A DNA stretch of 61,016 nucleotides. It comes from Myxococcales bacterium. Its GTDB lineage: Bacteria; Myxococcota_A; Polyangia; Polyangiales; JAFGIB01. The stretch is taken from NCBI GenBank assembly GCA_028817905.1, contig JAPPOR010000087.1:1-61016 (forward strand), in the 5' to 3' direction. Within the stretch, counting starts at the first letter, position 1. Each line of letters opens with the position of its first letter. A program made the position numbers and the translations under genes. This document shows positions 1 through 61,016 of the stretch, piece after piece. The notes under the pieces were generated by a model that did not search any database, was not told where the DNA came from, and saw only the letters and a program-made list of their open reading frames with translations.

Positions 1-54
1 ACGCCCAATTCCGCACCAGCGCCCAACAGTGGAGCACCGCGATGGCGTTCTGAG

Positions 55-732
55 CTAGTCGGAGATCAGCGGCTCGAAGAGCATCGCCCCGGCGATCACG
101 AATACGATATCGAACGCGAGGAGAATTCGAATCCAGCCACCAAGTTCGGCGAGCGGGACCCCTCCTAGCAGGTCCCGTGTCGCCACCACGCCGCACAGGA
201 GCGCGGGCGCCACGATTGGAAACAGCGCCACGGACAGCAGCATGTCGCGCGCCGAAGTACGCACTCCCATCGCGGCAAACAGGGTGCCCGCAGCCACAAA
301 ACCCACCGTCCCAAGGAACAACAGTAAGCACAACACCGAAAGCACAGGCCAAAGTTCGAGGCTGAAGAGGACCCCGACGGCGACCACGAGCATCACCTCC
401 ACCACCGTGAGAAAAACCAGCGCTCCCATGGCCTTGCCGAGATAGATCGACTGGCGGGGCACGGGGGAAAGCAGCAAGGCCCGAATGGCATCGTGCTCGC
501 GTTCTCTAGACCAGCTGCGCCCCATTGCCAGCACGCCCGCGAAAGTGACGGCGATCCACAATACGCCGGGCGCCACGCGCAGGGAGCTCTGGCGATCCAC
601 GTAGAAGGATAGCGACGTGAGCAGGGCAACCAGCAAAGCGAACATCGACGTCGAGATGACGACCTCCCCAGTGCGAAGCTCGATCTGGAGGTCCTTGCGA
701 AGAATCTCGAAACTCGCGCGCCACGTGCCCAT
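55..732 (-). CDS. ccmB: heme exporter permease CcmB (cytochrome c maturation ABC transporter)
   Basis: Polytopic hydrophobic product starting MGTWRASFEILRKDLQIELRTGE, typical of CcmB. The ATG at 732 abuts the stop of the upstream ABC ATPase. The longer track ORF 55..1053 is only an open upstream extension overlapping ccmA. Confidence 0.85.
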   Translation of the reverse strand: MGTWRASFEILRKDLQIELRTGEVVISTSMFALLVALLTSLSFYVDRQSSLRVAPGVLWIAVTFAGVLAMGRSWSREREHDAIRALLLSPVPRQSIYLGKAMGALVFLTVVEVMLVVAVGVLFSLELWPVLSVLCLLLFLGTVGFVAAGTLFAAMGVRTSARDMLLSVALFPIVAPALLCGVVATRDLLGGVPLAELGGWIRILLAFDIVFVIAGAMLFEPLISD

Positions 733-733
733 A

Positions 734-1420
734 CTATGCCCTGCTCTCAGAGCGTTCCGGGTCGCCCCTCTCGCTCGAAGCGACTCGACCACGCGAGAGC
801 GCCAGGCGGACGTCTGCAAGCCGGTCGGACAGTTCGGCATCGTGCGTAACCAACACCACGATGGCGCCACGGTCGCGCTCTGCCGCGACCGCACGCACCA
901 AGCGATCGGTGCTCCCGCGGTCAAGACCGGTCGATGGCTCGTCCAACAACAATAGCTGGGGACGATGCAACACCGCGCGCGCCAGCGCGACCCGCTGCAA
1001 CTGACCACGTGAGTAGGTTCGTACCGCGCGCTGCGCGAAGCGTCCCAGGTCAAAACGCTGAGACACCTCGGTGACCCGCCGCTCGACCTCGGGCAAGCCG
1101 TACAGACGGGCTGTCAAGGCAAGGTTCTCCAGACCGCTCAGATCGGGGTAGAGCATGGCCGCGTGGGCGAGTACCCCGATGGTCCGGCGCAGGGAGCGAC
1201 GTTTGAAAGGGTCCCAGCGACCGAAGCGAATCTCGCCCCGAGTCGGCCGCGACAGAAGCGACAGCAACGACAAAAGTGTGCTCTTGCCCGAGCCGTTGGG
1301 ACCCTCCACCGCAGTGATTTGGCCTGCCTGGAAAGACGCGGTCAGACCCGACAGGGCGCGCGTCGGCCCGTACATCTTGACCAGCCCGCTGACCTGAACT
1401 TCCTGAAAGCTCGCTGACAC
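734..1420 (-). CDS. ccmA: heme ABC exporter ATP-binding protein CcmA
   Basis: Walker A GPNGSGKST, ABC signature SRGQLQRVALARA, Walker B LLLLDEP. Lies directly upstream of ccmB. Confidence 0.85.
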   Translation of the reverse strand: MSASFQEVQVSGLVKMYGPTRALSGLTASFQAGQITAVEGPNGSGKSTLLSLLSLLSRPTRGEIRFGRWDPFKRRSLRRTIGVLAHAAMLYPDLSGLENLALTARLYGLPEVERRVTEVSQRFDLGRFAQRAVRTYSRGQLQRVALARAVLHRPQLLLLDEPSTGLDRGSTDRLVRAVAAERDRGAIVVLVTHDAELSDRLADVRLALSRGRVASSERGDPERSESRA

Positions 1421-1476
1421 CGCCGCGAGGGTAGTCCGCCGACAACGATTCCGCTACAACCTGCAACACTCAGAAC

Positions 1477-1588
1477 CTAGCCCGAATCATTCATGACTTG
1501 GGCACGGGCTTTGGCACCGACGGGAATGCTCCCCGTATTCTCTAAGGGACAGAACCCCGTGGTCGAAGGACAAGCGAAGCGGCGAGCG
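1477..1588 (+). mobile_element. MITE-like inverted-repeat element, truncated copy F (left end and core, no right end)
   Basis: CTAGCCCGAATCATTCATGACTTGG...ACGGGAATGCTCCCCGT...GGTCGAAGGACAAGCGAAGCGG aligns to the full copy at 46324-46490. The left internal-loop block is deleted and the right terminal repeat is missing. Confidence 0.75.
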
Positions 1589-1708
1589 CCACCTGGACCC
1601 AGCAACGGCAACGTGTCTACACCTCGACCACAGGAATCCATTCGAGTTCGCGCACGTCAGAGTGCGTGCGCACCGAGCCCGATCGCATCGCCGATCGCAA
1701 GCGGCGGT

Positions 1709-2191
1709 ATGCCCGACCGCCCCCCGCTGTCGATGATCGTGGCCATGGATGAACGACGTGTGATCGGCCACGCGGGCCGCATCCCATGGAACCACCCTGA
1801 AGATAGACTCCATTTCCGCCGCGCCACACTACATCACGCGGTGATCATGGGCCGTGGTACGTACTCCTCCATCGGGAGGCCACTGCCAATGCGCCACAAT
1901 ATCGTGATCAGCCGACACGGAGCCCTTTCAGCTGCCGGCTGCGAAGTTGCACGGTCGCTGACGCAAGCGATCCAACTGGCCCGACAGAAGGATCCAGAGC
2001 CGATGATAATTGGGGGCGCGCAGGTCTATGCCGAAGCGCTGCCCCTGGCCACCCGCATCTATCTAACCGAAATCCCCGGGCAGCACTCGGGTGATACGTA
2101 CTTCCCCAGCCTTCGGCCCGACGACTGGCGCGAAACCAGCCGCCACACCCTCGGAAAGCTCACCTTCATCACGCTGGAGTCCCCTCGTTGA
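1709..2191 (+). CDS. folA: dihydrofolate reductase
   Basis: MIVAMDERRVIGHAGRIPWNHPEDRLHFRRATLHHAVIMGRGTY and IGGAQVY motifs. ATG at 1709. The upstream part of track ORF 1493..2191 runs through repeat copy F and is not coding. Confidence 0.9.
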   Translation: MPDRPPLSMIVAMDERRVIGHAGRIPWNHPEDRLHFRRATLHHAVIMGRGTYSSIGRPLPMRHNIVISRHGALSAAGCEVARSLTQAIQLARQKDPEPMIIGGAQVYAEALPLATRIYLTEIPGQHSGDTYFPSLRPDDWRETSRHTLGKLTFITLESPR

Positions 2192-2220
2192 ACTGGGGCG
2201 GAGTCCGCCAAGTAGTTGGC

Positions 2221-2877
2221 TCACCGGAAGCGGTCGATCACCTCCAATGCCAAGGGCTCGCTCCATTCACGCTGACCGTCGACGCGCAGGCGAATGACGC
2301 CCTCGCGATCGATGATCCACGTCTCCGGAAAAAGCCGGGTGCCATACTTATCGCGCACCACCTCGCGCTTCGGGTCAAACAGTACTCGCAGTTCTGAGGC
2401 AGGCGGAAAGATCGCCTTGACCTCCTCCCAGTTGTTGTCAGTAGTCACCGCAATGACCTCGACATCGCCTCGCTGTCTTGCCGCCTTCGCGAGTGCTACC
2501 AGGCTTGGCATCTCCTTGACGCAAGGCTGGCAGGTGATCGTCCAAAAGTTCATGACAACGACCTTGCCGCGCGCGTCCGACAATCTCCACGTCTTGCCAT
2601 CCTTGTCCTTGAGCGTGAAGTCGGGCGCGCTCAGATTCGCACCGTAGTAGTGCTGCTCTGTCTTCTCCCCAGCGGCGAGGCGCTCGAACAGGCGATCGCC
2701 GATAAAAGCGCGCATGGGATTCTCGAAACGCCGCAACTCCGCGTCGGCCATCGCCTGAGCGAAAACGAACACAAAGGGGGCCCCGACAACCGCAGCGATC
2801 AGTGCCGGTATCCACTCCCTGTAGGGCGGCGGCGGTGTGGATGGGTTTGTGGGCCGTGGTTGTTGGGTCTTCACCAT
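2221..2877 (-). CDS. TlpA/ResA/DsbE-family thiol:disulfide oxidoreductase (membrane-anchored thioredoxin fold)
   Basis: N-terminal TM helix followed by a redoxin fold with NFWTITCQPC (CxxC). Lies near the ccm genes, so it may be CcmG-like. Confidence 0.85.
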   Translation of the reverse strand: MVKTQQPRPTNPSTPPPPYREWIPALIAAVVGAPFVFVFAQAMADAELRRFENPMRAFIGDRLFERLAAGEKTEQHYYGANLSAPDFTLKDKDGKTWRLSDARGKVVVMNFWTITCQPCVKEMPSLVALAKAARQRGDVEVIAVTTDNNWEEVKAIFPPASELRVLFDPKREVVRDKYGTRLFPETWIIDREGVIRLRVDGQREWSEPLALEVIDRFR

Positions 2878-2894
2878 CGTATACGTCAGGGAGC

Positions 2895-3371
2895 TCAGCG
2901 GATTGGCGCGTCCGTCACTGGCGGCCGCACACGTGCCCCGCCTAAGGCGATGTACACGCCCTTCTCGTCCTCGCCAAGCAGACTCTCGAGCCCGGCGGCT
3001 GCAGAGTTATCGAAGCGGGCCGTGAGCTCCCCGGCCAGAATGCTGCAATAGAGCGCGCCGTCGGGGCCCTGGCGCAGGGTCTGTGGATCGAGCCACTCGG
3101 TGCCCCCACCGGACAGCCGTAGTTGCACCCCCTGCGGGGCCAGAGTGACACCACGAACGAAGAACGGGGGGCCCTCCAACGAAATGTAGGCCCAGTTGAT
3201 ATCGTTCGACAGACAGTAGCGGCCGTCCTCGGCACGTCGGATCCACCCATCGAAGCTCTCCACCAGGCGTGGGTGGGTCAGGGGGTCGGGACCGTCGTAC
3301 CAATGCCCGAGCGCGTCCCGACGAATCGCCGTCTCACGCGTTCGTCCCTTGAGGAATGCTGCCGGCTCCAT
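2895..3371 (-). CDS. DUF1285 domain-containing protein
   Basis: GHWYDGPDPLTHPRLVESFDGWIRRAEDGRYCL resembles the DUF1285 N-terminal signature, recalled from memory. Good third-position GC. ATG at 3371. Confidence 0.6.
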   Translation of the reverse strand: MEPAAFLKGRTRETAIRRDALGHWYDGPDPLTHPRLVESFDGWIRRAEDGRYCLSNDINWAYISLEGPPFFVRGVTLAPQGVQLRLSGGGTEWLDPQTLRQGPDGALYCSILAGELTARFDNSAAAGLESLLGEDEKGVYIALGGARVRPPVTDAPIR

Positions 3372-3381
3372 GGAAGCCAGC

Positions 3382-3549
3382 CTAGCCCGGATCGTTCACG
3401 ACTTCGACGCCGCCTCGCTTGTGCTTCGACTCCACAGGGACTTTCGCCACCCCAGGAAATACGGGGAGTATTCCCGTCGGTCGTCGAAAGCCCTGCGAAG
3501 CCGAATCCCTGCGCGGTCCGACGCCGAAGTCGTGAATGATTCGGGCTAC
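3382..3549 (-). mobile_element. MITE-like inverted-repeat element, full-length copy C (168 bp, inverted relative to copy A)
   Basis: Reverse complement aligns end to end with 46324-46490. Ends are CTAGCCCGG...TTCGGGCTAC. Sits 10 bp upstream of the DUF1285 start codon. Confidence 0.9.
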
Positions 3550-3668
3550 CCCGGATCATTCACGAACCCCACATCGCCTCGCTGGTCCTCGACTTCACAG
3601 CGCTTTGAGCTCTCTGGCAGGTCCGAGCAGCGTGCCGCTCGGTCGCCAAAAACCCCTGTAAAGTCGAG
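3550..3668 (-). mobile_element. MITE-like element, variant copy D (CACGAAC subfamily), head-to-tail with copy C
   Basis: CCCGGATCATTCACGAACCCCACATCGCCTCGCTGG matches the family end. It has its own long stem CTCGACTTCACAG...CTGTAAAGTCGAG and a different apical segment. Confidence 0.7.
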
Positions 3669-3721
3669 TGTTTGTGCTATACACCGCGGCATTGATCAGC
3701 GTCTGGGCTCGTACATTGACA

Positions 3722-3741
3722 AATCGATTATTCAATCAATT
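3722..3741. promoter_or_regulatory. paired palindromic sites AATCGATT-N4-AATCAATT (candidate operator) next to a TTGACA hexamer
   Basis: TTGACA at 3716-3721 is followed directly by AATCGATT (3722-3729) and AATCAATT (3734-3741), 12 bp centre to centre. The same architecture occurs at 5727-5746. Confidence 0.5.
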
Positions 3742-3828
3742 TAACTCTGTTGGAGTAGGTCGCACAGACAACGTACAGCGACGTCCGCTACCCTTCCATC
3801 ATCAGCCGAAATCGCGCGGGGGTCAGCG

Positions 3829-5049
3829 ATGCAGACAGGAGCCGAGACGCAGGTTTCGAAGGCGCTCGCCCAACACGGCGATGTGATCGCGACAATCGAA
3901 GTCCGGCATCTGCGTGCATGGTCATTCCGGCCCTGGGGCCTTTTCATCGGAGCGCTTCGCGTTCTCGGCTTCCTGGTGTTGATCCCACTGTGGATCGTCC
4001 TGCTGTTCAGCGCGGACGCGGGCGAACCGGACGCCAGCGACGACACCGACCGGCGCCCCAAGGGCAGGCGTAGAAGCTACCGCGTCAACAGCCTCGCCCA
4101 CTATCACCACGACCTCGAGGTGCGGCTGCTCGACGCAGCCGGCGCAGCCATCGATGTCTTTCACAGCCGTCCACGCAGCCAGACCGAAGGGTGGCGATTG
4201 TTCGCGACGGTGCTGGGCGCCGCGCGCGACCACCGCTGGATCGTGTCCGAGACCTTGGCTATCCCAGGTCGCGCCGGGGCCGAACTGCAGGAGCTCGTGC
4301 AGCACTGGTACGGCGGGCGGCCGCTGATGTCGCGGCCCGATCTGCGTGACGCACGCGCGCTTGAGGGGGCACTGGGGGAGGTCGGCTTCGAGCTTGCGCG
4401 CGAGGGAGACCGAGTTGAGCTGACGCGCACGTACCCACCGCCCTCGCCCCTAGCGGCGCTTGCACCGTTCCTGGTACTAGTGGGCGCCCTGGTTGCGAGC
4501 GCGTTTGTGACGCCCCTCGGCCCCCTGCTTCCGATCGTGATTCTTCCGTTTGCGGTTGTCGCCCATGCAAGAAAACTGTGGGAGCTCACGTTCGAGTTGA
4601 TCTGCGCCTTGCTGCGGCAATCGGAACGGTATCAACTGACTGTCTCCCCCGGGTACGTTAGCTACCGCGGCAGCAGGGCCTGGCGGCGTCGCGAAGGGAC
4701 CACCGAAGGCGACGTGCTCATCGCCGTGGGCGCATCGGGCAGTCTTGACTATGCGCGGGGCGTCCAGCGACAACCCGCGTTGGTCCGATTGATCGGAGAG
4801 CGCCACACGCTCACCTTGCCTGAAGGGCTGTGCCAACACGTGTCCCTGGCGCTCAGCGACTGGCTTGCGAGCACGATCTTGACCCTGAACGAAAACCTCG
4901 ACACGCACGACCATCGCAGCCGCTGCCCGTATTGCTCGACGTTGTTCGACATCCGCGCGCGCCCTCGCTGTCCATCATGCGGAGCATTTCCGACGGGGGC
5001 AGATAGCCAATGCGCGGCGCCCCCCGAAAGGCATCGGGCCGCAGGGTAA
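3829..5049 (+). CDS. hypothetical membrane protein with C-terminal zinc-ribbon (CPYC...CPSC)
   Basis: Long ORF with high third-position GC, two hydrophobic segments, and C-terminal CPYCSTLFDIRARPRCPSCG. I recognise no family. Confidence 0.6.
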   Translation: MQTGAETQVSKALAQHGDVIATIEVRHLRAWSFRPWGLFIGALRVLGFLVLIPLWIVLLFSADAGEPDASDDTDRRPKGRRRSYRVNSLAHYHHDLEVRLLDAAGAAIDVFHSRPRSQTEGWRLFATVLGAARDHRWIVSETLAIPGRAGAELQELVQHWYGGRPLMSRPDLRDARALEGALGEVGFELAREGDRVELTRTYPPPSPLAALAPFLVLVGALVASAFVTPLGPLLPIVILPFAVVAHARKLWELTFELICALLRQSERYQLTVSPGYVSYRGSRAWRRREGTTEGDVLIAVGASGSLDYARGVQRQPALVRLIGERHTLTLPEGLCQHVSLALSDWLASTILTLNENLDTHDHRSRCPYCSTLFDIRARPRCPSCGAFPTGADSQCAAPPERHRAAG

Positions 5050-5183
5050 CCTCCCCCCACGTCGCTCCTGAGGGTGAGGGCTCCCCGCTTGCCACAAGTG
5101 ACTGACGTGTGCGACCCATAGTACGCCGCGCATCAGCGTGTGCCATGATGGCGCGTGTCGCTGCGTCGGAATAGGAGCAGGCC

Positions 5184-5618
5184 ATGTCGCAACCGAGACC
5201 GACCCCCGAGCAGATGAAGCAGTTTAACCAGACTATCATCGCGGAGTTTCGCGCGAACGCCGGTAAGGTGGGGGGACCCTTCGAAGGCCAGCCGATGGTA
5301 CTATTGACTACAGTGGGCGCCCGCTCGGGCAAGTCGCACACGACCCCGCTGGTCTCGGGCCTAGACGGCGACACGCGCTTTGTGGTCGCTTCGTTCGCCG
5401 GCGCGCCCAAGCACCCAGCCTGGTATCACAACCTGCTGGCCAACCCATCGGTCCAGGTCGAGGCTGGGGAGGAACGCTACCAGGCAACCGCAAGGCCTGC
5501 GGACGAGCCGAAACGCAGCGAGCTCTACGCGGCTATGGAGAACCAGATGAGCGCCTTCACGGACTATCGCCAGGCAACCGATCGGACGATCCCCGTGGTG
5601 CTGCTCGAGCGCGCTTGA
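5184..5618 (+). CDS. nitroreductase-family deazaflavin (F420)-dependent oxidoreductase (DDN/PF04075-like)
   Basis: FNQTIIAEFRANAGKVGGPFEG...LLTTVGARSGKSHTTPL...HPAWYHNLLANP...RTIPVVLLER matches the family pattern. AGGAG lies before the ATG. Confidence 0.75.
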   Translation: MSQPRPTPEQMKQFNQTIIAEFRANAGKVGGPFEGQPMVLLTTVGARSGKSHTTPLVSGLDGDTRFVVASFAGAPKHPAWYHNLLANPSVQVEAGEERYQATARPADEPKRSELYAAMENQMSAFTDYRQATDRTIPVVLLERA

Positions 5619-5726
5619 CGGGGGATCACTCGCCAATGGCCTCCGCGCACACCCCGCCGCGGACCCAGTTGGTCAAGCGAGTCCGCTCAGCAAAGAACGC
5701 CAGGCGATAGAAACCCAAGTCAACAG

Positions 5727-5746
5727 AATCGATTGTATAATCGATT
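5727..5746. promoter_or_regulatory. paired palindromic sites AATCGATT-N4-AATCGATT (candidate operator) straddling a perfect TATAAT
   Basis: AATCGATT at 5727-5734 and at 5739-5746, with 12-bp spacing. Lies upstream of tamB. Confidence 0.55.
5736..5741 (+). promoter_or_regulatory. sigma70-type -10 hexamer TATAAT (candidate tamB promoter)
   Basis: Perfect TATAAT in an AT-rich island of a high-GC genome, upstream of tamB. No good -35 is seen. Confidence 0.4.
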
Positions 5747-5875
5747 GAGACTCCTAGTTGGCCTGTTGGCAGACTCTCGTTGGGGCCCGGGAATCAATCG
5801 GGCCGCCCGGGCGTCCTCCTCGAAACGAGCAGGGCCATCGGGGTCGTGGTAGCTTGTGTATGGATAGGTAGGTAC

Positions 5876-8800
5876 TTGGCGAGTGCCCGGAGAATATTGA
5901 GCGTTTTGCTCCAGTGGTTGTTGCTGCTGGCCTGCCTGGCCGCGGCCGCGCCGCTGCTAGCAACGACTGTCGCGCGAAGCCCGGCCCTGCGCGAGTACAT
6001 CCGTGGCGAAGCCAGGCGAGCAATCCGAGACGAGCTCGGCCTCACCTCCCAAATCGCGGACATCGACCTGGAGCCCGCCAAGCTGTCTCTGGTCGCCAAA
6101 GGGATCACTCTCTACCACCCAGATGAAGGCCGCCTCGTGGACGCTGCTCTGTTGCGCATCCGCCCATCTTGGCTGTCACTGATGCGCGGCACGCTCGACC
6201 TAAATGTCGTGGTGATCGAAAATGCCACCGTTCACCTCAAACTGCGTGATGGCAAGCTCGTGAACCTGCCCGAGCTTCCAGAGACTGACACGCAGAAGAG
6301 CCCCGAGTTCGATCCGCCGCTGTCGTTTCTATCCATACGCAACGCGCACTTGAAGCTCGATGCCGGCGCACAGGGGTCCGGCGAGCTTTCCCACATCGAC
6401 GTGCAGGTCGACGCCACAATAGACAACCTGCTCGAGATCGAACTCAAAGCAGACGACGGCTACATTCGTCACGACAACGGTGAAGACCTCATCCACCGCT
6501 TGGTACTCAAGGCCGAACTCGACAACCAGCACGTGCAGATCGAATACGCCTCACTCGAGCTACCAGACGCCTCGGTTGGGATCGAACGCGGACTCGCGAA
6601 GCTTCCACTGGGCGAGGGGGACTACGCCGGTGACGTAGCGGTCCAACTCAACCTGGCCCAGCTACAGCGCCTACCATTCGACGTGGAATTGCCCAACTTC
6701 CGTGGAAAGATCGAGGTCAAGGGCGAAGTTCAGGGTCGCGGTGAGCAGCTCCTGCGGGGCCAGGGCCAGGTGGTTCTGAGCCGCGTCCACATCGACCAAT
6801 TTGGCCTTGGCGAACGCGTCGTTGTCCAGGTTCAGGCCAACCCCAAGCGGATCGAGTTCGACGCGGTGTTTGATGCCATCGATAACGGAGGCAACCTCGA
6901 TCTGAACGGGCGGCTAGCGCTGCGCGACGGTTTCCCGCTGACAGTCAGAGGTAACACGCGCAACGTAGAGTTCGCTAAGCTCATGAAGCAACTCGGCGTC
7001 TCGGACAATGCAATCGTGGACTGGCTCTTGGTAGGCAAGTTCGAGCTCGCCGGCACGACCGACCCACTCATGCTCCGTGGCCCGATGCATTTCGACACGC
7101 GGGACTTTCAGATCACCCAGGGCCCCTACCACGAGCGCCCCAAACGTCACATCCTAGCCATCCCCAAGGCGGAACTCGATGGCCAGGTGAAAGTATCCGA
7201 CGAGGGCATTCAGCTTCTCGATGTAGACGCAACCCTGGCTCGTTCGCGACTGGAAGTCGCCGAGGTGCTGCTGGGCTTCGACAACGCCCTGCGAGTGCAT
7301 GCACAGGGCGCGGAGATAGACCTCAACGACCCGTCTCCGCTACTGCAATTCGCTTTGGATGGCCAGGGCGCCTTCGACGTCGATGTCACCGGAACGTTCA
7401 ACGACCCGGTGGTCGTCGGCTCACTGATCTTCAAGCGCTTCGGCTTCAACACCTTCCCCTTTGGCGACCTCAGCGCCGACTTCAGTCTCGAAAACGACTC
7501 TCAAGCCGTACGCTTCACGAACGTCGAGATCCTCAAGCGCGATAGCCACTATCGCACGAATGACCTGTTCATGGACTTCTCGGAGGGACGCCTTTCCGTC
7601 GAGACCGAACTGTCGCTGGTGCGCCTGGCACTCTCCGACTTCTATGACGTATTCCACTACGAGAACGACGAGCGCTGGACCCCCTACCAAGGTGAGGTGC
7701 GGGGCACGGCCGACATCCGCTACACCCTTGGATTTCCCGGAGACAGCCCGAACGGGACCATGCGAGCTGCCATCGATCTCGACATTCCCAACGCCATCCT
7801 GGACGAGTATGCGTTCACGGATGGCCACTTCACAGGGCGCTGGGATTGGTACGACCACATGCTCGGCTATCAAGGAGGTGACCTGACAATCGACTCGCTG
7901 GCGCTGCGAAAAGGGGAGGGGACGGCAAGCATATCCGGCCACATGCGAAGGGGCGAGCTCGACTTGGTCGTGCTAGGCGACCGGATCGCGGTCAAGGACA
8001 CCGAGGGTTTCGGCCAACGCGTCCCTGGTTTGTCGGGAACCTACGGAGTGGCAGGCACCGTCAAAGGCGATGCCTCGCTACCGCGCGCCGATCTAGACCT
8101 GAATGGACAGGGTCTGCGCTTTCACGGGGCGCCCTTGGGCGAAACGCGCGCGTACGTGCGCCTGACTCACAAAGGCGACCCTTGGATCGCCAGCGCTCTT
8201 GGCTGGCCACAAGGTCAGCCCCCCGCCGAAGCGCCCTGTGGCCACGGGCGCGAAGGGCTCGCTCGCGGCACCTGGCCCGAGGACCCTCCCCTGCGCACCA
8301 TCGATGGTCCCGAGCCGGCGCTTCTCAAACCGATGGCGTGGGTCATCTGCGGCGAGGCGATGGACGGCCAGATCCAGATCGACATGGCCGTGGGGCGGAC
8401 CAAGCCTATGCCGCTTCGGGGTCGGGTCAAACTCTCGCAGTTGGCGCTCGGCACGGTACTGCCCCGGGGACCGGGCGGAGAACAGCTGGAAGGCATCGCA
8501 ACGGGGCACCTTCATCTCACCGACGGCGCCATGCTGGAACCCAGTACCCTCGGCGGCGAAGTCTACTTCAGCACCCTTCGTGCCGGTCAGATGGCGATGG
8601 AGCTGCAGAATAGCGGCCCGGTTCACGTGCGCTTCGACGAAGGCAGCCTCAACGTGCTGAGCGCTGAATTCATCGGACCGGCATCCATGCTTCAAATCCA
8701 CGGAGGCGGTTCAACCAAGCGCGGCCTCGCGCTCACGGTCGACGGCAATCTCGACCTTGGCTTGCTGACCGGTCTCTCCCACACCGTTACGGACGCCACG

Positions 8801-10072
8801 GGCCGCGTAGATGTACGTTTCAAGGTCTCTGGGATGGTGGACAAACCAGCGATCCACGGCAACGCCTTTGTACAAGATGCGTCGCTTCGCGTGGCCTCAT
8901 TTCCAGAACCGATTCGCCGCGTGAATGGCAACATCACTTTCAGCGAGCAACGGATTCTACTGGAGCGGTTCACCGCGGACGTAGCCGGGGGCCGCTTGTC
9001 ATGGCGCGGCCTTGCCGGTCTGGACGGGCGCCAGTTCGGCTACTACCGACTCGAGATCCAAGCGGACAACCTAGCACTTAGGCCAAGGGATGAGATCGAC
9101 ATCCACTTTGGAGGCCGGGCGGAGCTGGGATGGCGTCGTGGCGATCGCTTGCCAAAGCTATCAGGAAGCCTCCAGCTCGATCGATTCCGCTACGGACGTG
9201 ATGTCCAGGTTAGCCAGTCGATTCAGGATATCTACAAGAAGAAACGAGCAGAGGTGGAGACGTACGACCCCGATGCCGACATCTTGGCGATCGACCTGCG
9301 CGTCTTGGAAACGGAGCCCCTCATCGTTCAGAACAACCTGATCGACGCACAGCTCCTACTCGATACCAATCAGCAACCGTTCCGGATCGTGGGAACCGAC
9401 CAGCGCTTCGGCGTTCTTGGAAACATGCGCGTCAAGCGCGGCATCCTGCGCTACCGCGATACGAGCTTCGACATTCGCGAGGGTGAGTTCCGCTTCTCCG
9501 ACCCGACCCGCGTCGACCCCACATTCGACATTCGCGCGGTTACCGACGTCCGTCGACGTGGGGACGTTGCCCAGCAGACATGGCACATCATGATGCACGC
9601 TTGGGGCGATCGGGACGAGTTCCGCTGGAATCTCACGAGCGACCCCAACCTCTCCGAGGACGACATCGCGCTGCTGCTTACGCTGGGCATGACACACGCT
9701 GAGCTCGCCCAGGTCGAGACCGGCGACCTCACCAGCACCGCAGCCCTGGAGGCACTGGCGACGGTCACGGGCGTAGAACGCGAGGTCCAGCGGGCCCTTC
9801 CGACGATCGACGATTTCCGGGTCCAGAGCGCCTATTCGCAGCGCAGCAATCGGACCGAGCCGCAGGTCTACATCGGCAAGCGAATCGCCGACCGGGTGCG
9901 GCTATCAGCCGCCACAGGGGTAGGCGAATCTCGTGACTTCCGAACTGGAGTCGAGCTACAAGTAAGCGATCAAACGAGCGTGCAGGCCGTCTACGACAAT
10001 CAGAATGCAACCAGCGCCTCGCAGGTCGGCGACGTCGGCGTCGACTTCAAATGGCGCCTTGAATTCGACTGA
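5876..10072 (+). CDS. tamB: translocation and assembly module protein TamB (AsmA-like, C-terminal DUF490)
   Basis: About 1400-aa beta-rich protein with a single N-terminal TM (ARRILSVLLQWLLLLACLAAAAPLL). The C-terminal end pattern is typical of TamB. It is paired with an Omp85 gene. Start is uncertain: TTG 5876 follows AGGTAGG, and the track start TTG 5780 precedes codons with low third-position GC. Confidence 0.85.
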   Translation: MASARRILSVLLQWLLLLACLAAAAPLLATTVARSPALREYIRGEARRAIRDELGLTSQIADIDLEPAKLSLVAKGITLYHPDEGRLVDAALLRIRPSWLSLMRGTLDLNVVVIENATVHLKLRDGKLVNLPELPETDTQKSPEFDPPLSFLSIRNAHLKLDAGAQGSGELSHIDVQVDATIDNLLEIELKADDGYIRHDNGEDLIHRLVLKAELDNQHVQIEYASLELPDASVGIERGLAKLPLGEGDYAGDVAVQLNLAQLQRLPFDVELPNFRGKIEVKGEVQGRGEQLLRGQGQVVLSRVHIDQFGLGERVVVQVQANPKRIEFDAVFDAIDNGGNLDLNGRLALRDGFPLTVRGNTRNVEFAKLMKQLGVSDNAIVDWLLVGKFELAGTTDPLMLRGPMHFDTRDFQITQGPYHERPKRHILAIPKAELDGQVKVSDEGIQLLDVDATLARSRLEVAEVLLGFDNALRVHAQGAEIDLNDPSPLLQFALDGQGAFDVDVTGTFNDPVVVGSLIFKRFGFNTFPFGDLSADFSLENDSQAVRFTNVEILKRDSHYRTNDLFMDFSEGRLSVETELSLVRLALSDFYDVFHYENDERWTPYQGEVRGTADIRYTLGFPGDSPNGTMRAAIDLDIPNAILDEYAFTDGHFTGRWDWYDHMLGYQGGDLTIDSLALRKGEGTASISGHMRRGELDLVVLGDRIAVKDTEGFGQRVPGLSGTYGVAGTVKGDASLPRADLDLNGQGLRFHGAPLGETRAYVRLTHKGDPWIASALGWPQGQPPAEAPCGHGREGLARGTWPEDPPLRTIDGPEPALLKPMAWVICGEAMDGQIQIDMAVGRTKPMPLRGRVKLSQLALGTVLPRGPGGEQLEGIATGHLHLTDGAMLEPSTLGGEVYFSTLRAGQMAMELQNSGPVHVRFDEGSLNVLSAEFIGPASMLQIHGGGSTKRGLALTVDGNLDLGLLTGLSHTVTDATGRVDVRFKVSGMVDKPAIHGNAFVQDASLRVASFPEPIRRVNGNITFSEQRILLERFTADVAGGRLSWRGLAGLDGRQFGYYRLEIQADNLALRPRDEIDIHFGGRAELGWRRGDRLPKLSGSLQLDRFRYGRDVQVSQSIQDIYKKKRAEVETYDPDADILAIDLRVLETEPLIVQNNLIDAQLLLDTNQQPFRIVGTDQRFGVLGNMRVKRGILRYRDTSFDIREGEFRFSDPTRVDPTFDIRAVTDVRRRGDVAQQTWHIMMHAWGDRDEFRWNLTSDPNLSEDDIALLLTLGMTHAELAQVETGDLTSTAALEALATVTGVEREVQRALPTIDDFRVQSAYSQRSNRTEPQVYIGKRIADRVRLSAATGVGESRDFRTGVELQVSDQTSVQAVYDNQNATSASQVGDVGVDFKWRLEFD

Positions 10073-10098
10073 GCCGCCCGACACCGAGCGAGACCCTG

Positions 10099-13000
10099 TT
10101 GATCCGGCTTCAGCACATCGCGATGTGTCTGCTCCTCTGGCTACCCTGGGCACAGCCTTCGAGCACCCACGCGCAGGTTCCCGAGGTGTACCGCGGGCAT
10201 CCGGTGGTGGCCGTAGAGATTGTGGGAGAAGCCGCAAGCCTCATCGAGCCGGCAGAACTGGGCATCCCTGATGGTGCACGGCTCACCCGCCGGCTACTTC
10301 GGGAGTCGACCGAGCGACTGCTGGCGTCGGACCGCTGGGTCCAGGTGCAAATCGACGCTTCGCCGGCACAGGGCGGCGTCCGCCTGCGCGTACGCCTAGA
10401 GCCGAGGTTCATCCTAACGCGCATACAGCTCAACGGCCACGAGGCCATCGACGAACTGACCCTGCGCGACGTGCTCGGCGTGCGAGAGAACCAGCCGATG
10501 AGTCAGGAGGACCTCTCCGACATAGGCGCCCGCCTCAGGAAGGTGTACGCCGCACGTGGGTATCTGGCGGCTGCCGTAAGCCTCCACCTGCGCGCAACGG
10601 ACAATCCCGGTCGCAAGGTCTTGATGGTGGAGATCACCGAAGGAGATGCGACCACGATCCGCTCGATCCGGTTCACCGGTGATCCCCCAAAGGATCCCAA
10701 CCCTGTCCTCGCTGCGATGGGTTTTGGCGTGGGCGATATGTTGGATCGGGATGCGATCGAGTCACAGGTGGAACAAGGTGCCGCTTTCCTTCGCCGCAAG
10801 GGATATCTGGAAGCGCGAGTAGGCCGGCCCGCCATCACAGTGCAGCCGCAAGGGGCCATCATTGAAGTCGCAAGCCACGTGGGGCCGCGCTACGAACTGC
10901 GCTTGAGCGGGTTCGCACCGCTGCAGGAGCCTGTCGTTCGACAAGCCCTGTCGCTCGACACCGAGCCCCTGACCCGTTCACGCTTGCGCCAGGGAATCCC
11001 AGACGCAATCGGCGACCTGTTTGCTCGCCACGGCTTCGTTGACACCCGAGTCGAAACCCAGAGACTGAAGGGCAAGAAACCCGGAACCGCGGTCCTGCGC
11101 ATCAAGATCACACCGGGCAAGTGGCTTGAGGTGGTCGCGGTATCGTTCGCGGGCGCGCAGCACTTCAGCCGCGATTTTCTACGAGACCAACTCTTCAGCT
11201 ACCTCGAAGAAGACCTCCCGGGCACGGGCATTATCGATCCGGTGGACGCTGAGGTAGCGGACCAGCTCACCCATGGTGAGCGCAGAACGCGACCGCGCGA
11301 GACCCGCCGGCCGCTGCCACGCGACCCCAGACGGATCTACTATTCCAGTACGTACGAGGAAGCGATCGAGCACATCGCTGAACTCTATCGCGCCGAAGGG
11401 TATCTCGGAGTCAAGGTCGGCCCCGCCAAGCTGACGCGCGTGGGCAAGCGGCGCGCCACCGTCGCGATCCCCATCACGGAGGGGCCCCGGACCTACCTTC
11501 ACGAGGTCCGCGTACGCGGCAATGACGTCATGACACCCCGGGAGCTCCTGCTGGCCGCGGGGCTCGAGCGTGGGCAGGCCTTCAGCTACCTGACGCTCGA
11601 AGAAGCTCGGCTACGCATGGTCGACGCGTATCACGAGCGCGGCTACGTCTTTGTCCGTACCCAACCCCAGGTACGCTTTTCGCCCGATCGGACACGCGCA
11701 TCGCTCATGCTGGACGTGGTCGAGGGCTACCCAGTGCGGATTGGCAGGGTCGTCGTCACCGGTGTCGAACGAACCGACGAGCGCTTTGTGCGGGAAGTGC
11801 TGAGCCTTTCCCAGGGCGATGTCTTCCGACCCTCACTCGCCCGCAAGAGTGAGGCCGATCTGCAGGCACTCGGGGTCTTCAGCGGCGTGCGAGTTTCGCT
11901 CGAGGAGCCGGACCTGCCGGCTCGCGTCAAGCGCCTCGTGGTGGAGGTCAGCGAGCGAAAGAGCCAGTACCTGAACTTCAGTGCAGGCGTAAGTACCGGT
12001 CAGGGAATTCGAGGCGGGTTCGAATACGGCTACCGCAATCTGTTTGGCCGCGCGGTCGAACTCTCTCTGAGAGTCCAACTGGCGCACCAATTGTTCTTTG
12101 TCGATCGCTTGGCTGAACGCCGCTTCAAGAACCTCACCTCCCTGAATGAACGTGTAGAGCGACGGATTTCGCTGGGACTGGTGATTCCACGAACTCCGGG
12201 CTTGAGCGATGTGCGCACCTCCTTCGACATAGTGCACTTGCGCGACAACGAGCGCGACTTCGGCCTAGACAAGAACGGCATCGGGGTAACGTTTACCTAC
12301 CTGCCCCTGCGACTGCTCACAACGACGCTAGGAGCAGATCTCGAAAACAACAATGTCGGTCTATTCGTCGGCACCGCCCTGAGCGAGCTCGCCCCCACGT
12401 TGGACCTGCGTCAGCAACGTCTCCTGCGGGTTCCCGAAGGCGACACGACCCTCGTCGCACTGCGCTCCAGCGCCAGCTACGATCGCCGCGACAACCCTTT
12501 CACACCAAAGCGCGGCTTCTTCGTGTCACTCAACGGTGAGATCGCTCGCACATTGACAGCAGAGTCCGTGCAGGACGGCTCCATCGTCAGTAGCTTCGAC
12601 AGCCAGTTCCTCAAGGCCGCTGTATCTGTCAGCAGCTACCTACCGATCGGCGACGATATTGTGTTCGCCAACCAGGGCCGCATCGGGCGTATTTTTCATT
12701 TCACCTCGACGTCGCAGACCTATCCGAACCGCGCCTTCTTCCTAGGTGGCGTGGACACAATGCGCGGCTACTTCGAAGACGCGATGGTTCCCCAGGACGT
12801 GGCTGAAGAGGTCGTCTACAATCCAGAACTAAGCCAGACCAGTATTGTGCGCGCTGGAGACGCCTTCGTCCTTTTTCGCAGCGAGTTGCGACTTCCCCTA
12901 TATGGGCAGCTGCGCGCCGGTCTATTCGTAGACATGGGAAACCTTTGGGCGCAGGCGGAGAATCTCGCCCCCGGAAACCTGCGGCATGCCGTCGGGGCAG

Positions 13001-13119
13001 GCCTGCGCCTGGCCACCCCGGTGGGACCCATCGCAGTCGACTACGGGATCATACTGCGTCGCCGCCGCTCGATCGGCGAACCCTTCGGCACCCTGCACTT
13101 CTCGATCGGGTTATTCTAG
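10099..13119 (+). CDS. Omp85-family outer membrane protein assembly factor (BamA/TamA-like, multiple POTRA repeats plus C-terminal beta-barrel)
   Basis: Signal peptide, repeated POTRA-like modules, and a barrel ending GTLHFSIGLF. The FFLGG...RGY motif is typical of D15/Omp85. TTG start at 10099; ATG 10123 is an alternative. Confidence 0.9.
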   Translation: MIRLQHIAMCLLLWLPWAQPSSTHAQVPEVYRGHPVVAVEIVGEAASLIEPAELGIPDGARLTRRLLRESTERLLASDRWVQVQIDASPAQGGVRLRVRLEPRFILTRIQLNGHEAIDELTLRDVLGVRENQPMSQEDLSDIGARLRKVYAARGYLAAAVSLHLRATDNPGRKVLMVEITEGDATTIRSIRFTGDPPKDPNPVLAAMGFGVGDMLDRDAIESQVEQGAAFLRRKGYLEARVGRPAITVQPQGAIIEVASHVGPRYELRLSGFAPLQEPVVRQALSLDTEPLTRSRLRQGIPDAIGDLFARHGFVDTRVETQRLKGKKPGTAVLRIKITPGKWLEVVAVSFAGAQHFSRDFLRDQLFSYLEEDLPGTGIIDPVDAEVADQLTHGERRTRPRETRRPLPRDPRRIYYSSTYEEAIEHIAELYRAEGYLGVKVGPAKLTRVGKRRATVAIPITEGPRTYLHEVRVRGNDVMTPRELLLAAGLERGQAFSYLTLEEARLRMVDAYHERGYVFVRTQPQVRFSPDRTRASLMLDVVEGYPVRIGRVVVTGVERTDERFVREVLSLSQGDVFRPSLARKSEADLQALGVFSGVRVSLEEPDLPARVKRLVVEVSERKSQYLNFSAGVSTGQGIRGGFEYGYRNLFGRAVELSLRVQLAHQLFFVDRLAERRFKNLTSLNERVERRISLGLVIPRTPGLSDVRTSFDIVHLRDNERDFGLDKNGIGVTFTYLPLRLLTTTLGADLENNNVGLFVGTALSELAPTLDLRQQRLLRVPEGDTTLVALRSSASYDRRDNPFTPKRGFFVSLNGEIARTLTAESVQDGSIVSSFDSQFLKAAVSVSSYLPIGDDIVFANQGRIGRIFHFTSTSQTYPNRAFFLGGVDTMRGYFEDAMVPQDVAEEVVYNPELSQTSIVRAGDAFVLFRSELRLPLYGQLRAGLFVDMGNLWAQAENLAPGNLRHAVGAGLRLATPVGPIAVDYGIILRRRRSIGEPFGTLHFSIGLF

Positions 13120-13203
13120 GAGCACGCCCTGGCGTGGATACTGCACCCGCTGTCGCACGGATTGCGCAGGGATCGTGCCTCGCAGGGGCTCATGATGCAC
13201 TAG
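13116..13203 (+). mobile_element. MITE-like element, degenerate internally deleted copy J
   Basis: Begins at the CTAG containing the Omp85 stop. GGATACTGCACCCGCTGTCGCACGGATTGCGCAGGGATCGTGCCTCGCAGGGGCT aligns with GGATCATTCACGACTTCGGCGTCGGATCGCGCAGGGATTCGGCTTCGCAGGGCT. Ends at CTAG 13200-13203. Confidence 0.5.
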
Positions 13204-13341
13204 ACCCAAGCGCGGTGCCGCCAAGATTTGCCGGGAACAAGGCGAAAATATGCAGCGGTGCACGACTGCCGGCACGGCCCTCTTGACCGCCCCCCCAGGG
13301 CTTGGCAGTGCGCGGCCAAAAGGACCCAAGGGCCACTTCGA

Positions 13342-13369
13342 TTGACAGTTGGCGTGCGATCACTAAATT
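13342..13369 (+). promoter_or_regulatory. sigma70-like promoter (TTGACA, 16-nt spacer, TAAATT)
   Basis: TTGACA at 13342-13347 and TAAATT at 13364-13369. A GAGAGG Shine-Dalgarno and the ATG at 13392 follow. Confidence 0.5.
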
Positions 13370-13391
13370 CTAGCGCCGAGAGGTACTCTTG

Positions 13392-13592
13392 ATGGCGCTA
13401 TCTGAAAAGTTGATCGACAAGCGAGTGTTGCGCCGGTCCCTGGAAAGAGGACTGGTCGACGAGGCAGAGTTCGAAAACCACCTGGCCTCCCTTCCCGACC
13501 TTAGCGGCCAGGTCGAGGACGGCCCAGGGGAACCTGCGGTCCCGGAAGCCAGCCCGCCGCTGCCACCAGCACCGCACGACTTTCAACCGTAG
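13392..13592 (+). CDS. small hypothetical protein (66 aa, Pro-rich tail)
   Basis: Good promoter and SD. Product starts MALSEKLIDKRVLRRSLERGLVDEAEFENHLASLPDLSG. The TAG stop is the first TAG of repeat copy E. Confidence 0.5.
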   Translation: MALSEKLIDKRVLRRSLERGLVDEAEFENHLASLPDLSGQVEDGPGEPAVPEASPPLPPAPHDFQP

Positions 13593-13742
13593 CCCGGACC
13601 TCGCATGACTTCGGCGTCGGATCGCGCGGGGATGGGGCTTGTCGGGGGTTTAAGCAACCGACGGGAGTACACTTCGTTCCCAAGGCGGAAGGCATCGGGA
13701 GTCGAGGTACAAGCGAGGCGGCATCAAAGTCAGGAAGGTTCC
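13589..13742 (+). mobile_element. MITE-like element, diverged copy E
   Basis: GTAGCCCGGACCTCGCATGACTTCGGCGTCGGATCGCGCGGGG...GGAGTCGAGGTACAAGCGAGGCGGCATCAAAGTCA aligns with copy A. The right end has decayed. Confidence 0.75.
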
Positions 13743-13807
13743 AGCGCGAGGCGCCTGCCGTTCACGGTAGGTTGTTACGTCGGATTCTCGGGGATGGGAG
13801 CGTAGCG

Positions 13808-14145
13808 ATGGCAGACAAGACAGACAGTACAGCCGTCGATAGCGACGCGACGGACGACAACGAAATCGAGGACGGGCACCCGGCCCCCATGGATTTCAAC
13901 CTCTTCGTCCTGTCGCTCAATGCTTCGGCTCTGATGCATCTGGGCGAGCCATCCGGCCGCGACGACGGTGCGGAGGTGAACCTACCGATGGCGCGTCAGA
14001 CGATCGACATGATCGCGCTCTTGGAGGAAAAGACGCGCGGCAATCTGACAGGGCAAGAAGAGCAGTTGTTGCACCAGGTGCTCTTCGACCTGCGTATGCG
14101 CTTCGCGAACCGGGTTGGCGCCGGGCACCGGGAACCCTCGGACGG

Positions 14146-14149
<4 letters not shown>
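13808..14149 (+). CDS. DUF1844 domain-containing protein
   Basis: Acidic N-terminus, then MDFNLFVLSLNASALMHLGE and TIDMIALLEEKTRGNLT, typical of DUF1844. Its stop overlaps the clpB start (ATGA at 14146-14149). Confidence 0.75.
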
Positions 14150-16809
<2,660 letters not shown>

Positions 16810-16839
16810 CCTTTCAGCACACGGAGCGACGGCGGACCT

Positions 16840-16899
16840 GCCAAGCGGTCGCCAAGCGGTCGCCAAGCGGCGCCAAGCGGCGCCAAGCGGCGCCAAGCA
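16840..16899. repeat. short tandem repeat: GCCAAGCGGTC x2 then GCCAAGCGGC x3 plus a partial unit
   Basis: Read directly. Starts 31 nt after the clpB stop and is intergenic. Confidence 0.9.
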
Positions 16900-17010
16900 T
16901 GTGCCGAGACCAGCCCCGCGTGGGCATTTTCATGCACAAACTATGCGACCACCGTGCAAGCGATCGAATTCACAAGGTTTTGACTGAAAGGCCCGAATGC
17001 GCCTGCGAAG

Positions 17011-17208
17011 TCAGCGCCTTCGCGGGTACCGAGTGCGAACCGGAATCGGGACCGGCTGGGGCGGAGGCGAGATGACCTGGTCAAGGGCCTCCATGACACC
17101 ATCGATGAGATCGCGAATGCGGTCACCTATGGACTTGCCCCGCAACGGGGTCTTCTCGCCCGCTTCCGACGACACAGTGGGCCCATCCGATTCATCCCGA
17201 TCCGTCAT
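17011..17208 (-). CDS. small hypothetical protein (65 aa)
   Basis: ATG start and acceptable third-position GC. Product starts MTDRDESDGPTVSSEAGEKTPLRGKSIGDRIRDLIDGVMEALDQV. No family recognised, so support is weak. Confidence 0.35.
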   Translation of the reverse strand: MTDRDESDGPTVSSEAGEKTPLRGKSIGDRIRDLIDGVMEALDQVISPPPQPVPIPVRTRYPRRR

Positions 17209-17420
17209 TCCGCTCCGCTACAACAGGTTACTCTTTCAAGTATGTGCCCGGTGGCACTGGTGTCAACTCAGCGCTCCCCGATGGTCACGAACGATCGAGT
17301 GAGCAACGAAATCAGGTAGGGCATGTGCCCTGGGAAACGAACTGTGCTCGCGTTGTTCCTTGTGTAGGTGTATGTAGGGTCGAGCACCCGCTGTCCTCGA
17401 ACGTGATCGGAAGAGCGAGC

Positions 17421-18818
17421 ATGCACATTCATCTAATCGGCGTCTGCGGCACCGGCATGGGATCGCTCGCCGGCCTGCTGAAGCACCAGGGTCACCGCGT
17501 CACGGGAAGCGATCGTGCCTTCCACCCCCCGATGGGAAGCGCACTCACCCGATGGGGCATCGAGTGCTTTGAAGGCTTCGACCCAGCACACCTGGCCGAG
17601 CGCCCGGACTGGGTTGTGATCGGGAACGTCTGCCGACCGGACAACACGGAGGCGCGCGCGGCCATCGACATGGGTCTGCGATACAGCTCACTCGCACGCG
17701 CGATACACGACCTCTACCTGGCCGACCGCAGACCCTTCGTGGTTGCCGGAACCCATGGCAAGACCACGACAACGGCCATGCTGGCATTCCTCCTGGACCG
17801 CACAGGTCGCTCTCCCGGCTTCCTGATCGGCGGGATTCCCAGTGATCTCGAGGAAAGCTATCGCGCTGGAGCCCCCGGCGGCCCGTTCGTCATCGAAGGC
17901 GACGAATACGACAGTGCTTACTTCGAGAAGACGCCCAAGTTCTGGCAGTACGCGCCCCAGGTGGCGCTCATCCATGCCATCGAACACGACCACATCGACA
18001 TCTATCCCGACATGGCTGCCTATCGTGCCGCATTCGCCCACTTCGTCACGCTGATCCCACAAACGGGGCTGCTACTCGTGCCGGACGACAGCGAGGAAGT
18101 AGCGCGGATCGCCTCCGGGGCCAGCTGCCGTGTCGTGCGTTTTGGCTTCGGCCGCGATGCCGATGTGCAAGTCCAACCGCGGGGCGAACAGACGGATGGC
18201 CAGCACTTTCGGCTCCTGCAAGGCGGCACCGTCGCCGGCGAAGGCCGGCTTCCGATGAGTGGTGGACACAATCTTCGCAATGCAGCCGGCGCCCTGGCAA
18301 TGGCCCATCTGGGTGAAGGCGTCGGCTACGAGGTACTCCTGAAGGCACTTTCCTCCTTTGGCGGCGTCGCGCGCCGCCAGCAGCTTCGTGGGCAAGCCGG
18401 AGGCGTCCGGGTCTATGACGATTTCGCCCACCATCCGACCGCGGTGGCGCAAACGCTGCTAGGGCTACGAATGCGGCATCCGCAAGGCAAGCTAGTCGCG
18501 ATCTTCGAGCCGCGGAGCGCGACGGCGTCGCGACGCACACACCAAACGGAATATGAAGCTGCCTTCGCCGCCGCCGACGAAACTTGGATCGCTCCCGTGG
18601 GCCGCCCAGAAATAGACGAGACGGAACGGTTGGATGTCCAAGCGGTGGCCGCAGGCATTCGCGACCACGGAGGCTCCGCACACGCGGCCGAGGATGTGGA
18701 AACGATCGTCGATGAGGTTGCAGCCGGGGCTGTGGCAGGCGATACGGTGGTCGTAATGTCCAACGGTGCATTCGGCGGTATTCACGAACGGCTGCTGACC
18801 CGTTTGGAGTCCGCATGA
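17421..18818 (+). CDS. mpl: UDP-N-acetylmuramate:L-alanyl-gamma-D-glutamyl-meso-diaminopimelate ligase
   Basis: MHIHLIGVCGTGMGSLAGLL N-terminus, Mur ligase P-loop VAGTHGKTTTTAM, and EGDEYDSAYFEKTPKF, typical of Mpl. Confidence 0.9.
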   Translation: MHIHLIGVCGTGMGSLAGLLKHQGHRVTGSDRAFHPPMGSALTRWGIECFEGFDPAHLAERPDWVVIGNVCRPDNTEARAAIDMGLRYSSLARAIHDLYLADRRPFVVAGTHGKTTTTAMLAFLLDRTGRSPGFLIGGIPSDLEESYRAGAPGGPFVIEGDEYDSAYFEKTPKFWQYAPQVALIHAIEHDHIDIYPDMAAYRAAFAHFVTLIPQTGLLLVPDDSEEVARIASGASCRVVRFGFGRDADVQVQPRGEQTDGQHFRLLQGGTVAGEGRLPMSGGHNLRNAAGALAMAHLGEGVGYEVLLKALSSFGGVARRQQLRGQAGGVRVYDDFAHHPTAVAQTLLGLRMRHPQGKLVAIFEPRSATASRRTHQTEYEAAFAAADETWIAPVGRPEIDETERLDVQAVAAGIRDHGGSAHAAEDVETIVDEVAAGAVAGDTVVVMSNGAFGGIHERLLTRLESA

Positions 18819-21061
18819 AAACCGCGACCTACCTCGCGCGTCCGCGGCGTACTCGCAGACCACCCCCCCCTTCGTTTCTGGGGGCGTTTGTCCTGTTGTT
18901 GCTCGGGCCACTATTCGCATGCGACCGTGAGGACAAACCCAAGCATATCCAGGATGCGAAGCCCACCCCGGGGACCCCTGGTCAGCTTGCCCAGGCGGCG
19001 CCCCAAGAAACCGGCGAGCAGCGCGAGGATGTGCCCTCGCCCGACAAGCAAGAGCCCCAGTTCCGCACACCGGACGGTACGTTTCTTTCCAACACGATCA
19101 TCTGGGACGCGTTTCCAATCGACCTGAGCTACTTGAACGACGGTGAGCGGCCTGCAGGTCGTCATGGTCGGGTCCAGATTCGCGGTGACCAGTTGGTGTT
19201 CGAGGACGGTCGTCCAGCGCGCTTCTGGGGGACGAACATCTGGGGTCCAGCCCTGTTTTCCTCCGATTCTGTGGCCGTGGATAGGCAGGTGGCCCGCCTT
19301 TCCGCCTTTGGGTTCAATCTGGTGCGGCTCCACCATCATGACGCGTTCTGGGCCGATCCAAACGTCTTCGAACGGGACGGAACTACCCAGAAGCTGAGCG
19401 AAACAGCCCTCCGGCGCCTCGACTACTGGGTGTGCAAACTCAAGGCGGCGGGCATCTACATCTGGCTAGACCTGCACGTTGAACGGCACTTCGAAGAGGG
19501 CGATCGGGTGCCGGGCTTCGAGGAGCTCAAACGACGCGACAACCACGCCAAGGGCTTCAACCATGTGAACCCGCGCATTGAAGCGATGCTGCAGGATTTC
19601 GCAGCCCGATACTTGCGCAGAACGAATCACTGCACGGGCATGAGCTACATCGACGAACCAGCGGTCGTGGCAGTGCTGCTGTCCAACGAGGACGACCTGG
19701 TCTCCCACTACGGCTCTGATCTCACCGGCAATACCAACCCGTACCATCAGCAGCTCTACCGCAAGCTGGCCGACACCTTCGCGGAGCGCCACGGGCTGGA
19801 CCGCGAGGACACGTACGAGCCCTGGAACCCTCGTGGTGGACGGCTCGCGCTGATCGATCTGGAATACGGACTTCTGAAGCGCGGGCGGGAGCACCTGCGC
19901 AGCCTCGGCTACAAGGGCCCCGTCATAGGCACCAGCTACTGGGGCAACGGCCTGTTCGCGAACATGATGTCACTTTCCGCCGGCGACATCGTCGATGTGC
20001 ATGGCTACGGAGAAGAGGGCTTCCTCCACCGCCACCCGGCCCGCAGGCCGCACTTCCTCAGCTGGATCGGCGGCGCGCATCTGCAGGGTCAACCCATGAG
20101 CGTGAGCGAATGGAACGTGCCGTGGCCCGCCCGAGACCGAGCGCTAGCTCCCATGTGGGTGTCCGCGATCGCCTCCCTGCAGGGATGGGATGCCCCCATG
20201 TGGTACGCCTATCAAGGAGCCCCCCTGCAGCCTCCCACGGAGCCACAGCCATGGAACGGGGCCCACGACCCGGCCTCGATGGCCCTGATGCCCAACGCGG
20301 CGCTCTCCTACCGCCGGGGCGACGTGCAGCCCGCCAAGCGTCACTTTGTCGTGGAACTCAAACCAGAAGCACTGTTGTCGGACAAGGGAACGCCAGGCGC
20401 TTCACGCGCCCTAACCACCCTCCTCGAACGAAGCCGGGTCACCGTCTCCCTCCCGGAATTGCCCCAGCTGCCCTGGTATCAGAGGCCCAAACCGCCAGCG
20501 ACGGCGAAGGTAGTCGGGGACTCGAACCAGGCGTTTCTCCCCACCGATGCGCGTGAGATCCGCTCAGACACGGGCGAGATCGTCCGATACATCGACCAGG
20601 GAGTGGTGCAGATCGACACACCCAAGACCCAGGCGCTCCTGGGGCGGATCGGCGGTCCCCAGCCGCGTAGCCTATCCACCCTGGAAGTTCAGACGCGCAC
20701 GCCGATGGCGGCAATCGCATTGAGCAGCCTCGACAACAAGCCACTTCGGCTGGCCGAGCGTATGCTACTGAGCGTGGCGGCCCAGGCCGCCGACGGCCGC
20801 TCGACCGGTGAAACGGGCGCGTCTGCCTTCGTGGCTGAACCGGTTGCTGCACAGGTGCGCCTCCAGAGTCTGGTACATGGCCTGGAACTCGTCCCCCTGA
20901 CGCCCGACGGTCGCGAGCTGACCCCCATCGCCGGCAAGCGCCGCGCCCTGCGCCTACAGTTCACCCTGCCAACCGATCTTGCCACCCACTGGTACCTGAT
21001 CCGGAAGCGCCCCGAAAAGGCACCGGAAGCACCGGAGGAACCGGCACAGAAAGCGAAATGA
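18815..21061 (+). CDS. secreted lipoprotein, clan GH-A (GH5-like) glycoside hydrolase domain protein
   Basis: Lipobox LLGPLFAC. TIM-barrel cellulase-like motifs: FWGTNIW, FNLVRLHHHD, an NE-containing acid/base strand LLSNED, and a nucleophile-like SEWN. The ATGA overlaps the mpl stop. Confidence 0.7.
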   Translation: MKTATYLARPRRTRRPPPPSFLGAFVLLLLGPLFACDREDKPKHIQDAKPTPGTPGQLAQAAPQETGEQREDVPSPDKQEPQFRTPDGTFLSNTIIWDAFPIDLSYLNDGERPAGRHGRVQIRGDQLVFEDGRPARFWGTNIWGPALFSSDSVAVDRQVARLSAFGFNLVRLHHHDAFWADPNVFERDGTTQKLSETALRRLDYWVCKLKAAGIYIWLDLHVERHFEEGDRVPGFEELKRRDNHAKGFNHVNPRIEAMLQDFAARYLRRTNHCTGMSYIDEPAVVAVLLSNEDDLVSHYGSDLTGNTNPYHQQLYRKLADTFAERHGLDREDTYEPWNPRGGRLALIDLEYGLLKRGREHLRSLGYKGPVIGTSYWGNGLFANMMSLSAGDIVDVHGYGEEGFLHRHPARRPHFLSWIGGAHLQGQPMSVSEWNVPWPARDRALAPMWVSAIASLQGWDAPMWYAYQGAPLQPPTEPQPWNGAHDPASMALMPNAALSYRRGDVQPAKRHFVVELKPEALLSDKGTPGASRALTTLLERSRVTVSLPELPQLPWYQRPKPPATAKVVGDSNQAFLPTDAREIRSDTGEIVRYIDQGVVQIDTPKTQALLGRIGGPQPRSLSTLEVQTRTPMAAIALSSLDNKPLRLAERMLLSVAAQAADGRSTGETGASAFVAEPVAAQVRLQSLVHGLELVPLTPDGRELTPIAGKRRALRLQFTLPTDLATHWYLIRKRPEKAPEAPEEPAQKAK

Positions 21062-21149
21062 TTTCTGCATATCGGGACTACCGCAGACGGGCCTTGGCAC
21101 GGCATTATGTACGGCGATACATGCGAAGAACCACGGGGGTGTCCGACCG

Positions 21150-21833
21150 ATGCTGTCGTCGCTAATCCAGGCCCAGCCCGAGCGCTACGAGCGGGCCAAA
21201 AACCAGCTCCGCAGGCTGCTACCCCTGTCCGGACCCACGGTGGCATCGATCACCGGACAGTTGAGCAGCCTCCACCAGAGGTACCTGGAAGACTACGTAT
21301 TCATTCACATTCCCAAGTGCGGCGGCACCAGCGTGGAGCGCGCACTCGGGATCCCCTTCGTGAACCATGACACGGCGCTGGAACGCCGCAGGAAGCTTGG
21401 GCCATCCGTGTGGGACCGACGGTACAAGTTCTCGGTGGTTCGCCATCCTTACGATCGCATCGTCTCGTTGTTCTTCTACTGGTGGAAGCTCGATCATCTG
21501 GACGTGGATCTGATCAACGCGGAGCTTCCGGCGTGGCTCGAGGAGACTGAGGCGCGGCTCGCTCGCGGCAAAGCGCATATCCATCTACAGAGTCAATGGT
21601 GGTGGCTCACCGATGAAGATGGCCGCTTCATTCTCGATGACCTGCTGCGCCTGGAGTCGATCGCCGGCGACTTCGAGCGCGTCAACCAACACCTCGGACG
21701 CAACCTTGTCCTTCCACACGTGAAAAAAAACGCGTTCAAGATCGACTATCGCAACCTGCTAGACGATGCGACCCGCGAACGGATCCGACGGATCCACCAT
21801 GAAGACTTTGAACACCTCGGGTACGAGAAATAG
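21150..21833 (+). CDS. sulfotransferase family 2 protein (carbohydrate sulfotransferase-like)
   Basis: PAPS 5-prime phosphosulfate-binding motif FIHIPKCGGTSVERALG, and VVRHPYDRIVSLF. Confidence 0.8.
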   Translation: MLSSLIQAQPERYERAKNQLRRLLPLSGPTVASITGQLSSLHQRYLEDYVFIHIPKCGGTSVERALGIPFVNHDTALERRRKLGPSVWDRRYKFSVVRHPYDRIVSLFFYWWKLDHLDVDLINAELPAWLEETEARLARGKAHIHLQSQWWWLTDEDGRFILDDLLRLESIAGDFERVNQHLGRNLVLPHVKKNAFKIDYRNLLDDATRERIRRIHHEDFEHLGYEK

Positions 21834-21844
21834 GGTCTGTTCGC

Positions 21845-23239
21845 TTGCCGACAGGAGCCACAAGCCGCCGCACGCTCGCGCTATGGACCGCATCCCTGCT
21901 CGTGGTCACGGCGGGGCTCCTGGCCGTCGCGTCGCAGGATCCAAGCGCCCGGAAAGTCATCGGGCCAAGGAAGCTGCGACCCGAGGCGGGCCTGCTACCG
22001 AGTAAGACCTTTGCAGAACTTGCCGCGGACCCCTTCGGGGTCATCCCTGGCTCGCTCGGCGTTACCTCGGGACTCGGCCTGAACGAGGACGACATGCGGA
22101 TGATCCGCGATGCGGGCATCCGATACATCCGAGTGGGCCTTCGCTGGGAGGGCGAAGTCGAGCAGGTGCGCGGTTCCTACAATTGGCGGAAGTACGACAC
22201 CATGGGCGCGTTGGCCAAGAAGCATGGGCTCAAACCGATCTACCTGCTGGCCTACACCAACGACTTGTACAACACCGACGAGTTCATGATGAACGAACCG
22301 GCCGAGCACCGGGGCTTCGCAGCGTTCGCGGCAGCCGCGGTGAAGCGCTACGACGGTCCAGGGGTGATCTGGGAGGTCGGCAACGAGCAGGACACGGCCA
22401 AGTTCTGGCCCGTGGCGACTCCAAAGAACTCCCCCAAGAGCGCGCGGGAGCGAGCGGTGGCGTACATGCAGATGGCGAAGATCGCCGTGCCGGCCATGCG
22501 CGCGGCCAGTTCCAGGGCTTTGATCATCACCGGTGGGGTCCTGGACACGACCTGGCGTGTCACGCGCGCATGGTTGGACGAGGTCTTCAAACGCGGCGCG
22601 CTCAAACTGTTTGATGGTGTGGGCATCCACGCGTATGGGCGACCGATGTTGCCCGCGGAGCACAAGCTCATCGAAGGCCTCGTCGGACTGCGCAAGTTGA
22701 TCACAAAGTACGGTGGCCGCGCGGACTTTCCGATCTACCAAACCGAAGCCGGAATCGGGATACACAACAACGACACCTCCGGCCCGATGAGCGACCGCCT
22801 GGTGCAACAGGCCCAGGCCAACGTGCGACTCTACCTCATCTCCCAGATGCTCGGCCTGAAGCTCAACGTGTGGTATGAATGGCACGACAAGCGCGGCGCA
22901 GGAGACGAACGCGGACTACTGGCGCCGGACCGAACACCGCGGCCCGTGTACACGGCCGCCTCGGTGCTCGTACGGCAGCTTAGGGGCTACGGCTTTAAGG
23001 CCCGCCTCGACTTGGGCAACCGGGACGACTTTGCCCTGGTCTTCTCCAATGGAAAGCACCGCCGGATGGTCGCCTGGACAGCCGGCGACGCCCATGAGGC
23101 AACGGTCCGGCTTCCGGACTTTCCAAATCGACTCACCGTGACCAGCATGATGGGCACCCCTCGCACGGTAACCAAGAGCGGACCCACCCTGACCGTCCGA
23201 CTCACCGCAAGCCCGATCTACGTTTCAGCTGCGCGATAG
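21845..23239 (+). CDS. clan GH-A glycoside hydrolase (GH39/PslG-like), secreted or membrane-anchored
   Basis: N-terminal hydrophobic anchor. IRYIRVGLRWE, acid/base WEVGNEQD and nucleophile strand IYQTEAGIG. TTG start. Confidence 0.7.
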   Translation: MPTGATSRRTLALWTASLLVVTAGLLAVASQDPSARKVIGPRKLRPEAGLLPSKTFAELAADPFGVIPGSLGVTSGLGLNEDDMRMIRDAGIRYIRVGLRWEGEVEQVRGSYNWRKYDTMGALAKKHGLKPIYLLAYTNDLYNTDEFMMNEPAEHRGFAAFAAAAVKRYDGPGVIWEVGNEQDTAKFWPVATPKNSPKSARERAVAYMQMAKIAVPAMRAASSRALIITGGVLDTTWRVTRAWLDEVFKRGALKLFDGVGIHAYGRPMLPAEHKLIEGLVGLRKLITKYGGRADFPIYQTEAGIGIHNNDTSGPMSDRLVQQAQANVRLYLISQMLGLKLNVWYEWHDKRGAGDERGLLAPDRTPRPVYTAASVLVRQLRGYGFKARLDLGNRDDFALVFSNGKHRRMVAWTAGDAHEATVRLPDFPNRLTVTSMMGTPRTVTKSGPTLTVRLTASPIYVSAAR

Positions 23240-23347
23240 CGAGCAGAACGGCTTGGCACCTAGCCCGTACCCGATCGGCCCACACGCTCTGACCCGGATC
23301 GTTCCGGCCTCGCGACAGCACGAACCGCCGCCCTTCAGGGGCGCGGC

Positions 23348-24856
23348 TCACAGCTTGGCATAGGCGGCGATCAAGGGTCGCCAGCCGCCCAGAGCGGTCA
23401 AGCCAACCGCAAACACCAGCACCCCCCCCACGATCTCTCCAGCAAGCTGGAGCCGAGCGTCCTCAACCGCGGTGTGCAACCAGGGGCGCGACAGCAGGAT
23501 CACCGCGACCATGGCGAGCGCTGCCAGGATCGACGGCATGGCCTGCCGTACGGCACGAGCCCAAGATACGGCTGCGTACCGCGCGTGGGCCCGCACGATG
23601 ACCCACAACGTAGCGAGCTGGGCACTCAGCTGTCCGAGGGCGGTGGGCACCAGGCCGAACGGAGCAAGCATGGACAGCCCGGCGATCGTGGCGATCCCTG
23701 AAAACAGATCGATCATGGGAATTCGCTCGACTTGCCCCGCAAGCGAGAGCAAGGGTGCCGTCATCACCATCTGCGTCGCGATGAAATGGGCCAATGCCAT
23801 GACCACCACCACCGGCGCCGACGGCCGCCACTGCTCGCCTAGCAAGGCCACCACCAATGGCTCTGCGGTAACAGCGACACCGAGAAAAACCGGTGTAGCG
23901 AGCGAAAGCGACAAACCCAAGAAGCGTTCTGCGCTCTCGGCGAGCTCGGCGCGCTCGGGGCTATCCTCCGCCTGTTGCTCCGGTGCCCCTGCGCCCACTT
24001 CCCCCTGACCTGCCCGCCCCGCGTCGACCGGACGTTCTGCCGCCCTCCTTAGCGTCATCCAGCAAACAATGCGGGTCGGCTCCGCTACGATCTCCGCCAC
24101 GGAGCCAGCAACCCGCGCCCCAGCGCGGTACAGCCCCACGGTGGTTGGTCCCAAAAAAAAGCTAACGAGCAGCACCGCGGCATTGCCCTGTAGGTAAGCG
24201 ATGCACTTGGAGCCCAACATGCTCTTGGTGAACTTCACGATCGTTGGCGTGCCCGGGCTAGACAGCCGGATGCCGGGAAACCAGGGGGCCATGGCTACGA
24301 TCATGATCATGGTCACAACCTGTGCCACCAGCTTGCCCGCACCCAACGCAGTCACCCCGAAGTCCAGGACGAGTCCACCGATCGAGATCGATCCACCGAG
24401 CGCCTGTCCCAAGAGCACGGCCTTGGCGAGTGCGTCGGCGCGACGCGTGCGGATCAGCTGACCGGACCAGACCTGGGTTGTACCCATCCCGGCGATCGAA
24501 AGGGCGAGCAGCAGCTGCAGGCCCGCGTACTCAGCATGGTCCGGCATCAGGGAAAGCACAAACGCCCCAACCACCCCGACCAGTGCCAAACCAACACCGC
24601 CCAAGGTCGCTAGAGTGAAGGCCTGGGCGTCGGCTTCCGACTCGCCCTGCCAGGTGGTCGTGAACTCGCGCCAGCCTGCCTCGGCCACCTTGGCCATCAA
24701 CATGTTGATGGCTTGGATCAGGACGTACATACCGAACTGGGCCGGGGTCAAGAAGCGAGCTGCGACGATGAAGACAGCGAACTGCGTTCCCTGGGCGACA
24801 ACCCGCGAGGCCATCGTCCACGTTGCCGCCCGCGCCTCACCTGCGGTATTCGCCAT
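23348..24856 (-). CDS. oligosaccharide/polysaccharide flippase (Wzx-like, MOP superfamily)
   Basis: About 12-14 TM segments. The N-terminus RVVAQGTQFAVFIVAARFLTPAQFGMY is typical of polysaccharide biosynthesis flippases. Confidence 0.8.
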   Translation of the reverse strand: MANTAGEARAATWTMASRVVAQGTQFAVFIVAARFLTPAQFGMYVLIQAINMLMAKVAEAGWREFTTTWQGESEADAQAFTLATLGGVGLALVGVVGAFVLSLMPDHAEYAGLQLLLALSIAGMGTTQVWSGQLIRTRRADALAKAVLLGQALGGSISIGGLVLDFGVTALGAGKLVAQVVTMIMIVAMAPWFPGIRLSSPGTPTIVKFTKSMLGSKCIAYLQGNAAVLLVSFFLGPTTVGLYRAGARVAGSVAEIVAEPTRIVCWMTLRRAAERPVDAGRAGQGEVGAGAPEQQAEDSPERAELAESAERFLGLSLSLATPVFLGVAVTAEPLVVALLGEQWRPSAPVVVVMALAHFIATQMVMTAPLLSLAGQVERIPMIDLFSGIATIAGLSMLAPFGLVPTALGQLSAQLATLWVIVRAHARYAAVSWARAVRQAMPSILAALAMVAVILLSRPWLHTAVEDARLQLAGEIVGGVLVFAVGLTALGGWRPLIAAYAKL

Positions 24857-24876
24857 GACCCGGGTTCAGGGTGCGG

Positions 24877-27336
<2,460 letters not shown>

Positions 27337-27532
27337 TTAAGGGGTCGGCCAAACGTCGTTTCCGACCCTACCGCGTCCCCAGCCCAGGAGCCGACTGAAG
27401 ATACCTTTTCGTACCCCTTCAGGCAACTCTAAACCCCCTAAAATCGGGCCAAAATAGCCCCGTGGCGGCAGGCGTTTGGAGCGCTGCAGCGAGCCGCTCG
27501 AGCCAGCCCTCGGCGGAGTGCAAAGGCGACCG

Positions 27533-29014
27533 TCAGGAAGCCAGGGTGTCGACGGGATCCGGGCCATCTGGGGGCGATACGCAGGGCATCGTGTGCACGC
27601 CGGACTGGACATCTTCGACCAGCGCGTGCGGCCCTATGCCCGGCTGCCACCCGAGCAACTCGGCGACGTACGCGCCATCCACATTGCGAATCACCAGGTG
27701 GCTGCGCGGTGCTGGCGGTCCAGGGTTGTCGACGTCATCACCTGCCCAGAACCCGAGGTTGACGTAGGTCACGCCACTGGCGATGCGCTCGAACCGCGGC
27801 ACGTGCGTATGCCCCATCACCACAAAGCGCGCAGGCAAGAGCCCGGCGATTGCGCGTGCGCCCTGGACCAGCGACGTCCCAGGATCAAATACGGTCGAAC
27901 TCTTCATCCATGCGAATAGCGGAAGCGCGACCGCCAAGGCCACCAGGGGTAGATAGACAAGCGGCACGACGGAGAACCAGGCGAGCACCGCGAGCAACGT
28001 ACCCGTCAATGTGATCGCCGAAAGCCCGTCGAGAAACGTGCTGCGGGTAATGCGAAGAAGGTCACCGGTAACGGGAGCAGCCGCCAGGGAGGCGATCGCC
28101 TTGATCTCCTCCATGCTCAAGCGCAAGCGCTGGGCTATGCGGTGCATCTGACGCTCATGTTCGACCCGGATGGCGCGCGCACGCTCGCCAGTGTGCGCCC
28201 ACCAGGCGAGGAACATCCGCCCAATGGCGCGAAAGAAGCGTGACGCCAGCTGGGCACAACCGACGATCCCCATGGAAAGGGCCATGCGCAAATAGTCGAG
28301 CATCGTGCGGTTCTCATGGCCATCGCTGCTCAGCCCCCGCGTCGGCCGCACGATGTACCGCAGAAGAATATCGGAGAAGGAATAGCTGAGGCGCTCAGGA
28401 TCGTCGGGCGACAGGGGTGCCAGCACATGATGGTAGGCGCACGTCTCGTCGTACTGATGGCCGTGCTCGACGTACAACAGGCTCTCTTCGTAGTAGAACC
28501 AGTGACGAAAGCGCACCCGCTCCTTCACGGTCGACCTATCCAGACGACCGCCAGAATGCTCGACAAGCGCCTTTCGGAACTCCCTGCGCACGGAGGGCCA
28601 GTAGAGCTCCACGTCGTGGTTGCCGCGCACGATCACGACGTGATGACCGTCGGCCACGAACCCGGCTAGCGCCTCGAAGAACCGCGCGTGTCGTCGCACA
28701 ACGGCCCGCATCTTGATGGCAGAGTGGCGCAAGCTTGCGCCCAGGCCGTGGCGGCGCTCCTCGGCCGTAAGGTCCAGGGCGTCGGCCTCGTCCGGTGAAA
28801 TCGACATGCCCACCAGGTCGATCACATCCCCGGCAAGCACCAACTTCCAGGGGCGGTCCGGGTCGGCGCTCGCCCGATAGTGCGCGAGCATGCCCGAAAG
28901 CTCGTCGTCGATCGGCAAGGGTTCCGCCAACCGGTGAGCCGTCCAGGGCGCAGCGTGCTGCACCAGGTCAGCGCCCAAGTGAACGTCCGACAGCATCAGA
29001 TAGTTGAAGCTCAT
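27533..29014 (-). CDS. metallophosphoesterase with an inserted or C-terminal transmembrane region
   Basis: LSDVHLG, GDVIDLVG, RGNHDVE, EHGHQYD and GHTH motifs. Three hydrophobic helices lie between the last two motifs. The start at ATG 29014 follows AAGG; 29035 and 29086 are alternatives. Confidence 0.8.
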   Translation of the reverse strand: MSFNYLMLSDVHLGADLVQHAAPWTAHRLAEPLPIDDELSGMLAHYRASADPDRPWKLVLAGDVIDLVGMSISPDEADALDLTAEERRHGLGASLRHSAIKMRAVVRRHARFFEALAGFVADGHHVVIVRGNHDVELYWPSVRREFRKALVEHSGGRLDRSTVKERVRFRHWFYYEESLLYVEHGHQYDETCAYHHVLAPLSPDDPERLSYSFSDILLRYIVRPTRGLSSDGHENRTMLDYLRMALSMGIVGCAQLASRFFRAIGRMFLAWWAHTGERARAIRVEHERQMHRIAQRLRLSMEEIKAIASLAAAPVTGDLLRITRSTFLDGLSAITLTGTLLAVLAWFSVVPLVYLPLVALAVALPLFAWMKSSTVFDPGTSLVQGARAIAGLLPARFVVMGHTHVPRFERIASGVTYVNLGFWAGDDVDNPGPPAPRSHLVIRNVDGAYVAELLGWQPGIGPHALVEDVQSGVHTMPCVSPPDGPDPVDTLAS

Positions 29015-29446
29015 GGATGCCTTGAGTGGAGTCATGGGTAGGTGCAGGCAGGCTCTAGTCGGACAGTCACGTACAGACCAGCACACGAGGCCACCCGCTG
29101 CAGCGCCCCGGTGTGAGGTTTGCGCCGCGTTCCGCAGCTGCCGGCGCCCAAACCGCGCAAGCCGCGACCGCCGCTTCGCCTACCAAGGTTTAACTCTGCG
29201 GGATCCAAGGGACTTTCGCAATCGCAAATCGGGCAACTGCAGGAGATTTTTGTAGCACGACTGCTCCAACAGCAGGCTCTTGTGCGCCGGTTGGAGCGCC
29301 GTTGGGTAGAAACCGACTTCGCGACGCGTTGGGACGAAGGTAGCTGTTCCCGGCGTCGTCGTCCGTTCAGGGGGAAACGGTCCATCGAGTCGACGGCCGG
29401 AGCCCCGCAGAGGCCCCAAAAGATCGCCCCCTGGTGAGTGAACGCC

Positions 29447-29471
29447 AAAAAAAGCCCACCGGAAGGGGAGC
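29447..29471 (-). terminator. orphan intrinsic terminator (minus strand): GCUCCCCUUCCGGUGGGC followed by U7
   Basis: The plus strand reads AAAAAAA GCCCACC GGAA GGGGAGC. A T7 tail is rare in this GC-rich window. No annotated minus-strand gene lies upstream of it. Confidence 0.5.
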
Positions 29472-29856
29472 CGATCGTCGGCCGTCCTCGAGGCCGTCAG
29501 CATCACTCGAAGCATGAGCGAACTTCCCCCCCAGAGGAGCGATGGCTGGATGCAGATGGCATACGGGAACCAGGCGTCGCGTACCGCTGGGTACGCCAGA
29601 CGGGCATCTGCCACCAGTTGAAGAGTTGCTATGGTTGCGCTGAGTTGCACCCATAGCTGACGGGCGGCTCGGATCCACACGATACCAAACGCAGGGCCTT
29701 CGCTCTGGCGCCCACCTGGTCGCTGACCCCTTCACCTTTTGGTTCGGCCGGCACTGAGAAAGCCTTCGTGGCGTCCCCGAATGGGCACGACCCGACGAAG
29801 TGCCCTGTTTCAATAGGTAAGCGCACCTACACCGCTGGAGCCCGTTTTCTGTTCAC

Positions 29857-29875
29857 GTACGAAACTATTTCGTAC
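29857..29875. promoter_or_regulatory. 19-bp AT-rich perfect dyad GTACGAAA-CTA-TTTCGTAC (candidate metalloregulator/Fur-family-type operator)
   Basis: 8-bp perfect arms, 54 bp upstream of the TonB-dependent receptor ATG. Lies between TTCACG and TACAAA promoter-like hexamers. Confidence 0.45.
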
Positions 29876-29928
29876 AAACTCCCGCACCACAGCACCCTGT
29901 GCACTTCTTGCCTTGGGGAGGGTACTCA

Positions 29929-32900
29929 ATGGACTACATTCGTCGTTGGCTGGTCGTCTTCGTCGCAGCCATACTTGTAGGCGCGCCAGCAGAGCTTAGC
30001 GCGCAAGTGACCGATGCGCCTGCAGAACCTACCGAGCCGGCGGCAGAGGAGCCGGCGGCCGAGGCGCCCGCAGCCGAAGAGCCGGCAGCGGAAGAGCCCG
30101 TAGCGGCACCCGTGGCGGAGGAGCCGGCTCCCGCGCCCGAGCCGGACGTTTCCGGATCGGTGGGCGTCTCCCTTGGTGCACAGGTCGACACTGAGACCGG
30201 CGCCGAGGTCGACGCAGCCGCCGACGCGGAAGCGGCGGCCGGAGCAGCTGACACCGACTCGGACGACGTCGAAGAAATCGTCGTCACGGGTTCGCGCATC
30301 AAGCGAAACAGCTTCGACACACCCACGCCGGTCCAGGTCTACAACCGCGACGACATCCTGCGCAGCGGTGCCACCAATATGGCGGACCTGATTCGTTTCA
30401 TGACCGCGAACTCCGGTTCCTCCACCCAGTTTGGCCTCGGCCAAGGGTCGGCGGGGTCCTCCAACTTCAACCTGCGCGGTCTGGGCCTCGCCAACACGCT
30501 GGTATTGGTGAATGGCCGCCGGCTGGTGCCCTTCCCCGACACCTTCGGCGTGACCAACAGTGCCTCCTTCTCGGACGTGAACCAGATTCCGCTTCAGTTC
30601 ATCGAGCGCATTGAGATCGCCAAGGGTGGCGCCTCCGCCATCTACGGCTCTGACGCCATCGCGGGCGTTGTCAATATTATCCTGCGTAAGGACTACGAGG
30701 GCTTCGGCGTCAGCGTCAACGGGCAGACCACCGACGGCTGGGACCAGCAGGACGGCGAGGTAGCGGTGATCTTCGGCGCCAACTCCGACGACTCGTCAAT
30801 CGTCGCCCAGTTCAGCTACTTCGGCCGCGCGCCCCTGGCCGCCAACGAGCGGGACTACACCGCGGGCACCCTTTCCAGCGCGGTAGGCCAGCCGGGCACC
30901 TATATCCTGCTCGGCGCGCGCCCCGACCTGCCGGCGGGCGTGGGCCCCGTCGGGGTCATGACCGACCCGGGTTGCGGCCAACCGGGCACGTCTTCGTTCC
31001 TCAACGAAGCGATGGACCGCTGCCGGTTCAGCTTCCGCGACGACTGGAACCTGTTCAACGACGAGGAGCGCATCCTGGGGTACGTGCAGGCCGAGCACCG
31101 CGTCGCCGACGCCCTGCGGTTCTTCGGCGAAGCGGGATTCGCTCGCCGCGAGACGCGCATCCCCCAGTCTCCATCGCTCCCGGTGTTGCGCTCTGTCGTG
31201 ATCCCGCCTGACCATCTGGCCAACCCATTTGGGGCCCCGGCCGTCTTCCTCGGGCGACCGCTGGGCCGCGCCGCCGGCTCTGCGAAGCAGCAGATCAACG
31301 TGGATGGCTTCCGTGCGCTCGGCGGCATCAGCGGCGACCTGGACGGTGCGGGCATGACCGACTGGACCTACGAGGCGGCCTTCACCTGGCACATGAACCA
31401 GCATTTGCGCCGCAACGCCGACATTCTGTTCGATCGTTTCCAGGAAACGGTCAACAGCTGCAATGACCCGAGCGACCTGTCCAGGTGCTTCAACCCCTTC
31501 CACAGTGCGATCGACGGCACCGGTATCAAGAACTCCGCTGAGGTGATCGACTACATGAACGGTCAGCTCAAGAACCTGAATACGACCGAAATGCTGGTCG
31601 GCGACCTGTCCTTTGCAGGTCCCCTCTTCGCCCTGCCGGGTGGTGACCTGAGCCTGGCGATCGGCGGCCAGGTCCGTCGCAACACGCAAAGCACGGAAAA
31701 CGACAACGACTCCGACGACCAGGCCTACGCCTTCATCATCGGCACCCCCGACTGGGAAGGCAGCCAGAACGTCGTAGCGGGCTTTGCCGAGCTCGCATTG
31801 CCGATCCTCCAGGGCGCTGAGATCCAGGCAGCCGTTCGCGCCGAGCACTACGAGGACATCGAGACGTCGGTCAATCCGCGCGTGGGCATGTCCTGGACCC
31901 TCGGTGAAACCTTCGTGACGCCCGCCGTGCTGGAGAAGTTCCGCCTGCGCGGCTCGATCGGCACCGCCTTCCGCGCGCCGAACGTGACCCAGACCGCTGG
32001 ATCCGTGACCAACCTGCAGCAGTTCGCCGACCCGGGCACCGTGTTCCGCGGAGTGACCACCAGCCCCAACCCGGATCTGAAGCCGGAGAAGTCGCTGGCG
32101 TTCAGCGCCGGCTTCGAGTGGCTGTTCGAGGGTCTGACGGTCGACGTGGACTACTGGCAGTACCAGGTGACCGACCTGATCGTGCTCGAAAGCGCCCAAT
32201 CCCTCGTGCGCAACTGCCGGGCGGAGATGGCCGCGGGAGGGGACGGCACGCTCCTATCCGATGTCTGCCCGGACGAGTTCGAGTTCACTGCGGGGACCGA
32301 CAACTGGCAGCGGACGTTCGTCAGCTACAACAACCAGGACGAGATCACGACCAGCGGGCTCGACTTCGTGCTGGGCTATCGGCGCGACTTCGGCTCGGGC
32401 GGCGTCCTGAGCCTGAGCGTCGGCGGCACCTATACCTTCAACTACGTCGTCCCGGCCACCCAGGTTCCGGTGCTGAGCGTGGCGAATCCGGACTACGATG
32501 AGGATGCGGCCATGGCGGCAATGGAAGCTGGCGAGGCGTACGACGTGCCGGAGACCGTGCCGCAAGCACAGGACGGCTGCGACGGCCTGGACGCAGACGG
32601 AAAGCCGATCGGCGACTGCAACCTCGCGGGCAAGCGCAATGTGAATAACTTTGCCCAGCCCCTACCCCAACTTCGCATGCGGATTCCGCTGTCGTGGAGC
32701 CTCGATGGCCACGTGGCGAGCCTCGCGGTCAACTACATCGGCGGCTATGACGACGACGCCAACTACAACAATGTGTCCGGCGAGCTTGACGGCATCGATA
32801 CGTGGGTGACCCTGGACCTGAGCTACGGCTACATGCTGGGCGAGTGGGCGGCTGGCAGCGAGACCGCCCTTCGAGTAGGCGTCAACAACCTGCTCGGGTC

Positions 32901-33000
32901 GGACCCGCCCCTCATCAACAACGCCAACTTCGGCTACGACATCTTTACGCACGACCCACGCGGCCGACTCATCTACGCCAACCTGATGCACAAGTTCTAA
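29929..33000 (+). CDS. TonB-dependent outer membrane receptor with acidic Ala/Glu/Pro-rich N-terminal extension
   Basis: Signal peptide MDYIRRWLVVFVAAILVGAPAELSAQ. About 100 aa of EEPAA-type low complexity. Plug region EEIVVTGSRIKRNSFDTPTPVQVY. Barrel ending IYANLMHKF. GGAGG lies before the ATG at 29929. Confidence 0.92.
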   Translation: MDYIRRWLVVFVAAILVGAPAELSAQVTDAPAEPTEPAAEEPAAEAPAAEEPAAEEPVAAPVAEEPAPAPEPDVSGSVGVSLGAQVDTETGAEVDAAADAEAAAGAADTDSDDVEEIVVTGSRIKRNSFDTPTPVQVYNRDDILRSGATNMADLIRFMTANSGSSTQFGLGQGSAGSSNFNLRGLGLANTLVLVNGRRLVPFPDTFGVTNSASFSDVNQIPLQFIERIEIAKGGASAIYGSDAIAGVVNIILRKDYEGFGVSVNGQTTDGWDQQDGEVAVIFGANSDDSSIVAQFSYFGRAPLAANERDYTAGTLSSAVGQPGTYILLGARPDLPAGVGPVGVMTDPGCGQPGTSSFLNEAMDRCRFSFRDDWNLFNDEERILGYVQAEHRVADALRFFGEAGFARRETRIPQSPSLPVLRSVVIPPDHLANPFGAPAVFLGRPLGRAAGSAKQQINVDGFRALGGISGDLDGAGMTDWTYEAAFTWHMNQHLRRNADILFDRFQETVNSCNDPSDLSRCFNPFHSAIDGTGIKNSAEVIDYMNGQLKNLNTTEMLVGDLSFAGPLFALPGGDLSLAIGGQVRRNTQSTENDNDSDDQAYAFIIGTPDWEGSQNVVAGFAELALPILQGAEIQAAVRAEHYEDIETSVNPRVGMSWTLGETFVTPAVLEKFRLRGSIGTAFRAPNVTQTAGSVTNLQQFADPGTVFRGVTTSPNPDLKPEKSLAFSAGFEWLFEGLTVDVDYWQYQVTDLIVLESAQSLVRNCRAEMAAGGDGTLLSDVCPDEFEFTAGTDNWQRTFVSYNNQDEITTSGLDFVLGYRRDFGSGGVLSLSVGGTYTFNYVVPATQVPVLSVANPDYDEDAAMAAMEAGEAYDVPETVPQAQDGCDGLDADGKPIGDCNLAGKRNVNNFAQPLPQLRMRIPLSWSLDGHVASLAVNYIGGYDDDANYNNVSGELDGIDTWVTLDLSYGYMLGEWAAGSETALRVGVNNLLGSDPPLINNANFGYDIFTHDPRGRLIYANLMHKF

Positions 33001-33015
33001 AGGGAGAGACCGACC

Positions 33016-33420
33016 ATGCGCATACTGAGTTCAACGCAAGGTGGCATCCGTTGGGTCCCGGCATTCGCGCTGCTGGGGCTTCTGGGTGTAATCGGCTGCA
33101 ACGAGTCGGAGGGCACCGAACGGGTGCCAGGAGCCTATCCGCCGGAGGCGGAGATCGATCGCTCAAAGGGCATCGACCCATCACGACTGGTCGACAGCGG
33201 CATGGGCGGTGACGGCGACATGGCCGCCGGCGACGGCGACATCGCTGCCGGCGACGGCGACATGGCTGCCGGCGCCGGCGACATGGCTGCAGGCGCCGGC
33301 GACATGGGCGGCGACGGCGCCGGCGACGGCAGATGCCCGGCTGAAGACACCGACCCCACTCCAAGGATCAGACCTCAGACCGCGACCGGCCGCAAGGCAC
33401 GGTCGCGGTCTCAATTTTAG
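33016..33420 (+). CDS. small lipoprotein with tandem GDGDMAA heptad repeats
   Basis: Lipobox LLGVIGC. Five to six in-frame 21-bp repeats. Begins 16 nt after the receptor stop. Confidence 0.6.
   Translation: MRILSSTQGGIRWVPAFALLGLLGVIGCNESEGTERVPGAYPPEAEIDRSKGIDPSRLVDSGMGGDGDMAAGDGDIAAGDGDMAAGAGDMAAGAGDMGGDGAGDGRCPAEDTDPTPRIRPQTATGRKARSRSQF
33208..33330 (+). repeat. 21-bp tandem repeat, about 5.8 copies (GGCGACGGCGACATGGCYGCC), in frame
   Basis: Read directly. Encodes GDGDMAA GDGDIAA GDGDMAA GAGDMAA GAGDMGG DGAGDG. Confidence 0.9.
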
Positions 33421-33421
33421 G

Positions 33422-33699
33422 CTAGTCCCGACGTTTCACCAATCTTCGTGGCGCCTCCGATCTTGGGACCTGAGGAGCGCCATCTTCGCTTGCATCTCAG
33501 CGAGTACCAAGTCCGGATTGTCCACCAACCCACATCGCCTCACGTGACTCTCGACTCGGTTTTAGCATCCGCGCATTGGCGGCCGGTGACCGCATGAGCC
33601 CCGTGAAGCCCATGCTGTGTTGATGAATGATCCCGGCTAGCTTCGCGCGCACAAACCCCTGTGCAGTAGACGCCTGCACGGGTCATTCACGACTTGGTG
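33422..33699. mobile_element. cluster of degenerate MITE-like copies or fragments
   Basis: The cluster has three parts. An end-like CTAGTCCCGACGTTTCACCAATCTTCG is at 33422. A CACGAAC-subfamily copy (CCGGATTGTCCACCAACCCACATCGCCTCACG...GATGAATGATCCCGGCTAG) ends at 33640. A further end fragment, GGGTCATTCACGACTTGG, is at 33679-33699. Confidence 0.6.
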
Positions 33700-33843
33700 A
33701 AATGAGGAGCGTCCCCAGAAACATTTTGGCAGAACTGGTCACTTTCACACGGATGCCGCTTGGGAATACAAGTGGGATACATGTAAGGTCGTCGCCGGCT
33801 GGGTTGGGGAAGACCGCAGCCGCCTTTCGACAGGTTAGGAGTT

Positions 33844-34677
33844 GTGATGGGAAAGCTTGTTCGCTCGCTCGCGACCGTTTTGGGCCTGGCCGCGCTCGCC
33901 AGCATCTACATGGCCCCCGCCCACGCGCTGGCGCAGGGCAAGGCCAGAAAGAAGTCCAAGTCGGGGAAACCGCGCGTCGAGAAAGTCGTCAAGCGGGTCA
34001 AGCAGGTCCACAAGGATGCTGCGGGGGCTCAGAAGCAGGTGGACACCCTGAACAACGAGGCCCTGGACCTGACCGCCCAGTACCGCAACGTGCAGCGGCG
34101 CATGGATTCGCTCAAGGTCTACAACGGGCAGCTGAATGACCTGATCGATGCCCAAGAGGCCAAGGTCAGTGAAATCCGTGCGGAGATCGATGAGGTCAGC
34201 GTCGTCGGGCGCCAGGTCCTGCCACTGATGCACCGCATGGTCGACTCGCTTGCAAAGTTCGTCGAGCTGGATGTGCCGTTCCTGCTAGAGGAGCGCCGCA
34301 AGCGCGTGCAGTTGCTACGCGAAACGATGGCACGCGCAGACGTGTCAAACGCGGAGAAATACCGACGGGTCGTCGAGGCCTACCAGATCGAAAATGAATA
34401 TGGACGCACGATCGAGGCGTACAAAGAGTCCGTCAAGATCGGCGGCAAGGAGAAGCCGGTTGAGTTTCTGCGAATCGGGCGGGTATCCCTGATCTACAAG
34501 ACGCTCGATGGCCAGGAGTTTGGCGTGTGGGATACAAAGAAGAAGGCATATATGCCGATGGATTCCGGCTACGAGCGCGACATCCTGGCCGGCCTACGCA
34601 TCGCTCGCGAACAGGAAGCCCCAAACATCATCCGCGTGCCTGTCCCGGCGCCTGTTGCCGCGAAGGAGGCGAAGTGA
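33844..34677 (+). CDS. DUF3450 domain-containing protein (TonB2-type system accessory, coiled coil)
   Basis: Signal peptide, coiled coil, then VPFLLEERRKRV...AEKYRRVVEAYQIENEYGRTIEAY...LRIGRVSLIY, matching DUF3450 as I recall it. First gene of the energizer cluster. Confidence 0.8.
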   Translation: MMGKLVRSLATVLGLAALASIYMAPAHALAQGKARKKSKSGKPRVEKVVKRVKQVHKDAAGAQKQVDTLNNEALDLTAQYRNVQRRMDSLKVYNGQLNDLIDAQEAKVSEIRAEIDEVSVVGRQVLPLMHRMVDSLAKFVELDVPFLLEERRKRVQLLRETMARADVSNAEKYRRVVEAYQIENEYGRTIEAYKESVKIGGKEKPVEFLRIGRVSLIYKTLDGQEFGVWDTKKKAYMPMDSGYERDILAGLRIAREQEAPNIIRVPVPAPVAAKEAK

Positions 34678-36182
34678 TGGCCCTGTCCCTAAGAACCTTC
34701 CCCGGTCAACAGCGACCCAAGGCAAACCGCGGCCGTGCCCTATCGGCCAGCTTGACAACCACCATGGCGGCGGCAATGGCCGTCAGCCTCGGGGCCCCCT
34801 TGTCCACGGCCCAGGCCCAGGGCAAGCCCGCGAGCCTGGGGGCGTTGCTCGACCAGATCGAAGAAGATGTCCAGGAAGGCGCAAAAGAGCAGCAGCGGCG
34901 CCTGCAGGAGTTCGAGCGCAAGAAGGCAGAGCAGGCCGCCCTGCTTGAAGAAGCGCGAGCCCAGGAAAAGGCCCTGGAAGCCAAGAGCGCCGCGCTCGAG
35001 CGGCAGTTCGAAGAGAACGACGGCCGGATCAAGGAGCACCAGCAGCTGCTCAAGGAACGCATGGGCAGCCTGGGAGAGCTATTCGGCGTGGTTCGTCAGG
35101 TGTCCGGCGACACGGGCGCCCTGATCGACGCGTCGGTCGTGAGCGCGCAGATTCCAGGGCGGCGAGAGTTTCTCGCGAAACTTGGCCAGAGCAAGGCGCT
35201 GCCCTCGATCAAGGAGCTGGAGAAGCTCTGGTATTCCCTGCAGCAGGAGATGACCGAGCAGGGGCGCGTCGTGCGCTTTACGGCCAAGGTGACCGACGCC
35301 GCCGGCGATTCGCGCAATGCTGCGGTCGTGCGCGTGGGCACGTTCAACCTGGTGTCGGGCGGCAAGTACCTTAGCTATGGGCCCGAAAGCGGCCTGATCG
35401 AGCTGTCACGGCAGCCCGAGGACCGCTACACCGCCCTGATCGGCGATTTGGAGAGCGCCAGTGCCGGGCACATCACGTTCGGGATCGATCCCTCGCGCGG
35501 TTCCCTGCTCGGCCTACTCGTGCAGACGCCTGGCCTGGCCGAACGGCTTGAGGCGGGCGGCGTGGTCGGAAAGATCATTATGTACCTCGGCGGCCTCACC
35601 GCCGTGCTTGCCCTGATCCGGCTCGCCATGCTGCTGATCGTGGCCGCCAAGATCCGCAGCCAAGAAAGAACGCCGACCCAGTCGAACAAGGGCAATCCCC
35701 TGGGGCGAGTACTGGCGGTGTACCACGAGCGCCGCGATGCCGATGTGGAGACGATCGAGCGCAAGCTCGACGAGGCCGTGCTTCGGGAGGCCAGCGCCCT
35801 CGAACGTTTCCTGTGGGCGGTCAAGGTTGTGGCAGTGGTCGCCCCGCTCATGGGTTTGCTGGGCACGGTCACCGGTATGATTCGCACATTCCAGGCGATC
35901 ACCCTGTTCGGTGCCGGCGATCCGAAGCTGATGGCAGGCGGCATCTCCGAGGCGTTGGTCACGACCATGCTGGGTCTGTACGCGGCCATCCCGCTGGTGC
36001 TGCTGCACAGCGTGCTGAAGAGCACTACGCGCCGAATGATCGACGTGCTGCAGGAGCAAGCTGCAGGCTTGATCGCGGTCCAGGCAGAGAGCGTGTCCAT
36101 GCCCCCTGGGAGGAGCCCGAGCAGCGCCACGACCCCCCCGACCCCCAGCACCAGCCCAGCCTTCTCGCCCGGCGGGGAGTAG
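34677..36182 (+). CDS. large MotA/TolQ/ExbB proton-channel family protein (TtpC-like)
   Basis: Signal or TM segment, long coiled coil, and a C-terminal MotA/ExbB domain (VAPLMGLLGTVTGMIRTFQAI...GGISEALVTTMLGL). The ATG overlaps the upstream stop (TGATG). Confidence 0.85.
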   Translation: MALSLRTFPGQQRPKANRGRALSASLTTTMAAAMAVSLGAPLSTAQAQGKPASLGALLDQIEEDVQEGAKEQQRRLQEFERKKAEQAALLEEARAQEKALEAKSAALERQFEENDGRIKEHQQLLKERMGSLGELFGVVRQVSGDTGALIDASVVSAQIPGRREFLAKLGQSKALPSIKELEKLWYSLQQEMTEQGRVVRFTAKVTDAAGDSRNAAVVRVGTFNLVSGGKYLSYGPESGLIELSRQPEDRYTALIGDLESASAGHITFGIDPSRGSLLGLLVQTPGLAERLEAGGVVGKIIMYLGGLTAVLALIRLAMLLIVAAKIRSQERTPTQSNKGNPLGRVLAVYHERRDADVETIERKLDEAVLREASALERFLWAVKVVAVVAPLMGLLGTVTGMIRTFQAITLFGAGDPKLMAGGISEALVTTMLGLYAAIPLVLLHSVLKSTTRRMIDVLQEQAAGLIAVQAESVSMPPGRSPSSATTPPTPSTSPAFSPGGE

Positions 36183-36186
36183 TTCG

Positions 36187-36711
36187 ATGGGGGAGCTGAA
36201 CCACGCCATCGAGAGCGTCCTGGCGTTCATCGAACGGGGCGGCGGAGTCCAGTGGGCCATATTCTGGACCGTGGCCGCCATGTGGACCTTGATCCTGGAA
36301 CGGGCCGCCTACCTGGCGCTCCAATATCCCAAGGACCGCCAGGAAACCAAGGAGCGCTGGTATGCGCGCAAGGAGCGGCACTCCTGGCACGCGCACCAGG
36401 TGCGCACGATGCTGATCAACCAGACCTACGGCAAGCTGCGCAGCACCGTGCCCCTGGCGAAGACCTTCGTCACGGTCTGCCCGCTGCTTGGATTGCTCGG
36501 GACCGTCGTCGGGATGATCGAGGTCTTCGACGTCATGAAGCTGTCCGGCAACAGCAACGCCCGCGCCCTCGCGTCGGGCGTGTCCCGCGCCACCACCACC
36601 ACCATGGCAGGCATGGTGGCGGCCCTATCGGGCCTGTTCATCACCACCCAGCTTGAGCGCCACGCCAGCAATGAGCGTCGACGCCTGGAGGACGCTCTTT
36701 CGACGGATTGA
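36187..36711 (+). CDS. exbB: MotA/TolQ/ExbB proton channel family protein (ExbB)
   Basis: Three TM segments, PLLGLLGTVVGMIEVF and ASGVSRATTTTMAGM motifs. An ExbD gene follows. Confidence 0.85.
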   Translation: MGELNHAIESVLAFIERGGGVQWAIFWTVAAMWTLILERAAYLALQYPKDRQETKERWYARKERHSWHAHQVRTMLINQTYGKLRSTVPLAKTFVTVCPLLGLLGTVVGMIEVFDVMKLSGNSNARALASGVSRATTTTMAGMVAALSGLFITTQLERHASNERRRLEDALSTD

Positions 36712-36750
36712 CCGTCAGGTCGTCGCCGTTTTCGAGCACAGGAGTATCAA

Positions 36751-37158
36751 ATGGCCCTACGTTACCGCCGCGCAGACGATGAAGAGGAGAACGCCGTCGA
36801 CCTGACGCCCATGATCGACATCGTCTTCATCATGTTGATCTTCTTCATCGTGACCGCGTCGTTCGTCAAGGAGTCCGGCCTGGACGTCAACCGCCCTCCG
36901 GCCGCGACGGCCGAGCTCAAGGAGCGAGGCAACATCCTGGTCGCGATCAACGCCAACGACGAGATCTGGGTGGACAAGCGCCAAGTGGACCCGCGCGCCC
37001 TGCGCGCCAACATCGAGCGCCTACACGCGGAAAACCCCCAGGGCACGGTGGTCATCCAGGCCGATGAGAAGTCCACCAATAAGTCCCTCGTGCAGGTCAT
37101 GGACGCCGCCCGCCTTGCTGGCGTGGAGGAAGTGTCCATCGCCGCAGAGCCGGATTGA
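36751..37158 (+). CDS. exbD: biopolymer transporter ExbD/TolR
   Basis: DLTPMIDIVFIMLIFFIV with the conserved Asp in the TM helix, and a periplasmic domain with VVIQADE. Confidence 0.9.
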   Translation: MALRYRRADDEEENAVDLTPMIDIVFIMLIFFIVTASFVKESGLDVNRPPAATAELKERGNILVAINANDEIWVDKRQVDPRALRANIERLHAENPQGTVVIQADEKSTNKSLVQVMDAARLAGVEEVSIAAEPD

Positions 37159-37161
37159 AGC

Positions 37162-37776
37162 ATGGCACGCTGGCTCGCCGCAGCTCCCTCCGCCGCCCTC
37201 GTGGCGTTCGGGCTCTTCTTCCTCATGCAAGCGATGGTCGCCCTGCGCAGCGGGGAGTTGGATCCGGCCGTCTCGGGCAAGGTCGTCGGCTTCGTGCGCC
37301 TCAAGCGCGACCTCACCCCGCCCGCCGAGGAGCCGCAGGTACCAGAACGGCCCCCGCCAGTCGACGAACCCCCTCCGACGGACATGACGCCGGACACGCC
37401 GGACACCAACGCACCCACCCAGTCACTGGCCGTGGCGGCGCCCTCGGTGGACACCGGTTTCAAGATGGCCTCCGGAGCCCAGCTCGCGACCGCGGTTGGC
37501 GACACGGACGCCGTGCCCCTGCTGCGAGTCGAACCCCGCTACCCACCGGTCCAAGCCCAGGAGGGCGTCGAAGGTTGGGTCAAGCTGCGTTTCTCAATCG
37601 GCAAGTCGGGACAAACGAAGAACGTCTCGGTGGTCGATTCCAAACCGCCCGTGGTCTTCGATGAGGCCGCCCTGACGGCGGTTCGCAAATGGAAGTATCA
37701 GCCCAAGGTCGTCGACGGTCAGCAGGTCGAGCGCCACGGACTGGTGATCAGGCTCACGTTCAACTTGGACAAATAG
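37162..37776 (+). CDS. tonB: energy transducer TonB
   Basis: N-terminal TM, Pro-rich spacer (PPAEEPQVPERPPPVDEPPP), and C-terminal domain EPRYPPVQAQEGVEGWVKLRFSI...AVRKWKYQP. Confidence 0.85.
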   Translation: MARWLAAAPSAALVAFGLFFLMQAMVALRSGELDPAVSGKVVGFVRLKRDLTPPAEEPQVPERPPPVDEPPPTDMTPDTPDTNAPTQSLAVAAPSVDTGFKMASGAQLATAVGDTDAVPLLRVEPRYPPVQAQEGVEGWVKLRFSIGKSGQTKNVSVVDSKPPVVFDEAALTAVRKWKYQPKVVDGQQVERHGLVIRLTFNLDK

Positions 37777-39077
37777 TGATTTCGCATCGATACCGATACT
37801 GGGTCTGCTCCTTTCTGACCGCCTTGCTTCTAAGCACCGCAGTCGGGTGCCTCAAGCCCAAGGGGGGAACGACCGCCGACGAGGACGATGGCAAGGATTT
37901 CACGGTCGGTCGCTGGGCCTTCAGACGTCTCAACAACGCGGAGACCGCGGCCGCCCAAAAGAAGTACGACGAGGCGCTGAAACTGCTCGGCGAGATGCAG
38001 GCAAACGAGGACCTCAACCCGCACGAACGGGCCTTGATGTGGCAGCAGATCGGCAACATCCACGTCGTACAAGAGGACTACCCCGCCGCAGTCAAGGCCT
38101 TCAAAAAGTGCGTGGACCTGGACGCACTGCCGGCGGTGTCGCAAGCGGCAGTCCAGTTCAACTTGGGTCAGTTGTACGCGATCACCGGCGACTACAAGGG
38201 CGCCGTCAAGCTCCTCGAGGCGTGGTTGGCCAAGCAGAAGGAAGAACCTTCACGCGAGATCCAGCTGATGCTCGCGAATGCCTACGTGCAGATGGGCATG
38301 TTCAAGAAGGCCCTTCCCTACGCCGAGGCCGTCGCCAAGAAGACCCAAGAGAAGGACGAAAACCTGCTCGGACTGCTGCTAGCGATCCGCTTCGAGCTCA
38401 AGAACTATGAGCAGGTGGTCACGATCCTGACCGAGCTGGTGGAGCGCTTCCCGAAGAAGGCGTATTGGCTACAGTTGTCGGCAGCCTACAGCCAACTGAA
38501 GGACGACCGGCGCGCCCTGGCCGTGCTGGAGCTCGCCTACCGCCAGGACATGCTAACCGAGGAGTCGGAGCTGCGCATGCTCGCGCAGCACTACCTGCAT
38601 CTCGAAATGCCCTTCGAGGCCGCGACAGTGCTGGAAAAGGAGATGAAGGCGAAGCGCGTGGCGAAATCGCCCAAGAACCTCCAGCTGCTTTCCAGTGCCT
38701 GGATGTCTGCTCGCGAGGTCAAGAAGGCGCTCAAAACCCTGGGCAACGCCGCCCGGGAGGCGAAGGACGGCACGATCTACGTACAGCTTGGGCAGCTGTA
38801 CATGCAGGAGGAGCGCTGGGCGCAAGCCCAGGCGGCCCTGCAGAAGGCGATCAAGAAGGGCGGCCTGAAGAATGCCGGGACCGCCCACCTGCTGCTCGGC
38901 AACGCCAGTTACGAGCTCGGCAAACGATCCGCCGCCCGCCAGGCCTTCAACCAGGCCGCCCGCCACAAGAAGACGAAGGCCGCCGCAGACCGCTGGCTCG
39001 GCGTGATGCAAAGAGAGGACGAGAGCTGCCCCACGGGCAAGGAAGCCGCCTGCAAGCTGATCCCCGGCCGCAGCTGA
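37776..39077 (+). CDS. tetratricopeptide-repeat lipoprotein (TtpD-like last gene of TonB2-type cluster)
   Basis: The GTG at 37776 overlaps the tonB stop. Lipobox LLSTAVGC. Multiple TPR-like helices. Confidence 0.8.
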   Translation: MISHRYRYWVCSFLTALLLSTAVGCLKPKGGTTADEDDGKDFTVGRWAFRRLNNAETAAAQKKYDEALKLLGEMQANEDLNPHERALMWQQIGNIHVVQEDYPAAVKAFKKCVDLDALPAVSQAAVQFNLGQLYAITGDYKGAVKLLEAWLAKQKEEPSREIQLMLANAYVQMGMFKKALPYAEAVAKKTQEKDENLLGLLLAIRFELKNYEQVVTILTELVERFPKKAYWLQLSAAYSQLKDDRRALAVLELAYRQDMLTEESELRMLAQHYLHLEMPFEAATVLEKEMKAKRVAKSPKNLQLLSSAWMSAREVKKALKTLGNAAREAKDGTIYVQLGQLYMQEERWAQAQAALQKAIKKGGLKNAGTAHLLLGNASYELGKRSAARQAFNQAARHKKTKAAADRWLGVMQREDESCPTGKEAACKLIPGRS

Positions 39078-39211
39078 TCGCCCGATCGCACCACGCCCAC
39101 GGGAGCTAAGCTAAGTACAGGCACCGGAAACGGAAAAGTGCGCGCAAGAACGGCATGAGCGTGCGACCGCCTGCGTGCCCGAGCCCGCGCCCGTTGAACT
39201 ACCGCGCGACG

Positions 39212-39378
39212 CCAGCCCGGATGATGCATGACTGCGACGTCGGATCGCGCAGGGATTCGGCTTCGCGGAGCTTTCGACGACCGACGAGAATACTGCCTGT
39301 ATTTTCTAGGGCGGCGAAAGTCCCGTGGAGTCGAAGGGCAAGCGAGGCGGCGTCGCAGTCATCAATCATCCGGGCTAG
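39212..39378 (+). mobile_element. MITE-like inverted-repeat element, full-length copy B (167 bp)
   Basis: Aligns end to end with copy A. The terminal repeats carry matched substitutions in both arms. Ends are CCAGCCCGG...CCGGGCTAG. Confidence 0.9.
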
Positions 39379-39979
39379 GCGCCTGCTCCGAATACCCCCG
39401 CATGACCGCGGTCACGCGCAGCGTGTGGCCACGGACGATCATCTCCGATACGACTCGAACCGGACCGACGTGGGGACAATAGGTCGTCCAAATGCGGTTT
39501 CCGGACCGCTGGTTGGTTTCCTCCACCTCGGCACAGTTGGTGAAGTCCCCGGCGGGCGTCTCGATCGCTGCCACTTGACGGGTGAGCTTCGCCTCGACGC
39601 CCTTTCCCGACGTCCAGCTGGCACCCACCTCCAGGGGCTCGCGCAGCAGAAACCCTCCCTTGGCCGGCCGATACCAGCCCTCAGGTCGCCTCTCGTAGGC
39701 TGTCTGCTCCTTGCCGACCTGCACCAGGGCGCTCTTCCCCGGGACGGCGGTGATCACACGCGTCACCACCAGCACGTTGTCGCCGTCACCGGTCTCCACG
39801 TCGAAGGACCACGCGCGCCCCTCCGCGAGGGGAAACAGCGTTTCGGGCGTCCACGGCGCCGGCTCGGGAGCAACCTGCGAGGCGCCCCCAGCGCACCCGA
39901 TCCCCGCAAGCATGAGGACAACCACGCGCGCCACTGCGGGTACTGCACAAGCGCGCGAACGGAGTGCGGCCGCCGCCAT
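39362..39979 (-). CDS. hypothetical lipoprotein
   Basis: Start taken at MAAAALRSRACAVPAVARVVVLMLAGIGCAGG (lipobox). The last 17 nt and the stop lie inside repeat copy B. The track ORF up to 40213 is an open upstream extension. Confidence 0.6.
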   Translation of the reverse strand: MAAAALRSRACAVPAVARVVVLMLAGIGCAGGASQVAPEPAPWTPETLFPLAEGRAWSFDVETGDGDNVLVVTRVITAVPGKSALVQVGKEQTAYERRPEGWYRPAKGGFLLREPLEVGASWTSGKGVEAKLTRQVAAIETPAGDFTNCAEVEETNQRSGNRIWTTYCPHVGPVRVVSEMIVRGHTLRVTAVMRGYSEQAPSPDD

Positions 39980-40250
39980 TCCGCCAACTCGCGATTGGAT
40001 CCAGCTGGGACTTGGCTTGACACGGCCCTCGACGGCCGACCGAATACTCGCTGCAACTGCGAGGGAGGTGAAACGTGTGCCGTCTAGGCTGAGCGAAGCG
40101 CTGCGATGCCGGTGAAATGTCCGGGCTCGCGATACCCCGGAGGCGCGGCGGACGACCCGAACGGGTACTGGCCGGCAGCGGGCGGCAATCGGGTCAAGGC
40201 GCGGCATGATCAAGGTGGCCCTCCTGGCGGCATCGGGTGATCTGGCGGCA

Positions 40251-40517
40251 TCAGATGATGTAGGCGATCACGACACCGATGAACAGTGCACAGCAGGCCA
40301 GCAAGACCCCCCACTGCACGCGGTCAGGGTCCATTCGACGCAACAACTGCTGGGCACGTTCACACTCCTGACGATCCGGCGTGTCGAGCAGCCCACGAGC
40401 AAGCATGCGTGCGCGCCGGTAGTCACCCGCGTGATAGGCGCGCTCATGGGGCGCCAGGTTCGCCTCGAAACCACCTTCTGACCCATCGGCCTGAGCCCCG
40501 TCGTCTCCAGTCGTCAT
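40251..40517 (-). CDS. small hypothetical tail-anchored membrane protein (88 aa)
   Basis: ATG at 40517 (MTTGDDG...). C-terminal TM WGVLLACCALFIGVVIAYII. No family recognised. Confidence 0.45.
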   Translation of the reverse strand: MTTGDDGAQADGSEGGFEANLAPHERAYHAGDYRRARMLARGLLDTPDRQECERAQQLLRRMDPDRVQWGVLLACCALFIGVVIAYII

Positions 40518-40564
40518 CACACAACACTCATAGCAAGAGGACCACAAACGCGCTTGGCAAGCCA

Positions 40565-40580
40565 AGCTAGCTAGCTAGCT
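40565..40580. repeat. (AGCT)4 tract, equivalent to three overlapping CTAG; gives a stop codon in all six frames
   Basis: Read directly: AGCTAGCTAGCTAGCT, intergenic, 10 nt downstream of the 40590 gene stop. Confidence 0.9.
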
Positions 40581-40589
40581 GATCGGCGG

Positions 40590-42164
40590 TCAAGGATTTT
40601 TACTCAGAAACCACAGCGCCCATGCGTTCGCTATGCCCAGAGGTAGCGCCAACAGCCAGGCGCGGCGCGCCACACGGGCGGCCACCACGGCCAACATCTG
40701 CTGTGCGTGCGCGCCGAGTTGCTCCCGCTGAAAGGCCCGTCTCAGGCGCCCGAGGGCGGCCATCACCGGCGCGGATAGCAGCAACGTGGCCACGATCGTC
40801 ACGGCAACGGCTGAAAACCGCACCGGAGGAACGCGGTGTAGGAGTCGATCGCGTAGGCCATCATCCAGGCGCACGCCGGCGCGGTCGATCCAAGTGTGGC
40901 TCACGCGCGCGTCCGGCCCTGTATCCTGGTGCAGCTCGATGCCGTAGGCATCGCCGGAGCGCACAAGCCGCACCCGCTCGATGCCCCCGGCGTAGCGCAA
41001 AGGTAGCCGCCCAACCCCCCCGCCATCACTCGCGGAAACCTCGATCCCCTCACTCGCAACAGTTACCTCAAGCGTGGTCGCTGGCGGATGGAGCGTGTGG
41101 CCCCGAGCGCCGCCCCCGGGCGCGGCGCCCCGTTCGGTCAGAACCACCTCCGATACCAGCACTCCACGAACAGGGCCCTCCGTAAGCTGCGCTGGTTCGA
41201 GCAGCGTCGTCCACAGCAGCACGGCGCACACCAAGGGACAAAGCCACAGTCCCGTCCAGACCCCCGCGAGACCACGGGGTAAGGCAAAGCCACGGGGAGG
41301 AGCTGCGAGGACGCCCGCCGCGGCCGTCGCTTCGACGTAACCCGCAGCCACCATGCCCTGCCCGAGCGGAATGCTCACAGCCAGCAGAGGCACACATAGA
41401 AGGGCCAAACCCACCCGGTCGAACGAAAGTCCTACGAGCAGGCCCAGCGCCAGAGGCGACAGTTGCACCATCGCCGCAAGGGCAAAGAGCTTCAACTGGC
41501 ACGCGACCCCAACCTGAACGAACACGCGCGCGCTCTCGCACAGGGAAGACCATAGTTGGGTATAGCGCTCCAGAGTAAGAAAGGACGCATAGCGATAGGG
41601 CGAAACGCATAGCACGAGCAAAACCGCGGCGAGCAGGGCGTACAGACCGCCCCCAGCCAGCAGCTGTGCCAGGTCTGCGTGTCCCGGCGCGCCGCCAAGC
41701 TCGAGGTCATCGACTGCCGGGGGTGCGGCGACCAGCACGGCCAGGGCCAGCAACACCACGAGCATGAACAGCCCGGCCTGAACCGGCAGGGCCGTGGCCA
41801 CAGCATGCGCGCGGGAAACGCCCTGGCGGGCCCCATCCCAGGTAGGCGAAGTCGCCGGGTCTGCCGGCACCTGCTCCACTGCCGCCCCGAAGCCAACCGC
41901 CTGTGTGCTCGCAGTGCGAACGCGACGGAGCTCGCGAAGCTGCACCCGGGCGAGCTGGCAAGCGAAGAAGGGCCCCACCACCCATCCGAGCAGACACCAC
42001 AGACAGAACAGGGAGAGCATGATCGCAAGGCACAAGAACGCTACGATCGCTGCACCCAGTGCCAAGCTCGCAAGCGGCCGAGCTCGCAAGGTACGCAGAC
42101 TCGCGGCCCAACTCGTACGGCAGCTCATGTGCCCGGCGCCGGTCACCCCGGTCGGGTCGCTCAT
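40590..42164 (-). CDS. hypothetical polytopic membrane protein, translationally coupled to tatC
   Basis: At least 8 hydrophobic segments. Its ATG overlaps the tatC stop (ATGA at 42161-42164). No family recognised. Confidence 0.7.
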   Translation of the reverse strand: MSDPTGVTGAGHMSCRTSWAASLRTLRARPLASLALGAAIVAFLCLAIMLSLFCLWCLLGWVVGPFFACQLARVQLRELRRVRTASTQAVGFGAAVEQVPADPATSPTWDGARQGVSRAHAVATALPVQAGLFMLVVLLALAVLVAAPPAVDDLELGGAPGHADLAQLLAGGGLYALLAAVLLVLCVSPYRYASFLTLERYTQLWSSLCESARVFVQVGVACQLKLFALAAMVQLSPLALGLLVGLSFDRVGLALLCVPLLAVSIPLGQGMVAAGYVEATAAAGVLAAPPRGFALPRGLAGVWTGLWLCPLVCAVLLWTTLLEPAQLTEGPVRGVLVSEVVLTERGAAPGGGARGHTLHPPATTLEVTVASEGIEVSASDGGGVGRLPLRYAGGIERVRLVRSGDAYGIELHQDTGPDARVSHTWIDRAGVRLDDGLRDRLLHRVPPVRFSAVAVTIVATLLLSAPVMAALGRLRRAFQREQLGAHAQQMLAVVAARVARRAWLLALPLGIANAWALWFLSKNP

Positions 42165-43039
42165 CCGCTCCCCGGACCGGGGTCGGCCGGACCGGCCCCT
42201 GACGGGTCGTCCGGCTCAGACGCCTCCTCATCCTCGACCTTGGGCCCGATGAAGTAGGCCACTCCAACCGACGCGAAATAAAGCACCACCAACGGCACGA
42301 TCATGAGCATCTGCGAGCCGATGTCCGGCGGTGTCAACAGCGCCGATAGGATCGCGGCCAGCAACACCCACCAGCGACCGAAGTTCAACAGTTGCTTCCA
42401 GGTGACGATCCCGGCAGCGGACAGGACGGTCACCACCACCGGAATCTCGAACACAGCTCCGAAGGCCAGCAGCAAGCGTGTAGCGAACGAGATGTACTCG
42501 TTGAGCATGATCGTCGGCTGCACCTTGATCACGCCGATTTGCCCGCTCATGGAGAGCAACATGTCAAACATCAGCGGGAAGACCACGCTGAATCCGAAGT
42601 ACGCGCCCCCGGTGAAGAAGAAACTACTGCCTGCGACGAACGGAATGGCCCAGCGCTTCTCATTGTCATACAGGGCAGGCGAGATAAACGCCCACACCTG
42701 CCACGCGATCCACGGAATCCCTAAGAAGATGCCCGCAACCAGCGCGATCTTGATGTACGCGACAATTTGATCCATGGGATTGGCCACATGGATCGTCGGC
42801 TCGCCTAGCCCGGCCCGCACGAAGGCCTCGCTGTAGGGCAGCAGGAACGCGTCGAGCAGCTCGGGGGCGTAGGTCCAGCCGAGCGCCGTTCCGGGAATCA
42901 TCCCGAGCATGGACAAGACGAGCCGCTTGCGGAGCTCCTGCAGGTGCTCCATGACCGTCATCGGTACGTCGTGGGGCGGATCCGGATCGGGCTCGTCTGG
43001 AGGCTGGCTAGAGGGCGGCAGCGCCGGTTGGTTGGACAT
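42161..43039 (-). CDS. tatC: twin-arginine translocase subunit TatC
   Basis: MTVMEHLQELRKRLV, six TM segments, and the TPPD motif LLTPPDIGSQ. Confidence 0.92.
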   Translation of the reverse strand: MSNQPALPPSSQPPDEPDPDPPHDVPMTVMEHLQELRKRLVLSMLGMIPGTALGWTYAPELLDAFLLPYSEAFVRAGLGEPTIHVANPMDQIVAYIKIALVAGIFLGIPWIAWQVWAFISPALYDNEKRWAIPFVAGSSFFFTGGAYFGFSVVFPLMFDMLLSMSGQIGVIKVQPTIMLNEYISFATRLLLAFGAVFEIPVVVTVLSAAGIVTWKQLLNFGRWWVLLAAILSALLTPPDIGSQMLMIVPLVVLYFASVGVAYFIGPKVEDEEASEPDDPSGAGPADPGPGSG

Positions 43040-43052
43040 GGTGAAGTCTCAG

Positions 43053-43853
43053 TCAGGCCTTGCCAGGCGGTTCCCCCTCCGGGGGCGCAGCGGCCGTGCC
43101 GCCGCCTTCCTCAGTGCTACCAGGAGCAGGAGCAGGAGCAGGAGCGGGCTCGGACTTGGGCTTAGGCTCAGACGGGTGCCGCGACCCTTGGGACACGGCG
43201 GAGCCACCGGCCGCGCCTGGGCCAGCGGCTGGCGGGGCGCTGCCAGCGCCCGCCGGCGGCGGCGAAACACTCGCAACGGGGGGTACGCCGGGGGGCAGGG
43301 GCGTCTGGGGAGGCGGTGGCGCGCCCACTGGCAAGGGCGGCGACTGGGACGTGCGCTGTGACGACCCCGCACCCCCAGCCGAACCCTCAGGTTGCGCTGG
43401 GGACTGGCGGCTGGAAGCCGGCGGCGCACTCGCGGCGGTGGCTTCGGTTGCTGGCCCGGTCGCTGGCCCGGTCGCTGACCCATGTGCCGCTCCGGTGCCC
43501 TCAGAAGAGGCTGGAACCGGGGCTGGGCCGGACTGCCGAGCAGCGGCGTCAGGGACCGCCGCCTGGCCCGCGGGCACCTCGGTGGGAGGCTCCGCCGGGG
43601 CTACCGGAGGGGTCGTATTGGCCGGAAGTGTCTGGGCCGGCTTGGGCCGCGGTCGCGGGGCCGGAGGCGCCATGGGATCCTCGTGCATGATCTCGTCAAG
43701 CCCGACCGCGCTCCGAATATCGCGGCTGGCCCTCTGGAACCCCCGAATCGTGCGGCCGACCGACTTCATCAGGGTCGGCAGCTTCTGAGGCCCCACCACG
43801 ACCACCAGGATCACGAAGATCAGGACGAACTCACTGAAACCTATCCCTAACAT
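43053..43853 (-). CDS. tatB: TatA/TatB-family twin-arginine translocase protein with long Pro/Ala-rich tail (TatB-like)
   Basis: MLGIGFSEFVLIFVILVVVVGPQKLPTLMKSVGRTIRGFQRA, then about 200 aa of low complexity. Confidence 0.85.
   Translation of the reverse strand: MLGIGFSEFVLIFVILVVVVGPQKLPTLMKSVGRTIRGFQRASRDIRSAVGLDEIMHEDPMAPPAPRPRPKPAQTLPANTTPPVAPAEPPTEVPAGQAAVPDAAARQSGPAPVPASSEGTGAAHGSATGPATGPATEATAASAPPASSRQSPAQPEGSAGGAGSSQRTSQSPPLPVGAPPPPQTPLPPGVPPVASVSPPPAGAGSAPPAAGPGAAGGSAVSQGSRHPSEPKPKSEPAPAPAPAPGSTEEGGGTAAAPPEGEPPGKA
43121..43144. repeat. (CAGGAG)4 hexanucleotide repeat inside tatB tail (encodes APAPAPAP on minus strand)
   Basis: Read directly. It is in frame. Confidence 0.85.
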
Positions 43854-43999
43854 GGTACTGCGCCCCGAGATCCGATCGAATGCCTCATGGCCCTTGTGCC
43901 CACACGCGGGGCGTCCGGTAGCTTAGCGCCCGACCGCAACGGTGTACCACAGCCAAAAGTATCAAAGGGGGGTCAGGTTGGGGATTATCGTTGTCTCCA

Positions 44000-44021
44000 G
44001 GAAAGGGCACGTGCCCTTTCC
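44000..44021. terminator. perfect 22-bp palindrome GGAAAGGGCACGTGCCCTTTCC, 10 nt downstream of the MCP stop
   Basis: 9-bp stem with an ACGT loop and no U-tract. A near-identical copy is at 46287-46310. Confidence 0.5.
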
Positions 44022-44031
44022 CGGTCAATAG

Positions 44032-45957
44032 CTAGTCGTTGCGATGCGCGAGTTGGTGGAGACGCTCGCTGGCTGCCGTGAGGCCGGCCAGGCGCTGCTG
44101 GTGGGCGCGCGTGAGGTCCCGGATGCGCTCGACTGTCTGGGAGGTCTCCTCGGAGGCCTTGGCCTGCTGGGCCTGGGATTGATGAAGCTGGTTGACCATC
44201 TGCGAGATATTCTCGATCGCGCTGGTGATCTGACGGCTGCCGCGTGACTGCTCCTGCTGACTGCGCTCGACGTGCTGGGTGATCGTCCGCATCTTCTCGG
44301 CGCTCCCCATGATCAGCTCGGAGCCGCGCGCCTGCTCGGCGGTGGCCGCCGCGATCTGCTGCACGGTTTCGGCGATCCGGGTGATGGCGTCGGTCACCTG
44401 CTTGCTACCCTTGGCCTGCTCGACCGTAGCGCGCGCGATGGCGCCGACCATGTTGGTAGACTTGGTCGAGGAATCGAGAATCTTCTTGAGGGCCTGTTCG
44501 GCCTCCGCGCTCACCTCGACACCCCGATCGACCGTCGTCGCACCCCGCTCGACGGCCTGGATCGCGTTCATGGTCTCTTCCTGGATCGTCTTGATCAGAC
44601 TCGCGATCTCCTTGGTGGAGGTACCGGAGCGCTCGGCCAACTCCTTGATCTCGTCCGCCACCACAGCGAAGCCCTTGCCGTACTCGCCGGCCTGCGCGGC
44701 GATGATCGCGGCGTTCAACGCCAACAGGTTCGTCTGTTCTGCAACGTCGTCGATGACGTTCAAGATGTCGCCGATGGCCTCGATGCGCGAGCCAAGTGAC
44801 ACAATCGCGCTGACAGCATCGGAAGACGATTCCTTGATGCGGTTGATCTCGAAGATCGTCCGGGTAATGGCGTCGGCGCCCCGCTCAGCATCCATGGCGA
44901 CTTGCTCGGACAGGCGTGACGTCTGGTTGGCGTTGGACTGAACCTGGTCGATCGAGACGTCCATCTGGTTCATCGACGAAGAGGTCTCCTCGGTCATGAG
45001 GGACAAGGCGTCGACGTTTCGTGCGACCTCCTTGATGCTGTATGCCATCTCCTCGATCGAAGAGACCGTGTCCCGTACGCTGTTGGCAAGCGTGGCCATG
45101 TTCTCCGCAACCTCGTCGTTGGTCGCCTTCATCTCGAGAATCGACGAGGAAGACTCCTCGGCGCTTGCCGCCAGCACCTCGACACTGTCCGCTACACCGC
45201 GCAGTACCTCCGCTGTGTCGATCACCGCGCGTGCAGCCTGATCGATGGCCGCTGCCTGCTCGCCCACGCTGGCGCCGAACTCGTCAACGTGGCTAGCCAA
45301 GGACTCCTCTGCCTTCGCCAGGTCACGCTGACGGCGCTCTACTTCGCCCCGCTGGGCCTCGGCCTCGGCGCGCAGGCTTTCGGCCTCCGCTCGCAAGTTC
45401 TCGCCTTCCGCCCGCAAGCTCTCGCCCTCCGCTCGCACGCCCTCGACCTCCGCTCGCAGCCTCTCGACCTCCGCGAGTTGACCCTCCTTCTGGCCTCGCA
45501 GGCTCTCGGCCTCGGCGCGCTGGCTCTCGATCTCCCCGCGCAAGCTCTCGATTTCGCCACGCAGGCTCTCGGCTTCGGCTTGCTGCCCCTCGGCCTGATC
45601 TCGCAGGCGCTCCGCATCCTTTTCGATCTCCGACTCACGCGCGGACCGCGTACCGAGGTCCTGCGCGAGATCTTCCAACGCATCGAACACCTGGCCGAGC
45701 TCGGGGGTGGTCGTCATCGGCCGGTTGGGCTGCTCACCGCGCCGGGCCGCCTTGATCGCACTGCGAAGTGCGAAGAGCTGGTCCTTGCCGGCGCCACCGC
45801 CGTCCAGCAGGAACAGCATTCCGCCGATCCCGAGTCCGATGCCGATCAGGCCCGCCCAGTAGTGCGCTACGGGAACCGTGGCCGAGACGACCACGCCGAG
45901 GAGGAGGACGATGGCGGCAGGGAGCCGATTCTTGTTCTCGAGAAGAGTCTTGATCAT
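44032..45957 (-). CDS. methyl-accepting chemotaxis protein (TM hairpin, heptad-repeat linker, long signalling domain)
   Basis: The highly conserved tip is [38 protein letters not shown] at 45957 ([10 protein letters not shown]) precedes two adjacent TM helices. The track ORF up to 46320 is an upstream extension. Confidence 0.9.
45325..45611 (-). repeat. about 13-14 tandem 21-bp units encoding AE(A/G)ESLR-type heptads within the MCP
   Basis: Protein [81 protein letters not shown]. The DNA periodicity is visible. Confidence 0.85.
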
Positions 45958-46286
45958 GACAAGCGTGGACAGAACGCGACATTCCTTCAGACGCAAGGCA
46001 CGCCGGTTTGCTGAAGGTCTTCCGCAAAGATAGGGTAACTTTCGCAGACAAAACGGCGCAATACATCGATGCGTCAGCCGGCCACAGTTGCGCAAACCGC
46101 GACGTGACCGGGCCCACTCGCTATACGGATGGGTAGGTAAGATGGTGCAGGCGATGGAGGCTCCTACGGGACTTCGGGTGACCGGGAGAGCACCTCCCAT
46201 TCCCAAAAGACCTGCTCGTCGCCACAGCCGGAGCAGAGCGAAGCGGCGCGACCCGCGGATTGGGGGACCCGGCTTCGCCGGGACGG

Positions 46287-46310
46287 GGGAAAGGGCGCGT
46301 GCCCTTTCCC
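46287..46310. terminator. 24-bp palindrome GGGAAAGGGCGCGTGCCCTTTCCC (second copy of the 44000 hairpin)
   Basis: 10-bp stem with a GCGT loop. Lies between repeat copy A and the MCP promoter region, downstream of the kinase gene. Confidence 0.5.
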
Positions 46311-46323
46311 GCATGGACACTCG

Positions 46324-46490
46324 CTAGCCCGGATCATTCACGACTTCGGCGTCGGATCGCGCAGGGTTTCGGCTTCACAGGGCTTTCGACGACCGACGGG
46401 AATACTCCCCGTATTTTCTAGGGCGGCGAAAGCCCTGTGGAGTCGAAGGACAAGCGAGGCGGGGGCGAAGTCGTGAATGATCCGGGCTAG
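46324..46490 (+). mobile_element. MITE-like inverted-repeat element, full-length reference copy A (167 bp, perfect 25-bp terminal inverted repeats)
   Basis: CTAGCCCGGATCATTCACGACTTCG at 46324-46348 is the exact reverse complement of 46466-46490. An inner 21-bp stem and an apical hairpin are present. The kinase stop codon lies in its last CTAG. Confidence 0.92.
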
Positions 46491-47596
46491 GCAGACCGGC
46501 GGGGCCGCGCAGTGAGGATCGCCGGATGGGGGACAGCCCCGCTCTGGTTGCGCTGGCCAGCGTCCCCGATGGAGACCGCACGTTTGCGTGTCGTCGGTTC
46601 GCCTTCCTCGAGCAGCGAGGCCACGTTCAAGCCCGCCGCCAACTTGCGCTCGACCTCGCCACGATTGCCCACGTGAGGCGAAAGCGCACGCGCAAGGGCC
46701 CGGGCCGATGGCAGACGATCCCCGGGTTCCCGACGCAGCAGGCGGTCGACCAACGCGTCCATTGCGCGGTCCACGCCGGGCATCACATCACTCACACGAG
46801 GTGCCTGCTCGCGAATGATGCGCAGCAATAGCTTCGACACGGATGGTGCCCGAAACGGCAGTTTTCCGGTCAAGCACTCGAACATCACCATCCCGAGACC
46901 AAACAGGTCCGCACGCGCGTCCACCTCCGCCCGGCCGGAAGCCTGCTCAGGGGACACGTAGCTCGGCGTGCCGAACACTTTCCCTTCTTCGCGCATGCGC
47001 TCGTCAGCGGGTGCCGCTGTACTGGCGCACACACCGAAATCGAGTAGGTGGATGGTCAGGTCGTCGGTGGCACTACGGCCGAGCAGGACATGCTCGGGCT
47101 TCACATCCCGGTGTACATAGCCGGCGCAATGGGCGCTATGGAGAATCGCTGCCACCCGGCTGGCCACAACCGCCACCTGCCTGACCGTAAGCTGCCGCCG
47201 ACGGGACAATAGCCTCGCGAGGCTTTCTCCCGACAACAGGGGCATCACGACGTAGGGAGATCCATCGCTGAGAATGCCCTCATCGAGCACTTGGACGACG
47301 CCGGGGTGGCGCACCCGTCGCGCGACTTCGGCCTCACGCTGCAACCGCCGGCCCAGGTCCGGATGTCCGACAAAACAGGGCCGCAGGGTCTTGATCGCAA
47401 CCCGGCCGGCATCGCGCTCACAGGCCGCCTCGAACACCACGCCAGTCCCGCCAACCCCTATCTGACGGGAGACGCGATAGCGCCCATCGAGAACATGCCC
47501 ACACAGGTCCTGACGCTCTTGGCTGGGTCTCGCCACGAGCTCACCTTCGGAGCTGCCGCACGTGCCGTCAACAAAACGGTCGATCCGAAGCCGCAC
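46487..47596 (-). CDS. serine/threonine protein kinase (Hanks type)
   Basis: IGVGGTGVVFEA, VAIKTL, YVHRDVKPEHVLL, DFGVCAS and GTPSYVSPEQ. GTG start. Confidence 0.9.
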   Translation of the reverse strand: MRLRIDRFVDGTCGSSEGELVARPSQERQDLCGHVLDGRYRVSRQIGVGGTGVVFEAACERDAGRVAIKTLRPCFVGHPDLGRRLQREAEVARRVRHPGVVQVLDEGILSDGSPYVVMPLLSGESLARLLSRRRQLTVRQVAVVASRVAAILHSAHCAGYVHRDVKPEHVLLGRSATDDLTIHLLDFGVCASTAAPADERMREEGKVFGTPSYVSPEQASGRAEVDARADLFGLGMVMFECLTGKLPFRAPSVSKLLLRIIREQAPRVSDVMPGVDRAMDALVDRLLRREPGDRLPSARALARALSPHVGNRGEVERKLAAGLNVASLLEEGEPTTRKRAVSIGDAGQRNQSGAVPHPAILTARPRRSA

Positions 47597-47698
47597 CGAG
47601 CCATTTACTTGACAGCCAGGTTCGTCGTTTCGTCCTCGCTCAACCCCGGCTCCGCAGGTGCGCTTGCATGGTCGCGTCCATTGGGGGTCTAGCTAGCA

Positions 47699-47717
47699 AG
47701 CTTCCCGAAGGGAAGCT
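47699..47717 (-). terminator. hairpin AGCTTCCC-GAA-GGGAAGCT just downstream of the methyltransferase stop
   Basis: 8-bp stem. It is part of a 24-nt block shared with the 55196-55230 terminator. Confidence 0.45.
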
Positions 47718-47722
47718 CCAGG

Positions 47723-49024
47723 TCAGACCCGGAGCGCGATGAGGTGCTCCCGCCGGGCACGACCACCCTGGAAGTCGGGGCGTGGCTGCGAGGCTGACGC
47801 CCGAAAACGAAGCCCGGCCATGGGTGCAAGCGCCTGCACTTGACGACTGGCGTCGAGGCGCTGACCGCCGACATGGGCATCCCCCAGCCACAGCAGGATC
47901 CACCCTTCCCGCGCCGTCACCCTGGCCATGGCCGCAAGGGCATCGCCGAGCTCCCGCTCCCACGTGCGAACGGCGACCCCGGGGGCCGCCTGGGCCAGAT
48001 TGCGACGGGCCCCGATCTCCCCGGCCCTCAGGTTCCGATCCGACATGCCGAACCAAGGATAGCGGCGTGCGTGATGGTCCACGTAGTCATACGTCCCGCC
48101 ATAGGGCGGCGAAGTCAGCACGAGACCAGCCGCAAAGCCCGGTGGCAGGGCCTCGGATAGACGTCTCGCATCCGCTTCGACCAGCTCGACCGGGGGCGGC
48201 TCGGGGCCGGCGTGCGAGATGACCTCGGCCAAGTCCGACAGGCGATCGCACAGTTCGTTGCCACGCCGCGCAAAGAGCTCGGTAACCAGCCCCTTGCGTA
48301 TCCGCCGCTCGACGATCTGCTCCGAAGTGTTTGCCCGTTGCCGCGAGAACTTCACCAGCAACGAGGAGAACACCACCTCGAGCGCGGCCAGGTCCACAGC
48401 CGACTGCAGCGCCTGCACCTCTGCGTGTAGACCCGCAAGCTCCAGCAGCACGTGCGGTGCGTAGAAAGCGCGCTCCCGAACGGGAAGTGGTGCGCGGACA
48501 CGTACGCGACCCCGCACACGGGCACTGGAACCCTCGGCAACCCGGACGACGGCCGCGCGCAGGCGCGCAAGGGACGCCTCGTCCCGATGCTGGCACTGGA
48601 CTGCTGCGATCTTGAGCGCGATCGGGTTGAGGTCCACACCGACAGCGGGCACGCCACGAGCACGAGCCTCAACCAGAACGGTACCACTGCCACAGAACGG
48701 ATCGAGCACCGGCCCGCCTTCGACCGACGCAAACGCCTCCAGCGCGGCGCCGGCCAGGGGCGGATGCATACGGGCAGGGTATCCGTGAAAGCCGTGGGTC
48801 AAGCGCTCGTTCGAAACGCGCCCGGCCTGTGCGAGCACCTGAGCCAGGCGAGCCGCGACGCGCTCATCGCCCACACGGTCGATGGCCCCTCCCTGGTGCA
48901 TCAACGCACGCCGGGCGCGCTGCATAGGCGCGCGCCCTGCACGGCCTCGCGACGCCCCTGGTTCAGGTCGTGCCCGTGTGGTTCGTGTGGTTCGCCTGCC
49001 TCGCGCCATGGAACGGTTCCGCAC
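47723..49024 (-). CDS. SAM-dependent N-methyltransferase (motif I DPFCGSGT upstream, motif IV SPPY downstream); DNA or RNA target unresolved
   Basis: HGYPARMHPPLAGAALEAFASVEGGPVLDPFCGSGTVLVEA, and about 190 aa later LVLTSPPYGGTYDY. GTG start 2 nt after the upstream stop. Confidence 0.75.
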   Translation of the reverse strand: MRNRSMARGRRTTRTTRARPEPGASRGRAGRAPMQRARRALMHQGGAIDRVGDERVAARLAQVLAQAGRVSNERLTHGFHGYPARMHPPLAGAALEAFASVEGGPVLDPFCGSGTVLVEARARGVPAVGVDLNPIALKIAAVQCQHRDEASLARLRAAVVRVAEGSSARVRGRVRVRAPLPVRERAFYAPHVLLELAGLHAEVQALQSAVDLAALEVVFSSLLVKFSRQRANTSEQIVERRIRKGLVTELFARRGNELCDRLSDLAEVISHAGPEPPPVELVEADARRLSEALPPGFAAGLVLTSPPYGGTYDYVDHHARRYPWFGMSDRNLRAGEIGARRNLAQAAPGVAVRTWERELGDALAAMARVTAREGWILLWLGDAHVGGQRLDASRQVQALAPMAGLRFRASASQPRPDFQGGRARREHLIALRV

Positions 49025-49026
49025 GC

Positions 49027-50070
49027 CTACTCCGGCCGGCCCCGACGGTCGAGCAGTATCGCAGGCACATGCTGCCCGACGACCCCCTGCGCCCGCTGCC
49101 GCTGGCGCGGACTATTGGGCTCCTGGGCGGAGATCGACAGATCGAAGAACGCCCTCAACGCGTGGGCCTCCGGGGTACGGGCACCGGCGTGGTCACGGGC
49201 CACAAACGACCTGTGCCGTACCCTGTCGCGCCCATCCCCAACACCGGATCGCGGCGGCGGCCCGGCAAGCTCGGCCGTCGTGCCCCGAGGCCAAGCGAGC
49301 GTCCACACACAGAAGAGCGGAGCTTTGTAGCGTGCCGCTGGCCACACCTTGCGTTCGCTGACGACCCGAAGACCTGCAGACGCAGCGCTCTGGTAGAGCC
49401 GCTCGGGCGCTCGGGCATCGCCGCATACCACCACGTGGCCGTCAGGCGCGAGCAGACGTGCGGCCGCCCGCACGTAGTCTTCGACGCCGCCACGGAGCTC
49501 AACGCGCGCGTGTGCGCGCTGGGAATCGGGAGAGATCGTACCCCTGCCGACGGGCTGATATGGGGGGGTCCCCGTCACCAGGTCGTGACGGGCACCACCG
49601 AGCTGCGCCGCCAGCGCCTCGGAACGCAGGTCCGCCTGCAGAAGTGTCACACGGCGGGCGACGCCATTGCGGGCCACGTTGCGGAGCGCGAGCGCGTGGG
49701 ACTCTTCCTGGGCCTCGATCCCGATCAAACGGGCCCGCGGAAACTTGTAGGCCAGCATGAGTAGCACCGAGCCAATCCCGCACCCCAGGTCCACGATGGA
49801 CGCGGGCGCCGCTGCTCGCCCGGGAGGACACGCGGGGCCCCCCTGGTCGCTCCGTTCCTGACGAGCATCCCGCGCCCAGGCCTCCCCGGGCTCGGACGAG
49901 CAGGCAGGTGTCGCGCCGGTGGTTGGCTCGGTGGCCGCCCCTGGAAAGAGCATCCCGGCCTCCCAAGCCGTCACACAGTCGTCGAGCGAATACCGGTGGC
50001 CCCGCCGACGCTGAAAGACGCGAAACCCGCCGGTCAAGGCGTCGTCGGTGAGATCATCCAAGGCCGACAT
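49027..50070 (-). CDS. methyltransferase-small-domain protein (TrmN6/YfiC-like, TPPY motif) with Pro/Ala-rich insertion
   Basis: FRVFQRRRGHRYSLDD, IVDLGCGIGSV, DLVTGTPPYQP and RVELRGGVEDY. About 50 aa of low complexity is inserted before motif I. Confidence 0.75.
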   Translation of the reverse strand: MSALDDLTDDALTGGFRVFQRRRGHRYSLDDCVTAWEAGMLFPGAATEPTTGATPACSSEPGEAWARDARQERSDQGGPACPPGRAAAPASIVDLGCGIGSVLLMLAYKFPRARLIGIEAQEESHALALRNVARNGVARRVTLLQADLRSEALAAQLGGARHDLVTGTPPYQPVGRGTISPDSQRAHARVELRGGVEDYVRAAARLLAPDGHVVVCGDARAPERLYQSAASAGLRVVSERKVWPAARYKAPLFCVWTLAWPRGTTAELAGPPPRSGVGDGRDRVRHRSFVARDHAGARTPEAHALRAFFDLSISAQEPNSPRQRQRAQGVVGQHVPAILLDRRGRPE

Positions 50071-50156
50071 ACCTGCCTACATACGAGACGCATCTCGGCA
50101 TGTCAGCCATCGATGGGAGAGTTGCAAGGCCGCAGGGCAAATGGGAAGAAGGGCCC

Positions 50157-50642
50157 ATGGCGAACCTCCATGATTTCCAAGCCAAGACCATCGACGGTCA
50201 AGACGCCTCCCTTTCGGATTACTCCGGCAAGGCGCTGCTGGTCGTCAACGTAGCCTCCAAGTGCGGCCTGACCCCGCACTACGCCGGCCTGCAGAAGCTG
50301 CAGGACCGCTACGCAGACCGTGGGTTTTCGGTTCTGGGCTTCCCCTGCAATCAGTTCGCAGGCCAGGAACCGGGCACCGAAGCGGAGATCAAAACCTTCT
50401 GCGAGAGCACCTATGCCGTGACGTTCCCGCTGTTCGCCAAAATCGACGTCAACGGCGCCGACCGCCATCCGCTCTACGGCTACCTCACCGAACAGCCCAC
50501 GGAGCCCGCCGGCCCGGGTGATATCAAGTGGAATTTCGAGAAGTTCCTGGTGGACGGTACGGGTGCCGTGCGGGCCCGCTTCGCACCCCCTACAGAGCCC
50601 GATGATCCCGCGCTCGTGCAAGCCCTGGAAGCGCTCCTGTAG
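50157..50642 (+). CDS. glutathione peroxidase
   Basis: LVVNVASKCGLTPHY, LGFPCNQFAGQEPG and IKWNFEKFLV. The active site is Cys (TGC), not Sec. Confidence 0.92.
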   Translation: MANLHDFQAKTIDGQDASLSDYSGKALLVVNVASKCGLTPHYAGLQKLQDRYADRGFSVLGFPCNQFAGQEPGTEAEIKTFCESTYAVTFPLFAKIDVNGADRHPLYGYLTEQPTEPAGPGDIKWNFEKFLVDGTGAVRARFAPPTEPDDPALVQALEALL

Positions 50643-51055
50643 GCACGGGACCCCCCGGTTTTGCGAGCCTCCTCACCTATTTTGATTGCCCAAGCGAAAT
50701 ATACTGCTAGTCTGTGCAGTCCACTGCACCTGCTTCCATCCCGTGGCAACGGACCGTGCGGCCCCGGGGCCAGCACGGTGAGAGGTCGATCCGACGCCTT
50801 GGGCTCCCAGGAGCGGCGCATGAACGGTGGGGTGCACTGTGGCGGCGCGGTCGGGCTCGTGGTGGTTGAGCCCGACCCGCCTCCCGATTGTTCCGACCCC
50901 AAGCCCGCCTACCCGGTGCAGCCCGACCTGACTCCCCTCTCCCAAGGGACAAGCAGCCCCCATCCCCGGCTGCAAGAGCGCCTGGGGGTCACGGAACACC
51001 CGAGCCCACGGGCCCACCCAGGCACATCACAGGCCGACAGCCAGGTCGGCACCCA

Positions 51056-51643
51056 GTGACCTCCGCGCCGGACGGGGGTGGCCCATCTGCGCACACCAGA
51101 CCTGACGGTCCTCCAGAAGCGGACAAAGCACCGTTTCCCTGGACGCGCGCCATCATCAAGGGAATCGCCGCACTCGCAGTCTTCACGTACGTGGCGCAGT
51201 TCTTCCCTGGCAACGCCCCCAGCACGTTGAAAATCGGCAGCCAGGCGCCGGGGTTCGTCGCGCATCTCGACAACGGTCGCAAGCTCGACCTACACGCGGA
51301 TCTGGGCCAACCGTTGGTGCTCACCTTCTGGGCATCCTGGTGCGCGTCATGCCGAGCGGAAGCGCCAACCCTGAGCGCCCTTCACGATCGCGGCATCCTG
51401 GTCGTGGGCGTCAATCTCGAGGAACTCAGCACTGCCCAGGTGCAGGCGCAAGCACGCGCGATGGGCATCACGTTTCCCACCATCGCGGGCAGAGCGGAGT
51501 TGGCCGAGCGCTACCGGGTACGAAGCATCCCGACAACGTATGTCATCGCATCCGATGGCACGATCGTATCCGCCCACGGTGGCGCCGCCTCCGATGAGCA
51601 GCTGACGGAGGCGATCGAAGAGGCCCGTACGCGCGACATTTGA
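51056..51643 (+). CDS. TlpA-family membrane-anchored thioredoxin/redoxin
   Basis: TM helix IIKGIAALAVFTYVAQFF, then VLTFWASWCASCRAEAP (CxxC). Start is uncertain: GTG 51056 is preferred because codons between 50888 and 51055 have poor third-position GC. Confidence 0.75.
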   Translation: MTSAPDGGGPSAHTRPDGPPEADKAPFPWTRAIIKGIAALAVFTYVAQFFPGNAPSTLKIGSQAPGFVAHLDNGRKLDLHADLGQPLVLTFWASWCASCRAEAPTLSALHDRGILVVGVNLEELSTAQVQAQARAMGITFPTIAGRAELAERYRVRSIPTTYVIASDGTIVSAHGGAASDEQLTEAIEEARTRDI

Positions 51644-51690
51644 CAGAATAGACGACCGCGTGTGAAACCGTGCGCTGGAGGCCACTGCCC

Positions 51691-52464
51691 ATGCGTCACG
51701 TGATCTTCGCAAACCTCGTTTCCCTGCAAGCCGAAGCAGCCGCCACGACCGCTGGCCAAGCGCTCGACCCTTGGGAACTGGTCATGAGTGCTTCGCTCGT
51801 TGTCACACTGGTTCTGATCACGCTGGTGCTGATGTCGCTCTCATGCTGGTTCATCATCGGCGCCAAACTGGTACGGATCTCAGCGGCCACGCGCAAGAGC
51901 GGCGACTTTCTCGACCAGTTCTGGGACCCGGACCAGGGCAACGTCTGGAACGTCGAACGGCTCGAACGCCTGTACAGCAACCTGGGCCGTAGCAAGACGA
52001 AGGATTCCCCGCTAGGCGACGTGTTCCACGCGGGCTACGTGGAGCTGGCACGGGTGCTTGGCAGCGACCGGCACGCTGACCACAAGCACTACGGCGGAGA
52101 CATCGACAACGTGGCGCGTGCCATGCGCCGGGCCGCAGCCAACCAGGTAACGCGCCTGGAGGCCATGACGCCCTTCCTCGCCACCACCGGATCCACGGCC
52201 CCATTTGTGGGGCTGTTCGGAACCGTCTGGGGCATCATGAACTCCTTCATCAACATCGGCTCGCAGAAGAACGCGAGCTTGGACGTGGTCGCCCCGGGCA
52301 TCGCCGAGGCCCTGATCGCCACCGCCATCGGTTTGGTCGCGGCGATTCCGGCCGTGATGGCGTACAATTACTTCGTTCGGCGCATCAATGTGCTGGCTGG
52401 GGAGATGGACAACTTCGCCAGCGATTATCTCAACATCATCCGCCGTCACTTCCTGGCGAACTAG
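51691..52464 (+). CDS. tolQ: Tol-Pal system protein TolQ (MotA/TolQ/ExbB family)
   Basis: Three TM segments, FLATTGSTAPFVGLFGTVWGIMNSF and GIAEALIATAIGL. tolR, tolA and tolB follow. ATG at 51691. Confidence 0.88.
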   Translation: MRHVIFANLVSLQAEAAATTAGQALDPWELVMSASLVVTLVLITLVLMSLSCWFIIGAKLVRISAATRKSGDFLDQFWDPDQGNVWNVERLERLYSNLGRSKTKDSPLGDVFHAGYVELARVLGSDRHADHKHYGGDIDNVARAMRRAAANQVTRLEAMTPFLATTGSTAPFVGLFGTVWGIMNSFINIGSQKNASLDVVAPGIAEALIATAIGLVAAIPAVMAYNYFVRRINVLAGEMDNFASDYLNIIRRHFLAN

Positions 52465-52481
52465 GACGGAGGGGCGACGCC

Positions 52482-52895
52482 ATGGGCATGTCCACGGGCG
52501 GCGGCAAGGGACCGCTGAGCGAGATCAACGTCACCCCTCTGGTGGACGTGATGTTGGTCCTGCTTATCATCTTCATGGTGAGTGCTCCGATGATGACCAA
52601 GGGCGTCGAAATCGACTTGCCCAAGACCCACGCACCCCGCATGGACATGGAAGAGGAAAAGCTTCTGTTAACCATCACCAAGGAACGGAAGGTGCTGCTG
52701 GGCGAAACCGAAATCCCCTACGACAAGCTGGAGAATGCGCTCACGACCAACGACCGCCTGCAGCGAGAGCGCGAGCTCTACTTGCAGGCGGATGAGACGG
52801 TGCCCTACGGATTCGTTGCCAAGGTCATGGCGTTGGTGCGTCGCGGCGGCATCGAGAAGCTGGGGCTGGTCACCGACCCGCTGCAGGCCGAATAG
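52482..52895 (+). CDS. tolR: Tol-Pal system protein TolR (ExbD/TolR family)
   Basis: EINVTPLVDVMLVLLIIFMV with the conserved Asp, and a periplasmic domain LYLQADETVPYG. Confidence 0.88.
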   Translation: MGMSTGGGKGPLSEINVTPLVDVMLVLLIIFMVSAPMMTKGVEIDLPKTHAPRMDMEEEKLLLTITKERKVLLGETEIPYDKLENALTTNDRLQRERELYLQADETVPYGFVAKVMALVRRGGIEKLGLVTDPLQAE

Positions 52896-52916
52896 CAGGA
52901 CGCGAGCGGGCCAGCG

Positions 52917-53690
52917 ATGCGCGTCTATCCCGGCGATTTTCAGCCCTCCAACCTGCTCGGCAGGAGCAGCATGACGCCCAGCGCATGGATCGCCGGAATT
53001 CTTGCGTCCGTGCTCGCCCACGGGCTCGTCATCGGCGCTTCCATCGGCGCCAGTATGACCGAGCTGACGGACCACGAACCCCAGAACTACATCGAGGAGC
53101 GGGTGGTCGAGGCCCGCTTTGTCAGGCTGGGCAAGAAGCCCGAAAAGCGGCGCCTTCCGAAGCGACGGGTACCCCGCAAAACCACGGCACCCAAGGACAG
53201 CGTCGCGGTCTCCAAGAACATGGACCCGCCCAAGCCGAAGAAGCGGGACAAGCGGCCGGAAAATGCGACCGAGGATCTGCTGACGCGCCTGGGCGACCGT
53301 GCCCAGGCGTTCGCCGAGATCGCAGAGGCCCAGGAGCGCGAGGGCGATCCGGAGGGCCTCGTCGACGGCACCGAGACCGAAGCCAAGGAAGGCGACATCT
53401 ACCGTGGCAAGCTGGTCATGTTCTTCAAGCGCGGGTGGACCATTCCGACCACGTTGGGGGACACGAAGAAACTCGTGACGGTCACGCGCATCGAGATCAC
53501 CCGAGACCTCCACATCGGGCCCCACAGGATCGTCAAGTCCAGCGGCGAGCCGCTGTTCGACCAGTCGGTGGAGGACAGAATCATCCAGCTGCGGGAATTG
53601 GGCACGACCATCCCAAAGCCACCCCCGGAGGTGGCCAACCAGTACCTGGGCAAGAAGATCACAGTGAACTTCGACGGCCGAAACCAATGA
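52917..53690 (+). CDS. tolA: TolA-like / TonB C-terminal domain protein
   Basis: N-terminal TM (WIAGILASVLAHGLVIG), Lys/Pro/Glu-rich spacer, and a C-terminal globular domain. The position between tolR and tolB supports the call. ATG 52971 (after AGGAG) is an alternative start. Confidence 0.7.
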   Translation: MRVYPGDFQPSNLLGRSSMTPSAWIAGILASVLAHGLVIGASIGASMTELTDHEPQNYIEERVVEARFVRLGKKPEKRRLPKRRVPRKTTAPKDSVAVSKNMDPPKPKKRDKRPENATEDLLTRLGDRAQAFAEIAEAQEREGDPEGLVDGTETEAKEGDIYRGKLVMFFKRGWTIPTTLGDTKKLVTVTRIEITRDLHIGPHRIVKSSGEPLFDQSVEDRIIQLRELGTTIPKPPPEVANQYLGKKITVNFDGRNQ

Positions 53691-53772
53691 GGGTTGCGAC
53701 CCAGCCAAACCGCTGGGAATATCTCCCCGGCCTGCTTCGTCATCCCAATAACCCCTGGGAAATCAACCCGCT

Positions 53773-55095
53773 ATGACACACTTGCCGCGCCTGCTTCCGC
53801 TTCTTCCATCCCTCCTTTGCGCCGCTTCGATTGGCCTGTCCAGCCTGTGGGGCGCGGCCCCGGCCGCCGGTCAGGTCCCGATCGTCCCCAGCGATGCCGA
53901 GGAGCCGCCCCTGCCAACGCGGGTGGTCATCGACGTCACGTCGCCCGAGCGCGCCCTGTACCGGATCGCCGTGCCGAACCTTTTGGACGGTGGGCAACTG
54001 GGCGCCCAGGGCGCAGAGGTCATCCGCAATGACCTGCGGCTGGTCTCGCTGTTCCAGGTGCTCGACTCTCGCTCGTTCATCGCAGACATGGAGAAGGAGG
54101 GGCTCAGCATCACGAAGACCCCCTGGTCGACGGTCGGCGCCCAAGGCGTGGTGAAGGGCAAGCTCACGCGCAGCGGCAACTCGATCGTGGTCGAGATGCG
54201 CCTGTTCGAGATCGCGCGCGGACAAACACCGGTCCTGAGCAAGCGCTACCGCGGCAATGCAAGCCAGCTGCGCCGCTTCATGCACGACTTCGCCAACCAG
54301 ATCATGAAGACCCTGACGGGCAAGGCCGGCGCCTTCGGCTCACGCATCGTCTTCGCGCGGCGCGTCGGCCCCGGGCGCAAGGACATCTACGTAGCCGACT
54401 TCGATGGCTACAAACAGGGGCGCGTTTCGAGCGGCAAGGGCACATCCATGCTGCCATCCTTCGGGCCCGGGGGCGTGTGGTTTTCGGTCCTCAACGACCG
54501 TGGGATGTGCATCACGCACAGCAAGGCCGAAAAGCCCATCATCCAGGGAGGCGGCCTCAACATGGGTGTGACGATCTGCAATGGGCGAGCCTACTTTAGC
54601 TCCACCCGCGACGGTAACAGCGAGATCTACAGCGCCCGTCTGGACGGCACCGACGTCAAGCGCCTCACCGATCACCCGGGCATCGACGTGAGCCCGGCAT
54701 GCGGACCGGGTGGCAAGCTGGCCTTCGTCTCCTCCCGCCATGGGGGACCCCAGATCTTCACCATGAATGGCGACGGCAGCAACATCAAGCGCATCACCTA
54801 CAAGGGCGGCCACAACCAGACCCCCGCCTGGTGCCATGACCCACAGAACCCGATGATCGCGTTCTCAGGTCGCGACGGCGGCGCCTACGACATTTTCACG
54901 CTGAACCTCAAGACCGGCGAATACACGCGCTTAACGCAGGGACAGGGCAACAACCAGGATCCGGCCTTCTCGCCCGACTGCCGGATGGTGGCCTTCGCCT
55001 CGTCACGCGGCGGCATCTTCATCAGCAACCCCGAGGGCCTCAACCAGACCAAGATCATCAACGGTTCGGTCTCCACCGTCCGCTGGTCCAGATAG
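53773..55095 (+). CDS. tolB: Tol-Pal system beta-propeller protein TolB
   Basis: Signal peptide, N-terminal domain, then repeated WD-like blades (IVFARRVGPGRKDIYVADFDG, SPACGPGGKLAFVSSRHGGPQIF, PAFSPDCRMVAFAS). Confidence 0.92.
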   Translation: MTHLPRLLPLLPSLLCAASIGLSSLWGAAPAAGQVPIVPSDAEEPPLPTRVVIDVTSPERALYRIAVPNLLDGGQLGAQGAEVIRNDLRLVSLFQVLDSRSFIADMEKEGLSITKTPWSTVGAQGVVKGKLTRSGNSIVVEMRLFEIARGQTPVLSKRYRGNASQLRRFMHDFANQIMKTLTGKAGAFGSRIVFARRVGPGRKDIYVADFDGYKQGRVSSGKGTSMLPSFGPGGVWFSVLNDRGMCITHSKAEKPIIQGGGLNMGVTICNGRAYFSSTRDGNSEIYSARLDGTDVKRLTDHPGIDVSPACGPGGKLAFVSSRHGGPQIFTMNGDGSNIKRITYKGGHNQTPAWCHDPQNPMIAFSGRDGGAYDIFTLNLKTGEYTRLTQGQGNNQDPAFSPDCRMVAFASSRGGIFISNPEGLNQTKIINGSVSTVRWSR

Positions 55096-55186
55096 GGATA
55101 CCCCCTGGGTATGCCTATCTAGCGGGAGCGCGTGCGCGTGTCCCCGAGCCGTCCCATTCGAGGGAAGCGTGGCCCTCTCCGTGCAC

Positions 55187-55230
55187 AAAAAAACCTGACC
55201 TGGGAACTCCCGAAGGGAAGTTCCAGGTCA
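55187..55230 (-). terminator. intrinsic terminator for the minus-strand operon (16-bp bulged stem, GAA loop, U7 tail); may also stop tolB read-through
   Basis: The plus strand reads AAAAAAA CC TGACCTGGGAACTCCC GAA GGGAAGTTCCAGGTCA. The TGA stop of ORF 55228..55470 forms the first 3 nt of the stem on the minus strand. Confidence 0.7.
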
Positions 55231-55470
55231 CAACAGCTCGACGATCCAAGTGACGGTGCGCGTGTACCAGGCGTCCGGATGCTGGGCGCCGAGGTGCACT
55301 CCGTACAGCAACAATCCGCCGGCGACCAGCGCCGGCAGGAAGAACCATAGGGTGAGTCGCACAAGGGGACTCCGGCGGCCCCTGTCCGGCGGTTCGGCAG
55401 CGTGGCGGCGTGTCGTAGCGTCCTCACCCACCACCTCGTCGGGAAGGTGATCTAGGCCGCGATGGTCCAT
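55228..55470 (-). CDS. small hypothetical membrane protein (80 aa), paralogous to the N-terminus of the upstream gene
   Basis: LVRLTLWFFLPALVAGGLLLYGVHLGAQH parallels ARVVLWFTGPVFVALFLVAWGIHLGSVH in the 55606..56682 product. A canonical terminator follows. Confidence 0.45.
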   Translation of the reverse strand: MDHRGLDHLPDEVVGEDATTRRHAAEPPDRGRRSPLVRLTLWFFLPALVAGGLLLYGVHLGAQHPDAWYTRTVTWIVELL

Positions 55471-55605
55471 CCTACCTCCCCCGCCCGAACGGCTTTAGCC
55501 GGTTCCCAGGCCCAGCTCCGTGGGGAGCGTATTCGGTCACGCCCCGACTGCCCTGCAAAACCGGAGGCAAGCGCGAAGGGCGCGCGCGATGCTGCACCTT
55601 CCGGC

Positions 55606-56682
55606 TCATGGCCCCTCCGGGACAAACGGTAGCCCCTTGCGAAGCAAGATCCTCCGGCGGTTGTCCAGATCGACCCAGGGCGGGCGACCGGACGGCGGCG
55701 GTGCGGCACTCATCCAAGTACCGAGTGCAAAGGCCTGGCTGTTCGGGTCAAGCACCTCTCGGCCCCCCAGCAGGTGGCCGAGACTGCGGAGAATACCACG
55801 GGTATGGGCGCCGCCAGGCCCAGCACCGGACCGCGCGCCCGGCTGGGAACTCGGTGGCGCGTGAGGTGCTAGGCCCACCAACCCATAGGCGCCGTTGAGC
55901 GTCGCCGAAGGAGCGGGAGCACCGAGCCCATAGCCGTCCGCAGACAGGGGCTGTCCAAGTAGCCCGAGGAGCACGTCCGCACCCTCGCGCGGGTGCCCGC
56001 ACAGGTCTCGGTAGGCCTCGGCCTGCGAGTGGGCCATGCGCGGGCCCGACCACAACACCGCCCCGGTCAGGGAAAGCTGGATCCCAAAGTGGGCCTGATA
56101 CGCTTCGGAGGCCGCCGCGAGCGACCGTTGCACGCGCAGGAGCCAGTCCGCGTGGTGCGCAGCCCAGCGGTCATCCACCAACAGCTTCACACGCACCTGA
56201 ACCGGTACCGACAGGCGATCGGCGGATAGGTCCGAGGCGGCTGTCCCAACAGCGTCGGCCGACCGGGGCGACGGAGACGGGGCGGACGGTGTCCCCTTGT
56301 GCGCAGCTACGCCCGGCAACGCATTGGGCTGCGGCTGAGAACCCGCCGGCGCCTCCGTACCATCACTGGAACGCGACCCGACCTCGGCAGCTGACAACTG
56401 CGGCCGGCCAAAGGTGGAAGGAAACCCGCCCGCTGCCCCTTGGTCGGACACTGGCTTGACTCCGGCGGGACGCTTCGCCTCCCGTGCGTGGGGTGCCGGT
56501 GCCTCCGATTCACCGTCTGGCGGCGCCCCAACCCCGAGGAAGCGCCAAGAGAAATGCCGCACAGTCCCGCGATGCACGCTGCCCAGGTGGATGCCCCAGG
56601 CGACCAGAAACAGCGCGACGAACACCGGCCCCGTAAACCAAAGCACGACCCGTGCGGTCGCGAATCTGCGCCTAGCCTCCAT
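55606..56682 (-). CDS. hypothetical membrane-anchored protein (Pro/Ala-rich linker, C-terminal globular domain)
   Basis: ATG at 56682, one TM segment, about 120 aa of low complexity, then a conserved-looking 200-aa domain. No family recognised with confidence. Confidence 0.6.
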   Translation of the reverse strand: MEARRRFATARVVLWFTGPVFVALFLVAWGIHLGSVHRGTVRHFSWRFLGVGAPPDGESEAPAPHAREAKRPAGVKPVSDQGAAGGFPSTFGRPQLSAAEVGSRSSDGTEAPAGSQPQPNALPGVAAHKGTPSAPSPSPRSADAVGTAASDLSADRLSVPVQVRVKLLVDDRWAAHHADWLLRVQRSLAAASEAYQAHFGIQLSLTGAVLWSGPRMAHSQAEAYRDLCGHPREGADVLLGLLGQPLSADGYGLGAPAPSATLNGAYGLVGLAPHAPPSSQPGARSGAGPGGAHTRGILRSLGHLLGGREVLDPNSQAFALGTWMSAAPPPSGRPPWVDLDNRRRILLRKGLPFVPEGP

Positions 56683-56754
56683 ACTCCGCTCGACCCTATC
56701 CTAGATTTTGCGTCGGATGGCCTCCGACCCCCACGCAGCGCCCCACGGCGCCCA

Positions 56755-56780
56755 AGCCCGGATCATTCATGAACTCGAAC
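56755..56780 (-). mobile_element. MITE-like element end fragment H
   Basis: AAGCCCGGATCATTCATGAACTCGAAC matches the family terminal repeat (CACGAAC-type continuation). No partner end is present. Confidence 0.5.
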
Positions 56781-56804
56781 CTGCTCGAATCCTCTCAGAG
56801 CTGC

Positions 56805-57503
56805 TCAAAAAGGCAGGTCCAGCGCGCCACATAGGAACTTCATGTAGCCCTTGGCGGCGCGAAAGTGCGTGTCGACGTCGTCGACGAAGTTCGAGCCAAA
56901 CAACCTGGAAAGCGGGAGCGAGGCCACCGCGATGTGGTCCTTGCGCTTGAGATCCTCGATCAGGGGGTGGTCGGCGGCGTATCCCTTGGGAGGCCGTTTG
57001 AGGCTGTCACCACGCAGCTCGAAATGCCGGCGAAACGCCCCATCGTCACGCACCCGCTTCCAGACCTTGGGCTCCTCGGAGATCCGCGTACGCACAGCCG
57101 ATAGTGCGCCCGCCTCCGGGTGCCACATCCCGACTGCGATAAACAGCTCACCCGGATCAAAGTGAACATACAGGCCGGGGGCGTGCACGTCCTTGCCAGC
57201 CTCATGGCGAAACTGCACGCCGACGTTGGTCTTGTAAGGCGTCTTGTCAGTCGCAAAGCGCGTATCGCGCTGCGGCCGCATCATCGACCCACCCACCTTC
57301 CGGTCGCTCGCCACCACCTGCCGGGACAGCTTCCGCAGGCGTGGCGCCATCGCCCGAATGAACGCCAGCGTCGGTTCGCGTACGACGCGCTCGTAGCGCC
57401 CCTGGTTGGCCTTGAACCACTCGCGGTCATTGTTCTCGGTCAGCTCCGCCAAAAATTTCACGCTGCTCCGGGAATAGTTCGTAAATGTCTCCGCATTGGC
57501 CAT
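56805..57503 (-). CDS. DUF2461 (TIGR02453) family protein
   Basis: FLAELTENNDREWFKANQGRYE...RDTRFATDKTPYKTNVGVQF...LYVHFDPGELFIAVGMWHP matches the family. ATG at 57503. The track ORF up to 57920 is an upstream extension. Confidence 0.85.
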   Translation of the reverse strand: MANAETFTNYSRSSVKFLAELTENNDREWFKANQGRYERVVREPTLAFIRAMAPRLRKLSRQVVASDRKVGGSMMRPQRDTRFATDKTPYKTNVGVQFRHEAGKDVHAPGLYVHFDPGELFIAVGMWHPEAGALSAVRTRISEEPKVWKRVRDDGAFRRHFELRGDSLKRPPKGYAADHPLIEDLKRKDHIAVASLPLSRLFGSNFVDDVDTHFRAAKGYMKFLCGALDLPF

Positions 57504-57702
57504 ACCCCTTGTCCTCCTGTCACGCGATGCGCGGGCGGCACAAGGGCGTGGGGTACCCAAACAGCAGCCAAGCGCCGAAAGATCGGTCGCAAACGGCCAA
57601 ACACCTGAAATCACTGCTCTCGTAGTCCTCACCGAAACGCGCCGGTCGGGCTGCCCAGCGTGGTAGGAAAAAGGAGCCAAGGACCGACGAAAGCGAGGAA
57701 GC

Positions 57703-58245
57703 ATGACCAACACCCGCAACGAGCCACGTCTACCCCCCCTTCCGGAGTCCGAGTGGGGCGACGACACAAGGGAAGTCATGGCGGGCTCAAGCCGCCTGAA
57801 TATCTTCACGACCCTTGCCAGACATCCAAAGCTGCTCAAGCGCTGGCGCGTATTCGGCGGGCACGTGATGCGCAAGAACACCCTCCCGGCGAGAGAACGG
57901 GAGCTCCTGATCCTGCGCACCGGCTTCCGGTGCAGAAGCGAGTATGAGTTTTACCAGCATACCGCCATCGGCCTGGAGGCGGGGCTATCGCAGGAAGAGG
58001 TCCAGCGCACGATGGCAGATGCCTCCGCATGGAGCGGGGACGACGCGTTGCTCGTCCGCGCCACGGACGAGCTCATCGACGACAAACGCATCGGGGAGGC
58101 GACCTGGCAGGCGCTGCGCGAACGCTTCGACGAACGTCAGCTCATCGACATCATCTTCACCGTTGGCCAGTACACACTGGTCTCGATGGCCCTCAACACG
58201 CTCGGTGTTCAAATCGAAGACGGAACCACGGGGATCTTTCCATGA
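57703..58245 (+). CDS. carboxymuconolactone decarboxylase (AhpD-like) family protein
   Basis: RERELLILRTGFRCRSEYEFYQHTAIGLEAGLSQEEV is typical of the CMD family. Confidence 0.8.
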   Translation: MTNTRNEPRLPPLPESEWGDDTREVMAGSSRLNIFTTLARHPKLLKRWRVFGGHVMRKNTLPARERELLILRTGFRCRSEYEFYQHTAIGLEAGLSQEEVQRTMADASAWSGDDALLVRATDELIDDKRIGEATWQALRERFDERQLIDIIFTVGQYTLVSMALNTLGVQIEDGTTGIFP

Positions 58246-59036
58246 GACTCCGTGACCGCGTAGCCATGGTGGTCGGCGGCGGACAGACCGCCGGTCAGAC
58301 CATCGGTAACGGCCGCGCCATGGCGACGCTGTTCGCGCGCGAGGGTGCCACGGTGGTGGTCGCGGACCGGGACCTGGCATCCGCCCGCGAAACAGTCGCG
58401 ATGATCGAAGCGGAACAGGGCCGCGCGGTGGTCCAGGAGCTCGACGTTCGGGACGATGGCATGTGCGCCGCCGCGGTCGAAGCATGCGTGGCACGCTCGG
58501 GACGCCTCGACGTGCTCGTCAACAACGTCGGCATCGGAACCGGCGATGGAAGCGTCACCCGCATCACCGACGAGGCCTGGGACCTGATCTACGAGGTCAA
58601 CGTCAAGGGCGCGCTGCACACCTGCCGGCATGCCCTTCCAGTCATGCGGCGGCAAGAATCGGGCGTTATCCTCAACATCTCCTCGATCGCCTCGATCTGT
58701 TCGGCCCCGATCTTGGCGTACAAGTCATCCAAGGCGGCCCTCAATGCCTTGACCCATACGCTTGCAACGAGCAATGCCAAGTACGGCATCCGCGCCAACG
58801 CCATCTTGCCGGGCCTGATGAATACACCGATGGCCATCGAGTCGATCTCCAAGGCCCGCGGAGTGTCCCGCGAAGAGCTGATCGCGACGCGCGACGCTCA
58901 GGTGCCCCTGCGCGGTGGGATGGGCAGTGCCTGGGACGTGGCCCACGCTGCCCTGTTCCTCGCCTCCGACGAGGCGCGCTTCATCACCGGCGTCCTGCTG
59001 CCGGTCGACGGTGGTCAGAGCGCACGCATCGGTTGA
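58242..59036 (+). CDS. SDR-family oxidoreductase
   Basis: Rossmann motif VVGGGQTAGQTIGNG, NNVGIG, and catalytic YKSSK. The ATGA overlaps the upstream stop. Confidence 0.9.
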   Translation: MRLRDRVAMVVGGGQTAGQTIGNGRAMATLFAREGATVVVADRDLASARETVAMIEAEQGRAVVQELDVRDDGMCAAAVEACVARSGRLDVLVNNVGIGTGDGSVTRITDEAWDLIYEVNVKGALHTCRHALPVMRRQESGVILNISSIASICSAPILAYKSSKAALNALTHTLATSNAKYGIRANAILPGLMNTPMAIESISKARGVSREELIATRDAQVPLRGGMGSAWDVAHAALFLASDEARFITGVLLPVDGGQSARIG

Positions 59037-59059
59037 GGGGCTCGTGAAGCGCGGCGCTT

Positions 59060-60970
59060 GTGTACTATCGTCGGCGGGTGCACGCCCTCGATCTGACCAT
59101 TGTCGTCGCCTTCGTGGTATACGCCGTGGGTTCCGGGCTGCGCTCGCGCAAGGCCGCGTCCACGAGCCTGTCCGAATACTTTCTCGCTGGACGCAGCCTC
59201 GGGGGTACGGCCGCCGGTCTGAGCATGGCGGCGACGCAATTCGCGGCCGATACACCACTCCTGGTCACCGGCTTGATCGCGACCACAGGGATCTTCGGTC
59301 TGTGGCGCCTGTGGATCTACGCATGCGCCTTCCTTCTGCTCGGATACGTGCTCGCACCCAGTTGGCGGCGCGCGGGGGTCTTGACCGACGCGGAGCTCAG
59401 CGAGACGCGCTACGCGGGGCCGGGCGCGGTCGTGTTGCGTGGGGTCAAGGCGGTCTACTTTGGTCTCGGTTTCAACTGCACCGTCCTGGCGATGGTGCTA
59501 TTCGCCGCGGCACGGATCGCCGAGCCCTTTCTTTGGTGGCACGCATGGTTGCCCGCTTCCCTATTCGAGCCGGTGCTCGCGGCGGTCAAGGCAGTCGGTG
59601 TCCCGCTCGGTAGCGGCACGGGCTCCACCTTGTGGCGCCATACGGCCGACAACGTACTGTCGCTTGGCGCCATCCTGCTGATAACGACGTTCTACTCCAC
59701 CACTGGAGGGCTGCGGTCAGTCGTACGCACCGACCTGCTCCAACTGGCCCTATCCCTCGGGGGGACGGCTGTGTACGCGTACTATGCGGTGATGGAAGTG
59801 GGAGGCCTTTCAGCGCTTAGCACGCGCCTGCAAGGTGCGCTCGCGAACCACCCGGACGGCCTGACGGTCGGCGAGCTGCTGGCCTTCACGCCAGGTGAAG
59901 CTCACGCCGTGGGCGGCTCGATGCTTGCGGTCCTGGCGCTTCAGTGGCTCATCCAGATCAACTCGGACGGGACCGGCTACCTGGCCCAGCGCTGCATGGC
60001 GTGCCGCAGCGATCGAGACGCCACGCGCGCCGCAGTTGTGTTCGCGTGGACACAAATCGTCCTGCGGAGCCTGCTGTGGTTACCCATTGGTCTCGCCATG
60101 CTGGTCCTGTTCGAACCTTCTTCCGGCGCAGGCTCCACCGACTTCGTCGCCAGCCGCGAAGGGACCTACGTGCGCGGCATGGTCGAGCTTCTGCCGGTGG
60201 GCGTGCGCGGACTGCTCCTTACCGCCATGCTCGCGGCCCTGGCTTCGACGCTGGACACGCACCTCAACTGGGGCGCATCGTACCTCACCAACGACCTCTA
60301 CGATCGCTTGTACTGCCGAGCCTTTCGCAGACGCGCGCCTTCCCCAGCGCGCCTGGTGACTGTTGCCCGTTTGGGCAACGGCCTGATCGTGCTCCTTGCG
60401 CTGCTGATCATGACGCAACTGTCATCGATCCAGGACGCGTGGAAGGTGAGCCTATTGCTCGGCTCGGGCATGGGTGTGATGTTGATCCTGCGCTGGCTCT
60501 GGTGGCGGATCACAGCGCTCGGAGAGCTCGCCTGTCTGCTCACGGCAAGCATAGCCTCGCCGCTCCTGCTGACGTGGATTTCAGACGAGCAGGAAGCCTT
60601 GCGGCTACTGATCCTTGCGCTTGTGGCCACCGCCGCCGGCATCGCCACCTCGCTCCTTCGGCCAGAACCGAAGCAAGCCGGCGCGATCGCCTTTTACCGG
60701 CGCGCACGCCCTCCTGGCTTCTGGGCCCCGATGGCTGCTGCCTCCGGAGAACCCAGCTCGGCTCCAACTCGCCGCTTGGCCAAGGCGCTGCAGAAGACCT
60801 TGCTGGCGACCCTGGCCCTGTTCTGTGCCCTTTTGGGGCTGGGCAGCCTGCTCGTCGAAGGAACCGTACCGGCCTGGTTCCCGGTCCCGTGGCTGTGGGA
60901 AGCCGCGCTGCTATCAGCATGCCTGGCCCTGACCTACCGGCAGCTCACCATCCGAGACAGCCCACCCTGA
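59060..60970 (+). CDS. sodium:solute symporter family transporter
   Basis: YFLAGRSLGGTAAGLSMAATQFAADTPLLVTG and about 13 TM segments. Start is GTG 59060 or GTG 59078. Confidence 0.85.
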   Translation: MYYRRRVHALDLTIVVAFVVYAVGSGLRSRKAASTSLSEYFLAGRSLGGTAAGLSMAATQFAADTPLLVTGLIATTGIFGLWRLWIYACAFLLLGYVLAPSWRRAGVLTDAELSETRYAGPGAVVLRGVKAVYFGLGFNCTVLAMVLFAAARIAEPFLWWHAWLPASLFEPVLAAVKAVGVPLGSGTGSTLWRHTADNVLSLGAILLITTFYSTTGGLRSVVRTDLLQLALSLGGTAVYAYYAVMEVGGLSALSTRLQGALANHPDGLTVGELLAFTPGEAHAVGGSMLAVLALQWLIQINSDGTGYLAQRCMACRSDRDATRAAVVFAWTQIVLRSLLWLPIGLAMLVLFEPSSGAGSTDFVASREGTYVRGMVELLPVGVRGLLLTAMLAALASTLDTHLNWGASYLTNDLYDRLYCRAFRRRAPSPARLVTVARLGNGLIVLLALLIMTQLSSIQDAWKVSLLLGSGMGVMLILRWLWWRITALGELACLLTASIASPLLLTWISDEQEALRLLILALVATAAGIATSLLRPEPKQAGAIAFYRRARPPGFWAPMAAASGEPSSAPTRRLAKALQKTLLATLALFCALLGLGSLLVEGTVPAWFPVPWLWEAALLSACLALTYRQLTIRDSPP

Positions 60971-61016
60971 GGATCATTCACGAACGCCGGGTATCGGCGC
61001 GGCCGTCCCTCCGCCC
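60971..61016 (-). mobile_element. MITE-like element end (copy G), cut by window edge
   Basis: GGATCATTCACGAACGCCGGG begins immediately after the transporter TGA. It has the same CACGAAC-type end as copy D. Confidence 0.55.

Follow-up and report, generated by a model that had tools for sequence, protein, structure and literature searches.

A palindromic TA-flanked element with matched changes in both hairpin arms, probably a MITE moved in trans, in a Myxococcota-like genome

Genomic setting and copies of the element

The window (the whole stretch of DNA analyzed here, 61,016 nucleotides long, contig JAPPOR010000087.1 of the Myxococcales bacterium assembly GCA_028817905.1) carries ordinary chromosomal genes, coding among others for CcmB, AhpC, TamB, BamA, ClpB, a TonB-dependent receptor, ExbB/ExbD, TatC, a methyl-accepting chemotaxis protein (MCP) and a Ser/Thr kinase. 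Its ClpB is identical to a protein of the NCBI MAG GCA_028817885.1 and of several ENA "ROBB21-1" metagenome assemblies, and the closest ClpB outside this genome, labeled Myxococcales/Myxococcota, is only 57% identical. The host is hence an uncultured, deep-branching Myxococcota-like organism, and its relatives are too distant to be usable for tests on orthologous copies.

Scattered among these genes, we found a family of non-coding elements of about 167 nt, with terminal inverted repeats of 25 to 31 bp and TA flanks that usually stand within CTAG. At least seven recognizable copies, together with fragments, were recovered in the window by repeat finding, BLAST and a family-specific covariance model, and two further copies were located on different contigs of this genome. 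The copies and fragments are the following:

39212..39378, + strand: copy B, full-length element of 167 nt (CCAGCCCGG...CCGGGCTAG), 87% identity to copy A; covariance model 180 bits; flanks CCAG...CTAG
46324..46490, + strand: copy A, full length, perfect 25-bp terminal repeats, flanks CTAG/CTAG
3382..3548, - strand: copy C, full length, 93% identity to A; adjoins F, with one TA common to both
3546..3667, - strand: copy F, diverged, left arm missing; inner stem and apical hairpin survive with different sequence
13589..13749, + strand: copy D, old, full length, about 70% identity to A, stems largely broken
1476..1606, + strand: copy E, internal deletion of about 27 nt, degenerate right end
33510..33641, - strand: copy J, heavily decayed, with deletions (covariance model E = 0.15)
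33672..33695, + strand: solo fragment, terminal-repeat-like
56752..56777, + strand: solo left terminal-repeat remnant, intergenic
L042:10598-10764: copy G, same organism, unlinked contig (20.7-kb stretch), 166/167 identical to A, flanks CTAG/CTAG
L043: copy H, half copy at a contig end, reached via a spurious ORF

Some reading frames of the element are free of stops, and the copies outside the window were reached through proteins. A profile of the translated +1 frame, searched against 1.84 billion proteins, retrieved two spurious ORFs that extend at their C-termini into other copies, and a short concatenation of the remaining frames retrieved a third. Since the six-frame peptides matched only such spurious ORFs, the element has no coding capacity. 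A 1085-aa concatenation of all six-frame peptides gave no match as a query, and was probably swamped by chance word matches. A pattern scan with the most conserved block of the element found 12 loci in one genome per species (GTDB) and 19 in JGI metagenome contigs, all of them chance matches, and the scan of viral contigs gave two matches; BLAST of copy A against plasmids found none. Sequences extending beyond both ends of the window (L039 and L046) held no further copy. Other assemblies of the same loci showed no presence/absence polymorphism, and D and E were identical throughout. A candidate remnant to the right of G was rejected, its alignment score being no better than that of shuffled sequences.

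The identity of A and G at 166 of 167 positions, at unlinked loci, indicates recent copying. Young copies also interrupt short-read contigs, the ends of which fall inside them. At L043:3918-4045, the half copy H adjoins an inverted fragment of another copy (...GAAAATACGGG|CTAGCCCGG), a junction produced by nested insertion or else by chimeric assembly of short reads at the contig end. This is an apparently recently active MITE family, if we interpret it correctly below, in a poorly known Myxococcota-like lineage represented by metagenomes.

Ends, flanks and target site

The terminal inverted repeats are perfect over 25 bp in A and likewise in its near-twin G, with one G·T there. Those of B pair at 27 of 29 positions, and in B and C the repeats can be extended to about 31 bp. 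TA adjoins all scorable ends except one, the left end of B, which reads CA. The reconstructed targets read C/G-TA-G; CTAG stands at both ends of the two youngest copies, and some copies (C and D) begin with GTAG. At the junction of F and C there is one common TA (...CCGGGG-TA-GCCCGAATC...), the expected outcome if C inserted into the TA flanking F.

From the flanks themselves, we infer that insertion duplicates TA. IS5-type elements make a 4-bp CTAG duplication, and a duplication of this kind would fit the flanks equally well. Elements of the IS630 family duplicate TA (PMC2170065), and IS630, according to the title of Tenzen and Ohtsubo (1991) in the reference list of the same paper, prefers TA within 5'-CTAG-3'. 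The position of TA inside CTAG suggests an element of the IS630/Tc1-mariner type.

Some similarity continues past the ends. Copies B (39379-39388) and D (13750-13759) have 10 identical bases, AGGCGCCTGC, which run from the last bases of the element into the right flank, and A, B and C all continue with GGC beyond the flanking TA. These common bases could correspond to a palindromic target preference (GCC-TA-GGC) or to a slightly longer ancestral end.

Hairpin anatomy of copy B

A reading of the letters of the window made before this analysis (hereafter, the sequence-only reading) had proposed that each full copy folds, as DNA or RNA and on either strand, into one long hairpin. The fold was recovered for B, and its antisense strand folds too. 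The features of the hairpin in B are:

39214..39242, + strand: outer stem, left arm, formed by the left terminal inverted repeat (12 + 15 pairs with a 2-nt mismatch between them)
39348..39376, + strand: outer stem, right arm, formed by the right terminal inverted repeat
39256..39282, + strand: inner stem, left arm
39310..39335, + strand: inner stem, right arm
39286..39306, + strand: apical hairpin, GAGAATAC/GTATTTTC (minimum-free-energy fold)
39330..39350, + strand: right internal-loop block, GTCGAAGGGCAAGCGAGGCGG in B, the best conserved segment of all copies, decayed ones included
Helix 1: 39214-39225 with 39365-39376
Helix 2: 39228-39242 with 39348-39362
Helix 3: 39245-39248 with 39342-39345
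Helix 4: 39256-39282 with 39310-39335
Helix 5: 39286-39293 with 39299-39306

Folded as RNA with its flanks, B reaches -114.1 kcal/mol (z = -9.75), a stability equaled by none of 200 shuffles, and its antisense strand reaches -84.8 kcal/mol as RNA (z = -8.0) and -43.8 kcal/mol as DNA (z = -5.7). For copy A (46324-46490), the one closest to B, the RNA fold has -119.5 kcal/mol (z = -12.7). Across the family, the hairpin spans the whole element, with RNA minimum free energies of -106 to -119 kcal/mol (z from -10 to -13). The finer anatomy described earlier for A was also found: a perfect outer stem of 25 bp (CTAGCCCGGATCATTCACGACTTCG and its reverse complement), asymmetric internal loops, an inner stem of 21 bp in which both reported mismatches turned out to be G·T wobbles, and the apical hairpin ACGGG-AATACTC-CCCGT, whose ACGGG/CCCGT stem is degraded in B.

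Five pairs of B are non-standard (3/169, 16/156, 17/155, 45/128 and 60/114), and not all of them are private to this copy, the A·G at 45/128 being found also in C and D and the G·A at 16/156 also in D. Copy B contains in addition complementary-type changes that lie one position out of register and do not pair, namely T>G with G>C at 39227-39228 / 39363-39364, and G>A with C>T at 39271 / 39322 and at 39289 / 39300. They may have arisen by coincidence or reflect a slipped templated event.

Compensated base pairs

When the minimum-free-energy structure of A was mapped onto an alignment of six copies, four of the pairs touched by the 22 differences between A and B were changed on both sides with pairing kept. 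Three of them are the outer-stem changes at positions 12, 18 and 23 that had been reported in both arms, here numbered as pairs 13/159 (C-G to G-C), 19/153 (C-G to T-A) and 24/148 (T-A to G-C). The T-A at 19/153 is common to B and D and thus goes back to one old subfamily event that is not private to B. The fourth pair, 58/116, belongs to the inner stem and is not part of the terminal repeats. An exchange of A:T for G:C in this stem had been claimed for two copies, and it holds for B; in the second copy (E, 1476-1606), an indel at this place makes it ambiguous. Pair 58/116 is G-C in B (and probably in E), G·T in D, F and a variant of A, and A-T in A, C, G and H, which is a textbook stepwise path through a wobble pair. 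Three extra pairs that B was said to have gained proved instead to be ancestral, since C has G·T/C-G/G-C at these positions and D keeps two of the three; it is copy A that lost them, through two changes in its right arm.

The preservation of pairing in B exceeds chance by compensation counts, covariation and fold stability. With the 22 substitutions placed at random with the same share of transitions, 0.49 compensated pairs are expected between A and B against the four observed (P = 7e-4), and under the same null C and B have five against 0.68 (P = 1e-4), whereas the four pairs between A and D are not significant (2.5 expected). Over the six copies, eight pairs are changed on both sides, compared to 3.4 +/- 1.5 in column shuffles (5 of 500 reach eight) and 3 to 7 in controls with slid partners, and the covariation score is 0.122 versus 0.087 in shuffles (0/500). 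The fold of B (-105.9 kcal/mol) is far more stable than those of random 22-substitution mutants of A (-75 +/- 9 kcal/mol; 1 of 300 as stable), while C (p = 0.04) and D (p = 0.06) are marginal in the same test. The independent compensatory events behind these figures number about three to five, from fewer than 10 copies, so the covariation statistics are low in power.

The double changes might be purely mutational, arising by template switching in a quasi-palindrome that copies one arm from the other, with no function of the hairpin involved. Such switching can write the change of one arm into the other in a single event (PMC8794818), and a long near-perfect palindrome is its classic substrate. 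Three of the four compensated pairs of B cluster within 12 nt of one arm (positions 13, 19 and 24), and the G·T pairs at 58/116 and 78/96 resolve both ways, to A-T and to G-C, as copying from either arm predicts. However, the G·A at 16/156 sits inside that same cluster, is common to B and D, and was never corrected; the G·T pairs 30/142, 50/123 and 53/120 persist in all full-length copies; and the old copies D, E and J have not been rescued. Moreover, uncompensated sites interrupt the compensated ones, so that several separate events would be needed. As the source of the matched changes, template switching thus seems unlikely to us. The family offers a compact case in which the two origins of compensation in palindromic mobile elements, selection on the propagating copy and template switching, can be set against each other.

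Decay of copies, strand asymmetry and loop blocks

Copies A and C differ at 11 positions, seven of them in stems, and none is compensated, while A and G differ by a single one-sided change. At the other extreme, the RNA fold of D has fallen to about -64 to -69 kcal/mol, with about 40% of its pairs non-standard, and E, F and J are deleted or truncated. With one-sided changes only in the young copies and decay in the old ones, pairing appears to be maintained in the lineages that produce copies and not at each insertion site.

Two variants of the copies were seen in other assemblies. In a population variant of C from a different sample (L045:9331-9500), the three nucleotides CCC are absent from the apical loop and the ACGGG/CCCGT hairpin is gone. 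Copy A of another assembly (L014, ENA scaffold_16648) has G58 and T62 (CACGGGGTTTTCG), the states of F, which make G·T pairs; it is either a population variant or the result of collapsed reads from other copies, which would imply a further subfamily.

The non-Watson-Crick pairs of the family consensus (30/142, 50/123, 53/120, 78/96 and 79/95) are all G·T in one orientation, and as G·U pairs in RNA they make each full-length copy about 20 kcal/mol more stable in that orientation. An asymmetry of this kind, carried by three to five sites, is no more than suggestive of a strand-specific single-stranded form. The private one-sided transitions have no G·U bias (about three G·U versus five A·C).

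Conservation in the decayed copies is concentrated in the internal loops. In D, the two loop blocks (alignment columns ~21-40 and 121-140) are identical to A at 20/20 and 18/20 positions, compared to 55 to 75% in the stems, and in E and F the right block again is conserved best. The right block, GTCGAAGGACAAGCGAGGCGG, lies at 39330-39350, 46442-46462, 13701-13721, 1562-1582 and in the 3467-3487 region, and the left block, ACTTCGGCGTCGGATCGCGC, at about 39232-39251 in B. Judging from their conservation, the blocks could be candidate protein-binding sites. That loops are better conserved than stems in decayed copies is left unexplained by the reading of the element as a MITE.

These features raise the possibility that the hairpin is the working form of a specific single strand, either single-stranded DNA or a transcript, needed for propagation or recruited by the host. 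If true, this would account for the asymmetry of about 20 kcal/mol common to all copies, for the series G-C / G·U / A-U at 58/116, and for the 90 to 100% conservation of the loop blocks in D (and of the right block in E and F). It would also mean that a TA-flanked MITE depends on a folded strand, a combination undescribed for IS630-type elements. We regard it as decidedly improbable.

A more specific version has the element moving as a folded single strand, in the manner of REPINs mobilized by RAYT or of IS200/IS605, with the hairpin as the transposition substrate. The strand-asymmetric G·T pairs common to all copies and the GTAG with which C and D begin would be in line with this. Nevertheless, single arms form no REP-like palindrome (z from +0.4 to +1.4), the long terminal repeats, the TA/CTAG on both sides and the TA common to F and C fit cut-and-paste by a DDE transposase, and the window and the fetched contigs encode neither a RAYT nor a Y1 transposase. 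Movement of this type is therefore very improbable.

Gene context and tests of an RNA role

Based on GC3-based gene calls for the window and on the gene calls supplied with the fetched contigs, every copy lies between genes, and the copies occur in each kind of gene context and in either orientation. An ABC ATPase gene (- strand) and the DHFR gene (+ strand) start divergently on either side of copy E, and the C/F pair lies between the divergent starts at 3371 (-) and 3829 (+). Co-directional genes flank D, A and G: D is sense between + genes, A and G antisense between - genes. According to the gene map, J is antisense in a co-directional context as well. Only B is located between convergent genes.

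Two copies touch coding sequences directly. The Ser/Thr kinase gene on the minus strand stops at a TAG (46487-46489) that overlaps with the flanking TA of copy A, and the minus-strand ORF 39362-40213 extends five codons into copy B (...SPDD*), so that the insertion supplied its C-terminus and stop. With copies beside housekeeping genes, overlapping a stop codon or read into by an ORF, the family is a practical cause of assembly breaks and mis-called gene ends in MAGs.

The hairpin could act as RNA, be it as a barrier or terminator, a stabilizer of mRNA 3' ends, a substrate of RNase III (cf. the Correia elements of Neisseria) or an sRNA. The RNA fold is extremely stable and, through the consensus G·U pairs, much more so in one orientation, the states of 58/116 form a classic G-C / G·U / A-U series among copies, B sits between convergent genes and A follows directly after a stop codon. 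On the other hand, only one of the four co-directional contexts is sense (D), the other three being antisense (A, G and J), and E and the C/F pair lie between gene starts. On neither strand is the long stem followed by a T/U run. The whole window, searched with the covariance models of Rfam 15, had no match at gathering score. Neither the lack of G·U bias among private one-sided transitions, nor the loss of the fold in old copies, nor the variant of C that lacks 3 nt of the apical hairpin is what an RNA under selection would lead one to expect. We consider an RNA function improbable, and none of the data call for a role at host level as a terminator or structured RNA. The bidirectional terminator, RNA stabilizer or sRNA that the sequence-only reading had put forward was accordingly not borne out, given the mixed gene context, the missing U-tract, the lack of an Rfam match and the decay of copies in place.

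Some specific candidates were rejected individually. An intrinsic (Rho-independent) terminator is contradicted by the missing U-tract after the long stem and by the location of E and C/F in 5' divergent regions; the closest approach is in copy A, where a weak apical mini-hairpin of 5 bp is followed by ATTTTCT, and this is lost in B. Membership in any Rfam family was discarded because only weak sub-threshold matches were obtained, the best with 23.6 bits versus a gathering score of 70. An integron attC site or a retron RNA was dismissed on context only, as the neighbors are housekeeping genes and the window encodes neither an integrase nor a reverse transcriptase.

A probable MITE moved in trans

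The explanation we favor, at a probability of roughly 60%, is a MITE that a DDE transposase, probably of the IS630/Tc1-mariner type, moves in trans, with a hairpin that results from its palindromic build and pairing that is maintained among source copies. A DDE transposase encoded elsewhere in the genome would bind both terminal repeats, excise the element and paste it into a TA, which would be duplicated. The hairpin over the whole length would follow from the terminal repeats plus the internal inverted repeat. Once inserted, a copy would decay neutrally, and with pairing kept in the lineages still copying, copies that are diverged but intact, such as B, would carry matched changes on both arms. 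Such changes may come from selection among source copies for mutually matching ends, perhaps for fold-back, and occasional templated correction from arm to arm may help.

The partner with matching ends was not found: neither the window nor about 25 kb of unlinked contigs encodes a transposase. Cleavage of the Tc1/mariner type needs no hairpin (PMC2170065), so that constraint by the transposase alone would be insufficient for the compensation at 58/116, in the inner stem, or for symmetric changes at repeat positions that apparently tolerate change. As the alternative to a functional structure, the sequence-only reading had named subfamily masters that co-evolved both ends for the same transposase. 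It is the masters that fit the data better, although a hairpin DNA substrate stands as a possibility.

Comparison with known elements

The element resembles IS630/Tc1-mariner MITEs in its small size and lack of coding capacity, in the length of its terminal inverted repeats (about 25 to 30 bp), in its TA flanks (inside CTAG, as for IS630), and in its dispersed intergenic copies, some of them near-identical and some inserted beside older copies. MITE transcripts typically form very stable stem-loops, QMITE2 being an example, and prokaryotic MITEs are usually described as A+T-rich (PMC10969869). In contrast, the element described here is G+C-rich (about 61%), and it has a second long internal inverted repeat, through which nearly the whole element pairs. 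We take both as minor differences from known MITEs. The partner transposase of this family was not found in the window or the fetched contigs.

Correia elements have about 100 to 160 bp, with repeats of about 26 bp and flanking TA. These Neisseria elements (CREE/NEMIS) likewise consist of terminal inverted repeats around a conserved core, and IHF binding, promoter creation and RNase III processing have been documented for them (PMC2649163). Their transcripts can also form a long hairpin, and they too are inserted beside genes, whose expression they are able to alter. However, we saw no sequence relationship to them, and they belong to another phylum.

REPINs share the hairpin over the whole length and the occurrence of singlets and fragments as decayed remnants, and compensatory changes on both sides of their hairpin are common (PMC3116915). 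They differ in that the arms of our element are not REP palindromes and the element itself is longer, with TA/CTAG flanks and no RAYT gene nearby. Identification as a REPIN or REP doublet was rejected for this family, because the arms alone fold no better than shuffles and the available sequence has no RAYT.

The bcr1 elements of the Bacillus cereus group, of about 155 bp, have the properties of non-autonomous mobile elements; base-pair compensatory changes have been reported to maintain their double-stranded structure, the stability of which was lost several times in evolution (PMC3184786). They have 5-bp direct repeats, a cruciform-like fold and known transcription, unlike the TA flanks and single hairpin of the element studied here. 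As REPINs and bcr1 illustrate, matched changes on both arms are an already known trait of such elements, and the family leaves the knowledge of MITEs unchanged. From its build, it would work like a MITE of the Correia or IS630 type, with no sequence relationship seen to any described family.

Other features of the window

Two tandem arrays of 21-nt units were noticed, one (45304-45640; about 16 units) inside the MCP gene (44032-46320, minus strand) and the other (33186-33322) within the ORF 33016-33420; if translated, they would give heptad-like repeats of seven residues. The DHFR gene next to copy E (1709-2191) is called with 160 or 100 aa depending on the assembly, and its spacing to the neighboring genes is identical.

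Follow-up and report, generated by a model that had tools for sequence, protein, structure and literature searches.

The window analysed here, that is, the whole stretch of DNA under study, is the complete 61,016-bp NCBI contig of a Polyangiales (Myxococcota) MAG, with a G+C content of 64.3%. Its genes are of the housekeeping kind and include those for TamB, an Omp85/BamA-like protein, a ClpB-like ATPase, a Mur ligase, GyrB, a TonB receptor with ExbB, TatABC, TolB, DHFR, an MCP and a Ser/Thr kinase. The GyrB of the host has a top identity of 72% to GTDB representatives, with the best matches in Polyangiales, Sandaracinaceae and other Myxococcota MAGs, and a query with the ClpB-like protein for relatives of the host returned paralogues only, at about 40% identity. 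A tblastn search of the 61-kb window with an IS1380 transposase gave zero matches, and Pfam scans of 30 of its larger ORFs gave no domain of a transposase, integrase or reverse transcriptase, in agreement with an earlier, sequence-only reading of this DNA that saw no transposase in the window. The tetranucleotide CTAG is three-fold depleted (67 occurrences observed versus 201 expected). Tandems of CTAG, CTAGCTAG, occur at 40567-40578 and 47689-47696.

A family of short repeats is present in this setting, with three intact copies (A, B and C), four diverged copies (D to G) and four or five fragments. A search with an HMM made from copies A, B and C finds seven significant copies in 61 kb, plus fragments, or roughly one copy per 9 kb. 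Intact copies are about 159 bp long, start with CCCGGATCATTCACGA and finish with its reverse complement, between CTAG-type flanks. Their coding capacity is nil, as none of the six frames is long and their only matches are spurious ORFs. The sequence-only reading had described non-autonomous, MITE-like, intergenic elements with terminal inverted repeats and CTAG flanks, which is borne out here, and had placed the three full-length copies at exactly the coordinates that we find.

Copy A (46324-46490, plus strand; HMM E = 8e-59) is intact and lies between the stop codon of the Ser/Thr kinase gene and the start of the MCP gene, antisense to its operon. The element proper spans 46328-46486 and is flanked by CTAG at 46324-46327 and 46487-46490, such that the TAG stop of the kinase (46487-46489) falls within the right CTAG. 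Its terminal inverted repeat is perfect over 21 bp, or over the 25 bp noted earlier if CTAG is counted. Copy B (39212-39378, plus strand; E = 1.5e-56) is intact but diverged, with 86-87% identity to A, flanks CCAG and CTAG, and the same four changes relative to A in both of its inverted repeats. Copy C (3382-3549, minus strand; E = 3e-57) is intact, 93% identical to A, and sits in a divergent intergenic region with flanks CTAG and CTAC; among the three, only A has a perfect CTAG/CTAG pair. The inverted repeats of B and C have arms of 30-37 nt that are 86-87% complementary.

The remaining significant copies have decayed to different degrees. Copy F (3546-3711, minus strand; E = 4e-14) is diverged, has the CACGAAC end subtype and adjoins copy C, with the 4-mer CTAC (3546-3549) common to both, as expected if one element entered the duplicated target of its neighbour. 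Neighbouring elements with a common 4-mer are also found in loci L020 and L039. Copy D (13589-13750, plus strand; E = 1e-23) is diverged, with a decayed right end and a left flank, GTAG, that holds the TAG stop of a small ORF (13393-13592). Copy E (1477-1593, plus strand; E = 1e-14) retains its left end with CTAG, has an internal deletion and lacks a right end; like copy C it occupies a divergent promoter region, and orientation relative to flanking genes is thus mixed in the family. Copy G (39977-40129, plus strand; E = 3e-10) is decayed.

Beyond these, a probable, strongly diverged element lies between two CTAG sites at 33422-33640 on the minus strand (HMM 33508-33640, E = 0.17, weak), with a single recognisable terminus, TGATGAATGATCCCGG followed by CTAG. 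A solo terminus-like sequence, GCACGGGTCATTCACGACTTGG, at 33676-33696 (plus strand) is not HMM-significant, and a solo left terminus, CCCGGATCATTCATGAAC, stands between two minus-strand genes at 56753-56804 (plus strand; E = 0.1-0.24). At 60971-61016 (plus strand) there is a truncated terminus, GGATCATTCACGAAC, one base past a TGA stop, and the contig ends within it. A possible internal remnant, with no strand assigned, lies between two CTAG sites at 13116-13203 (HMM 13138-13210, E = 0.061, weak); the TAG stop of the Omp85/BamA-like gene (13117-13119) falls in the first of these sites. Allowing up to three mismatches, a 17-mer terminus occurs 11 times in the window versus 0.20 expected, and none of 100 shuffles reaches 11. 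Among the diverged or truncated copies listed in the sequence-only reading, those corresponding to D, E and F are HMM-significant, the other entries are weak or consist of a terminus only, and copy G was overlooked. Two further remnants that it had suggested, at 5619-5690 and 23260-23330, have zero HMM matches, and at the latter only CTAGCCCG plus CCCGGATCGTTC can be seen by eye. Its division of the ends into two subtypes holds, with CACGACTTCG and CA(C/T)GAAC both present.

The ends of the element are far more widespread than the element itself. Among the matches listed, the 19-mer TAGCCCGGATCATTCACGA is found exactly in more than 95 loci of GTDB representative genomes, with hosts in Planctomycetota, Myxococcota, Acidobacteriota, Armatimonadota, Actinomycetota, Methylomirabilota, Gemmatimonadota, Alphaproteobacteria and others, and the outer 16-20 bp, CCCGGATCATTCACGA, is exact in loci of many phyla. 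The same matches include 50 short elements of 92-436 bp that are bounded by the inverted 19-mer and whose interiors fall into unrelated clusters. They also include long elements of 1.6-1.7 kb, each of which encodes an IS1380-family transposase. An element of 1644 bp at L041 (157-1800) encodes a 456-aa protein that matches NF033539 with 378 bits (cut-off 180) and PF13701 with 441 bits, and another at L082 (2570-4264) carries a frameshifted IS1380 transposase. Both have at their ends the 16-mer CCCGGATCATTCACGA identical to that of the window copies. In a Methylobacterium (L037), a member of Thermoanaerobaculia (L051) and an alphaproteobacterium (L013), an exact terminus, facing inward, is followed after about 200 bp by an IS1380 transposase, and the IS end in the first of these matches copy A at 25 of 26 nt.

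Relatives of the L041 transposase were found at 80 more loci, nearly all with ends of the type CCCGGAT(N)(A/T)TT(C/G)CA. One of them is a 1674-bp IS in a CTAG site of a Myxococcales MAG (L188; ends CCCGGATCATTCACCA and TCGTGAATTATCCGGG). Outside this set, the named ISPa33 on plasmid pKF715A has the ends CCCGGATTTCTCATGA and flanks CTAA/CTAA, and L342 has an IS1380 element in a CTAG site with a different subterminal sequence. Among 70 full-length elements, 69 start with CCCGGAT, CCCGAAT, CCCGGAA or CCCAGAT and one with CCCTGAT; the window copies start with CCCGGAT. In all, at least 75 elements that encode an NF033539/PF13701 transposase have termini identical to those of the window elements, and the putative transposase-binding end is unchanged even where the transposases share only about 40-45% identity. 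Given that long elements with the same ends encode IS1380 transposases, we conclude that the ends of the window elements are IS1380-family inverted repeats. An autonomous IS with matching ends, which the sequence-only reading had proposed to look for, is thus found repeatedly in other genomes, and the sequence that it did not recognise is no orphan, since its termini are IS1380-family ends such as those of ISPa33.

The likeness to IS1380 elements is confined to the outer 20-26 bp. When the 50 MITE interiors were compared by BLAST with about 90 IS1380 loci, none was shared, and a derivation from an IS1380 element therefore holds for the ends only. No copy of the interior of the window subfamily was found in GTDB representatives by exact search or in plasmids by blastn, and none in JGI metagenome contigs with a degenerate interior pattern or a 25-nt extended terminus. 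A protein query with a Myxococcales IS1380 transposase returned thousands of IS1380 proteins, none tied to this MAG.

The sequence next to the ends bears on how the elements insert. Over 165 termini, flank positions -4 to -1 are dominated by C (131), T (151), A (154) and G (153), and position -5 is random. This composition alone fits CTAG as part of the element, a duplication of TA or a duplication of CTAG, so that full-length pairs are needed. Identical 4-bp flanks are found in 58 of 70 full-length IS1380-type elements (CTAG 32, CTAA 15, TTAG 10, CTGG 1), versus about 25 expected from marginal frequencies, and if the CTAG/CTAG pairs are set aside, the two flanks still agree in 26 of the remaining 38. 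Within a single genome, one IS can be flanked by different 4-mers from copy to copy, as with CTAA at L186 and CTAG at L187, and likewise in series from Opitutales and Verrucomicrobiae. As the 4-mer is identical pairwise yet changes between copies of one IS, it is a duplicated flank, with the target YTAR, and the relatives thereby support the CTAG duplication that had been the second option of the sequence-only reading. Flank pairs of the MITEs are identical in 19 of 52 cases, including CTAA/CTAA twice (L004 and L035) and TTAG/TTAG once (L017). For IS1247, a 5-bp direct repeat has been listed (PMC3281130).

Each copy can fold back over much of its length. Copy A is an imperfect palindrome with a predicted folding energy of -116.8 kcal/mol on the plus strand (z -12.6) and -95.2 kcal/mol on the minus strand (z -11.3), and beyond the inverted repeat its left arm is 70-74% identical to the reverse-complemented right arm. 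The difference between strands is about 21-24 kcal/mol in A, B and C. The apex of the window family has the form GAATAC-N5-GTATT, and on the plus strand it includes a small, weak, terminator-like hairpin followed by a T-tract, ACGGGAATACTCCCCGT ATTTTCT. The differences between the arms are ancestral, given that A, B and C have them in common (14-15 sites), and concerted changes in both arms are found at only four sites, those in the inverted repeats of copy B. For these two reasons the window family itself offers no independent evidence of selection on structure.

Full fold-back is not general among elements with these ends. A 231-bp family of Planctomycetota and a 124-bp family of Kofleriaceae pair at their inverted repeats only, whereas many families of 160-180 bp are complete hairpins. 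In a superfamily of 176-178 bp from Polyangiaceae, Terriglobia, Acidobacteriota and one unclassified MAG, neither the ends nor a CGTAC-loop-GTACG apex varies, and the arms differ by lineage yet remain complementary. In this 177-bp superfamily 91.7% of cells are paired, compared with 35-42% when the partner is slid, and none of 500 shuffles matches the observed values; both sides have changed in 33 of 60 pairs, with almost no G:U. The near-absence of G:U points to complementarity at the level of DNA and not to selection on RNA. This complementarity may stem from conversion from arm to arm, or from each subfamily having arisen by fold-back. Neither the window family nor any sampled IS end has the CGTAC...GTACG apex.

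Two other transposon families could be invoked for the flanks. The sequence-only reading had considered a TA duplication of the IS630/Tc1-like kind, by which the element would be an IS630/Tc1-mariner-type MITE that begins with GCCCGG and ends with CCGGGC. IS630 itself prefers CTAG and duplicates TA, and TA indeed flanks nearly every copy of the window family on both sides. However, in the full-length relatives the whole 4-mer matches on both sides, and the base beside TA co-varies by site, as in the 15 CTAA/CTAA and 10 TTAG/TTAG pairs, even between identical IS copies; the MITEs with CTAA/CTAA or TTAG/TTAG flanks show the same. No IS630-type transposase was found between these ends, as the long elements are all IS1380, and we regard an IS630-type origin as extremely improbable. 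Assignment to IS5, which had also been proposed, does better on the target, given that IS5 proper duplicates a 4-bp YTAR site and that the duplications found here (CTAG, CTAA and TTAG) are of the type described for it. It fails on the ends, since IS5 inverted repeats begin with GGAAGG and would be unrelated to the CCC-starting termini, which instead match those of elements encoding NF033539/PF13701 transposases in the many cases counted above. Every long element found with CCCGGATCATTCA-type ends encodes an IS1380-family transposase and none an IS5-type one, which makes an IS5-family MITE very improbable.

A different possibility is that the element is kept for what its hairpin does, whether as a terminator or attenuator, as a 3' hairpin that stabilises mRNA or as a small RNA. 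The fold is very strong (z = -12.6), G:U pairs that favour one strand could account for the strand asymmetry of A, B and C, the plus-strand apex resembles a terminator, copies stand directly after stop codons, and the arms of the related 177-bp superfamily stay complementary despite sequence change. Yet copy A is antisense and C and E occupy divergent promoter regions, numerous copies are decayed or truncated, and the strand asymmetry counts as one observation because it was inherited from one ancestor. The covarying pairs of the 177-bp superfamily are almost all of the Watson-Crick kind, some subfamilies that have these ends do not form hairpins, and Rfam, a search of which the sequence-only reading had proposed, is blank at the gathering threshold for the whole window (the best sub-threshold match of copy A has 23.6 bits against a cut-off of 70). 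We consider such a role improbable. Dense, intergenic, palindromic repeats, with a GTAG-like head in copies C and D, would also suit a REP/BIME-like palindrome spread by a RAYT (IS200/IS605-like) transposase instead of a DDE enzyme. Against this stand elements of 160 bp with terminal inverted repeats of 16-25 bp and a duplicated 4-mer, ends equal to those of IS1380, and the lack of any transposase in the Pfam scans of 30 of the larger ORFs of the window, and a RAYT-spread repeat has next to no probability.

We therefore think it highly probable that the repeats in the window are MITEs with IS1380-family ends that duplicate CTAG and are presumably mobilised in trans. They are selfish DNA of an ordinary kind, and the element is a conventional one. 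In this scenario a DDE transposase of the IS1380 family, whose gene lies or once lay in another part of the genome, would bind the two identical ends; its autonomous IS1380-type partner would have the ends CCCGGATCATTCACGACTTCG. Insertion would take place at a YTAR tetranucleotide, in the window family nearly always CTAG, and the filling-in of a staggered 4-nt cut would create the CTAG duplication. Copies would then gather after genes and between them, where they are tolerated, and would decay afterwards into diverged copies such as D to G and into solo ends. The long hairpin may be a by-product of how the family originated or is maintained, and a function for the host would not be needed.

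The placement of copies at gene ends and between genes, and their density in a housekeeping region, would follow from the target, as CTAG is rare and often holds a TAG stop. The coexistence of intact copies (A and C, 93% identical), diverged ones (B at 86%, and D to G) and solo ends suggests repeated or long-lasting activity followed by decay. We infer the mobility of the window family, its current activity and its target-driven placement. Assembly breaks also lie within copies: the contig of the window ends inside a terminus, and the Logan/ENA contigs L096 and L097, which carry the kinase gene, break in copy A. Such breaks are expected for a high-copy repeat and indirectly support a high copy number in the genome. 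On a 4.6-kb NCBI Myxococcales contig, a further, non-identical copy forms the C-terminus of a spurious partial protein, MDD9946771.1; the partial annotation is what one would expect if the contig ended in the copy.

It is possible that the hairpin is no accident of deletion and that the 160-180-bp MITEs with IS1380 ends are generated or maintained as DNA palindromes, although we give this only a small chance. One end might be copied by fold-back at a small hairpin in the interior, or the two arms of a copy might convert each other. If the palindromes reflect a need of a piggyBac-like IS1380 pathway for a single-stranded or cruciform substrate, or an exapted structural role, they would represent a new feature of bacterial DDE transposition. 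Given palindromic DNA of this kind, the CTAGCTAG tandems in the window would be candidate excision footprints.

Regardless of how the hairpins arose, the motif formed by CTAG and the 16-20 bp of CCCGGATCATTCACGA accounts for a class of intergenic repeats and for contig breaks in MAGs across phyla, as well as for spurious "hypothetical proteins" such as MDD9946771.1. The IS1380 family, whose members are bacterial relatives of piggyBac, is a source of abundant MITEs, and its use of YTAR/CTAG parallels that of TTAA by piggyBac. Targeting of CTAG, which is rare and often overlaps TAG stops, would concentrate insertions at gene ends, where 3' ends and promoters can be affected. A side observation of specialist interest is the hairpin superfamily found across phyla, with its Watson-Crick covariation.

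Among known systems, the closest are the IS1380 insertion sequences themselves (ISPa33, IS1380A, IS1247 and those at L041, L082, L188 and L342), which have in common with the window elements the CCCGGAT start and a duplicated YTAR/CTAG 4-mer. They are 1.55-1.75 kb long and encode a transposase, whereas the window elements are about 159 bp long and encode none, with an interior that matches no sampled IS1380. Among bacterial MITEs, Correia, RUP and Nezha are familiar examples. Others are MITEPye1, which has IS1182-related ends (PMC11578231), and TIMEs, which are Tn3-derived miniature elements (PMC4133298). The window family is like all of these in being small, intergenic, multicopy and capable of forming a stem-loop, with repeats that match an IS and a target duplication, and it differs from those named in that its ends belong to the IS1380 family. 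An incomplete literature search, which is not proof of absence, found no paper on MITEs with IS1380 ends or on the terminus sequence in a relevant context. MITEs of the IS630/Tc1-mariner kind also prefer CTAG-like sites that contain TA, but they duplicate TA only, compared with 4 bp for ends of the window type.

A further comparison is with the eukaryotic piggyBac transposons and their MITEs; in studies of piggyBac, IS1380 transposases serve as a prokaryotic outgroup (PMC10813416). The resemblance is close, in that the window elements, like piggyBac, have CCC...GGG ends and a duplicated, palindromic 4-bp target. Excision by piggyBac is precise (seamless), and hairpin intermediates are known for it; the CTAGCTAG tandems, if they are excision footprints, would argue against seamless excision of this style in the window family. 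The target of piggyBac is TTAA and its hosts are eukaryotic, whereas the window elements use CTAG in bacterial hosts.

A superfamily of full-hairpin MITEs, 176-178 bp in length, carries the same IS1380-type ends as the shorter MITEs of the window. Its members lie at loci outside the window, designated here by L-numbers (L012 4423-4606, L074 1266-1449, L086 3983-4167, L055 3163-3347, L087 569-753, L042 187-370, L018 4571-4756, L093 5968-6153, L054 1005-1189, L077 3945-4130 and L089 7812-7996), and the hosts are Polyangiaceae, Terriglobia, one further Acidobacteriota MAG and one unclassified MAG. Invariant across the superfamily are the ends and an apex stem, CGTAC-loop-GTACG. The arms vary in sequence while keeping their Watson-Crick complementarity, with compensatory pairs amounting to 33/60 and G:U pairs nearly absent. 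It is possible that this pattern reflects transfer across phyla, and repeated origin by fold-back is another candidate cause. Conversion of one arm by the other is a third possibility.

Within the window, the TAG stop codons of a Ser/Thr kinase gene (46487-46489), a small ORF (13590-13592) and an Omp85/BamA-like gene (13117-13119) each fall within a CTAG that flanks a MITE or a remnant of one, a pattern suggesting that MITEs insert preferentially at stop codons whose context is C-TAG-G. CTAG also occurs in tandem in intergenic DNA, as CTAGCTAGCTAG at 40567-40578 and as CTAGCTAG at 47689-47696. Counting overlapping occurrences, the window has 3 such tandems versus 0.07 expected, an expectation that is this low because CTAG is rare, and a 600-kb sample of other loci that bear MITEs contains none. 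The tandems of the window could be footprints of excision events that retained both copies of the target, or, alternatively, they could have been produced by slippage of the tetranucleotide.

MITE repeats of this kind interrupt short-read assemblies and give rise to spurious partial proteins. The NCBI contig of the window terminates within a MITE copy at 60971-61016, and independent Logan and ENA contigs that carry the same kinase gene as the window (L096 and L097) likewise end within a MITE copy. In a 4.6-kb Myxococcales contig, a further copy is located at the end of MDD9946771.1, a protein that carries the annotation "partial".

Several other features of the window were recorded. The 1.5 kb between a TPR-protein gene and the gene that follows (39078-40589) contains two MITE copies, B and G, and none of the ORFs in this interval has a Pfam match. 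Beside the intact copy A is an adjacent pair of methyltransferase-like genes (47723-49024 and 49027-50070), with weak matches to N6_N4_Mtase/UPF0020 and Methyltransf_25; CTAG is strongly depleted in their host. Tandem arrays of 21-bp (7-codon) units occur within the coding sequence of an MCP gene (at least 11 units at 45304-45640; gene at 44032-46320) and within a small ORF (33016-33420) downstream of a TonB-dependent receptor (about 5 GDGDMAA-like units at 33186-33322).

The IS1380-type end is much better conserved than the transposase that recognises it. Transposases encoded by the full-length IS1380-type elements of L041, L051, L013, L037 and L188 share only about 37-47% identity with one another, whereas the 16-19 nt ends that bound them are identical or near-identical.
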